A DNA stretch of 50,198 bases, from the sequence record DRR723986_2405, one strand, 5' to 3'. A program made the position numbers and the translations under genes. This document shows, one piece after another, positions 1-50,198 of this stretch. The notes beneath the pieces were generated by a model. It saw nothing but the letters and a program-made list of their open reading frames with translations, had not been told where the DNA came from and searched no databases. Position 1 is the first letter of the stretch. Every line of letters begins with the position of its first letter.

Positions 1-822
1 CTTGGCACCGTCGAAGTTCATCACACAGGTTGCAGAGGCTTTGATGCCCATTTTGTGCTCGATGCTGCCACAGCTCACGCCATTGCGCTCACCGACGTTG
101 TTGTCTGCATCGGGCAGGAATTTAGGTACCAGGAACAGGGAGATGCCCTTGGTTCCCGCTGGCGCACCTTCAATGCGAGCCAGTACTAGGTGAATGATGT
201 TTTCCATCATGTCGTGCTCGCCACCTGAGATAAAGATCTTGGTGCCGGTCACGTTGTAGCTACCATCGGCATTGGCTTCGGCCTTCGTGCGCAGAATGCC
301 CAGATCTGAGCCGCAATGTGGCTCGGTCAGACACATTGTGCCGCCCCAGGTGCCGTCGGTCATTTTAGGCAGGTATTCGTTTTGCAGCTCTTCACTGGCA
401 TAGTTCTCCAGCAGGCGCGCAGCCGACTGAGACAAGCCGGTGTACATACCCCACGCCCAGCACGCTGAGCTAACCATTTCGGTCACAACCAGGCCGAGTG
501 AGTTGGGCAGGCCCTGGCCGCCAAAGCGGGCGTCGGCCGTCATTGATGGCCAACCACCTTCAGCAAATTGTTGGTAGGCTTCTTTAAAGCCGGTTGGCGT
601 CTTTACGCCGTCTTCCGACCATACACAGCCTTCCTGATCGCCCACTTGGTTAAGCGGCGACAGAACGTTTTCAGAAAATTTGGCGCCTTCAGAAAGGATG
701 GCGTCCAGCAGATCCTCGCTCACTTCTTCACGGCCGGCCAGGCTCGCAAAATGCTCGTTTGCGTTGAGCACATTTTTGAGTACGAAATTAATATCGCGTA
801 GTGGCGCTTTATATTGCGGCAT
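1..822 (-). CDS. Acyl-CoA dehydrogenase (N-terminal part; runs off the window start)
   Basis: Not in the ORF track because it has no stop in the window. Manual minus-strand translation from ATG at 822 gives MPQYKAPLRDINFVLKNVLN..., and later GTMCLTEPHCGSDLG and GTKIFISGGEHD, which are typical ACAD motifs. Confidence 0.93.
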   Translation of the reverse strand, partial: MPQYKAPLRDINFVLKNVLNANEHFASLAGREEVSEDLLDAILSEGAKFSENVLSPLNQVGDQEGCVWSEDGVKTPTGFKEAYQQFAEGGWPSMTADARFGGQGLPNSLGLVVTEMVSSACWAWGMYTGLSQSAARLLENYASEELQNEYLPKMTDGTWGGTMCLTEPHCGSDLGILRTKAEANADGSYNVTGTKIFISGGEHDMMENIIHLVLARIEGAPAGTKGISLFLVPKFLPDADNNVGERNGVSCGSIEHKMGIKASATCVMNFDGAK

Positions 823-1081
823 GATGAAACCTCACGTTAGTTACTGCGAGCGATGAATCGCTGCAATGTTGACGGTGACAACTATATCGATTTATCTACG
901 TTGCGCAAGGCCGAAAAGATCAAGGATTTTGTCATCTCGGCCAATAAAATAAGCACTAAACCCAGCAAAAACATAAACTTACATAATTATGACGCTTTGC
1001 TAGGGAATTCTACGGATTTAGCCAAAAAGATGGATGACGCTAATCTTGGCCCCAGATACTAAGAACCATAGACGAAAACCT

Positions 1082-1501
1082 ATGAATTACCGCCCCCACG
1101 GTGAGCACAGACTCCACTGCGACGATGACATTATCACCGCTGAGCTATTGGGTACCTGGAACGCCGAAGCCGCCGAACACTATGGCCGCGATTTACGCGC
1201 GCACATTCGCCGTTTAAATGGCCGCCCCTGGGCGCGGATTATCGACCTGCGCGGCTATGAGCTACACACTCCCGAGGTCATAGAAATGGGTAAGCAGTTT
1301 GCCGCGTGGGCGGCAGAAAACGGCTGCGTCTTTCACTGCTACATCTATTCCAATGTTCTGCAGCGAGATACGGTGAAAGCCATGTTTGATGACAGTAGCC
1401 AAGCCCGCGATGAAGCCACCACGATGGAAGAAGCCGTAGAGAAATGCCGACGCGCACTGGCGTGCGCCGCCAGGGCATCAGGGGATTTGCAGCGCCGCTA
1501 G
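1082..1501 (+). CDS. Hypothetical protein, STAS/SpoIIAA-like fold suspected
   Basis: ORF 1034..1501, with a likelier ATG at 1082 (MNYRPHG). The pattern LLGTWN...WARIIDLRGYELHTPEV resembles small STAS/SEC14-like proteins. Its 3' end overlaps bioD by 24 nt. Confidence 0.6.
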   Translation: MNYRPHGEHRLHCDDDIITAELLGTWNAEAAEHYGRDLRAHIRRLNGRPWARIIDLRGYELHTPEVIEMGKQFAAWAAENGCVFHCYIYSNVLQRDTVKAMFDDSSQARDEATTMEEAVEKCRRALACAARASGDLQRR

Positions 1502-2173
1502 GTCGATAAACGGTGCCACATCCACACCACTTGCCCCCTTGCCCAGGTGCGGCACCACGCCGAGACAAGGCGCAGGAAGCATCGCTTTTAAGGTTTCAAG
1601 ATTCTCGTCAAACCGAGCCATTTCCGGGTCGACCCTATTTGCCACCCAGCCCGCCAGCGGCAAGCCGTCGCCGCGAATTGCCTCCGCGCTTAACAGCGCA
1701 TGGTTAATGCAGCCGAGCTTCATTCCCACCACCAGAACCACCGGTAAATTTAGCTCGATGACCAAGTCCGCCAGGGTCTCGCGCTGGTTTAATGGTACTC
1801 GCCAGCCTCCGGCCCCCTCTACCAATAACAGGTCAGCGGGGCGCATCATCGCGCCGCGGCAATAGCCCGCCAATTGGGCAGCGCTCAAACGTCGCCCGGC
1901 GTGCTCGGCCGCGATATGCGGCGCAATCGGCTCTGCAAAAACCACCGGATTTACCTGCTCGTAACTCATCGGCTCAGACATCGCCGACATCAACGCCAGC
2001 GCATCGTCGTTGCGCAACTCGCCATCGACCGGTTCCGCCCCCGCCGCTACCGGTTTCAGCGCCAGGGTGCGCAAGCCCTGCTGCCTGGCGGCTTCGAGCA
2101 CGCCGCAGGCGATCAGGGTTTTGCCCGCATCGGTATCGGTACCAGCGATAAACAGCTTTTGGCGGCGCGTCAT
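1478..2173 (-). CDS. bioD: Dethiobiotin synthase
   Basis: FIAGTDTDAGKT P-loop, LKPVAAG, VEGAGG and LGCINHALL motifs; last gene of the bio operon. Confidence 0.97.
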   Translation of the reverse strand: MTRRQKLFIAGTDTDAGKTLIACGVLEAARQQGLRTLALKPVAAGAEPVDGELRNDDALALMSAMSEPMSYEQVNPVVFAEPIAPHIAAEHAGRRLSAAQLAGYCRGAMMRPADLLLVEGAGGWRVPLNQRETLADLVIELNLPVVLVVGMKLGCINHALLSAEAIRGDGLPLAGWVANRVDPEMARFDENLETLKAMLPAPCLGVVPHLGKGASGVDVAPFIDLAALQIP

Positions 2174-2186
2174 CAGGGGGGCTCCT

Positions 2187-3752
2187 CTAAGGTTGTTTAT
2201 CCAGCTCCAGGTACCACACCTGATAACTGGCGGGCAGCCCGGCCGGTTGGCGAAATGCTTCGTAGGCCTGCTGCAGTGCTTGCAAGCGTTTGCGACTAGC
2301 CAGCCCCTGAGGGCGGTCGCGATTCACATTGCTCACGCCCAGCTGTTTGAGCTCTCGGGTTAGGGCGGTCACCGTCGGGTAATACAACACCTCGGTAGCC
2401 TGCCGCCACTGCACCCGCAGCCCCGACGCGGCGATGGCCGTGTCCAGCGCCTGCCGGGGGATAAAGCGGTTCACATGGGCATAGCCATCAACGTTTTGCC
2501 ACGCCTCGCGAAGCTCGAACAAGGTCTCGGGGCCAAGGGTTGCGATGAAGGCTTTGCCGCCCGGGGCCAATACCCGGTCAATCTCTGAAAACAGCGCCGA
2601 TACATTTTCGCACCACTGCAAAGACAGGCTGGAAAACAGCAGATCGACACGGGCATCGGCCAGCGGCAGGTCTTCGGCATCGCCGCAGACCCATTGCTGG
2701 CAGTCTTCAGAGTGATGCTCGCTGGCATAGGCAAGCATCCCCTCAGCCAGGTCGACCCCAACAAGCTGGGCATCGTTAAAGCGCTGACGCAACGCCGGCA
2801 AGCTGTAACCGGTGCCGCAGCCCAGGTCGACCAGCGTTTGTGGTGCACGTTGGTGGGCAAGCAAGCGAAATAGTTCGTCCGCGACCCGGCGCTGCAAGGT
2901 CGCGGCACGGTCGTAACTGTTTGCCGCCCGGGAAAACGATCGCGCGACATCGCGCTTTTCAAAATGGCGCTCAATGCCGGGTGGCATCGCCTCGGCAATA
3001 CAGTCTTTTTCAAAGGCGATGATGTCGCTAACAAACTGCTCCGGCTGCGACAAAAAAGGGATATGCCCTGCTCCGGCGTAACACAGGCTGCGCGCAGCGG
3101 GCACCGTTTCTGCCAGGGCGGCTGGCACCAGCGCATCGTCACTGCCGTAGATATTCATCACCGGGCACGACAAGCCCGCGTAGGTCTCGCGCTGATCCAG
3201 CTCGCGCAGACAATCCAGCCCCCAGCGCAGCGCCTCCGGCTCCGCGTGGCACGACGGCAACAGTCGACGCAGCGCGCGTGCGCTGACATCGCCCTGCAAT
3301 TGCAGGGTATTGAAACGCTTTCGTGTTTTTTCCGGCTGCTCCAGCAAGCCAGTGTAGAACGCGGCAAAATCTTCTCCGGGCATGGCCAGCGACCACTGCG
3401 CATTGGCAACAAAACGCAAATTGCTGGCAAGGCGAACCAAGCCGCTCACGCGACCCGGTGCAGCGAGCGCCAGCTCGCCTGCCAGCAGCCCTCCCAGCGA
3501 CCAACCCACATATAAAGCGCGGGCGGGCAGTTGCGCCAGCAGCGCCTGCACAACAGATTCAAGCGACATATCGGCCAGTAATGGGCTTCGACCGCAGCCA
3601 GGCAGGTCAATAATAGTTACCGAGAAATTCGCTCGCAGTGCTGGCAACAGCGGCCGCCAAATTTCACTGCAGCTACCCCAGCCGTGCAGCAGCACCAGCT
3701 CTGCAGAGGCATCTGAGCTTGACGGCAGGCGCTCCCGGTAGAGTGCACTCAC
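2187..3752 (-). CDS. bioHC: Fused pimeloyl-ACP methyl ester carboxylesterase (BioH) / malonyl-ACP O-methyltransferase (BioC)
   Basis: One uninterrupted ORF. The N-half is an alpha/beta hydrolase (LLHGWG, DLPGCG, GWSLGG, GHIPF). The C-half is BioC (VARSFSRAANSYD, DLGCGTG, SSLSLQW). The likely GTG start at 3752 overlaps the bioF stop (GTGA). Confidence 0.93.
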   Translation of the reverse strand: MSALYRERLPSSSDASAELVLLHGWGSCSEIWRPLLPALRANFSVTIIDLPGCGRSPLLADMSLESVVQALLAQLPARALYVGWSLGGLLAGELALAAPGRVSGLVRLASNLRFVANAQWSLAMPGEDFAAFYTGLLEQPEKTRKRFNTLQLQGDVSARALRRLLPSCHAEPEALRWGLDCLRELDQRETYAGLSCPVMNIYGSDDALVPAALAETVPAARSLCYAGAGHIPFLSQPEQFVSDIIAFEKDCIAEAMPPGIERHFEKRDVARSFSRAANSYDRAATLQRRVADELFRLLAHQRAPQTLVDLGCGTGYSLPALRQRFNDAQLVGVDLAEGMLAYASEHHSEDCQQWVCGDAEDLPLADARVDLLFSSLSLQWCENVSALFSEIDRVLAPGGKAFIATLGPETLFELREAWQNVDGYAHVNRFIPRQALDTAIAASGLRVQWRQATEVLYYPTVTALTRELKQLGVSNVNRDRPQGLASRKRLQALQQAYEAFRQPAGLPASYQVWYLELDKQP

Positions 3753-4954
3753 GAATGAAATTCCAGCAATTGCGGCGCCACATCCCAACATGCTGATTCG
3801 AGCGTCGCTAACAGCTGTTCAATATCTTCCCGGCTGTGCGCGGCACTCAAGGTGATGCGCAGCCGCGCGGTACCGAGCGGCACGGTGGGGGGGCGGATAG
3901 CGGAAACCAATACGCCGCGAGCTTCCAACTCACGACTCAGCGCCAATGCCAGGGCATCGTCATTCACCATCAGCGGCTGAATCGCGGTTTGCGATGCCAT
4001 TAGCGGCAGCCCCAGGCGCTTCGCTTCCGCCCGAAAAAAGTCGATGTGCTCGGCCAAGCGCTGCCGACGCCAGCCCTCACTGTGCAGGAGGTCCAGTGAT
4101 GCCAGCGTTGCCGCCGCGACTGCGGGGGGCATGGCAGTGGTGTAAATATAGGGGCGCGCAAACTGGATCAGGCTTTCGATCAGCGTCGCGCTTCCGGCGA
4201 TGAAGGCACCAAAGCTGCCCAGCGCCTTGCCGAGTGTGGCCATAAGTACTGGCAATTGCCGGGTATCCAGGCCGAGCATTTCAGCCGTTCCTGCACCGCG
4301 CTCGCCCAGTACACCAAAGCCGTGAGCGTCGTCGGCCATCAGCCAGGCATTGTGCCCGCGAGCCAGGTCGGCCATTTCAGCCAGGGGGGCCAGATCGCCG
4401 TCCATGCTGTAAACCGCGTCTACCGCTATCAGGCGCTGACCAGTGTGGGGGAGTTTTTTTAGTCGGCGCTCGAGATCCGCCGAATCGCTGTGTTGAAAGC
4501 GCTGCATTTTTGCGCCGCTTAGCAAGCCGCCATCCAGCAGCGAGGCGTGATTCAAGCGATCTTCTAGCAGGTGGTCGCCGCGCTGCATCAAGCCAGCAAT
4601 AAGCCCCAAATTCGCCATGTAGCCGGTGGAAAAAAGCAGCGCGCGCTCCCTGCCGGTAAATTCGGCGAGGCGCTGCTCCAGCTCGTGATGCAGACTGGAA
4701 TGGCCGCAGATCAGGTGCGATGCGCCACCGCCCACACCATAGTCTTTGGCGGCAGCCTGCATGGCTTCAATGAGTTTGGGATGGCCGGCGTGTCCGAGAT
4801 AGTCATTACTGCAAAACTGCAGCACGGTGCGGCCGTTGAGCTGGATGCGCGCACCTTGTGCACTCTCCAGCTCTCGGCGGTGTCGATATAAAGACTGCTC
4901 GCGACGCTCCGCCAGCCGCTGCTGTAGGTGCAGCTCCATGGTTGGCGTTGTCAC
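3749..4954 (-). CDS. bioF: 8-amino-7-oxononanoate synthase
   Basis: FCSNDYLG, FSTGYMAN, DRLNHASL, DDAHGFG, TLGKALG (PLP lysine) and AIRPPTVP motifs. Confidence 0.97.
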   Translation of the reverse strand: MTTPTMELHLQQRLAERREQSLYRHRRELESAQGARIQLNGRTVLQFCSNDYLGHAGHPKLIEAMQAAAKDYGVGGGASHLICGHSSLHHELEQRLAEFTGRERALLFSTGYMANLGLIAGLMQRGDHLLEDRLNHASLLDGGLLSGAKMQRFQHSDSADLERRLKKLPHTGQRLIAVDAVYSMDGDLAPLAEMADLARGHNAWLMADDAHGFGVLGERGAGTAEMLGLDTRQLPVLMATLGKALGSFGAFIAGSATLIESLIQFARPYIYTTAMPPAVAAATLASLDLLHSEGWRRQRLAEHIDFFRAEAKRLGLPLMASQTAIQPLMVNDDALALALSRELEARGVLVSAIRPPTVPLGTARLRITLSAAHSREDIEQLLATLESACWDVAPQLLEFHS

Positions 4955-4959
4955 GGCGT

Positions 4960-6018
4960 TTATGCTGTTGCGTCGTAGAAAAATTTGTCGTTGCGCGCTT
5001 TTTCCATCTCACCCAGCAGAGCCGCTTCCGTCGCCTCATCATCGGCCTCAGCGCAGCGCTGCTCGGGTTTGATACCGAGGCGTTCGAACAACTGCAGGTC
5101 CTTGTTGGCTTCGGGGTTTGGCGTGGTAAGCAGCTTTTCGCCGTAGAAGATCGAGTTGGCACCGGCAAAATACGCCAGGGCATGCATTTGCTCGTTCATC
5201 TCCTCACGCCCCGCCGACAGGCGCACGTGGGATTTGGGCATCAGGATACGCGCCACCGCGATGGTGCGAATAAAGTCGAAGGGGTCGAGGTCAACTTCTT
5301 CAGCCAGGGGCGTCCCTTCAACGCGCACCAACATATTGATGGGCACGCTCTCGGGGTGCTCCGGCAGGTTGGCCAACTGGATAAGCAAGCCGGCGCGGTC
5401 TTTCACGGACTCGCCCATGCCAACGATTCCTCCGCTGCACACTTTAATGCCCGCATCGCGCACATTCGCCAGCGTGTTCAGGCGGTCGCCGTAGGTGCGT
5501 GTAGTGATAATTTCACCGTAGTACTCCGGCGAGGTATCGAGGTTGTGGTTGTAGTAATCCAGCCCCGCCTCAGCCAGCTCCGCAGCCTGCTCACCGCTGA
5601 GCATCCCGAGGGTCATGCAGGTTTCCAGCCCCATCTCTTTCACGCCCTTCACCATGGCGGTCACGTAGGGCATGTCCTTCTTCTTGGGTGAGCGCCACGC
5701 CGCCCCCATACAGAACCGGGTCGAACCCTGGGCCTTGGCAGCACGTGCCTCTTGCAGCACTTTTTCCACTTCCATTAGTTTTTCTTTTTCCAAGCCAGTG
5801 TCGTAGCGGTTGCTCTGCGGGCAGTATTTGCAGTCCTCCGGGCAAGCGCCCGTTTTGATCGACAGCAGCGTGCTTACCTGAACGCTATTGGCATCGAAAT
5901 TCGCGCGGTGAACGCTTTGCGCTTGAAACAGCAGGTCGTTAAAGGGTTGTTCAAACAGGGCTTGAACTTCCTCAGGGCTCCAGTCGTGACGAATTGAAGA
6001 CGCTTCCATACTGCTCAT
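4960..6018 (-). CDS. bioB: Biotin synthase
   Basis: Radical SAM motif CPEDCKYC, plus YNHNLDT and VRLSAGR. Start uncertain (TTG 6027, ATG 6018 or ATG 6009). Confidence 0.98.
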
Positions 6019-6054
6019 ATCTGACAATCTCTAGGGGCTGATCGAAAGACTATA

Positions 6055-6082
6055 ATGATACAGGCAGCCCCTTCGCTGTCAA
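6055..6082 (-). promoter_or_regulatory. Putative sigma70 promoter of the bio operon
   Basis: Minus strand TTGACA (6082-6077), 16-nt spacer, TATCAT (6060-6055). The -35 coincides with a BirA half-site. Confidence 0.55.
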
Positions 6083-6107
6083 CCAACGCAGGACGCCATG
6101 GTTTACA
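6077..6107. promoter_or_regulatory. BirA (biotin repressor) operator
   Basis: TGTCAACC-N15-GGTTTACA directly upstream of bioB, matching the proteobacterial BirA consensus TGTaAACC-N14-16-GGTTtACA. Confidence 0.88.
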
Positions 6108-6817
6108 AGTCGATTCGCGCCTCATTGCAACTCCTCTTCCCACCCCAGTGCCTGCTGTGCCTGGATCACAGCGGTGCCACCACGGAGGTCTGCTCTGCCT
6201 GCCGCGCTACGCTGCCCTGGCTGGGCCACCATTGCCGACGCTGCGCGCTGCCGCTAGCCACGGCGAATGCCGAGCTATGCGGCCGCTGCCTACAACGGCC
6301 GCCGCGCTTTCATCAATGCCTGTGTGCGCTGAATTACCGCTTCCCGGTGGACAGCCTGCTCGCCGACTTTAAACATCACGCCAAGCCGCCCAGCGGCCGT
6401 CTGTTGGCACAACTTTGGTTAGAGCGATGCTCGGCGGCGGCTGCCGAGCCGCTTCCCGATGCGCTCGTGCCCGTACCCCTGCATTGGCGGCGTCGCTGGC
6501 AACGCGGCTACAACCAGTCGCTGCTTGTCAGTCAATTTTGGGGGAACGCCCTGGCGATCCCGGTTGCGGATCTGCTTCGCCGCCAGCATGCGACACCGCC
6601 GCAACAGGGGCTGACGGCGGCAGAGCGCCGCCGCAATATGAAAAATGCCTTCCACCTGGCAAACCCCGACCGCATTCGCGGCAAGCACCTGGCACTGGTA
6701 GACGATGTGCTCACCACAGGCACGACAGCCAATGCGGCGGCCGCTATACTGCTGCGCGCCGGCGCAACGCGAGTAGACGTCTGGTGCCTGGCCCGGACTC
6801 CCGCGCCCGGCCAATGA
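6098..6817 (+). CDS. comF: ComF family competence protein (zinc ribbon + phosphoribosyltransferase domain)
   Basis: Four CxxC pairs, VPVPLH, RGYNQS and LVDDVLTTGTT motifs; divergent from bioB as is typical. Confidence 0.93.
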   Translation: MVYKSIRASLQLLFPPQCLLCLDHSGATTEVCSACRATLPWLGHHCRRCALPLATANAELCGRCLQRPPRFHQCLCALNYRFPVDSLLADFKHHAKPPSGRLLAQLWLERCSAAAAEPLPDALVPVPLHWRRRWQRGYNQSLLVSQFWGNALAIPVADLLRRQHATPPQQGLTAAERRRNMKNAFHLANPDRIRGKHLALVDDVLTTGTTANAAAAILLRAGATRVDVWCLARTPAPGQ

Positions 6818-6835
6818 CTCGTCAATGGGAATACC

Positions 6836-7837
6836 ATGAAGGCCACCGACAATACCGACCAGCAAAACTTTGCCGCCCTCGACCCCGACCGCGTTATTGA
6901 CGCTGTCGAGTCGCTGGGGTTTGTCAGCGACTTGCGCGTGTTCCCGCTGAACAGTTACGAGAACCGGGTTTATCAGTTCGGCATCGAAGACGCCGAGCCT
7001 CTCGTGGTTAAGTTTTATCGCCCGCAGCGCTGGAGCAACGCCCAGATCAGCGAGGAACATCGCTTTACACAGCAGCTGTGTGATGCAGACATCCCAGTGA
7101 TCCCGCCCTGGCAAAACGACGATGGGCAGAGCCTGTTCGAACACGAAGGGTATCGCTTCGCGCTTTACCCCCGGCGCGGCGGTCACGCCCCGGCGCTGGA
7201 TGACATGGAAAACCTGTTTCAATTGGGGCGCCTGTTCGGCCGCCTTCACCTGGTGGGCGAAACGGAAGATTTCCAACATCGCCCGACCCTCACCCCACAA
7301 ACCTTTGGCGAGCACAGCAGCCACTATCTGCTGGAAAATGACTTTATTCCGGACAGCCTGCGCCAGGCCTACGAGAGCCTGGCCCGCGACTTATTGGCGT
7401 TAATTGAACAACGTTTTAGCGACTGCCAAGCGCGCAATATTCGCTGCCACGGCGACGGTCACGTTGGCAATATATTGTGGCGCGACGGCGACACCCAGCT
7501 GGTCGATTTTGACGACAGCCGCATGGCGCCGGCTATCCAAGACCTGTGGATGTTTCTCTCCGGCGATACTGATGCTCGCCAAAAAGCGCTGATGGAGCTG
7601 GTCGAGGGCTACGAGGAATTTCGCAGCTTCGACAGCCGCGAATTGATGCTGGTGGAGGCCCTGCGCGGGCTGCGCATCATGCACCACGCGGCGTGGCTAG
7701 CGCAGCGCTGGAGCGACCCCGCCTTTCCCCGCGCCTTCCCCTGGTTTAACACCGAGCGCTATTGGGGCGAGCACATACTGATGCTGCGCGAGCAACTGGC
7801 ATTGGTCCAGGAGCCCGCCCTCAAGCTGAGTGTGTAA
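6836..7837 (+). CDS. srkA: Stress response Ser/Thr kinase SrkA/RdoA (YihE)
   Basis: LNSYENRVYQ, VKFYRPQRW, HGDGHVGN, DFDD and DPAFPRAFPWF motifs. Confidence 0.93.
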   Translation: MKATDNTDQQNFAALDPDRVIDAVESLGFVSDLRVFPLNSYENRVYQFGIEDAEPLVVKFYRPQRWSNAQISEEHRFTQQLCDADIPVIPPWQNDDGQSLFEHEGYRFALYPRRGGHAPALDDMENLFQLGRLFGRLHLVGETEDFQHRPTLTPQTFGEHSSHYLLENDFIPDSLRQAYESLARDLLALIEQRFSDCQARNIRCHGDGHVGNILWRDGDTQLVDFDDSRMAPAIQDLWMFLSGDTDARQKALMELVEGYEEFRSFDSRELMLVEALRGLRIMHHAAWLAQRWSDPAFPRAFPWFNTERYWGEHILMLREQLALVQEPALKLSV

Positions 7838-8005
7838 ATTTTCACCGCGTGATCCAAAGCAGATTAACGTTCGTAAAGATAGGCTTTACACTATCGCGGC
7901 AACGTTGCTGGACTGTGCGCTAGGTGCAAGCACAGCGCGATCAAACACTCTACAATTGCCAAAGCACTCCACCGTTCCACACATAATAAGAGTGCAGGAG
8001 AAGTC

Positions 8006-8464
8006 ATGTTTACAATCCGAGTAAATGGTGAAGACCACACCGTTGACGTACCCGAAGATAAACCCCTGCTGTGGGTTTTGCGCGAAGATTTAAAGCTCAC
8101 GGGCAGCAAGTACGGCTGCGGACAAGCCCTGTGTGGCGCCTGTACGGTGCATGTTGACGACCAGCCCACCCGCTCCTGCGTAATGCCAATTAGCGCCGCA
8201 GAGGGCCACAACATCACCACCGTGGAAGCGATTGACCAACAGCAGATTGGCCGGCTGGTTCAGCAGGCCTGGCAAGAGCTAAACGTTCCCCAGTGCGGGT
8301 ACTGCCAGTCCGGGCAGGTGATGGCGGCTACCGCCTTACTGACGGAAAACCGCTCGCCCAGCGACCGCGATATTGACGAAGCCATGTCTGGCAATATCTG
8401 CCGCTGCGGCACCTATGCCCGCATCCGCAAGGCCATTCACAAGATCGCAGACGAACAACTGTAA
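8006..8464 (+). CDS. 2x[2Fe-2S] small subunit of an isoquinoline 1-oxidoreductase/aldehyde oxidase-type Mo-hydroxylase
   Basis: KYGCGQALCGACTV, QCGYCQSGQ and GNICRCGTY motifs. Confidence 0.93.
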   Translation: MFTIRVNGEDHTVDVPEDKPLLWVLREDLKLTGSKYGCGQALCGACTVHVDDQPTRSCVMPISAAEGHNITTVEAIDQQQIGRLVQQAWQELNVPQCGYCQSGQVMAATALLTENRSPSDRDIDEAMSGNICRCGTYARIRKAIHKIADEQL

Positions 8465-8474
8465 GGGGGCCCGC

Positions 8475-10703
8475 ATGAGCACTTCAGGATATACCCGCAG
8501 ACAGTTTTTACGCGTCAGCGCTCTCGCAGGGGGCGGCTTACTTGTTGCCTGTGGAGGCGGTGGTGGCGGGGGCGGTTCCAACCCGCAAGACCCGCAGCCC
8601 CCCGGTAATGGCGGCCCCAGTGATGCAGAGCAGTTCACCGTTAGTGAGTTTATGCGCATTGGCAGCGATGGCCGTATACACATTTTGGTGGGCGCCTCAG
8701 AAATTGGCCAGGGCGCGCTGACATCGATGCCAATGATCGTCGCCGAAGAACTCGACGCCGACTGGGACCTTGTTACCGCCGAACACTCACCTGTTGCCGC
8801 GCGCTTTAACAACCCCTATTTTGGCGGCCTGCTGCAATTCACGGTGGCCAGTGCCACCACTCGTGGCTATTTCGACAATCAGCGCCAAGTCGGCGCCGCG
8901 GTTAGGCAAATGCTGGTCAACGCTGCTGCCGAGCGCTGGGAGGTGCCCGCAGACAGCCTGCGCACAGAGCGCGGTGTGGTCTACGACGACCTCAATGGCC
9001 GCAGCGCCAGCTACGGCGAACTCGCCGAGTCAGCGGCCAACCAGCCGGTTCCGAGTAATCCGCCGCTAAAAGACCCGGCAAGCTACCGCATTATTGGCCA
9101 GTCCAAACAGCGCAAAGACGCTGCGGAGAAGGTCAACGGCTCGCATATTTACGGTATCGACGTCGATATCCCCGACATGCTCACGGCCGTAATTGCCCGC
9201 CCGCCGCGCTTTTTTGGTCAGGCACTGCGTGTCGACAGCAATGCCGCTATGGCGGTGCCCGGCGTGCGCGAAGTACACACCATCCCCTCTGGCGTCGCCG
9301 TGGTCGCCGACGACTATTGGTCGGCGGAGAAAGGGCGCCAAGCTCTCGACGTGAGCTGGAATGAGCTGCTGGCCGGTCGCACAGATTCCAATGACACGCG
9401 CGGTGAGTATAGTTTCAAGCTCAACTTGCCCGGTCTGCCAATTCGCACTGACGGTCTGGTTCCCGTTGCTCAACTCGCCGCGGCGGAAAATCGCAGCGCC
9501 GATTATTTCTTTCCCTTTCAGGCCCACGCGGCAATGGAGCCACTGAACGTTACGGTGGACTATACCGGCAGCAAAGCCGACATCTGGACGGGCAGCCAAT
9601 CACCAACGCTGGATAAAACCTTTGCGTCGCTGATTCTCGGCTTACTGCCCAACCAGATCACCTTCCACACCATGTCCTCTGGCGGCGGTTTTGGCCGCCG
9701 CGGCAACCCGCTGGCTGACTACGTGCGCGACGCCTGCCACGTGGCGAAGGCAACCCAAAAACCCGTGAAGGTCATGTGGACCCGCGAAGACGACATGAAG
9801 GGGGGCTACTACCGGCCCGCCGCGGCCGTGCGCGTCGGGGCCTCCATGGACAATCAGGGCAATATCACTGCCTGGACCCACCGCGCGGTCACCCAGGATG
9901 TCACGGCGTCGCTGTACGCCGAAGAGTTGCTCGACACCCTGGCCGAGGGTCAGTTGCCGCCCCTTAAGGAATTAACAGACCTTGAGACCGGTATGCCCTA
10001 CGACATCGACAATGTGTTGATGGACGCCCACCTGACACTCAAGCCGCAGATGCCGTCACTGTGGATGCGCTCGGTAAATAAATTCACCGATGTATTTGCC
10101 CAGGAAACCTTTATCGACGATATCGCCGTCAGCTACAGCCGCGACCCTTATCAATATCGACGCGGCATGCTCGCCGGCAAGCCCCGCCTGTTAGCGGTAT
10201 TGGACGCCGCCGCGCAAGCATCGAACTGGGGCAGCACAGGGGGCGGTCGCAGTCAGGGGATCGCCGTGCTGAACCACTGGATGAGCTACGTCGCTCAAGT
10301 TGTGGAGCTCAGCGTGTCCGACGATAAAGTCATTACCCTTCACCGAATTGTCAGCGCGATTGATGTGGGCACGGCCATCAATCCTGACTTGGTGGTGGCC
10401 CAGGTTGAGTCCGCGGTAATTTTTGCGCTGACCAGCGTCTTTTACGGCGAGATCGAATTGCAGGACGGCGTGGTTCAGCAGAGCAATTTCGATGACTACA
10501 AAATGCTGCGCATGTTCCAAGTGCCGCAAATTGATACCGTTGTATTGCCGAGTAACGAGTCGCCGGGCGGTGTTGGCGAACTGGGCGTACCGGCGCTGGG
10601 CCCAGCCCTAGCAAATGCTATTTTTGCGGCAACCGGCGAGAAAATTCGCGAATTACCGCTTAAAAACCTCGGCTACACCCTAGCCGAACAACACCCCGCC
10701 TAA
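8475..10703 (+). CDS. Molybdopterin-binding large subunit (IorB-like) with Tat signal and lipobox
   Basis: ATG 8475 gives MSTSGYTRRQFLR (Tat motif) then LLVAC (lipobox). Contains SEIGQG, HAAMEP, GGGFGRR, WTREDD and GVGELG motifs. Confidence 0.92.
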   Translation: MSTSGYTRRQFLRVSALAGGGLLVACGGGGGGGGSNPQDPQPPGNGGPSDAEQFTVSEFMRIGSDGRIHILVGASEIGQGALTSMPMIVAEELDADWDLVTAEHSPVAARFNNPYFGGLLQFTVASATTRGYFDNQRQVGAAVRQMLVNAAAERWEVPADSLRTERGVVYDDLNGRSASYGELAESAANQPVPSNPPLKDPASYRIIGQSKQRKDAAEKVNGSHIYGIDVDIPDMLTAVIARPPRFFGQALRVDSNAAMAVPGVREVHTIPSGVAVVADDYWSAEKGRQALDVSWNELLAGRTDSNDTRGEYSFKLNLPGLPIRTDGLVPVAQLAAAENRSADYFFPFQAHAAMEPLNVTVDYTGSKADIWTGSQSPTLDKTFASLILGLLPNQITFHTMSSGGGFGRRGNPLADYVRDACHVAKATQKPVKVMWTREDDMKGGYYRPAAAVRVGASMDNQGNITAWTHRAVTQDVTASLYAEELLDTLAEGQLPPLKELTDLETGMPYDIDNVLMDAHLTLKPQMPSLWMRSVNKFTDVFAQETFIDDIAVSYSRDPYQYRRGMLAGKPRLLAVLDAAAQASNWGSTGGGRSQGIAVLNHWMSYVAQVVELSVSDDKVITLHRIVSAIDVGTAINPDLVVAQVESAVIFALTSVFYGEIELQDGVVQQSNFDDYKMLRMFQVPQIDTVVLPSNESPGGVGELGVPALGPALANAIFAATGEKIRELPLKNLGYTLAEQHPA

Positions 10704-10716
10704 CAGGAGCCGGAGC

Positions 10717-11253
10717 ATGCTATTACTACGCAACTATTGGCTCGGCTTGAGCGCGGCGCTGACCCTATTGGTCAGCGGCGGCGCTCTGGCACAGTCGCCG
10801 CTATTTACACCGATCTACGAGGTGCTTACCCACCCGCGGTGTTTGAACTGCCACACCTTGACCGACTTCCCGCGTCAGGGCGATGAACGCCGCCGCCACG
10901 ACCAGCTGGTTATGCGCGGTGAAGATAATCACGGCGCGCCGACCCTGCAGTGTTCAGCCTGTCACCAGGAACAAAACGTGGCGGAAGACAAAGTACCAGG
11001 CGCGCCGCATTGGGGCCTGGCACCACTGAGCATGGGCTGGGAAGGTATGGGGCCGAGAGAACTCTGCACGGTGCTGAAAGACCAAAGCAAAAACGGTGGC
11101 AAAGACCTGCAAGCCCTGCTCAAACACATGGAGGAGGACCCGCTGGTGCTGTGGGGCTTTGATCCCGGCGAGGGCCGAACGCTACCGCCCGTGGACCATA
11201 CCCGCTTTGTTGAATTATTGGAGCAGTGGGTGAACGCAGGCGGCCCCTGTTAA
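10717..11253 (+). CDS. Exported diheme c-type cytochrome associated with the Ior-like oxidoreductase
   Basis: Sec-type signal (ALA-Q) and two CxxCH motifs (CLNCH, CSACH); AGGAG RBS immediately after the Moco subunit. Confidence 0.82.
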   Translation: MLLLRNYWLGLSAALTLLVSGGALAQSPLFTPIYEVLTHPRCLNCHTLTDFPRQGDERRRHDQLVMRGEDNHGAPTLQCSACHQEQNVAEDKVPGAPHWGLAPLSMGWEGMGPRELCTVLKDQSKNGGKDLQALLKHMEEDPLVLWGFDPGEGRTLPPVDHTRFVELLEQWVNAGGPC

Positions 11254-11267
11254 GCCACTCGCCTGTT

Positions 11268-11302
11268 GGTGTGACTGCCGGATTTGTCGCGGCAGTTACA
11301 CC
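11268..11302. terminator. Stem-loop between convergent genes
   Basis: GGTGTGACTGCCG, 9-nt loop, CGGCAGTTACACC: 13-bp stem with one G-U pair; no clear U-tract. Confidence 0.5.
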
Positions 11303-11303
11303 G

Positions 11304-12065
11304 TCACTGCTTAAGCCGATAACCGCTGCGAAACATCCAGGTAATCAAGGCCAGGCACAACAGCAAAAAGAATACGGTCATCCCCAGACTGACACCGACA
11401 TTCACATCGGCGACGTCGTAAAAACTCCAGCGAAAACCACTAATCAGGTAGACCACCGGATTCGCCAAGGTAATGGTCTGCCACAGCGGTGGCAACATGC
11501 TGATTGAGTAAAAGCTGCCGCCCAAAAACGCCAGCGGCGTCACGATCAGCATCGGCACTATCTGCAATTTCTCAAAGCCGTCGGCCCAGACGCCAATAAT
11601 GAAACCGAATAAACTGAAGGTCACCGCAGTTAACACCAAGAAGCCGAGCATCCAAAAGGGATGCGCGATGCTGTAGTCGACAAAAAGCCGAGCGGTCGCC
11701 AGCATAATCAACCCGATGATAATCGACTTGCTCGCCGCCGCCCCGACATAGCCCAGTAGAATCTCTGGCAGGGCAACGGGTGCTGACAGCAGCTCGTAGA
11801 TGGTGCCGTTGTATTTAGGGAAGAAAATACCAAACGCGGCATTGGAGATACTCTCGGTCAGCAGCGCCAACATCACCAACCCGGGAATAATAAATGCGCC
11901 GTAGCTGATGCCGTCGATAGCGACCATTTTCGAGCCGATTGCCGAGCCAAATACCACGAAATATAACGAGGTCGAAATCACTGGCGACGCGATACTTTGC
12001 AGCAGCGTCCGCCAGGCTCGGTTCATTTCAAACAAATAGATTGCGCGCACTGCATGCAAATTCAC
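11304..12065 (-). CDS. ABC-2 type permease (YadH-like)
   Basis: [23 protein letters not shown] and [11 protein letters not shown] motifs; about six hydrophobic segments. Confidence 0.9.
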
Positions 12066-13018
12066 TGCTCCACCTCCACCGCGGCTGACGACTGATCGCT
12101 GTCGGCAACCAGGCTGACAAAAATTTCCTCCAGCGAGCGCTGGGTTGAATGCAGGTCTTTGTAATCGATGCCGTGCATTTCCAAGTGACGAAACAACTCG
12201 GCAATGCCGGTGTGATCGCTTTGGCTGTCGTAGTGGTATACCAGCTCGTGGCCATCGTCAGTCAGGCTCAGCGGATAGCCTCCAAGATCGGCGGGCAGCT
12301 CGCTAAGTGGTTGCTGCAATTGCAGGCGCAGCTGCTTTTGCCCCAGCTTTTCCATCAAGCGGTTCTTTTCTTCAACCAGCACAATTTCGCCGCGGCGAAT
12401 AACACCGATGCGATCGGCCATTTCCTCGGCCTCTTCAATGTAATGCGTGGTTAAAATGATCGTCACACCGCGCTCGCGCAGGCCGTGAACCATCTGCCAC
12501 ATATCGCGCCGCAGTTCGACATCCACCCCCGCCGTGGGCTCGTCGAGAAACAAAATTTCAGGCTCATGAGACAGGGCCTTAGCAATCATGACGCGCCGCT
12601 TCATGCCGCCAGATAACGCCATAATCCGCTCGTCTTTTTTATCCCACAGCGATAGCTGGCGAAGTATTTGCTCCAGATAAGCATCATTTTTCGGCTTGCC
12701 GAACAAGCCCCGGCTAAAGGTCACCGTGGCCCATACGCTTTCAAAACCGTCGGTCGACAGTTCTTGAGGAACAAGGCCAATAAGCTGCCTGGCGCGCCGA
12801 TAATCGGAAACGATGTTGAAGGCGCCGGCGTGAATCTGCCCGGCCGTGGCATTCACAATACCGCAGATAATGCTGATCAAGGTGGTTTTACCGGCCCCGT
12901 TAGGGCCGAGTAACGCGAAGATCTCGCCGCGCCGAATATCCAAGTTGACGCCGCGCAGCGCTTGAAAGCCTGAGTCATAGACTTTGCTAACGTCTTTCAC
13001 ACTAATAACAGAGGACAC
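12062..13018 (-). CDS. ABC transporter ATP-binding protein (YadG-like)
   Basis: Walker A GPNGAGKT, signature LSGGMKRR, Walker B ILFLDEPT, and the H-loop TTHY. Confidence 0.93.
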
Positions 13019-13226
13019 AAATGCTCCTAATTTACCCGCAATGCGGCGAACCGTGCTCGCCGCGAGGTCAAAGCCCTCCTTTCACAGCACACTCGATGCG
13101 CACCTCGCCGCCCAGCTATAACAGTGGGAGCGGATGGCAGGCGCAGAGGCAAAGCCGGAATGATTCGGGGTTATCATTGAGGTTTTCACACACTGAGCGA
13201 GAGTGTCGCCCAGCTGAGCGGCGCGT

Positions 13227-13868
13227 TCAACCGCTAGTGTTCAACGGCCGACACTGTCGCCAAAACATAGCGGCAGCCGTGTTACACATTTCTTCTACGG
13301 TTGAGCTGTCCAGATAGATACCATCGATCAGCAAGCGACTCATACCGTGCAGGGTCGACCAGCTTAATTGCGCGTAACGCAGTGGGTCGAAATTCGCGGC
13401 GAAAATACCGCCTGCCTGCAGTTGGCGAAAGTGGTCAACATACTCGCGAAACGCGGTGTAGGCCTCCGCTTTGAGGCTCGCCGTGAGCGCCGCCGACTTC
13501 CACAGTTTGCCGCCAAACATTAGGTCGTAATACTCGGCATTGCTTACCGCGAAATTGACGTAGCGACGAACAAAGGCCTGCAAACTCGCCTCGCTGAAGG
13601 TGTCGACATTCCAAAGTTCGGCGTCCGCATTGACTTGCCGAAAACGACGAAAGCCCTCTTCGGCAATCCCGCAGAGCAAACTGTGCTTATCGCTGAAGTG
13701 ATGATAGGGGGCGGTGCGAGAAACCCCCAACTCCTGCGCCAGACGCCGCATCGACAGTCCTTCCTCACCTTCCTCACGCAGCAGACGCGCGGCAACATCC
13801 AGAAGCTGCGCACGCAGATCACCGTGATGGTAGGCGCCGGATGGCTTGTTGGCAGGGGCTTGGGACAT
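13227..13868 (-). CDS. TetR/AcrR family regulator
   Basis: YHHGDLRAQLL...LSMRRLAQELGVSRTAPYHHF HTH and WSTLHG C-terminal motif. The likely start is ATG 13868 (MSQAP). Confidence 0.92.
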   Translation of the reverse strand: MSQAPANKPSGAYHHGDLRAQLLDVAARLLREEGEEGLSMRRLAQELGVSRTAPYHHFSDKHSLLCGIAEEGFRRFRQVNADAELWNVDTFSEASLQAFVRRYVNFAVSNAEYYDLMFGGKLWKSAALTASLKAEAYTAFREYVDHFRQLQAGGIFAANFDPLRYAQLSWSTLHGMSRLLIDGIYLDSSTVEEMCNTAAAMFWRQCRPLNTSG

Positions 13869-13902
13869 GGCGGCAATATAGCAGCCACCGGCGATAGCGT
13901 CC

Positions 13903-13957
13903 ATCTTGACAGCGTCAACATTTGCCTCTAGCCTTGGCATCTGGACAGCGTCAAGTT
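13903..13957. promoter_or_regulatory. Two palindromic operators flanking the fadH promoter
   Basis: ATCTTGACAGCGTCAACAT (13903-13921) and ATCTGGACAGCGTCAAGTT (13939-13957), with promoter TTGACA(13906)-N17-TAGCCT(13929). Confidence 0.75.
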
Positions 13958-13967
13958 ACGTCAATGA

Positions 13968-15995
<2,028 letters not shown>

Positions 15996-16007
15996 TCATC
16001 GCCTCGC

Positions 16008-16040
16008 CCCCCTTCCTGCGTATACTGCGCAGGAAGGGGG
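16008..16040. other. Perfect 13-bp inverted repeat between fadH and the next gene
   Basis: CCCCCTTCCTGCG-TATACTG-CGCAGGAAGGGGG; no U-tract; the 3' arm contains the probable RBS of the downstream gene. Confidence 0.6.
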
Positions 16041-16047
16041 AAGCACG

Positions 16048-17139
16048 ATGCTCATTCAAAACCACACAGCGGGGCGCCATCAGCGCTGCGCCGTTTTGCT
16101 GTTTATCAGCCTGACATTGGCAATCGTAACCCCCCTACATGCCGAGACGGCAAAGCCGGCCCATCATGGCGAGAGCGAGTTCCGTAATCCTTATTGGCCA
16201 ACGTTCAACAAGAGCCTCTGGGAATTACTCCGACTGCGCTTTTTCTCTGACTTAACCATTGCCGACCAAGCCTCTCAACGCCAGCGCATTCGCGTTGTCA
16301 CTGAGGTCGCCGATCTTCATATTTCCCCATCAGCCCCCCTGCAAGTAACGTGGCTGGGGCACTCCAGCTTTCTGCTGCAATACCGGGGAGTAGCCATTCT
16401 AACCGACCCCATTTTTTCTCGGCGCGCGTCGCCGGTACAATGGCTCGGCCCGGAGCGTTTGGTTGCCCAGCCCATTGGCCCACCCCAGTTACCACCGATT
16501 GATGTGGTGATTATCTCTCACGATCACTACGACCACTTAGATGAGCGCAGCATTCGCGCACTTGGCAACCAGCCGGTGTATCTGGTGCCGCTGAAACTCG
16601 GTGACACCCTGCAAGACTTTGGCATCGCCGCGACAAGAATCGTCGAGCGCGACTGGTGGCAAACCTTCCAACTTGACTCCCTCACCGCCACCGCCACACC
16701 GTCGCAACACTGGTCTGGCAGGGGCATCACCGACCGTTTCAAGTCGCTGTGGGCCTCCTGGCATCTGCGCATAGACGATATGCAGCTGTGGTTTGGCGGT
16801 GACACCGGGTACAACACCGAGCAATTCAAAAGCATTGGCGAGCGCTTCCCCGATATCGACTTGGCCCTGATTCCCATCGGCGCCTATAAGCCAAGAAGCT
16901 TCCTGAAAGAACAACACGTCGACCCCGCTGAGGCAGTGCAGATACATCGAGATATTGGTGCAGCACAGAGTATCGGTATACATTGGGCGACGTTTCAGCT
17001 GTCGGCAGAAGATATCGATGCACCGCAGCACGATTTGCGCAGGGCGGTTGAAGACGCTGGTTTGCCACCCAGCAGCTTCGACACCATGCAAATTGGCGAA
17101 ACTCGACAGCTTATGCCGTCACAAATTAGTCATCCATAA
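16048..17139 (+). CDS. Exported MBL-fold hydrolase, NAPE-PLD/RomA-like
   Basis: TWLGHSSF, LTDPIFS, SHDHYDH (HxHxDH), QHWSGR, GDTGY, PIGAY and IHWATF motifs; N-terminal signal-like segment. ATG at 16048. Confidence 0.88.
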   Translation: MLIQNHTAGRHQRCAVLLFISLTLAIVTPLHAETAKPAHHGESEFRNPYWPTFNKSLWELLRLRFFSDLTIADQASQRQRIRVVTEVADLHISPSAPLQVTWLGHSSFLLQYRGVAILTDPIFSRRASPVQWLGPERLVAQPIGPPQLPPIDVVIISHDHYDHLDERSIRALGNQPVYLVPLKLGDTLQDFGIAATRIVERDWWQTFQLDSLTATATPSQHWSGRGITDRFKSLWASWHLRIDDMQLWFGGDTGYNTEQFKSIGERFPDIDLALIPIGAYKPRSFLKEQHVDPAEAVQIHRDIGAAQSIGIHWATFQLSAEDIDAPQHDLRRAVEDAGLPPSSFDTMQIGETRQLMPSQISHP

Positions 17140-17172
17140 TCGGCACACTGACACTTTTACCCAGGTCATTCT

Positions 17173-18075
17173 ATGTCTCGTTTCCTGCCGGTTTTACTGA
17201 CCCTGCCACTCTTGCTGACAACACTTTCCAGCAGTGCAACCGAACGCCACTGGCAAACCCAAGAATACACGCTGAATCAGCGCCCCTTATCAGAGTTGAG
17301 CGGGCTCGCGGCGAGCGGCGCCCACCCCGGTTACTATTGGGCCCACAACGACAGCGGCGACCGCCCCACCTTGTATCTGATTAAGCCCGGCGAGGACAAG
17401 CTGAAGTCGGTGAGCGTGCGCGGTGCCAGCGCCGCCGACTGGGAAGACATGGCGAGCTTTAGTGAGGGCGACGCCCACTATCTTCTCGTTGGAGACATCG
17501 GAGATAACCTGGCGATTCGACCGATGACCGATATTTACCTGCTGAGGGAGGGCGGGGCCCCACAGGCACCATCACTAACCCTACTGCGGCGCTATACCCT
17601 GGTTTTCGATGGCGGCCCCCGCGATGTGGAAGGGCTTGCCGTGGACCCTGAGCAACGTATGGTCTACCTGCTGAGCAAGAGAGAGCGCCACCCGAAACTG
17701 TACCGTTTTTCGCTGGACAGCCTGCCCGACGAACCCGTGTTACTCAGCGCACTGGGCGAGATCAAAAGCCTGCCCACCACTGACTCACACACCCCGCAAA
17801 GAAAGGGCGGCATTACCCAGCACTCCCCCACCGGCTTGGATTTCGCCGCCAATGGTAGCGCGGCGGTAATCAGTACCCTCGGCGAGAGTTACTATTTCGT
17901 GCGGCAGAATCGGCAAAGCTGGCTAAGTGTGTTGAACACGTCTCCCCAAGCACTGGGGGCACCGCCATTGCGGCAAGCGGAATCGATCGCCATTAGCCGC
18001 GATGGCAACACAATATTACTGGGTAGCGAAGGCCTTCCGACAAAGCTGCTAAGCTTTCAGCCTACATCGCATTGA
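17173..18075 (+). CDS. Exported hypothetical protein, probable beta-propeller
   Basis: Signal peptide; repeated blade-like motifs (ELSGLA, DWEDMA, DVEGLA, PTGLD, QAESIA) and acidic motifs HNDSG and GDIGDN. Confidence 0.7.
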   Translation: MSRFLPVLLTLPLLLTTLSSSATERHWQTQEYTLNQRPLSELSGLAASGAHPGYYWAHNDSGDRPTLYLIKPGEDKLKSVSVRGASAADWEDMASFSEGDAHYLLVGDIGDNLAIRPMTDIYLLREGGAPQAPSLTLLRRYTLVFDGGPRDVEGLAVDPEQRMVYLLSKRERHPKLYRFSLDSLPDEPVLLSALGEIKSLPTTDSHTPQRKGGITQHSPTGLDFAANGSAAVISTLGESYYFVRQNRQSWLSVLNTSPQALGAPPLRQAESIAISRDGNTILLGSEGLPTKLLSFQPTSH

Positions 18076-18112
18076 GCCCCGCAGGGCTCGCACAGTAAAA
18101 GGACCTCTGCCT

Positions 18113-18502
18113 ATGCACCCCACAATAAAAAGTTGGCACCAACTGCTAAGCCGCCGCGATACAACCGGCTTGGAAAATTTACTCGCCGATGACGCAGTAT
18201 TTCACTCACCCATCGTCCACACCCCGCAGCGCGGCAAAGACGTGACGGCACTGTATTTATCCGCGGCGTTTCAAGTGTTAGTTAATGACAGTTTTCACTA
18301 CGTACGCGAGGTCGAGGGCGCCAATGACGCAGTGCTGGAATTCGCGGTCGTCATCGACGGCGTTCAGGTCAACGGTGTGGATATGATTCGCTGGAATGCA
18401 GAGGGAAAAATCACTGACTTTAAAGTGATGCTGCGACCACTCAAAGCGATTAATTTGATACACCAAAAAATGGCAGAGATGCTGGAGGCGCTAGCTTCGT
18501 AA
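18113..18502 (+). CDS. SnoaL/NTF2-like protein
   Basis: LLADDAVFHSPIVHTP, VNGVDMI and FKVMLRPLKA motifs. Confidence 0.85.
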   Translation: MHPTIKSWHQLLSRRDTTGLENLLADDAVFHSPIVHTPQRGKDVTALYLSAAFQVLVNDSFHYVREVEGANDAVLEFAVVIDGVQVNGVDMIRWNAEGKITDFKVMLRPLKAINLIHQKMAEMLEALAS

Positions 18503-18549
18503 ACTGCGATTAACAGGCGCTGGCAGCAAGGCCCCAGCGCCTCGGCCCG

Positions 18550-18933
18550 TTAGGGGATAATGCAGAACATGGTGATGACGACGCCAGCGCCGGCAAACCA
18601 TACCAAGCTGCGCAGCGCACCCCAGTTAAGTAAGTAGCAAGCGGTGTAAAGCACACGAATCGCCACATAGGCCATGGCCAGTAAATTCAGGGTATCCGCA
18701 GGCGCATTGGAAAAATGCGCAATGATCACCGCCGCCGCAAACAGCGGAAAACTCTCAAAGCTGTTGTTCATTGCCGCAACGGCTCGCGCGGGGCGCCCTT
18801 CCAGTTGCGCTAACCACTGGCGCGGGTGATTGTTGTCGTAGGACTTGCCACCAACCTTGCCCCCTTTGGCCAACAGGCCGGTCAGCGGTGACATCATTCC
18901 CGCAATCAGTACACACCATAGTGCTATTGTCAT
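18550..18933 (-). CDS. MAPEG family membrane protein
   Basis: YDNNHPR, RAVAAMNNSFESFPLF and YVAIRVLY...LRSLVW motifs. Confidence 0.85.
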   Translation of the reverse strand: MTIALWCVLIAGMMSPLTGLLAKGGKVGGKSYDNNHPRQWLAQLEGRPARAVAAMNNSFESFPLFAAAVIIAHFSNAPADTLNLLAMAYVAIRVLYTACYLLNWGALRSLVWFAGAGVVITMFCIIP

Positions 18934-18982
18934 TGTTTTCCCCTTAGCGATTGATTAAGTGATTTATCGTTATTGAGGTGCC

Positions 18983-19705
18983 CTAATCATTGGGCCCCGG
19001 TTTCAGTAAACAGCGCAGCCAATTCAAGGTGCCGTTTTTACCGAGCACCATTTTGTCCACGCCATCAAAGAATTTTTGCAGCCCCTGTGGATCGGCAAAG
19101 TAATCGGCACGGGTTTTCATCGGGCGCTCGGGATCGAGCTGCTTGACCACTTTGGCAGGATTCCCCGCCACCACCACATTGGCCGGCACGTCGCGAGTAA
19201 CCACCGCCCCGGCGGCAACCACGCTGTTATCACCAATCGTCACGCCCTTTAGAACGGTGCTGTGGTCACCCAGCCACACATTGTTGCCAATATGCACCGG
19301 CTTGACCTCCTCACTGCGCGCAGTGCGGTCGTAAATGTCGTGCCAATCGCTGTCGGTAATGTAGACGCCATTCGCCATCATCACGCTGTCGCCGATCACG
19401 ATTTCATCACTGGCGGAGATCCGCCCGCCGGGGCTGATTAATACATAGTCGCCAATGCTGATGCGCCCCTGGTCGGGTTCGCGCCCCCACACGCCGATCT
19501 TCACTCGCGCCTCTGGCTCTGCGATCACGGTGGCGCAGCGGCCAATGGACACGTTGGGCCCAGATATGGAGATATACCAGGGTTTCATAAACGTGGGATA
19601 ATCACCCAACGCGTCACAGGCGGGCCGCAGAAAATGCAGGGTGTACCAATGCCTGAAACGCAGATAATTTTTCTTCACCCAGTAGGGGCGCCGATCCTGA
19701 CGCAT
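18983..19705 (-). CDS. Left-handed beta-helix (hexapeptide repeat) acyltransferase
   Basis: ITDSDWH and PVHIGNNVWLG...GVTIGDNSVVAAGAVVTRDVP...GNPAKVV. Confidence 0.87.
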   Translation of the reverse strand: MRQDRRPYWVKKNYLRFRHWYTLHFLRPACDALGDYPTFMKPWYISISGPNVSIGRCATVIAEPEARVKIGVWGREPDQGRISIGDYVLISPGGRISASDEIVIGDSVMMANGVYITDSDWHDIYDRTARSEEVKPVHIGNNVWLGDHSTVLKGVTIGDNSVVAAGAVVTRDVPANVVVAGNPAKVVKQLDPERPMKTRADYFADPQGLQKFFDGVDKMVLGKNGTLNWLRCLLKPGPND

Positions 19706-19785
19706 AGCGAACTCGCACTGTTGTTATTGCCGCACAGTGTCGCAGGGCTTGATGAGGGTAGCAATTCCAACAAGGTTACCAATTC

Positions 19786-20460
19786 ATGAAAAAAACCAGC
19801 GATGGCCGGCAGTCACGGCGCATCGAAAGCAGCCAGACCGCCATTCACGAGCGCTTGGAAGAGGTCGTGCGCAAACACCTTCGCCACGCCTTTTTAAAGC
19901 CCTATGCAAAGCACAATCAGCAGGCGTTTGACGAAGCGAATACGTGGCTGCAACAACAGCGCAGCCCTCTTATTATCGATTCGTTCTGCGGTGTCGGTGA
20001 AAGTACCTGGCGACTGGCTGAGCGCTATCCTGATTGCGCCGTTATCGGTATCGACAAATCCGCAGCCCGCCTCGACAAGCATAATTCGCACTGCCAGCAC
20101 GCCAGAGACAACTACCTGCTAGTGCGCGCGGATGTGGACGACTTCTGGCGGCTGGCCTGCGAGGCCGGTTGGCAGGCCGACGCCCACTATTTGTTGTATC
20201 CCAACCCCTGGCCCAAACCCGGGCAGCTTAGTTACCGGGTGCATGGCTCGCCCTTATTTCCCAGCCTGTTAACCCTGAGTGGACAAATTGAGCTGCGCAG
20301 CAACTGGCCGGTATACGTACAAGAGTTTGCCCACGCGCTGAAAATAGCGGGTAGAACCGCAGAACTCGGCACCTTTGTTGCTGAACACCCGCTCACGCCT
20401 TTTGAAAGAAAATACCAGCTTGCTGGCCAAACGCTGTGGCGATGCACCAGCTCCAATTAA
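19786..20460 (+). CDS. TrmB-like SAM-dependent methyltransferase
   Basis: DSFCGVGES motif I variant, IGIDKS, LYPNPWPK, ELRSNW and TPFERKY (TrmB-like). Confidence 0.75.
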   Translation: MKKTSDGRQSRRIESSQTAIHERLEEVVRKHLRHAFLKPYAKHNQQAFDEANTWLQQQRSPLIIDSFCGVGESTWRLAERYPDCAVIGIDKSAARLDKHNSHCQHARDNYLLVRADVDDFWRLACEAGWQADAHYLLYPNPWPKPGQLSYRVHGSPLFPSLLTLSGQIELRSNWPVYVQEFAHALKIAGRTAELGTFVAEHPLTPFERKYQLAGQTLWRCTSSN

Positions 20461-20508
20461 GCGCAAAACAATGCTGAATGCAGACGTAGGCGTTATACTC
20501 GGCGAGCG

Positions 20509-21327
20509 ATGAATACAGATGACAACACCATGAGCAGCTCCGCCCACGACGACAAGGTTTGGCAAAGTATCCGAGAGGAAACCGCCGCAGAAGTTGAACG
20601 CGAGCCAGTGCTCGCCAGTTTCCTGCACGCCACCATACTCAACCACGACCGCCTTGAAGATGCCCTGAGCTATCACTTGGCACATATGCTGGACAGCCCC
20701 GCAGCGTCGAGCCTGTTGGTCCGAGAAGTGATCGATCAGGCATTTGCCGCTGAGCCCTGCATTCGCAAAGCATTGCGCGCCGACCTGTGCGCCGTGCTGG
20801 AGCGCGATTCTGCCTGCAGCTTGTTGTCAGTGCCCTTCCTGTATTTTAAGGGTTATCACGCTCTGCAGTCCTACCGCGTTGCCCACTGGCTGTGGCGCCA
20901 GGGGCGCAGCTCATTGGCGCTGTTTTTTCAGAACCGCATAAGCTGTGAGTTCGGTGTCGATATTCACCCTGCCGCAAAGGTGGGACACGGGGTATTGATG
21001 GATCACGCCACCGGTATCGTGATCGGCGAGACCGCCGTTGTCGGCAACAATGTTTCACTTATGCAGTCGGTGACACTGGGAGGAACGGGCAAGGAACATG
21101 GCGACCGCCATCCCAAAGTGGCAGACGGCGTGTTGATCAGCGCGGGAGCAAAAATCCTCGGCAATATTCGCATTGGCGAAGGCTCCCATGTAGCGGCCGG
21201 CAGCGTGGTATTAAAAGCCGTACCGCCGCACAGCCTCGTCGCTGGCGTGCCCGCCAAGGTGATTGGCAAACCCGATACCGAGGCACCGGCCTTATCCATG
21301 AATCACAGCGCCTGCTGTGACGATTAA
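20509..21327 (+). CDS. cysE: Serine O-acetyltransferase
   Basis: YFKGYHALQSYR, VDIHPAA, DHATGIVIGETA and GGTGKEHGDRHPK motifs. An alternative start lies at 20530. Confidence 0.96.
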   Translation: MNTDDNTMSSSAHDDKVWQSIREETAAEVEREPVLASFLHATILNHDRLEDALSYHLAHMLDSPAASSLLVREVIDQAFAAEPCIRKALRADLCAVLERDSACSLLSVPFLYFKGYHALQSYRVAHWLWRQGRSSLALFFQNRISCEFGVDIHPAAKVGHGVLMDHATGIVIGETAVVGNNVSLMQSVTLGGTGKEHGDRHPKVADGVLISAGAKILGNIRIGEGSHVAAGSVVLKAVPPHSLVAGVPAKVIGKPDTEAPALSMNHSACCDD

Positions 21328-21370
21328 GGCTTGTACGCGAAAACAAATAGTCTGCTGCGACAACGACTGC

Positions 21371-22162
21371 TCAACCACAGTTAGGGCGAATGCCCTGAGC
21401 GCGCGCCTGCTGATACAGCGGCGCCGCTTTTTTCTGTTGGCGCTGCAAGTCGTTAATCCGGGTTTGGTGAGAGGGGTGGGTCGACATAAACTCGGGCGGC
21501 TGGCCATTGCCCGCGGCGCTCATGTTTTTCCATAAATCGATACTGGCTGCCGGATTAAAGCCGGCTCGCGCCATCAGGTCTACTCCCAATACATCGGCTT
21601 CAGACTCCTGGGCGCGGCCGTAGGGCAGCACCAAGCCATATTGCGCACCGAGACCCAGCATACCCATCACCGTGGCTTTCTGTGGACTGTCGCCCAGCAA
21701 CACCGCCAGCAGCTGAGCACCAGTGCCGGTAACGCTTTGCAACGACATTCTCTCTGCACTGTGGTGAGCCAAGACGTGGGCAACTTCATGTCCGAGCACG
21801 GTTGCCAGCTGGTCGGCATTTTTCGCGACACTAAAGATGCCAGTATGCACGCCAATTTTCTTACCGGGCAGCGCAAAGGCATTGGCAGACTTTTCCTCAA
21901 ACACCACCACTTCCCAACTGCCGCGCCACTGTGCAGGTAAACGCGCCGTGATTGCATCGGCAACACAGGTGACATAGCCGTTGACCTTGCCGTCGCGATT
22001 GACCGTCATCTTCTGCTTCATTTCATCGAAGGCCGCGACACCCATCTGCGACATTTCGCCGTTAGAAAACAACATCATTTGTCGCCGCCCAGTGGGAGAC
22101 TCAACGCAGGCAAGCAGGGTAAGTACGGCGGCAGCAAGGGCGACGATCCGTATTGTTTTCAT
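21371..22162 (-). CDS. M48 family zinc metallopeptidase lipoprotein
   Basis: Lipobox LLAC; NAFALPG, HEVAH (HExxH), QESEAD and STHP motifs. Confidence 0.92.
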   Translation of the reverse strand: MKTIRIVALAAAVLTLLACVESPTGRRQMMLFSNGEMSQMGVAAFDEMKQKMTVNRDGKVNGYVTCVADAITARLPAQWRGSWEVVVFEEKSANAFALPGKKIGVHTGIFSVAKNADQLATVLGHEVAHVLAHHSAERMSLQSVTGTGAQLLAVLLGDSPQKATVMGMLGLGAQYGLVLPYGRAQESEADVLGVDLMARAGFNPAASIDLWKNMSAAGNGQPPEFMSTHPSHQTRINDLQRQQKKAAPLYQQARAQGIRPNCG

Positions 22163-22265
22163 TCCTTCTCTCCAAAAAGCGGCAATCTATGAGTACGTTT
22201 GATACGTTGTACATTATGGCACAGGCTCCAGCCTGGCTGGCAATCACCTTAACTGAGGACGCCCC

Positions 22266-22838
22266 GTGAGCGAAGTGTGTGACTGGTGTGGCAGTGACGA
22301 ACAATATCGACGCTACCATGACGACGAGTGGGGAAGACCCTGCAGAGACGACCACAAATTATTCGAGTTTTTGATTCTCGAGTCCGCTCAGGCCGGACTC
22401 AACTGGCTAACGATACTGCGTAAGCGCGAAGGCTATCGCAGGCTGTTCGCCAATTTCTCCGCGCCGCATGTGGCGGCATTTACGCAGGCCGATATTGAAC
22501 GCTTAATGGCCGACCCCTCGATTATTAGAAACCGCATGAAGATAGAAAGCGCGATCAATAACGCCCAGCGCTTTCTTGAAGTACAGCAGGAATATGGCAG
22601 TTTCGCCCACTACCTGTGGGGCTTTGTTGAACACAGACCGATTCAAAATCAATGGCAAAGCCTGGCCGATGTCCCAGCCACTACGTCGCTTTCAGATGGC
22701 ATTAGCAAAGATATGAAGAAGCGCGGCTTCCGCTTTTTTGGCAGCACGATCTGTTACGCCTATTTACAGGCGATGGGCTTGGTTAATGACCATATAGTCA
22801 GCTGCCCAGCTCACCAACAATGTGCCGCCCTGGCCTGA
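22266..22838 (+). CDS. tag: DNA-3-methyladenine glycosylase I
   Basis: CDW, YHDDEWG, LESAQAGLNW, IIRNRMKI and GLVNDH motifs. Confidence 0.95.
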   Translation: MSEVCDWCGSDEQYRRYHDDEWGRPCRDDHKLFEFLILESAQAGLNWLTILRKREGYRRLFANFSAPHVAAFTQADIERLMADPSIIRNRMKIESAINNAQRFLEVQQEYGSFAHYLWGFVEHRPIQNQWQSLADVPATTSLSDGISKDMKKRGFRFFGSTICYAYLQAMGLVNDHIVSCPAHQQCAALA

Positions 22839-22926
22839 TGCTGGCTCGGGCACTAATGGCCTCCAGCGTGGACTAATTACCGTATACTCTATTTAGGCGC
22901 GGCACAGCGCGACAAGGGGCTTCCAC

Positions 22927-23472
22927 ATGACAACCACACGAATTGCACTCAGCCTGCTCACTGCCTTGCTAGTCAGTGCCTGCAGCAGCACGGATGTACG
23001 CACCGACTACAATCCTCGCGCGAACTTCGCTAGCTATCAGCAGTACAGCTGGTCTGAAGACAGCGGCGCCGACAAAAGTGTCTCACCGTTTATCGCCGAA
23101 CAAGTCAAAAGCGCGCTGAAAACCCGACTGGATGCCGGCCTGTATAAGCTGCGTCCTGACGGCGCAGATTTCCTGGTGCGCTACTACATTGCCCAGGCGG
23201 CCAACACCATTGACCGCAGCCCGCGGCTGGGGATTGGACTGGGCAGTTTCTCCGGAAATTTCGGCCTTAGCACCTCTGTCGGCGTGCCGCTCGGCAAGGA
23301 CAAAGTCAATCGCAATGTGCAAATTCTTATCGACTTACTGGACGGGTCCAGCAAAGCATTGAGCTGGCGCGGTTCACTGGTCATTGAACTGGACGACCAG
23401 GACCCCAAGGTTAACCAAGCTCGAATAGACAGTGCCGTTGGCGAAATTTGGTCGCAATTTCCGCCGCGCTAA
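22927..23472 (+). CDS. DUF4136-like lipoprotein
   Basis: Lipobox VSAC; DYNPRANFASYQQYSW, a Gly-rich GIGLG segment, and LIDLLD...WRG. Confidence 0.78.
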   Translation: MTTTRIALSLLTALLVSACSSTDVRTDYNPRANFASYQQYSWSEDSGADKSVSPFIAEQVKSALKTRLDAGLYKLRPDGADFLVRYYIAQAANTIDRSPRLGIGLGSFSGNFGLSTSVGVPLGKDKVNRNVQILIDLLDGSSKALSWRGSLVIELDDQDPKVNQARIDSAVGEIWSQFPPR

Positions 23473-23482
23473 CGCTGCGGCG

Positions 23483-24046
23483 CTAGCGATTGCGCCAGGG
23501 AAACAAGCCTGCCAGCGCCTCTGCTGACATTTCCCGTAGCAAAGTCATATTGCGCTCGGGGATGCCGTGGATGTCAGGGTGACTGGCCACCGCCGCGGCT
23601 ACGCTGTCCTCGCGCAAGAGGTGGAGAATTGGCCACGGCGCCCGGTTGCTGTAATTTGCCGGATCGCTTGCCTCGCAACCCTCGAAACAGTACTCGGGGT
23701 GAAAACTGGCCACTTGAAACTGCCCGCGCCAAGGGCTGCTCTCCAGCAGGTCTTCAACAATACCAACAAACTCCCAGTAATCGTCAAAACTCTCTTGCAG
23801 TGCTGGCACCACCAGCAGGCTGGTTTCCAGTGTGCCGGGGTCGGTGTCGGCCAATTTCATCAGCTCTGCATAACACCGTTCGAGCAGCGCCTGCGGATCT
23901 TGCTCATCGGCAACAGCAATGCGAATGCTTCCCTGCTGCCTGGGCCTCGCCGCAAAGGGGCACAACTGCTGAGCAATCACTACTGAGTCCAGCCAATCAC
24001 TCACTTCAGCCACTATTTGCGCCTTACCCGCCGCGACGTCCGACAT
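23483..24046 (-). CDS. DUF1415 family protein
   Basis: LCPFA, QVASFHPEY and NRAPWPILHLLRE motifs. Confidence 0.85.
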   Translation of the reverse strand: MSDVAAGKAQIVAEVSDWLDSVVIAQQLCPFAARPRQQGSIRIAVADEQDPQALLERCYAELMKLADTDPGTLETSLLVVPALQESFDDYWEFVGIVEDLLESSPWRGQFQVASFHPEYCFEGCEASDPANYSNRAPWPILHLLREDSVAAAVASHPDIHGIPERNMTLLREMSAEALAGLFPWRNR

Positions 24047-24270
24047 GTTCTTTTCTCCAATTGTTCAGGCCGCCAGTATACCTTCCAGCCCGTCGCAATA
24101 TAACTGATCGAAATTTGGTCAACCCGCGCTAGACGGATTCGCCATAAGCAGAGCCAGCTGCGCGCCAAGCGCGTAATGTAGGTACTGCTACACTTACATT
24201 GAGCACAAGCGAGGTGTCAGCGGTTTAACACATTCGGCGTTCTCGCCGCGAATAAGATTGGGAGCAGTCA

Positions 24271-24825
24271 ATGAAAAGATATTTCTTTCTGGCGGACAAT
24301 CTCGACAAGTTAGCCGCCATTGAACACGATCTGGAAGAGAACGGCCTGTCCCGTCCTCAAATTCATGTACTCAGCCACGATGATAGTGGTGTCGCCCAGC
24401 GTAAACTCAACGAGGTGGAGGCGGTACTGCGCAAAGATGTTGTGTTTGCCATGCAGCGCGGAGCACTCATCGGCCTAGGTGGCTTCGCCCTAGTGTTAGC
24501 AAGCGCTCACTATTCCGGAGTAACGCAGATTGCCGGCTGGACACCCTTTGTTTTTCTGGCAATCGTGGTTCTGGGCTTTTTCACCTGGGAAGGCGGCTTA
24601 TTCGGTATTCAGGAGCCTCACCACGACTTCAAGCGCTTTGAGCAAGCACTGAGTAGCGGGCGACACCTGCTAATGATCGATGCGGGCAGTCGTGAGCAAA
24701 GCGCCCTGAACCGCGTGACCGCACACTACCCAGAGCTGGAATTCTCCGGCACCGGGGAAGGCGCTCCGGCGTGGGTAATCGGCTTGCAGAACCGCTGGCG
24801 GCACTTTGTTGAGGTTATGCCCTGA
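24271..24825 (+). CDS. Conserved two-TM membrane protein of unknown function
   Basis: RBS GGAG; two hydrophobic segments; TWEGGLFG motif; ends at a terminator. Confidence 0.75.
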   Translation: MKRYFFLADNLDKLAAIEHDLEENGLSRPQIHVLSHDDSGVAQRKLNEVEAVLRKDVVFAMQRGALIGLGGFALVLASAHYSGVTQIAGWTPFVFLAIVVLGFFTWEGGLFGIQEPHHDFKRFEQALSSGRHLLMIDAGSREQSALNRVTAHYPELEFSGTGEGAPAWVIGLQNRWRHFVEVMP

Positions 24826-24841
24826 GCCGGCACAAGACAGC

Positions 24842-24876
24842 CATAAAAAAACCACGCTTGGCGTGGTTTTTTTATG
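24842..24876. terminator. Bidirectional Rho-independent terminator
   Basis: CAT-A7-CCACGC-TTG-GCGTGG-T7-ATG, a perfect inverted repeat between convergent genes. Confidence 0.92.
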
Positions 24877-24882
24877 CGTTGT

Positions 24883-25947
24883 TTAGCGGTGGTATTCCGG
24901 CGACAACTCTCTCACCGCGTTGATAAAGGCCCCCGCATGCTCGGGGTCGACCTCCGGCGTGATACCGTGGCCAAGGTTGAAAACATGACCCCCACCGCTG
25001 CCATACTCGGCGAGAATGGTCGCCACTTCTTCACGAATCCGCTTGGGTGAGGCGCGCAGCATAGCGGGGTCCATATTGCCCTGCAGCGCCACTTTGTCGC
25101 CAACCCGTTTGCGCGCCACGCCAATATCTGTCGTCCAGTCCAGACCCAGTGCATTGGCGCCGGTATCGGCCATGCTCTCCAGCCACTGGCCACCATTTTT
25201 CGTGAACAGAATTGCGGGTACGGCACGGCCGTCGTGCTCTTTGATCAAGCCATCGACGATCTGCTTCATATAGCGCAGGCTAAACTCTTGGTAGGCGCGG
25301 TGCCCCAACGCACCGCCCCAGGTATCAAATATCTGCACCGCTTGCGCACCGGCGCGAATCTGGTCATTCAAATAAGCGGTAACGCTCTGCGCCAGCTTGT
25401 CCAGAAGGGCGTGCATGGTTTCCGGCTCATCGAACGCCAGCGCCTTGCAGCGCCCGTGGTCTTTCGAGCCGCCGCCTTCTACCATATAGGTGGCCAGTGT
25501 CCACGGGCTGCCAGAAAAGCCGATAAGCGGCACGCGACCATTGAGGGCGCTGCGAATCGCTCGCACGGCGTCACAGACATAGGTCAGGTCGTTTTCACCA
25601 TCGACAACCGGCAGCGCCTCTACGTCAGCCATGCTGCGCACCGTTTTGCGAAAGCGCGGCCCCTCTCCGGTTTCAAAATACAGCCCCAGGCCCATGGCGT
25701 CGGGAATCGTCAATATATCCGAGAACAGGATAGCGGCATCGAGCGGGTAGCGCTCCAGCGGCTGTAGGGTCACTTCACAAGCCAGCTCTGTGTTTTTGCA
25801 AAGCGACAGAAAATCGCCCGCTTTACCGCGTGTCGCCCGATACTCAGGCAAATACCTGCCAGCCTGACGCATCATCCATACCGGCGTGTAATCCACCGGC
25901 TGGCGCATTAACGCCCGTAAAAACGTATCGTTTTTCAATTCACTCAT
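24883..25947 (-). CDS. hemE: Uroporphyrinogen decarboxylase
   Basis: [24 protein letters not shown] and FNLGHGI motifs; start MSELKND at 25947. Confidence 0.97.
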
Positions 25948-26035
25948 GGCACCATCACCTTGCTTCAAACACGACGACGCCGAGCACGGTCGGCACAGCA
26001 ATGCTGCTACAACCGGGCTCGGCGTCCGTCGTTGG

Positions 26036-27478
<1,443 letters not shown>

Positions 27479-27482
27479 CTAC

Positions 27483-30400
27483 TTATTCCGGACGCCGTCT
27501 GGTGGTTTCCAGCAGGCGGCTGAGGCTTGCTGCTTTTGGCTTGATCATCCAGAACTTGCCGATGTAGTCGTCGAAATTATCGAGAATATGCTGCCCCCAG
27601 GCACTGCCTGTTTCCTCAACAAACTCTTCGATATTGCCGCGCAAATGAGCGCGGTAAGCTTCCAGTGACTCAGAGGTGATCCGGCAGATCTCCACCAGTT
27701 CACTGTTATAGCGATCTACGAAGGTGTTCTCTTCGTCGAGTACGTAGGCAAAACCGCCCGTCATACCCGCACCAAAGTTCACCCCGGTGTTGCCCAACAC
27801 GGTGACGTTGCCACCGGTCATGTATTCACAGCAGTGGTCACCGGCACCCTCAATCACGGCATGAGACCCGGAGTTGCGCACTGCGAAACGCTCACCCGCC
27901 GTACCTGCCGCAAACAACTTACCGCCGGTCGCGCCGTAAAGGCAGGTGTTGCCGACAATAGAGGTTTCCTGACTGGCAAAGGCACTGCCACGCGGGGGAT
28001 ATATCACCAGCTTACCGCCCGCCATACCTTTACCCACGTAGTCGTTGGCATCGCCTTCGAGGTACATATGCAGGCCGCCCGCGTTCCACACACCAAAGCT
28101 CTGGCCGGCAGTACCTTCCAAGCGCAACACAATCGGTGCATCTTCCATATCCAGATTGCCGTGACGCTTGGCAATTTCACCGGATATCCGCGCACCAATT
28201 GAACGGTCACAGTTATTGACGTGGAAGCTATACTCTCCACCCGATTTTGCTTCGATGGCCGACAATACAGCCGCCACCATTGCTTCGGCTTTTTCGCCTT
28301 TATCGAAGGGCTCGTTGAGGGCAACCTGGCAAAACTCTGGCTGACCTTCAGCATCGGCATCTTTGTGAAGAATGGGCGACAGGTCCAACAGTCCCTGCTT
28401 TTCCGTCTCGCCTGCTTTTTGAACCAGCAAGTCGGTGCGGCCGATCAGCTCATCCATGCTGCGTACGCCAATCTGCGCCATCCACTCACGCGTTTCTTCT
28501 GCGACGAACTTGAAGAAGTTCATCACCATTTCAACAGTGCCGATAAAGTGGTCGTCACGCAGGCGTTCGTCCTGAGTCGCAACCCCGGTAGCACAGTTAT
28601 TCAAGTGACAGATACGCAGGTATTTACAGCCCAGAGCTACCATCGGCGTGGTACCAAAGCCGAAACTCTCTGCGCCGAGAATAGCCGCTTTCACGACATC
28701 CAGGCCGGTCTTCAGGCCACCGTCGGTTTGCACCCGCACTTTACCGCGCAGGCCATTGCCACGCAGCGTTTGCTGGGCTTCTGCCAGACCGAGCTCCCAA
28801 GGTGAGCCAGCATAACGGATGGACGTAATCGGGCTCGCCGCCGTTCCACCGTCGTAACCGGAAATAGTGATCAAGTCCGCATAGGCCTTCGCCACACCGG
28901 CAGCGATAGTGCCCACACCGGGCTCAGATACCAGCTTCACCGACACCAGCGCCTGCGGGTTCACCTGCTTAAGGTCGAAAATCAGCTGAGCCAAATCCTC
29001 GATAGAGTAAATATCGTGGTGAGGCGGCGGTGAAATCAGCGTTACACCCGGTACTGAATGGCGCAAGCGCGCGATCAAAGTATTGACCTTGCCACCCGGC
29101 AGCTGGCCACCTTCACCGGGCTTGGCGCCCTGGGCGACTTTAATTTGCAGTACTTCGGCATTCACCAAATAGTGAGGCGTAACGCCAAAGCGGCCCGATG
29201 CGATCTGCTTAATTTTTGAAACGCGCTCGGTGCCGAAACGGGCGGGGTCTTCACCACCTTCACCGGAATTTGAGCGCGCACCCAGGCGGTTCATCGCCGC
29301 GGCTAGCGCTTCATGAGCCTCGGGGCTCAATGCACCCAGCGACATACCGGCGGAGTCAAAGCGGCTGAGAATTTTCTCTGCGGGCTCAACTTCCTCCAGC
29401 GGGATGGGGGTGACGTCACTGCTGAAATCCAACAAGTCGCGCAGGGTAGCAACCGGGCGAGTATTCACCAGCTCCGCGTACTTTTTCCAGTCAGCGTAGT
29501 TACCACTCTTAACCGCTTCTTGCAGACGCATCACAACGTCCGGGTTAAAGGCGTGGTATTCCTTGCCGTGAACGTACTTGAGCAAGCCACCCTGATCGAT
29601 TGGCTTGCGCGGCAGCCAGGCGATGGTCGCCAGGGCTTCCTGATCTTGCTGAAGCTGAGCAAAGTTAACACCGGCGATACGGCTGGCCACACCTTTAAAG
29701 CAGCTATTGATCACATCATCGTCGAGGCCAACGGCCTCAAAGAGCTGGGCACCACGGTATGAGGAGATCGATGAAATCCCCATTTTCGACATGATCTTCA
29801 GCAGGCCTTTGTTAATGCCTTTAACGTAATTTTCGTAGGTTGTTTGCTCGTCACCGAGAATTTCTCCGCTGCTCAGCATGTCGCTCAGTACAGCAAAAGA
29901 CATATAAGGGTAGACAGCGGTGGCGCCAAAACCGAACAGACAGGCCATTTGGTGAGAATCGCGAGCGCTACCACTTTCAACCACCAGGTTGGCATCGCAG
30001 CGTAGGCCTTGCTTGATCAAGTGGTGGTGAACTGCACCGGTGGCCAGCAAGCTGTGCACGGTCAACAGGCCGGGCTCCACAGCGCGGTCGCTCAACACAA
30101 GAATCACATCGCCACCGCGCACGGCGTCTTCTGCCGCCGCCGCCACATCGCGAACGGCTTGCTGCAGGTTCTTCTCTGCAGGGTCGTAGCAAAGGTCGAT
30201 GGTTACCCGCGGATAACGTGGCGAGTCTACCGCCATCAATCGGTCAAACTTGTCTGGCGACAAAACCGGGCTGCTTAGAATCAAGCGATCAGCGTGATCG
30301 GCCGTTTGCTCGAAGACATTTTGCTCGGCGCCTAGCAACGTCTCCAGACTCATCACGATGGACTCACGAAGTGGGTCAATGGGCGGATTGGTAACTTGAG

Positions 30401-31931
30401 CGAATTTTTGTCGGAAGTAGTCGTACAGCGACCGCTCGCTGCGCGACAGCACAGCCATTGGCGTGTCATCACCCATCGAACCAACGGCTTCGTTGCCGCT
30501 ATCTGCCAGAGGCGACAGCACTTGCTCGCGCTCTTCAAAGCTTACCTGGAAATATTTTTGCAGGCTTTCCAAGTGATCCGCTTCGGGCAACGCCGGGCGA
30601 TTGCCCTGGCCGAGCTGATCCTGCAGGCGATTCGCGTTATCACGCAACCACTGTTTGTAGGGGTGGGCGCTTTTCAGCCGCTCATCGACATCTTTCGTGT
30701 GCAGGACTTCGCCGGTCTCGGTATCGACAACCAGAATCTGCCCTGGCCCAACACGCCCCTTGGCAACGACGTCATCTGGCTGGTAGCCGTAGGTGCCGAT
30801 TTCCGAGGCAACGGTGATGAAACCATTTTTGGTAATGACCCAGCGTGACGGACGCAAACCGTTGCGGTCCAACATACATACCGCGTAGCGGCCGTCGGTC
30901 ATTACCAAACCCGCAGGGCCATCCCAGGGCTCCATGTGCATGGAGTTATATTCGTAGAATGCCTTCAAGTCGGCATCCATGTGTTCGATATTTTGCCAAG
31001 CAGGTGGCACCAACATGCGAACAGCACGGAACAGATCCATACCACCGGCCACCAACAGCTCAAGCATGTTATCCAGGCTTGACGAGTCAGAGCCCGTGCG
31101 ATTCACCAGCGGCGCCAGAGCCTCTACATCGGGAATGCGGGGGCTGCTGAAATTCTTGGTGCGCGCATCCGCCCAGTTGCGGTTGCCCTCAACGGTATTG
31201 ATTTCACCATTGTGAGCCAGCATGCGAAATGGCTGAGCCAAGGGCCAGCGCGGCATGGTGTTGGTAGAGAAGCGTTGGTGGAAAACACAAATCGCCGTTT
31301 CCAACTCGGGGTTGGCAAGGTCGAGGTAAAAATGGGGCAAATCCACCGGCATGACCAAGCCTTTGTATGACACGACATCGGCGGACAGGCTACAAATGTA
31401 AAACTCACTGTCATCAGCGAGCGCCATTTCGACTTGACGACGCACAATAAACAGGCGCGTGGTCAGCTCTTGGGCAGTCAGGCCTTCAACGTTGATAAAC
31501 AACTGCTCAATGCGTGGCAGGCTTGCCAAGGCGATATCACCACACACCGATGCATCGACCGGCACAGGGCGCCAGCCCGCTTGCTGCAGGCCGTTTTCAC
31601 CAAGAATCTTTTCAAGAGTCGCGCGCGCAGCCGCCGCCTTGCCTTCGTCCTGGCTTAAAAAGATCTGGCCGATACCATATAACTCGGTCAGCTCGCCGCC
31701 AAAGGCGTCGCGGGCCGCTTGGCGCAGAAAGCTGTCCGGCTTCTTCAACAGCAAACCACAGCCATCACCGGTTTTGCCATCTGCCGCGATACCACCGCGG
31801 TGAGTCATGCAGGTCAGTGATTCGATGGCAGTCTTCAACAATTCGTGGCTAGCAGTGCCCTGCATGTGGGCAATTAGCCCAAAACCACAGTTGTCGCGCA
31901 CATCTTCAGGTCTGTACAGGCCTGTACTCAT
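27483..31931 (-). CDS. gltB: Glutamate synthase large subunit
   Basis: Start MSTGLY at 31931; DN/CGFG Ntn cysteine, [21 protein letters not shown] and the 3Fe-4S motif [12 protein letters not shown]. Confidence 0.98.
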
Positions 31932-32089
31932 AAAACGACTCTCACAAAATATATAAGAAAAACAAGCAGATAGTCGAAATGACAGCTCGGCGCACGCTTG
32001 CGTACCCGAAAAAAGGAGGGACATTCTACACGTATGCAGCAAGCCGGACAAACGCCGACCAAAAATTGCTCAAATTTCAGCCAAAAATC

Positions 32090-33178
32090 TTATGGCTGGA
32101 CACCTGCATCGACCAATATCTGCGCGATTTGCTCCGGGCTCGCCGCCTCGGTAACCACCGCCTCACCCAGGCCCTGTAAAAGCACCAGGCGCAAGCGCCC
32201 ATCTATCACTTTCTTGTCGCGGCCCATGAATTGCAGGAACTGCGCCACATTCATCGCTGGCGGGGGCGATATTGGCAGACCGGCTTTCACCATTAGCGCA
32301 TTGCCACGGCGCAATACCTCTGCATCCAACCACCCCAGCGATACTGACAAGGCCATTGCCAGCGACATTCCCGCGGCAACCGCCTCGCCGTGCAGCCAGC
32401 TTCCGTAGCCTTCGGCGGTTTCTATTGCGTGGCCAAAAGTGTGCCCGAGATTCAAGATAGCGCGACGCCCGCCTTCTCTCTCGTCTTCAGCGACCACTTT
32501 GGCTTTGTTTTCACAGCTGCGAAACACCGCCTCAGCCAGGGCCTCGCCATCGCGAGCCATCAGTGCATCGATATTTTGCTCTAACCACTCAAAGAAAGGC
32601 GCGTCGCAGATGAGCCCGTACTTGATCACCTCAGCGATACCCGCCGCGTATTCGCGCTCTGGCAAGCTGTCCAACAAACTCAGATCGGCCACCACACACT
32701 CAGGCTGGTGAAAGGCACCAATCATGTTTTTACCGAGCGGATGGTTAACGCCCGTCTTCCCTCCAACAGAGGAGTCAACCATCGCTAACAGCGTAGTTGG
32801 CAGCTGAATAAAAGCGACGCCTCGCTGGTAACTCGCTGCTGCGAAACCGCACATATCTCCTACGACACCGCCACCCAGGGCGATCAGCGTAGTGCTGCGG
32901 TTGTGGTTATCGGTGAGCAGGCGATCAAAAACGGTGGCCATAACATCCAGCGTCTTATTCGCTTCGCCGTCGGGCAGAACCACCGTGGAGAGTTGCTTGC
33001 CTTCAAGCTGGCTAGCAACTGCATCGAGGTAGAGGGGAGCCACACGATCATTGCTAACAACACAGGCCTGCTTGCCGCCTATGTAGCGCTGCCAGTCCAG
33101 GCCTTCGCCGGCCAGTAAATCGCGACCAATGAAAATAGGGTAGCTGCGCTCACCCAGCGACACCTGAAGCTGCTTCAT
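32090..33178 (-). CDS. aroB: 3-dehydroquinate synthase
   Basis: GGGVVGD, PTTLLAMVDSSVGGKTG and LNLGHTFGHAIE motifs. Confidence 0.97.
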   Translation of the reverse strand: MKQLQVSLGERSYPIFIGRDLLAGEGLDWQRYIGGKQACVVSNDRVAPLYLDAVASQLEGKQLSTVVLPDGEANKTLDVMATVFDRLLTDNHNRSTTLIALGGGVVGDMCGFAAASYQRGVAFIQLPTTLLAMVDSSVGGKTGVNHPLGKNMIGAFHQPECVVADLSLLDSLPEREYAAGIAEVIKYGLICDAPFFEWLEQNIDALMARDGEALAEAVFRSCENKAKVVAEDEREGGRRAILNLGHTFGHAIETAEGYGSWLHGEAVAAGMSLAMALSVSLGWLDAEVLRRGNALMVKAGLPISPPPAMNVAQFLQFMGRDKKVIDGRLRLVLLQGLGEAVVTEAASPEQIAQILVDAGVQP

Positions 33179-33231
33179 GGAATTGCCCGATATTGTTAGT
33201 GGAAAGAGGTAGGCGGGAAATTATATCAGCA

Positions 33232-33762
33232 TCACGACGACAGGTCGCCGCTGCGAATTTTTTCGACCAACTCTTGCACGACTGTGCGTGGGCTTCGCTG
33301 ATCAGTGGTAATACTGTAGTCAGCCAACTGCAAATAGAGGGGCTCTCGTTCGGCCATTAAGCGCCTAAGCGTCTCCTCTGGATTACCCTGCTGAAGCAAG
33401 GGCCGCTTGCGGTCTTTCGCTGTGCGCCGAATTTGTTCGTCAACCGAGGTGCGAAGATAAACAACCGTACCCCGCGTCATCATCAATGCGCGATTATCAT
33501 CGCGCAGCACCGCACCACCACCGGTAGAAACTACCGCTCCAGGACTGTCACTGAGGTCGCTAAGCATCTGCGCCTCACGCTCGCGAAAGCCTTCCTCGCC
33601 TTCCATGTCGAATATCCAGGGTATGTCTACCCCGGCTCGCTCTTCAATTTCTCGATCGACGTCGTAGAATTCCATGTTCAGGCTGTCAGCCAGCAGCTTA
33701 CCAATGGTGCTCTTCCCTGCCCCCATTGGCCCGACTAAATATATAACTTCCGTTTTCCGCAT
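33232..33762 (-). CDS. aroK: Shikimate kinase
   Basis: GPMGAGKST, GEEGFRERE, STGGG and RPLL motifs. Confidence 0.97.
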   Translation of the reverse strand: MRKTEVIYLVGPMGAGKSTIGKLLADSLNMEFYDVDREIEERAGVDIPWIFDMEGEEGFREREAQMLSDLSDSPGAVVSTGGGAVLRDDNRALMMTRGTVVYLRTSVDEQIRRTAKDRKRPLLQQGNPEETLRRLMAEREPLYLQLADYSITTDQRSPRTVVQELVEKIRSGDLSS

Positions 33763-33769
33763 TGCTCCA

Positions 33770-35977
33770 TCAATCTATCAAACTGTCCGCGAGTATCCGT
33801 GGAGTAATAAAAATAAGTGTTTCCTGCTTCTCGCGAGTCACACTGGTAGATTTAAACAGACGCCCCAGGAAGGGGATATCGCCCAGGAAGGGTACCTTCG
33901 TTACGGTTTCAACATCCAGCTGATCGTAGACGCCGCCCAAAACAACGGTTTCACCATTGCTGACCAAAACGCGCGTCTGCAATTCGGTAGTGTCAATGGT
34001 CGGCACCTGACCACCAAGACCGGTCGCGATCACCAGATCCCCTACCGTATCCTGATTAATGATCAAATCCATAATAATTCGGTCGTCAGGCGTAATAATT
34101 GGCGTGACATCCAGCTTCAGCACCGCTTCTTTGAAGGCAATCGTTGTTTCACCGCTGGCCGAACTCTCTGGGTAGGGAATTTCGGTACCCGCTTTGATAA
34201 TGGCGGGCTCCTTATCGCCGGTGACGATGCGCGGCTGGGAGACAACTTCACCGCGGCCCTTCGACTCCAGTGCAGAAAGCTCCAAGTTCAGCAACACATC
34301 AGAGCCGATATAACCCAGGGCAAAGGAGCCCGCTGCACCGGCAACACCCAGATCTGTCACCAAACCGGGGACGGCGTCAAAGCTATTTGAGCCGCTCACC
34401 AAGGCGTCGACAAAATTATTTCGTGTGGCCTGATCACTCTCCAAATCACCATTTGCAGAATAAATTTCATTGCCTTTCTGCTTCACGTAGGCGCCGCCCC
34501 AACGCACACCCAGAGCGCGATCGAAGTCGGATGAAGCGCGAACAATACGCGCCTCAATTTGTACTTGGCGCACCGGCACATCAATCAGCGCCACCAAACG
34601 GCGAAACTCTTCAAGTCGATCCGCGGTCTCCGTAATCAACAGAGAATTGGTGCGTTCATCGACAATAACATTCCCGCGCGGCGACAAAATGCTCTTGGCA
34701 GAACCCTCGCCGCTACCACCGTCGCCATCACCTTCGTTTTTAAATAGCTTGAAGAGTTCTGAGGCATCCGCATAGCGAATACGAATAAATTCACTCTGTA
34801 GCGGGGCCAGCTCCTCGACCTGTTTCTGCGCCTCAATCTCCTGACGCTCGCGCTCGGCGATCTCAGCCGCAGGCGCCACCATCAGCACGTTGCCAACCTG
34901 GCGCTTGTCTAAGCCCTTTGTTTTCAGAACTAACTCCAGCGCTTGGTCCCAAGGCACATTCTGCAAGCGCAGGGTGATATTCCCCTTTACGGTGTCACTG
35001 GCCACCAGGTTGAGTTCAGTGAAGTCGGCAATCAACTGCAGAACCGAGCGCACCTCAATGTCCTGGAAGTTGAGCGACAGCTTTTCGCCGACAAAGGCAA
35101 ATTCTTTGCGACGCTCTTCCACCTCTGCCTTTGTCAGCGGCTTGACGCTAACCACATACTCATTGTCGGTTTGGTAGGCGAGATAGTCATACTCTCCACG
35201 CGCATCCAGCGATAACTTCGCGCCCTTCTCCCCCATGCGCGCGTCTATCAATTTAACCGGCGTGGCGAAATCAGCCACGTCGAAACGTCGCTGAAGGCTC
35301 TCTGGGAGTGCAACACCACTAAAATCAATTTTGATTCGCGGCCCTTCGACAAAGACATTAATGTCCGCCTTGTCGTCAGCCAGCTTAATGACTAAACGGC
35401 CTTCACCGGCATCGCCGCGGCGAAAATCCAGGTCAGTGATGCGATTGCCGCTCGCTTTAGGAGCGGCTTCAGCCATCGACAAAACAGGGTTGTTATACTT
35501 TTCCTTGAGGTAGGCCTTGCTGCCGCCGCCACCTACCGCGACGACCAACTCGTTCCCTTCCACTCGCGTTTCGTAGGGCGCCAGGCTGACTAAGTTCAGT
35601 ACCACGCGGGTGCGATCCCGCCCCTCCAGCACAATGGCACTGCTGGCATTGTCATACGCCAGCGGAAATTTTTTCTGGTCGAGCTGATTCTTTGCACCAA
35701 TCAAGTCCAATGCAATGCGCGCAGGCTTTTCAATGGTGTAGCCCTTCACTTCGGGCGCAGCGCCATCAAACTGGAAGCGCGCCTCAAAGCGGCCGCCCTC
35801 CAGGGCATTGAATTCCACATCAGTCAGATTCGATGCCGACACAGCGGCCGACGCGAGCAGGGATATCAGCAGTAAACACTGGCCCATAAGTGCGCGATGG
35901 CCTCGCGCCATGTACTGCACGGCGAGGTGCTTCTGCGTTCGGGTTTTCATGAATCTCTCCGCCTCTCGAATTCTCAC
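33770..35977 (-). CDS. pilQ: Type IV pilus secretin
   Basis: AMIN domains, LSLNFQDIEVRSVLQ and KVPFLGDIPFLGRLF. The start may be ATG 35950. Confidence 0.96.
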   Translation of the reverse strand: MRIREAERFMKTRTQKHLAVQYMARGHRALMGQCLLLISLLASAAVSASNLTDVEFNALEGGRFEARFQFDGAAPEVKGYTIEKPARIALDLIGAKNQLDQKKFPLAYDNASSAIVLEGRDRTRVVLNLVSLAPYETRVEGNELVVAVGGGGSKAYLKEKYNNPVLSMAEAAPKASGNRITDLDFRRGDAGEGRLVIKLADDKADINVFVEGPRIKIDFSGVALPESLQRRFDVADFATPVKLIDARMGEKGAKLSLDARGEYDYLAYQTDNEYVVSVKPLTKAEVEERRKEFAFVGEKLSLNFQDIEVRSVLQLIADFTELNLVASDTVKGNITLRLQNVPWDQALELVLKTKGLDKRQVGNVLMVAPAAEIAERERQEIEAQKQVEELAPLQSEFIRIRYADASELFKLFKNEGDGDGGSGEGSAKSILSPRGNVIVDERTNSLLITETADRLEEFRRLVALIDVPVRQVQIEARIVRASSDFDRALGVRWGGAYVKQKGNEIYSANGDLESDQATRNNFVDALVSGSNSFDAVPGLVTDLGVAGAAGSFALGYIGSDVLLNLELSALESKGRGEVVSQPRIVTGDKEPAIIKAGTEIPYPESSASGETTIAFKEAVLKLDVTPIITPDDRIIMDLIINQDTVGDLVIATGLGGQVPTIDTTELQTRVLVSNGETVVLGGVYDQLDVETVTKVPFLGDIPFLGRLFKSTSVTREKQETLIFITPRILADSLID

Positions 35978-36501
35978 TTACCGCTACTCAGCTCTAAAGA
36001 GCGCGGCCGTTCCACCCAGCCTTCTCCGCCGGTGGAAACAATTTCAACAACCGAAATAAAGTTGTCGCCAACTTTCATAATCTTGCCGTGGTTGCGGCCC
36101 AAATAATTATTCTCTTTGACTCGGTGTACACCACCATCGGGGGTTTTCATCAGCGCCCACAACACCTTGTTCAAGCGCACCGTGCCAACCATTTTCAACG
36201 CATCGATAGAGAAGCTTTCTAAATATTCGCGCTCACGCTCTAGATTGGGCTTCACATTGGAGGATGCTTCCAGTCGCGCAATTTCTTTTACGTCCACGGG
36301 CTGCGTGAAGGGGCCACGCAAGCCAGATGCGGTGTAGGTAAAGGCACGATAAGCCTGCAGGGCGGGAATCGGCTCAATAACACCACTGGGCGCTGCACGC
36401 TTTTCGGCGACGAAGGCATCAATATCGGCGTATTGCCCGCTGTTGCTGCATGCCAGTAGCGTCGTGGACAGCACAGGTATGGCGAGCCGTAAATATCTCA
36501 T
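35974..36501 (-). CDS. pilP: Type IV pilus lipoprotein PilP
   Basis: Lipobox LLAC; REYLESF, YLGRNHG and WVER motifs; operon position. Confidence 0.94.
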   Translation of the reverse strand: MRYLRLAIPVLSTTLLACSNSGQYADIDAFVAEKRAAPSGVIEPIPALQAYRAFTYTASGLRGPFTQPVDVKEIARLEASSNVKPNLEREREYLESFSIDALKMVGTVRLNKVLWALMKTPDGGVHRVKENNYLGRNHGKIMKVGDNFISVVEIVSTGGEGWVERPRSLELSSGK

Positions 36502-37124
36502 TACGATCCCCCGTCAATTTCTTTGTAGCGATACGTTTTCGCGGTGATCGACATGCTTTGGGTGCCAAGCTGCTTGTTCGTTTTGATTTTGTAATCGTGG
36601 AGCGTCACGATTCTCGGCAAGCTCGCAATACCGCTCACAAAGGCCGCCAAATCGTGGTAGGTGCCCTCCACTTCGATGGCGATGGGCAGCTCAATATAAA
36701 ATTCTTGCGTACGCTCCGGCTGCAGCTTAATGCTGTCAATTTCCAAGCCGTTATCCACGGCTTTTTCGGTCATATCCTCAAGCAAGCCTGGCACTTCGGT
36801 ATCGGCCGGCAGCTGACCCAGCAAAATACCAAATGACTCTTCCATTTCCGCCATTTGTTTTTTAAGCGGTTCGAGCTTCGCCGCTTTAAATGCTTTTTTC
36901 TCGAATTCTGTTTTTAGCTTCGCTTCCTTAGCAACCGCATTGTCCAGCTCCACTCGCAAGTCGGCAATCACATAAAAATAGCCGCCTACCAATACCAGCA
37001 CAAAGGCCAGCACCCAGAGCGCAGCGCGAACCAGTACCGGCCACGCACCAATATTGCCCTCGTTGATATCGTTGATATCAAACTGTTTGACCTCGTCAAC
37101 CCACTCCTGCCACTGCACGGCCAT
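36501..37124 (-). CDS. pilO: Type IV pilus assembly protein PilO
   Basis: QLPADTEVPGLLED, FYIELPI and LPRIVTLHD motifs. Confidence 0.95.
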   Translation of the reverse strand: MAVQWQEWVDEVKQFDINDINEGNIGAWPVLVRAALWVLAFVLVLVGGYFYVIADLRVELDNAVAKEAKLKTEFEKKAFKAAKLEPLKKQMAEMEESFGILLGQLPADTEVPGLLEDMTEKAVDNGLEIDSIKLQPERTQEFYIELPIAIEVEGTYHDLAAFVSGIASLPRIVTLHDYKIKTNKQLGTQSMSITAKTYRYKEIDGGS

Positions 37125-37127
37125 CTC

Positions 37128-37688
37128 TTATTTCTCCTTCTCAGGGGAAGGGGCGCTGATACGGAAGGAAAGCTTGAAGTTGCTCGCCTGATCACCGTAT
37201 TCCTCTGCTGCCTTCACCGCCGTGAGGTTTGGCTCGGAAAACCAGCTGGAAGCGTCTAATTTACGCATCAGGCTCGACACCCGGTTATTCGACTCTGCAA
37301 TACCTTCAGCATCGATGCGATTGCCGGAGCGAACCACAGAGGTAAAGAACAGGCCGTCGGGTAGCGTGCGAACCATCTCATCAAAAACCCGCACAATTAA
37401 CGGGCGCGTGCCCTGAAGGTTTTGGATAATATTCATCCTGTCGAGCAGCTGTTGTCTGCGCAGCTCCAGATCACGAATTTCAGCCACCTCTTTGTTTATG
37501 CGTTTTATGTGGCTTTGCAAATACTGATTACGGCCTTCCTGGCCGCTAATGGCGCTGTTAAAAATACTCATCGTCAGCATGATCAGCAGTGCGGCAACCG
37601 CCACCGAGGCACCCAGAATAATTACAAACTGCTTCTTGATTAGCTGGCGGCGCTCTTCACGCCAGGGCAAAAGGTTAATATTCGCCAT
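37128..37688 (-). CDS. pilN: Type IV pilus assembly protein PilN
   Basis: MANINLLPWREE start at 37688; AESNNRVS motif. Confidence 0.95.
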   Translation of the reverse strand: MANINLLPWREERRQLIKKQFVIILGASVAVAALLIMLTMSIFNSAISGQEGRNQYLQSHIKRINKEVAEIRDLELRRQQLLDRMNIIQNLQGTRPLIVRVFDEMVRTLPDGLFFTSVVRSGNRIDAEGIAESNNRVSSLMRKLDASSWFSEPNLTAVKAAEEYGDQASNFKLSFRISAPSPEKEK

Positions 37689-38755
37689 CAGTCGAAACTC
37701 CTCAGCGCCAAACCGCAAGCCACCAGCATGGCAGGAGCATCATTGCTCAAGCGCATGGCATCGACTCCTGAGGCAATCGCCATATTGGCAAAGGGGTTCG
37801 CAACCACCGTATTTACGCCCAGGCGCTCTTCGACCATTTCAGCCAAACCCTGCATCGCGGCAACGCCGCCGGCGAGTAAAATAGTATCAACAGCACTGTA
37901 TTGACTCGCCGAAAAGAAGAATTGCAAAGACCTCGAAACCTGCTGAATGGCGGCTTCTTTAAAGGGCGCCAGCACCTCACTGTCGTAGTCATCCGACAGG
38001 CCGCCCTGTTTCTTGGCCAATCCCGCCTCTTCGGCACTCAAGCCGTAGCGACGCTGAATTTCCTCGGTGAGCTGACGACCGCCGAACACTTGGTCGCGCG
38101 TGTATACCGTCTCACCATCGACGATCACGCTTAGCGAGGTCATGCTCGCGCCGATGTCGACGATCGCGACAACGGTATTTTCATCCACGCCAATCTGCGG
38201 TGCCATCAGCTCAAAGCTGCGCTCCACCGCGTAGGCCTCAACGTCCATCACCTTCGGCTCCAGACCACCGATCTCCAGCGCTTCAACACGATTATCGACG
38301 TTGTCCCGGCGGCAGGCCACCAGCATGACCTCGACTTGATCCGGCTCGTCCTCGGCAACATCGACAACCTCGAAGTCCAGCGCCACCTCATCGAGCGGAT
38401 AGGGGATGTATTGATCAGCTTCCAGGGAGATTTCCGCCTCCATGGCGTTATCATTCATATCAGCGGACATTCGCAGCATTTTGGTAATCACCGCAGACCC
38501 GGGCACAGCGGCCGCGGCCCTGGTCACCTTACTCCGAGAGCGGTTGAATACGGCCTTAATGACTTCACCGACGGCTTCGACCTCAACCACATTTTTTTCA
38601 ACCACGGACTGAGGCGGCAGCGACATTACGGCGTAGCTTTCAACGCGAAGTTTTTCCCCGCTACGACTCAACTCCAGCACTTTTACCGCACTGGAACTGA
38701 TATCTACACCGAGCAAATTGCGAGATTTTTGACCGCCTAACAAGCCATCTAGCAC
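37688..38755 (-). CDS. pilM: Type IV pilus assembly ATP-binding protein PilM
   Basis: LGVDISSSAVK, VDIGAS and ACGLALRSFD motifs. Confidence 0.96.
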   Translation of the reverse strand: MLDGLLGGQKSRNLLGVDISSSAVKVLELSRSGEKLRVESYAVMSLPPQSVVEKNVVEVEAVGEVIKAVFNRSRSKVTRAAAAVPGSAVITKMLRMSADMNDNAMEAEISLEADQYIPYPLDEVALDFEVVDVAEDEPDQVEVMLVACRRDNVDNRVEALEIGGLEPKVMDVEAYAVERSFELMAPQIGVDENTVVAIVDIGASMTSLSVIVDGETVYTRDQVFGGRQLTEEIQRRYGLSAEEAGLAKKQGGLSDDYDSEVLAPFKEAAIQQVSRSLQFFFSASQYSAVDTILLAGGVAAMQGLAEMVEERLGVNTVVANPFANMAIASGVDAMRLSNDAPAMLVACGLALRSFD

Positions 38756-38925
38756 TGTTATTTTCCTATTTACATCGTGGACTTAGGGCGAATTCTTATA
38801 TGCAAGATTAAATACCAGTGTATACCATTGCGCAAATAGTTATGAAAAAAATACCCGGATAGTGTCACAGATTTGGGTATCCTATTGTCCGCGTTTTAAA
38901 AGCCCATTGGCATAACTGGAAAAAT

Positions 38926-41391
38926 ATGGCTCGCACTACTTCGCTGTTACGTTCTTTTAGCCTTCTGGCACTCCTTGGTGCCTGTGGCGCTGTCATGGTG
39001 TTCTGCGCCGCCTTCCTGTACATAGCGCCACGGCTCCCCGAGGCGGAAAAATTACGCGATGTCGAGCTGCAAACACCTCTGCGTATATATAGCAGAGACG
39101 GCCAGATTATCGGTGAATTCGGCGAAAAACGCCGCTCACCGGTCAGCATTCAAGAAGTCCCCGACACATTCATCAAGGCGTTTCTGGCCGCCGAGGACGA
39201 CCGCTTCTACCAACACCGCGGCGTCGACCTCACCAGTTTGCTGCGCGCGGCATCGCAGTTGATCACCAGCGGCAGCATTCAAACCGGCGGCTCGACCATT
39301 ACCATGCAAGTCGCAAAGAACTACTTTTTGAGCCAAGAGCGCACCTTCACGCGTAAATTCACCGAAATTTTTCTCGCCATCGAAATAGAGCGCAAACTCA
39401 GCAAAGGCGACATCCTCGAGCTCTACCTCAACAAAATCTTTCTCGGCAACCACTCCTATGGCATCGAGGCCGCCGCGCAAACTTATTACGGCAAGTCCAT
39501 TAAGGAACTCAGCCTTGCCCAAATGGCAATGATCGCCGGACTACCCAAAGCGCCATCGGCCTACAACCCTGTTGCCAACCCAGAGCGAGCCCGGATTCGC
39601 CGAAACTGGATACTCGGCCGAATGTTTGCGCTGGGCTATATCAACCAAGCCGATTACCAAGCGGCTAAACAGCAAAACATCACCGCCCGCCGACACGGTA
39701 CACAACTCGACGTCAGTGCCGCCTACGCCGCCGAAATGGTCCGCGTCGAAATGCTGAAACGCTATGGCCGCGATGCCTATGAAAACGGCTACAGCGTTAT
39801 CACCAGCGTCGACAGCACCCTACAAACTGCCGCAAACCAGGCCGTTATAAACGGCGTTATCGAATACGATCGTCGCCACGGTTATCGGGGCCCTGAACAA
39901 CAATGGCCGCTCCCCGCCGATTTCAACGAACAACAGCGCGAGCACTTTAGCGACAAGCTTCGCGACATTGGCGCCATCGGCCCCTGGCACCCGGCCCTTG
40001 TTCTCCACATAGAGAGCCAGAGCGCAACATTCTTACTCGCCACCGGCGAGCAAACCACCCTCGACTGGGAGCAGGGTTTTGCCGGCAGCGTTCGGTATAT
40101 TAATGAAGACCGAAATAGCTACGAAGTGGAATCCGTAGATGAACTTATCGCCCCTGGCGACGTTGTCAGACTGCGCATGAGCTCATCACTCCCCAAGCGC
40201 TGGATTTTTTCACAGCTACCCGCCATTCAGGGAGCGTTGGTTTCACTGGACGCAGACACCGGCGCCATTCTCAGTTTGGTCGGCGGCTACAGCTATCAGC
40301 GAAGCTCATTCAACCGCGTCACCCAGGCTGCCCGGCAACCAGGTTCAGCGTTTAAACCCTTTATTTACACCGCCGCACTGGCCAATGGCTTTACACCAGC
40401 AAGCATCATCAATGATGCCCCCATCGTATTCGACGACGCCTCACTGGGGGGAACGTGGCGCCCGAGCAACTCCAACGGCAAATTTAACGGCCCAATGCGA
40501 CTGCGCAAAGCCTTGTACCTGTCCAGGAACCTGGTATCGATTCGACTTTTACGAGAGCTGGGAATCAATACCGCCATCGACTACGTCTCCCGCTTTGGCT
40601 TCGACGGCGGCACCCTCCCAAGAGACCTCTCTCTTGCGTTGGGCAGCCACTCACTGACGCCTCTCGACGTGGTTACTGGCTACGCCACGTTTGCCAACGG
40701 CGGCTATAAGGTGTCGCCGTGGCTGATAGAACAAATCATCGACCGCGATGGCAACACTCTTTACCGCGCTGAACCGAAAGTCGCCTGCCGCAACTGCGAA
40801 GCCGGCCTGGACAGGCTCGACGACATCGATAGCATGGTGGAAGCAGATTCTTTGGATGACCTCCATGCCGACACCGCTGCCGGCCAGCAGGACTTGGCAG
40901 AGAGAGTGATCGACGAGGAAGTTGTCTTCCTTATCGACAGCATTCTCAAGGACGTTATATCACGCGGCACCGGGCGCAAAGCCCGAGTCCTAAAACGCGG
41001 CGATGCCGCTGGCAAGACGGGAACCACAAACGGGCCAACCGACGCCTGGTTCTCTGGCTACAGCAGCGGCGTGGTCACCTCCACATGGGTCGGCTTCGAC
41101 CAAAACCAGAAGCTGGGCCGCCGCGAGTACGGTGGCTCTGTTGCCCTGCCAATCTGGATCGACTATATGAAAGTCGCACTGCAGGGCCGCCAGGAGCGCT
41201 ACCTAAAACAACCCGAGGGTATCGTGTCGGTGCGTATTGACCCGGAAACCGGCACCCTGGCCGCGCCGGGGCAGAGCAATGCAATCTTTGAATACTTCCG
41301 GGCAGAGAATGCGCCCACTACCGTGAACACAAGCAGCGGTGGCAGCAGCCCTTATGGAGAAGACAGCGGCGAGCCGATAGAGCTGTTCTAA
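38926..41391 (+). CDS. mrcA: Penicillin-binding protein 1A
   Basis: Transglycosylase motifs EDDRF and GGSTITMQ; transpeptidase motifs SAFK, SRN and KTG; divergent from pilM. Confidence 0.96.
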   Translation: MARTTSLLRSFSLLALLGACGAVMVFCAAFLYIAPRLPEAEKLRDVELQTPLRIYSRDGQIIGEFGEKRRSPVSIQEVPDTFIKAFLAAEDDRFYQHRGVDLTSLLRAASQLITSGSIQTGGSTITMQVAKNYFLSQERTFTRKFTEIFLAIEIERKLSKGDILELYLNKIFLGNHSYGIEAAAQTYYGKSIKELSLAQMAMIAGLPKAPSAYNPVANPERARIRRNWILGRMFALGYINQADYQAAKQQNITARRHGTQLDVSAAYAAEMVRVEMLKRYGRDAYENGYSVITSVDSTLQTAANQAVINGVIEYDRRHGYRGPEQQWPLPADFNEQQREHFSDKLRDIGAIGPWHPALVLHIESQSATFLLATGEQTTLDWEQGFAGSVRYINEDRNSYEVESVDELIAPGDVVRLRMSSSLPKRWIFSQLPAIQGALVSLDADTGAILSLVGGYSYQRSSFNRVTQAARQPGSAFKPFIYTAALANGFTPASIINDAPIVFDDASLGGTWRPSNSNGKFNGPMRLRKALYLSRNLVSIRLLRELGINTAIDYVSRFGFDGGTLPRDLSLALGSHSLTPLDVVTGYATFANGGYKVSPWLIEQIIDRDGNTLYRAEPKVACRNCEAGLDRLDDIDSMVEADSLDDLHADTAAGQQDLAERVIDEEVVFLIDSILKDVISRGTGRKARVLKRGDAAGKTGTTNGPTDAWFSGYSSGVVTSTWVGFDQNQKLGRREYGGSVALPIWIDYMKVALQGRQERYLKQPEGIVSVRIDPETGTLAAPGQSNAIFEYFRAENAPTTVNTSSGGSSPYGEDSGEPIELF

Positions 41392-41412
41392 AGGCGCCGC
41401 AGCGAGGCAGCG

Positions 41413-42774
41413 TTACATTGCCTCGATAGCCTCGGCAAGCGTGCTGACCGCGACGACATCCATTGCGATATCGCCGCGGGGAGCATTCGCCTTAGGCACG
41501 ATAGCGCGGCTAAAGCCGTGCTTTTTCGCTTCCTGAAGGCGCTCTTGCCCACTGGGCACAGGGCGAATTTCCCCCGACAAGCCCACCTCGCCAAAAACGA
41601 CCAAGTCTTCGGGCAAGGCGCGGTCGCGAAAACTCGATACGATGGCGAACAACAGCGCCAAGTCAGCCCCGGTCTCCAGCACCTTGACGCCACCAACCAC
41701 ATTGACGAACACGTCCTGATCGCCGAGCTGCAATCCTCCGTGACGGTGAAGCACCGCCAGCAACATCGCCAAGCGGTTCTGCTCTAACCCCACCGCAACA
41801 CGACGGGGATTGCCGTAATTACTTTCATCCACCAGCGCCTGGATCTCTACCAACAGAGGACGAGTGCCCTCCCACACCACCATCACCACGCTGCCCGCCG
41901 CCTGCACATCACCGCGATTCAGGAAAATCGCCGACGGGTTCTTAACCTCTTTCAGGCCCTGCTCGGTCATGGCAAACACGCCCAGCTCATTCACCGCGCC
42001 AAAGCGGTTTTTATGGCCGCGCAGGGTGCGATAACGGCTGTCACTGCCGCCCTCAAACATAATCGAGCAATCAATGATGTGCTCCAACACCTTCGGGCCA
42101 GCCAGCGCACCGTCTTTGGTCACATGACCCACCATAATCAACACCGTATTGGTCTGCTTGGCAAAGCGCGTTAACGCCGCGGCGCACTCTCGAACCTGGG
42201 AAACACTGCCGGGCGCCGAACTCACCTGCTCGCTATGCAATACCTGAATCGAGTCGACCACCAACACCGACGGCCGGTGCTGATTCGCCTGCGCCAATAC
42301 CGCCTCCAGACTGGTTTCGGAGTACAGCTGCAACTCCTCTGCCGACAAGCCAAGGCGGCGTGCACGCAAGGCCACTTGCTGCAGTGACTCCTCCCCGGTG
42401 ACGTACAAACAGCGGCTGCGCGCCGCCAAGCGGCACAGCACCTGTAACAACAAGGTGCTCTTCCCCGCCCCGGGGTGACCGCCAAGCAGTACCGCCGAAC
42501 CCGGTACAAAGCCACCGCCGAGCACCCGGTCCAGCTCTTCAAAGCCGCTGGCAATTCGCGGTAAATCCTCTATTTGAACGCTCGACAGACTTTGCAGTTC
42601 GCCAACAGCGCCGGCATAGCCCTGGCGCCCAGCAGGCGCCGAGGCGGCACCTGCCGCAGCCAAGCGCACCTCGGTAAGCGTATTCCAGGCGCCACAGTCC
42701 TGACACTGCCCTTGCCACTTGCGATGGTCGGAACCGCAATCACTACAAACATAGGCTGTTTTGGCCTTCGCCAT
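41413..42774 (-). CDS. radA: DNA repair protein RadA/Sms
   Basis: CSDC/CQDC zinc finger, GHPGAGKS Walker A, KNRFG motif and a Lon-like C-terminus. Confidence 0.97.
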   Translation of the reverse strand: MAKAKTAYVCSDCGSDHRKWQGQCQDCGAWNTLTEVRLAAAGAASAPAGRQGYAGAVGELQSLSSVQIEDLPRIASGFEELDRVLGGGFVPGSAVLLGGHPGAGKSTLLLQVLCRLAARSRCLYVTGEESLQQVALRARRLGLSAEELQLYSETSLEAVLAQANQHRPSVLVVDSIQVLHSEQVSSAPGSVSQVRECAAALTRFAKQTNTVLIMVGHVTKDGALAGPKVLEHIIDCSIMFEGGSDSRYRTLRGHKNRFGAVNELGVFAMTEQGLKEVKNPSAIFLNRGDVQAAGSVVMVVWEGTRPLLVEIQALVDESNYGNPRRVAVGLEQNRLAMLLAVLHRHGGLQLGDQDVFVNVVGGVKVLETGADLALLFAIVSSFRDRALPEDLVVFGEVGLSGEIRPVPSGQERLQEAKKHGFSRAIVPKANAPRGDIAMDVVAVSTLAEAIEAM

Positions 42775-42795
42775 ACTTTGTGCTCCGCTGCTGTG

Positions 42796-42825
42796 CTGAC
42801 AGAACAGGCGACTAGCCCGTACAAT
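42796..42825 (+). promoter_or_regulatory. Putative sigma70 promoter for the DnaT-like/P-like gene pair
   Basis: CTGACA-N18-TACAAT, followed by a GAGGA RBS before ATG 42852. Confidence 0.55.
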
Positions 42826-42851
42826 ACTCTGCCAAGCGAGGATAATGATTC

Positions 42852-43994
42852 ATGTCGGCGCCACTACTGGAAAGACCCCTACTGGTATCGCCCACTCTGG
42901 CAGCAACCATTGGCCTGGAGTGCGCCCTGCTATACCAGTTGCTCGCCGACTGGCAGCCCCTGCTGGAAGTCCGCCCACGCCAGGGTCAAGACTGGTTGCT
43001 TATTGACCGCCAGCGGCTCGAAGAACAACTGCCGTTCTGGCAAAGCGCCGATATTGACCGCCTGCTTCAACAACTCCACGACCAGGGACTCATTATTATC
43101 GGCGGCGCGCTGATCAGCAATGCCCGCAACATTCGCTTTGCCATGCCCGCTCAGCAAACAGGCGCGCCCCAAAACGCCCCAGCTCGGCCGGCATCGACAC
43201 GGCCCGAACCGGCAGTGCGCAGCAGCGCCCCCACCCAAGCCGTTCCCGGACGCCAGCTTATTAGTGCCGATTGGCGCCCCGACCCCGCCGCCGTGGAATA
43301 CCTCACCCGCTTCAACCGGGTGAGCAACCACTTTATCGAAGCGTGTATACCCGAGTTCATCGCCCACTACCGCGAAAGCGGCGAAGCAAGAAGCTCCTGG
43401 AGCAGCACATTTAGCCAGTACGTCAGCCGCCGCTGGAAAAAACAGCAATACGCTGAAATAGAGCAAGCCCGGCACCAAGTCATCGACAATCACTGGCGCC
43501 CCAGCCGAGACGCTCTCGACATCCTGCTGCGCGACGGCATCAGTGAGCACTTCATTGAAGACGCCATTCCCGAGTTCATTCTTTACTGGCGCGAGCGCGG
43601 CACGCAAGATAGCAACTGGAACTCTCGATTCCTACAACATATTCGATTGCAGTGGGCGCGATACACGAATGCCGTCAGCCACGAACAAGCCCATGTGCCG
43701 ATTCGCAACGACTGGCAACCCAGCCCGGAAGTCTTTGAAATTTTGCGCATGGCGAGGATCGATGCCGACTTTGCCCGCGAGCAAATACCCGAGTTTATAC
43801 TGTTCTGGCGTGACAGCGGCCAGACCCAACGCTCCTGGAATACAAAGTTTCTACAGCATGTAAAATATCGCTGGGCACACAGTCACCAACTGGACAAATA
43901 CGATGCACGACAGCAAAAAGCTTCTGGATCAAGCCAAGCGGCAACTGGCTTCATCGACAAACACACCGACCGAAGCTGGGCCGACGGCCTCTAA
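42852..43994 (+). CDS. Phage-replication-initiator-like protein: N-terminal wHTH plus three tandem DnaT-like repeats (DopC-like)
   Basis: N-terminus ERPLLVSPTLAATIGL...LPFW...LHDQGLI resembles phage initiator wHTH domains. A Pro/Ala linker precedes three ~73-aa repeats WxP...IPEFIxx[YW]R...W...F.Q.[VI]...W. Confidence 0.78.
   Translation: MSAPLLERPLLVSPTLAATIGLECALLYQLLADWQPLLEVRPRQGQDWLLIDRQRLEEQLPFWQSADIDRLLQQLHDQGLIIIGGALISNARNIRFAMPAQQTGAPQNAPARPASTRPEPAVRSSAPTQAVPGRQLISADWRPDPAAVEYLTRFNRVSNHFIEACIPEFIAHYRESGEARSSWSSTFSQYVSRRWKKQQYAEIEQARHQVIDNHWRPSRDALDILLRDGISEHFIEDAIPEFILYWRERGTQDSNWNSRFLQHIRLQWARYTNAVSHEQAHVPIRNDWQPSPEVFEILRMARIDADFAREQIPEFILFWRDSGQTQRSWNTKFLQHVKYRWAHSHQLDKYDARQQKASGSSQAATGFIDKHTDRSWADGL
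43260..43875 (+). repeat. Three diverged intragenic protein repeats
   Basis: The WxP Trp codons at 43272, 43494 and 43713 are spaced 222 and 219 nt apart, and each repeat contains IPEFI. Confidence 0.85.
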
Positions 43995-44571
43995 GCCACT
44001 GCCGGATAAGAGCGCTGTTATCGACGCCATCAACCGCATGTTTGCGGAGTTTGAGCTCGTCTATCACAACCAATACAACAAAGCCTTCGCAAACGCCGAG
44101 AAGCTCTCTTATGCCAAGAAGCTTTGGTTCAGCAACCTTTGCCATATTCCACCAGAGCAAATTACCGCAGCCTGTCATCGCGCTATTCGCGAGTCTGAAT
44201 TCCTGCCGACGATCAAAGGCATTTTGAAATACTGCGAACCCGACGACCAAGCACTGGGCCTGCCAGACCCCCACAGCGCCTATGTAGAGGCTTGCAGAGC
44301 GCCCTCACCCAAAAATGAATACCGCTGGTCCCACCCCGCGGTTTACCACGCTGGACGCAAAAGCGATTGGTATTTTCTGGCAAACAATACCGAGCAGCAG
44401 GCCTTCCCGGTCTACAAGCGCCACTACCAGGCGCTGTGCGAGCAGGTGCGCAGCGGTCACACACTAGAACCCCCGCATCCAGAGGCGCTTCCCGCACCGG
44501 AGGCAAAGCCTCTGGAACCGGAAGAACAGCGCCGTCGTATGCGGGAAATGCGCAGTAAATTGAATATCTAA
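43903..44571 (+). CDS. Lambda replication protein P-like protein (DopE-like putative helicase loader)
   Basis: [17 protein letters not shown]....KYC and GLPD...[15 protein letters not shown]...W and F..YKRHY..LC motifs are characteristic of the phage P family; it directly follows the O/DnaT-like gene. Confidence 0.8.
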
Positions 44572-44657
44572 CAACGGCCGTGCAGGCCGCCGTCGCAGCG
44601 GATACAATATCGCCGCACGTGCGCGATCAGCGCCCCACGCCCCTCGGGACAAAAACT

Positions 44658-45407
44658 ATGGCAGACGACAAAACAACCCACTTCGGTTTTAAAACCGTCA
44701 ACCGCGGTGAAAAAGTAAACATGGTAGCCGGCGTATTTCACTCGGTAGCCGGCAAATACGACTTAATGAACGACCTCATGTCCGGGGGCATTCACCGACT
44801 TTGGAAGCGTTTCACCATTGAACTTTCCGGCGTCCGACGCGGCAATAGCGTGCTCGACATCGCAGGCGGCACCGGCGACTTGGCGGCCAAATTCAGCCGT
44901 TTAGTTGGCAGTGAAGGCAAGGTTGTGCTTGCCGACATCAACGACTCAATGCTCCAGGTGGGCCGCGAAAAACTAACCAATCGCGGCATTGTCGGTAATA
45001 TTGAGTATGTGCAGGCCAACGCCGAGTGCCTGCCCTTCCCGGACAATAGCTTCGACTGCATTACCATCGCCTTTGGCCTGCGCAATGTCACCGACAAAGA
45101 CGCCGCGCTGCGCTCTATGCTGCGCGTACTGAAGCCAGGCGGGCGCTTGCTGGTGTTGGAATTCTCCAAGCCGACCAATGAATTAATGAGCAAGGTCTAC
45201 GACCGCTACTCCTTCGACATTCTGCCGCGCATGGGCAAGCTCATCACCAATGACGAAGACAGCTACCGCTATCTCGCCGAGAGCATTCGTATGCACCCGG
45301 ACCAGGAAACCCTTAAGGAAATGATGGCCGAAGCCGGTTTTGCCGAGGTCCGCTACCACAATATGACGGCCGGCGTGGTTGCCGTTCACCGGGGCGTCAA
45401 GCCGTGA
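44658..45407 (+). CDS. ubiE: Ubiquinone/menaquinone C-methyltransferase
   Basis: [39 protein letters not shown] and [10 protein letters not shown] motifs; ATG at 44658. Confidence 0.97.
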
Positions 45408-46030
45408 TCCCCCCCATGATCAGCACTGCAGCCCTCTCAGGGCTGGAGGACGCGGTCAACCGAGCACTGCAGCTCGACCCGAGTAGCGCCGCCAAACTCG
45501 CCGAGCTCGATGGCGAAAGCTTTGCCCTAGAACTGCGCGAGCCCGACTTGAATATCGGGCTCAGCATTAACGGCAAGCGACTAAAACTGGGGCTGCACGC
45601 ACCACAATCACCGAGCACCGCACTGAGAGGGCACTGGCGAGACTTCGCCGCCGTCGCCTCCGCTGACGATCCGGCGGCAGCGTTGATTAACGGCAATATT
45701 CAAGTCAGCGGCGACACCGCCCCCCTGCTGGCATTGCGCAAGCTACTGGCCGAATTGCAACTAGACTGGGAACACCCACTGGCCGAGGCCTTTGGCGACG
45801 TTGCCGCACACCAAATTGGCCGGGGCTTGCGCGCCGGGCATCGCTGGCTGAGCGGGACCGGGAAAAACCTGCGCCGCCAGCTTGAAGACTTTTTACTAGA
45901 AGAGAGTCGACTCTTGCCCCACCCCCTGCAGGCAGAAGCGATGTTCAAAGATATCGACGACCTGAACGCCCGCAGTGAGCGTCTCGAAGCGAAACTTCGT
46001 CGCCTACAGCAGCGCCTGAAAACTCAGTAA
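45404..46030 (+). CDS. ubiJ: Ubiquinone biosynthesis accessory factor (SCP2 domain)
   Basis: Lies between ubiE and ubi[23 protein letters not shown] motifs and a C-terminal coiled coil. Confidence 0.88.
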
Positions 46031-46044
46031 CAAAGGAATACCGA

Positions 46045-47676
46045 ATGGGCCTGCGCCGGTTGCTTGCCATACTCATTATCGTCTGTCGCTATCGCATCGA
46101 CTTGCTGCTTCCCCAGGACAAACTGCCACTGCGATTGCGCCTACTTCTGCGCTGCGGCCCCTGGCGCCTGTGCCCTGCACCGGCGTTGAGCCGAGGGCAG
46201 CGACTGCGCTTAGCCCTTGAGTCGCTGGGGCCGATTTTTATCAAATTCGGCCAACTGCTCTCTACCCGGCGGGACCTGCTGCCCGACGACATCGCCGAAG
46301 AACTCGCATTACTGCAAGACCGCGTACCGCCTTTTCCCAGCGACCAGGCGGTCGCCGTAATTGAAAAAGCGCTGGGCCAAAGCGTCGATGACGTGTTTGC
46401 CTCTTTCGATCGCAACGCGCTGGCCTCGGCCTCCATTGCCCAGGTGCACTGCGCAACGCTGAAGACGGGCGAGCAGGTCGTCGTTAAAGTCGTTCGCCCC
46501 GGCATCGAAACCACGATTGGCAAAGACATCCAGTTAATGCAGAGCATTGCTCGCATTGTCCGCCGCCACCTCCCCGATGGCCGCCGCCTTCGCCCCGAAG
46601 AGGTCGTTGAAGACTATCGTCACACCATCTACGACGAGCTGGACCTACAACGCGAAGGCGCCAATACCTCGCAGCTGCGCCGCAATTTCGCCGCCTCAGA
46701 TATTCTTTATGTGCCCGAGGTCTACTGGGACTATACCCGCCGCAACGTGCTGGTCATTGAGCGCATTCACGGCATCCCCGTTACCGATGTGGAGACCCTG
46801 AACGCACAGGGCACGGATATGAAGAAGCTCGCCGAGCGCGGCGTGGAAATTTTCTTCACCCAGGTTTTTCGCGACAGCTTTTTCCACGCCGACATGCACC
46901 CCGGCAATATTTTCGTTGCCGAAGGCCGCCCTCAGTCGCCGCAGTACATCGCTATTGATTGCGCAATTATCGGCAGCCTCAGCGACTTCGATCAGTACTA
47001 TTTAGCGCGCAACCTACTGGCGATCTTCCAGCGCAACTACCGTGAAGTCGCAGAACTCCATGTTGAGTGCGGCTGGGTGCCTCCGCACACCAAAGTTCAC
47101 GAATTTGAAGCCGCCATCCGCAGCGTCAGCGAACCGATTTTTGAAAAACCGTTGTCAGAAATTTCCTTCGGCCAGTTGCTGGTATACCTGTTTCAAACTG
47201 CTCGCCGCTTCGATATGGAAGTACAACCCTCGCTGGTGCTGTTGCAAAAGACCTTGCTGAATGTAGAGGGCCTGGGGCGCCAGCTGTATCCGCAGCTCGA
47301 CCTATGGGCAACCGCCATGCCTTTTTTGGAGCGCTGGATCCGCGACCGCTATTCGCCCCAGAGTATGCTGAAGCGCGTCGGCCACCGACTGCCCGGCTGG
47401 CTGGAGCAACTTCCGCAATTACCCGAGACGCTGCTTGAGCGCGGCCAACCGCCGCAGCAAGCACAGCACGACGCACTGCGCCTGCAATTACAACAGGCGG
47501 AAAAACAGGCTGAGCAACGCGACAGGCGCGCGCGAAACCAGCGACTGGGTATCGTCGCCCTGCTGGCCGCCGCATTGATCGCCGATCCGGAAATCAGCCT
47601 TGGCTTGCAGTCACTACCCACCGCGAGCCTCGCCTTGCTAGGCGCCGGTTTATATTTCTTAATTCGCTCGCGCTAA
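46045..47676 (+). CDS. ubiB: Ubiquinone biosynthesis kinase-like protein
   Basis: [33 protein letters not shown] and [10 protein letters not shown] motifs. Confidence 0.96.
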
Positions 47677-47710
47677 TGTAAAGTAGGCGCACGCAGAAAA
47701 CGAAGGCAGT

Positions 47711-48118
47711 ATGTTTATGCAGCGGCAAGACAGTAAACAGTGGTTAGACCAGGTCAAATGGAATGACGCTGGCTTGGTCGCTGCCATTGCACAAGACGTG
47801 CACAGCGGTCGCGTGCTGATGATGGCATGGATGAATCGCGAAGCGCTTGAACTGACCGTGAGCGAGCAACGCGCCGTTTATTGGTCGCGCTCGCGCAACG
47901 CTTTGTGGCGCAAGGGTGAGAGTTCCGGCCATACACAAACGCTTCATGACATCGCGCTAGACTGCGACGGCGACGCAATTCTTATGCAGGTTGAACAAAT
48001 AGGCGGCATCGCTTGCCATACAGGGCGCCAGAGCTGCTTCTATCGCAGCCTGAAAGAGGCGCAGTGGCAAACCCAGGAAGCGGTACTAAAGAACCCGGAA
48101 GAGATCTATGACAAATAA
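47711..48118 (+). CDS. hisI: Phosphoribosyl-AMP cyclohydrolase
   Basis: [20 protein letters not shown] and [10 protein letters not shown] motifs. Confidence 0.96.
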
Positions 48119-48470
48119 TTCTGATGCCGCGGATACATCGATACTCAGTGAGTTAGATGCGGTGCTCGCCGAGCGTAAAAGCGCTGACGCCGACAGCTCA
48201 TATGTAGCCAGCCTGTACCACAAGGGGCTCAACAAAATTCTGGAAAAGGTCGGCGAAGAATCCGTGGAAGCGATCATCGCCGCCAAGGATGCCGAGCACA
48301 GTGGCAACCATCAAGACGTAATCTATGAGACCGCAGACCTGTGGTTCCACACGATGGTTATGCTTCAACACCTGGGCATCGACCACAGCGATGTTTTACA
48401 TGAACTTGCGCGGCGCTTTGGGCTTTCCGGCCATGATGAAAAAGCACAGCGCGGCAACAACAAACAATAA
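48108..48470 (+). CDS. hisE: Phosphoribosyl-ATP pyrophosphatase
   Basis: [15 protein letters not shown] and YETADLWFH motifs. Confidence 0.96.
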
Positions 48471-48485
48471 GTGAGGTAAGTAGCA

Positions 48486-48725
48486 ATGGGACTTGGTGGT
48501 ATTAGTATCTGGCAACTGTTGATCATTCTGGCAATTGTGGTGCTGTTGTTTGGTACCAAGAAGCTTAAAAATATCGGCAGCGACCTCGGCGGCGCCGTAA
48601 AAGGCTTTAAAGACAGCCTTGATGGCGAAGACGACAAGGCCAAAAACATTGAGCAAAAAGAGGCCGACGGCGAAGCCAACAGTGCTCAAGCCGAGCAAAG
48701 CGAACAAAAAAGCGAGTCAAAATAA
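48486..48725 (+). CDS. tatA: Twin-arginine translocase TatA
   Basis: [30 protein letters not shown]. Confidence 0.96.
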
Positions 48726-48728
48726 ACC

Positions 48729-49181
48729 ATGTTTGACATCGGCTTTGCCGAACTGCTGCTGATCGCTGTACTCGGTCTGCTGGTATTAGGGCCCGAGCGC
48801 CTGCCAACCGCAGTGAGAACAATCAGCTTATGGCTAGGACGGCTGCGCAGAAGCTTTACCAGCATTCGCCAGGAAATCGAACGAGAGGTCGGCGCCGATG
48901 AAATCCGCCGACAGCTCCACAACGAGTCGATAATGGCTTCGCTGGAAGACAGCAAACAATCCCTGCGAGACGGCCTTGAAAGTGCCGCCGACGACATCCG
49001 CTCTGTTGAGCGCTCGCTAAGCCGCGCCAATGCGAAGCAGGACGCCGAGGACGACACGCCCGAGCCCGCGCTGGACGAGCACCCCATTGCCCCGGAAGTG
49101 ACAGAGGCCGACCCAGAAGCAGCCCCCGACGCCAGTAATAACACCCCCACTAAAGAAAAAGGCAGCGACCCCGCGCCATGA
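48729..49181 (+). CDS. tatB: Twin-arginine translocase TatB
   Basis: [26 protein letters not shown]. Confidence 0.96.
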
Positions 49182-49945
49182 GTATCGACGCTGACCAAGA
49201 TCAAGGCCAACCCCTGATTGCCCACCTCACTGAACTGCGCGACCGCTTACTGCGAATCGTATTGGCAGTGCTGATTTGCGCACTGGGGCTTATGCCCTTT
49301 TCCTCCGAGATCTATGCCTTCGTCTCGCAGCCATTGCAACAGTACCTGCCTGAAGGCAGCGGCATGATCGCCACCGAGGTTGCCTCCACCTTCCTCGCCC
49401 CGTTTAAACTGGTACTTGTGTCGGCGGTCTGCCTGGCCATCCCGGTGATTCTTCACCAGATATGGGCCTTTATCTCCCCCGGCATGTATCGCCACGAAAA
49501 GCGTATTGCCGCGCCGCTGTTGTTTTCCAGCGTGCTGCTCTTCTATCTCGGGCTGGCCTTTGCCTATGTTGTGGTATTCCCACTGGTGTTTGGCTTTTTC
49601 AGCAGTATCACACCGGAGGGCGTGTCCTATACACCCGATATTTCGCGCTTTCTCGACACCGCACTGAAGCTCTTTATGGCCTTCGGCATTGCCTTTGAAA
49701 TCCCCATCGCCACGGTCTTACTGATTAGCGCCGGCGTAACCAGCGCTGAAAAGCTCGCAGCCAAGCGTGCGTACGTGGTGGTGGCCTGTTTTGTCGTGGG
49801 CATGCTGCTAACACCGCCAGATGTTATCTCGCAGATGCTACTGGCGCTGCCAATGTGGCTACTGTTTGAAGTGGGAATATTCTTTGGCCGTTTCATTCAG
49901 TCGCGGCCTGCGGCGAACGAGGAAGACCAGCGCCCGTCTCTATGA
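49178..49945 (+). CDS. tatC: Twin-arginine translocase TatC
   Basis: [22 protein letters not shown] and LTPPDVISQ motifs. Confidence 0.96.
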
Positions 49946-49987
49946 ACGGAGACGGGGCTTGGCCCAGTGTCATCTGATAGGCTGAGC

Positions 49988-50198
49988 TTAGTAACCGGGG
50001 TCGTCGTAATCGCCAAAGGCGAGATTTTCGAAGCGCGTAAATTTACCAATAAAGCTCAATCTCGCGGTTCCGATGGGGCCGTTACGTTGCTTGCCGATGA
50101 TGATTTCCGCAACGCCTTTATCTTGCGTTTCTTCGTTGTAGACCTCATCACGATAGATAAACATGATGACGTCGGCATCCTGCTCGATCGCACCGGAT
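49988..50198 (-). CDS. dnaB: Replicative DNA helicase DnaB (C-terminal end; starts beyond the window)
   Basis: Not in the ORF track. Manual minus-strand translation gives [69 protein letters not shown], with the stop at 49988-49990. Confidence 0.96.

Follow-up and report, generated by a model that had tools for sequence, protein, structure and literature searches.

A resident dopC-dopE operon of phage ancestry on a Spongiibacter chromosome, a candidate DnaB loader in a dciA-less lineage

We analysed a window of 50,198 nucleotides (sequence record DRR723986_2405; the whole stretch of DNA, with position 1 as its first letter), in which positions 42852-44571 hold two overlapping genes on the plus strand, dopC and dopE. 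The features of the locus are as follows.

41413-42774, minus strand: radA, divergent and upstream of dopC, with the Pfam domains KaiC/AAA_25, zinc ribbon and Lon_C/ChlI
42796-42825, plus strand: sigma-70-like promoter candidate for dopC-dopE, CTGACA-18-TACAAT, 10/12 matches, by consensus match only
42852-43994, plus strand: dopC, ORF of 380 aa, Pfam DnaT three times
42873-43142, plus strand: DopC N-terminal winged-helix domain, residues ~8-97, from a PHROG match and from helices and strands modelled at residues 14-97
43260-43889, plus strand: three tandem DnaT-CTD-like domains (PF17948), residues ~137-201, 210-274 and 283-346
43903-43994, plus strand: dual-coding overlap of dopC and dopE, 92 nt, with dopE in the +1 frame relative to dopC
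43903-44571, plus strand: dopE, ORF of 222 aa, Phage_lambda_P, candidate helicase loader of the lambda P type
43912-43950, plus strand: modelled N-terminal helix of DopE, residues 4-16, candidate N-terminal lasso
43965-43991, plus strand: C-terminal tail motif of DopC, T-D-R-S-W-A-D-G-L, with conserved D-x-S-W-A
44518-44559, plus strand: modelled C-terminal helix of DopE, residues 206-219, after a disordered linker, candidate C-terminal lasso
44580/44659-45407, plus strand: ubiE, the downstream neighbour (Pfam Ubie_methyltran, E 1.3e-102), with ubiJ and ubiB next
49988-50197, minus strand: 3' end of dnaB, coding the last 69 DnaB residues, convergent with dopE

A preliminary description of this DNA, made from the letters alone, had proposed two intact, overlapping genes between radA and ubiE, with dnaB ending 5.4 kb away. 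Both ORFs are intact at these coordinates and Pfam confirms both flanks. The end of dnaB lies 5417 nt past the dopE stop, and its translated C-terminus is identical to that of DnaB in G001, the closest genome compared. The flanking ORFs between 13.9 and 50 kb are assigned by Pfam to pilMNOPQ, ponA, radA, ubiEJB, hisIE, tatA, tatC, aroBK, gltD, hemE and an FMN oxidoreductase, while an ORF at the tatB position (48729-49181) has no Pfam match. As first described, no integrase, repressor or structural gene is found among the 20 flanking ORFs of this range, and att-like repeats were not found in 42700-44650. The same interval contains no repeat arrays or iterons, only two-copy short families. The context of dopCE is resident, not mobile or prophage. 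The claim that the pair has its own sigma-70-like promoter stands only in that one consensus-like site is present; it is weakened by the shuffles, where 0.6 such sites are expected against 1 observed.

DopE matches a Spongiibacter marinus record at 100% identity, and its next relatives are from Spongiibacter and Zhongshania. At the nucleotide level, identity between the window and locus L002 is uniform (97-100% per 300 nt), so an apparent divergence of ubiE in tblastn is an artefact of the query.

The DopE protein matches Phage_lambda_P over almost the entire profile (PF06992, positions 2-161 of 162, E 4e-13; 49.9 bits, cut-off 26) and is termed “P-like helicase loader” in PHROGs (phrog_109, E 3.3e-27). 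Its model (pLDDT 79.9) has lambda P chains of 9oa1/9oa2 as the top five Foldseek matches, with a probability of 1.00 and a TM of 0.44-0.63 for those in 9oa1. Pfam, PHROGs and the fold search therefore bear out the original reading of a phage-P-like second gene. In terms of profiles, DopE matches P of phage PAJU2 well (hhalign probability 99.5%, E 5.6e-23) and lambda P weakly (E 1e-3, probability 21%). When the DopE profile was compared with PDB sequences, the best match was SPP1 G39P (E 0.038) and lambda P was not retrieved, whereas the fold search did retrieve it.

Lambda P follows a four-domain plan in which N- and C-terminal lassos grip DnaB, and its C-terminal element binds the DnaB DH-LH junction (PMC12661323). 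DopE is also modelled with a helix at each end. The N-terminal helix, after which the model is disordered over residues 14-31, would equate by position with lambda P domain I (PMC12661323). The C-terminal helix aligns with the C-terminal segment of both lambda P and PAJU2 P and, by analogy, is likely the DnaB grip. No AAA+ or IstB match was obtained for either DopE or DopC.

As for DopC, Pfam reports three DnaT domains (E 2.1e-70, total 232.8 bits). The three PF17948 matches, of 74-95 bits each, were obtained in the identical gene of G001 and transferred onto the window. In the DopC model these appear as three three-helix units; its pTM is 0.33, and therefore the relative placement of the units is not readable as a filament. 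The profile search retrieves E. coli DnaT structures (9zbu/9zbt/4ou6), with matches that cover the C-terminal domain only, and the N-terminus of DopC is a winged helix instead. PHROGs identifies residues 7-84 as a “DnaD-like loader/replication initiation protein”, and the top Foldseek matches of the N-terminal model are N-terminal wHTH domains of initiators (4pql/4pt7/5kbj, probability 0.99-1.00 but E 0.02-0.2). Taken together, Pfam, PHROGs, model and Foldseek bear out the wHTH plus DnaT-like repeats initially noted. The lambda O-like character also given to this gene holds only loosely. What DopC has in common with O-type initiators is limited to its class of HTH and a short tail at the C-terminus; Phage_rep_O (PF04492) has no Pfam match in DopC at E<=1, and hhalign against lambda O gives E 0.95.

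The D-x-S-W-A tail is common to DopC and phage O-type initiators. Among 24 DopC sequences D373, W376 and A377 never vary, and conservation of S375 reaches at least 90%. The motif occurs in 27 of 28 distinct DopC tails versus 4 of 1050 background ORFs, two of those four being short DopCs (45 DopC-like ORFs had been removed from the background beforehand). DopC has from 2 to 4 DnaT units across loci, with only 2 in two Spongiibacteraceae-like loci. Five loci, belonging to four other families, have a dopC ORF of only 144-295 aa (stop to stop), and in four of them (144-163 aa) the profile alignment does not begin before position ~115-123, with no wHTH matched. The wHTH is therefore not universal in DopC.

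Among the resident loci examined, all but one preserve the out-of-frame overlap. It measures 89 or 92 nt in 48 of the 56 loci with both ORFs, and 41-104 nt in all five loci from the four further families. Its variability is low and flat across codon positions, and in the window its 92 nt code for the tail of DopC as well as for the N-terminal helix of DopE. This arrangement presumably couples dopC and dopE expression. The overlap is covered and bridged by contigs of four RNA libraries (four studies); these contigs may include DNA, and transcript ends are not readable from them.

The pair is the published DopCE (PMC5509034) and adds no new kind of system. Brezellec et al. 2017, cited in the preliminary description as proposing a loader of this type, does say so, and reports DopC and DopE in Cellvibrionales and in dciA-less Oceanospirillales, from a genome set that includes a Spongiibacter (PMC5509034). 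Judging from its main text, that system has the same two genes in the same order, the same domains (HTH and DnaT C-terminal domain; lambda P) and the same taxon. It also has the same non-prophage context and the same absence of dciA/dnaC and of origin features, with no essential difference from the pair in the window (PMC5509034). Several details were not found in the main text of that paper, namely the conserved overlap of 89-92 nt, the tail shared at the C-terminus, the presence of 2-4 DnaT units, the linkage to dnaB and radA, the empty lpxC-secA slot and the phage HTH+DnaT+tail initiators joined to P-like loaders. The earlier identification as a DopCE-type pair, described in silico and experimentally uncharacterised, holds: we found no experimental test of DopCE or of DopE-DnaB binding in the literature searched.

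In comparison with known systems, phage lambda O/P likewise places its loader gene after an initiator gene. The fold of lambda P, terminal helices included, recurs in DopE, and both lambda O and DopC end in an acidic tail with D-W. On the contrary, lambda O has a Phage_rep_O domain, four annotated ori iterons inside its gene and an O/P overlap of 4 nt, while DopC has neither Phage_rep_O nor iterons, but three DnaT domains and a 92-nt overlap with dopE. A closer architecture is seen in the E. coli phages TL-2011b and PPompW_132418, where an initiator with HTH, one DnaT and a W-tail (holding T-D-W) precedes a P-like loader, in the DopCE order. Between their initiator and P-like genes the annotated overlap is 29 nt; counted from an upstream ATG of the P-like gene, it reaches up to 212 nt. 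Modules of the TL-2011b type differ in residing in phages and in having one DnaT unit against 2-4 in DopC: 54 phage records match, and each of the 30 among the matches listed has a single matching piece. At E<=1e-3, tblastn does not connect their sequences with DopC, the distance being too great.

Another parallel is E. coli DnaT, which works with DnaC in the PriA-PriB-DnaT preprimosome. DnaT shares its C-terminal ssDNA-binding domain with DopC, the W-Q-P-D and F-I-x-Y-W signatures being aligned, and dnaT lies directly upstream of the loader gene dnaC, as dopC does before dopE. The C-terminal domain of DnaT forms a four-unit filament on ssDNA, ahead of helicase loading (PMC13377028). Unlike DopC, DnaT has one such domain per chain, an oligomerising N-terminal domain of its own and a different tail, and its loader is the AAA+ protein DnaC, whereas the partner of DopC is the P-type DopE. 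Finally, DciA and the VdhL1/2 proteins of Vibrionaceae (PMC11087808) follow the same logic, in which a loader of viral origin takes the place of the ancestral dciA and the two show complementary presence and absence. DciA and VdhL1/2 are unrelated to DopE, and for VdhL only a borderline similarity to PF06992 is described (PMC11087808).

Whole-genome searches for other loaders were done on G001 (99% complete) as a proxy, using DciA, IstB/DnaC-family, DnaC and DnaI models. DciA has 0 matches at E<=1 in this genome. DnaC/DnaI were not found either, the only strong IstB/DnaC-family match being an IS21 helper ATPase adjoining an IS21 transposase, whose scores with the DnaC and DnaI models (30 and 50.9 bits) are below the respective cut-offs of 357 and 228. 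The search for dciA and dnaC that had been suggested at the outset thus found neither in this proxy. In DciA-type relatives the dciA slot lies between lpxC and secA; in G001 this interval has just 266 nt, without DciA.

For the distribution we considered 301 genomes of the host's order. A Pfam PF06992 scan gave 56 positives and missed G001, which matches when searched alone, a sensitivity artefact of the first-look filter. The census was therefore based on the DopE profile. This profile matches 191 genomes, 187 of them at E<=1e-30, and DciA matches 99 (80 above cut-off). None of the 187 strong-DopE genomes has DciA above cut-off. The presence of DopE is nearly all-or-none by family, and the patchy, strain-specific distribution that would characterise a prophage remnant was not seen across these genomes, where it is clade-wide. 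Two genomes combine a real DciA with a weak P-like match (G071, 8e-19; G165, 1.5e-23), which we read as a probable prophage P. Sub-threshold DciA matches occur in three DopE-type genomes, each with an in-frame stop. The one in G066 has 20.9 bits and a 60-aa frame. Those in G151 and G269, considered as dciA relics, are chance matches, both being antisense inside ORFs of 367-437 aa. In 16 of the 301 genomes neither DopE nor DciA is matched, which means that a loader can escape detection or belong to another class, and the statement that no other loader exists is not airtight.

The best explanation as a whole is that 42852-44571 is a resident dopC-dopE operon in the chromosome of a Spongiibacter, derived from a phage replication module that became fixed in a dciA-less lineage. 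By analogy with lambda P, we infer that the pair is the host's DnaB loader. DopE, with its lambda P fold and helical lassos at both ends, would bind the host DnaB hexamer at subunit interfaces, open the ring and hand it to single-stranded DNA. DopC would act as the adaptor of DopE. Its three linked DnaT-type domains would wrap ssDNA, in the manner of the E. coli DnaT CTD filament on lagging-strand DNA, and its D-x-S-W-A tail, inherited from phage O-type initiators, would dock the DopE-DnaB complex. Loading would take place at a DnaA-opened oriC and/or at PriA-bound stalled forks. We assign a probability of about 0.7 to this explanation, mechanism included.

A narrower role would be that of a PriA-dependent restart module only, in the manner of DnaT plus a loader, with initiation at oriC served by DnaA alone or by an unrecognised factor. 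This option is raised in the 2017 paper (PMC5509034), and E. coli DnaT does act in restart (PMC13377028). The conserved core of DopC is a DnaT-type ssDNA-binding unit with the tail, the wHTH being missing in several families. The proxy genome contains PriA, with no match for PriC and none for PriB or DnaT apart from DopC. The PriB result says little and has no specific link to DopE, since gamma-type PriB, above cut-off in 29 of the 301 genomes and in no DopE-positive one, is also absent from many DciA-type families. Against a role in restart only, the lack of any strong DopE together with an above-cut-off DciA, along with the empty dciA slot, points to replacement of the initiation loader, and lambda P itself works at an origin. 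We regard a restart-only module as unlikely.

The pair could also be a fixed prophage remnant, dispensable for host replication and kept for another benefit, such as DnaB titration that excludes phages. Its phage ancestry is clear, several additional P copies of phage type are present in some of the order's genomes, and a strong DnaB binder could hamper phages, a possibility that appears in the main text of PMC5509034. Across 61 related loci (the G001 locus counted once, without its duplicate L001), a DopC match is found upstream of dopE in 58, a divergent radA upstream of dopC in 47 and a convergent dnaB within the flank examined in 29, in three of these only 30-37 nt apart. The DnaB alignment leaves out L095, L099 and L105, which contain stops. 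Synteny is thus conserved, and dN/dS, the other check proposed in the preliminary description, is 0.02-0.17 for dopC and dopE, similar to ponA and ubiB. Such values indicate purifying selection on both genes. In a quick tree one branch (SH-aLRT 99) separates 24 resident DopE rows, drawn from the 56 resident loci with both ORFs, from 21 viral P rows, which are 17 of 35 loci from IMG/VR viral_contigs and four named phages. A pattern search of the IMG/VR viral_contigs gave no DopE-type relative. With this clade-wide conservation, the fixed place beside radA and dnaB, the housekeeping-like dN/dS, the lack of prophage genes in the flanking ORFs scanned and the lack of any strong DopE match together with an above-cut-off DciA match, a dispensable remnant is very improbable.

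The resemblance of the DopC wHTH to plasmid and phage initiator DNA-binding domains would allow DopC to be a lambda-O-like initiator firing a secondary origin in or near dopC, but this is hardly credible, given that 42700-44650 lacks iteron arrays, that no DnaA box with <=1 mismatch occurs in the locus (5 in the whole window against 5.95 expected), that the GC skew is negative over all 50 kb without a switch, that the main text of PMC5509034 places the skew minima of 13 genomes at gidA-dnaA, and that the wHTH is absent in some families.

Within the reading of DopCE as the host's DnaB loader, DopC may be a single-chain mimic of the DnaT filament, so that the one DopCE operon would combine the adaptor role of lambda O, that of DnaT in restart and the loader role of lambda P. 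We put this forward tentatively, as a possibility with odds well short of even. Two to four linked DnaT units would stand for the filament, and the O-type tryptophan tail, as its cap, would dock the loader. The overlap would then be conserved because it codes two interacting elements, the DopC tail and the N-terminal lasso of DopE. If true, DopCE would act at oriC as well as at PriA-bound forks, and the cell would need no DciA, PriB, PriC or DnaT.

The locus offers several handles for experiments. The dopE start lies inside dopC, and the invariant tryptophan of the DopC tail is open to mutation. In DopE, the C-terminal helix probably grips DnaB, and the multi-unit DnaT array is a candidate for ssDNA wrapping.

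In phages, initiators of the HTH+DnaT+tail kind are already found coupled to P-like loaders. It follows that the “substitution” of lambda O features need not postdate domestication, and the origin story of DopCE is revised accordingly. How DnaB is loaded without DciA or DnaC/DnaI has been an open question since 2016-17, with DopCE as the standing candidate. With a strong DopE match in 187 of 301 genomes, a large and ecologically important marine group hinges on the answer.

The two genes, dopC and dopE, are both intact, as the preliminary description had proposed, and they lie among the following features of the window.

pilQPONM, ponA and radA: upstream neighbours of the pair; radA is divergent, 77 nt upstream of dopC
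dopC: 42852-43994, + strand, intact ORF of 380 aa
dopE: 43903-44571, + strand, intact ORF of 222 aa
ubiE-ubiJ-ubiB, hisIE, tatA, an ORF without Pfam match at the tatB position, and tatC: downstream neighbours, in this order
dnaB 3' end: 49988-50197, - strand, at the right edge of the window, encoding the last 69 DnaB residues

The two ORFs overlap by 92 nt, with dopE in the +1 frame relative to dopC. All neighbours are housekeeping genes or unassigned ORFs, and the placement of the pair between radA and ubiE, with no integrase, repressor or structural gene nearby and with the end of dnaB 5.4 kb away (5417 nt beyond the dopE stop), was as first described. As for the pair's own sigma70-like promoter, one consensus-like site is indeed present upstream, but 0.6 such sites are expected by chance, and this is the weakest element of the original observation. 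We found no iteron arrays at the locus, nor DnaA boxes with at most one mismatch (5 in the whole window, 5.95 expected). GC skew shows no sign change across the 50 kb. It is negative throughout 1-50198, which places dopC and dopE on the G-poor strand, and dnaB and radA on the opposite one.

In terms of domains, DopC carries three DnaT DNA-binding domains (Pfam, E 2.1e-70) and its N-terminus matches a DnaD-like loader or replication-initiation protein in PHROGs. DopE matches Phage_lambda_P over almost the whole profile (Pfam, 49.9 bits against a cut-off of 26, E 4e-13) and the PHROGs “P-like helicase loader” (E 3.3e-27). Neither protein is covered by an NCBIfam model.

The DopE model (mean pLDDT 79.9) has a helix at each end (4-16 and 206-219). 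Between them lie two helical bundles (36-111 and 123-183), set off from the N-terminal helix by a disordered stretch and from the C-terminal one by a disordered linker. This layout agrees with the four-domain plan of lambda P given in PMC12661323, where two lassos hold DnaB: the C-terminal lasso helix at the DH-LH junction of neighbouring subunits, the N-terminal lasso at the ring breach. The five best PDB matches in a fold search are all lambda P chains from the DnaB-lambda P complexes 9oa1 and 9oa2, the top three with probability 1.00, TM 0.44-0.63 and 17-19% identity. With hhalign, DopE aligns to P of Pseudomonas phage PAJU2 over 194 columns (E 5.6e-23) and, weakly, to lambda P over 178 columns that include the C-terminal helix (E 1e-3).

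The DopC model (pLDDT 73.5, pTM 0.33) has a winged helix (14-97), a disordered linker, three three-helix units and a disordered tail (347-380). Its winged helix resembles the N-terminal DNA-binding domains of the initiator/Rep-DNA entries 4pql, 4pt7 and 5kbj (probability 0.99-1.00, E 0.02-0.2), and the repeats match E. coli DnaT structures in a profile search. DopC matched neither Pfam Phage_rep_O nor lambda O. These HMM and structure searches, which the preliminary description had called for, recover its winged helix with DnaT-like repeats and its P-like second gene; the lambda O/P likeness stands for DopE (Pfam and fold), but for DopC it is reduced to the HTH class and a related tail.

DopE is 100% identical to a Spongiibacter marinus locus, and its identity to a record titled Neomelitea salexigens is 97%. 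Spongiibacter and Zhongshania provide the next relatives, and after them come records labelled Litorivivens, Haliea/Halioglobus and Cellvibrionaceae. The preliminary description gave the 2017 proposal accurately: Brezellec et al. (PMC5509034) describe exactly this pair as dopC/dopE, include Spongiibacter sp. IMCC21906 in their genome set and state the need for experimental validation. A search of openly available main texts yielded only that paper and others with a single mention of DopE, and no experimental test of DopCE; in the relevant passages of PMC11087808 and PMC12661323, DopE appears only via citation of the 2017 paper. The pair is a real member of an already published family, and nothing categorically new comes from the window itself. 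The overlap size, the tail, the number of DnaT units and the phage precedents are details that go further than the main text of that paper.

The pair is resident, not mobile. A DopC match lies upstream of dopE on the same strand in 58 of 61 related loci; two of the other three have no upstream sequence and the third has a 42-residue partial match. Divergent radA is found upstream in 47/61 and convergent dnaB downstream in 29/61, at 30-37 nt from dopE (3 loci), 151 nt to 2.4 kb (8 loci) or 5.3-5.7 kb (18 loci), the last group with the ubiEJB-hisIE-tat block in between. Both genes are under purifying selection: in pairwise comparisons with six relatives, dN/dS ranges over 0.02-0.17 (dopC) and 0.03-0.15 (dopE), near the values of ponA (0.03-0.10) and ubiB (0.02-0.10), with dS saturated in all pairs but the closest. 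In a quick maximum-likelihood tree, a branch of length 2.1 (SH-aLRT 99) separates 24 resident DopE rows from 21 phage or viral P rows; the closest Spongiibacter-type record is the neighbour of the window, and inner groups track taxon labels. The closest phage P proteins, from PAJU2 and its relatives, are 28-29% identical to DopE, and a pattern search of the IMG/VR viral contigs with the DopE alignment confirmed no relative.

Whole-genome searches for another loader were run on G001, the nearest genome available for comparison with the window (99% complete, 64% of sampled words in common with it), as a proxy. The proposed search for dciA and dnaC found neither there: DciA (PF05258) gave no match at E<=1, and the IstB/DnaC family gave one strong match, on a 3.5-kb contig. 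This is an IS21 helper ATPase (262 bits, cut-off 200) beside an IS21 transposase, and with the DnaC model it reaches only 30 bits against a cut-off of 357. This contig (C15, locus L063) also holds a Tn3-family transposase fragment, and its IstB is the only match of the family above 200 bits in G001. PriA is present, PriC had no match at E<=0.1, gamma-type PriB reached only 20 bits, and the only DnaT-domain matches are the three within DopC. In two DciA-type relatives from the same taxonomic order, dciA sits between lpxC and secA. G001 has lpxC and secA separated by 266 nt, and this interval, the ancestral place of dciA, holds no DciA. A second genome of the genus has a gap of about 320 nt there, as estimated from ORF sizes only.

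The order was sampled evenly with 301 genomes, of which a 24-sequence DopE profile matched 191 at E<=1e-5 and 187 at E<=1e-30. The patchy, strain-specific spread of a prophage remnant was not seen, and presence is nearly all-or-none by family (e.g. 10/10, 9/9 and 9/9 against 0/9, 0/9 and 0/7). DciA was matched in 99/301 at E<=0.01 and in 80/301 above the Pfam cut-off, and none of the 187 strong-DopE genomes has an above-cut-off match. Five genomes are on both lists. In three, the DciA matches are sub-threshold and interrupted by stops; the other two have a real DciA and a weak P-like match (8e-19 and 1.5e-23), which is probably prophage P. Two of the three sub-threshold matches were inspected and rejected as dciA, both being antisense within larger ORFs. 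DopE and DciA are both unmatched in sixteen genomes. With plain PF06992 the scan gave just 56/301 and missed G001; the filter causes this low count, and numbers of P-like genes taken from Pfam in scans of this kind are therefore too low.

Seven genomes of family f52 (G053, G098, G138, G202, G231, G258, G284) have gamma-type PriB above cut-off but matched neither the DopE profile nor, at E<=0.01, DciA; in G171, the eighth genome of the family, the DciA match reaches only 22 bits. This family may use another loader type. In family f41, six genomes of 6-7 Mb (G042, G127, G162, G193, G223, G087) have 3-9 strong phage-type lambda P matches each. The four with listed DopE positions also have one conserved DopE-like copy in a 250-aa frame, so resident and prophage P genes coexist.

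Of the 56 loci with both ORFs, 25 have a dopC/dopE overlap of 89 nt and 23 one of 92 nt; the others have 98-113 nt (5 loci) or 35-44 nt (2 loci), and one locus is apparently broken. Four more distant families contribute another five loci, where 41-104 nt are shared and GTG is the usual start. The overlapping ATG of dopE is, at most loci, the sole start codon available after the upstream stop and before the conserved P domain, and it is preceded by a GGA-like purine patch at a distance of 8-13 nt. Variability by codon position is low and flat within the overlap (0.35/0.63/0.53 bits), as dual coding predicts, against 0.70/0.58/1.17 bits in the 150 nt upstream. In phages, O and P share 1-4 nt in lambda, PAJU2 and most of 23 distinct viral-contig pairs, the exceptions being two small gaps and three overlaps of 28-34 nt.

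The locus is covered at >=95% identity by contigs from four RNA libraries of four studies (three marine metatranscriptomes and one single-organism transcriptome), which can contain DNA and show neither strand nor transcript ends. A contig bridges the overlap in each of the four runs, and two span 42725-45250 and 42525-44555. In two studies contigs stop or start at 44555-44587, between dopE (stop at 44571) and ubiE (start at 44659), which hints at best weakly at a transcript boundary. One contig has an adapter-like loose end at 44581, and in a third study a contig continues through this region.

The DopC tail carries T-D-R-S-W-A-D-G-L, and its D373, W376 and A377 are invariant in 24 sequences. 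The motif [DN]-x-[STG]-W-[AGSICV] occurs within the last 16 residues of 27/28 distinct DopC tails and in 4/1050 background ORFs, two of them short DopCs. By our reading, 21 of 23 distinct viral-contig ORFs that precede a P-like gene also end in it, and so do PAJU2 O and the ORF preceding P in phage SC_8_H2H8_2017; as the sequences are akin to one another, these counts are not independent. Related ends are found in the phage VW-6S replication protein (D-D-R-G-W-G) and in lambda O (N-T-D-W-I-Y-G-V-D-L). The number of DnaT units is 2, 3 or 4 by lineage. Loci L163-L166 (G101, G207, G162, G223), from four more distant families, have a dopC ORF of only 144-163 aa, apparently one DnaT-type unit plus tail with no winged helix. 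It ends in D-x-S-W and 5-13 extra residues, and the dopE start seems to be GTG.

E. coli DnaT as query detects 54 phage records. The phage TL-2011b initiator has one DnaT domain and a tail with T-D-W, and the overlapping next gene scores 187.7 bits with the lambda P profile. That of PPompW_132418 combines one DnaT domain with a T-D-W tail and matches HTH_36 weakly; the gene after it scores 61.5 bits with the lambda P profile if its start is taken as an ATG that lies 212 nt within the initiator gene. The Salmonella phage SPN1S initiator (L162:1270-2085) has a DnaT domain and nearly the tail of E. coli DnaT itself (E-P-D-S-x-I-P-P-G-F-R-G, compared with dnaT of L159), with no P-like gene downstream, which fits the idea that the short tail tracks the loader used. 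Two 288-aa initiators with one DnaT domain, from Stenotrophomonas phage vB_SmaS_QH16 (L157:1542-2408) and Xanthomonas phage HXX_Dennis (L158:1527-2393), end in a P-L-S-P-E-E-N-R-K-R-F-type helix resembling the C-terminal lasso of DopE and lambda P. They are followed by RusA, not by a P-like loader, and may be initiators with a built-in helicase grip. Given the phage initiators that combine HTH, DnaT and tail with P-like loaders, DopC probably owes its architecture to a phage module, to which the resident lineage added the multiplication of DnaT units.

Lastly, in terms of mechanism, DopE would grip DnaB by its C-terminal helix and open the ring, as lambda P does. The linked DnaT units of DopC would bind ssDNA, by analogy with the DnaT C-terminal domains, which form a four-unit filament on lagging-strand DNA (PMC13377028). 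The tryptophan tail may recruit DopE-DnaB, and loading would take place at DnaA-opened oriC and/or at PriA-bound forks. DopCE is a candidate loader, and the details added here sharpen the experiments on this family.
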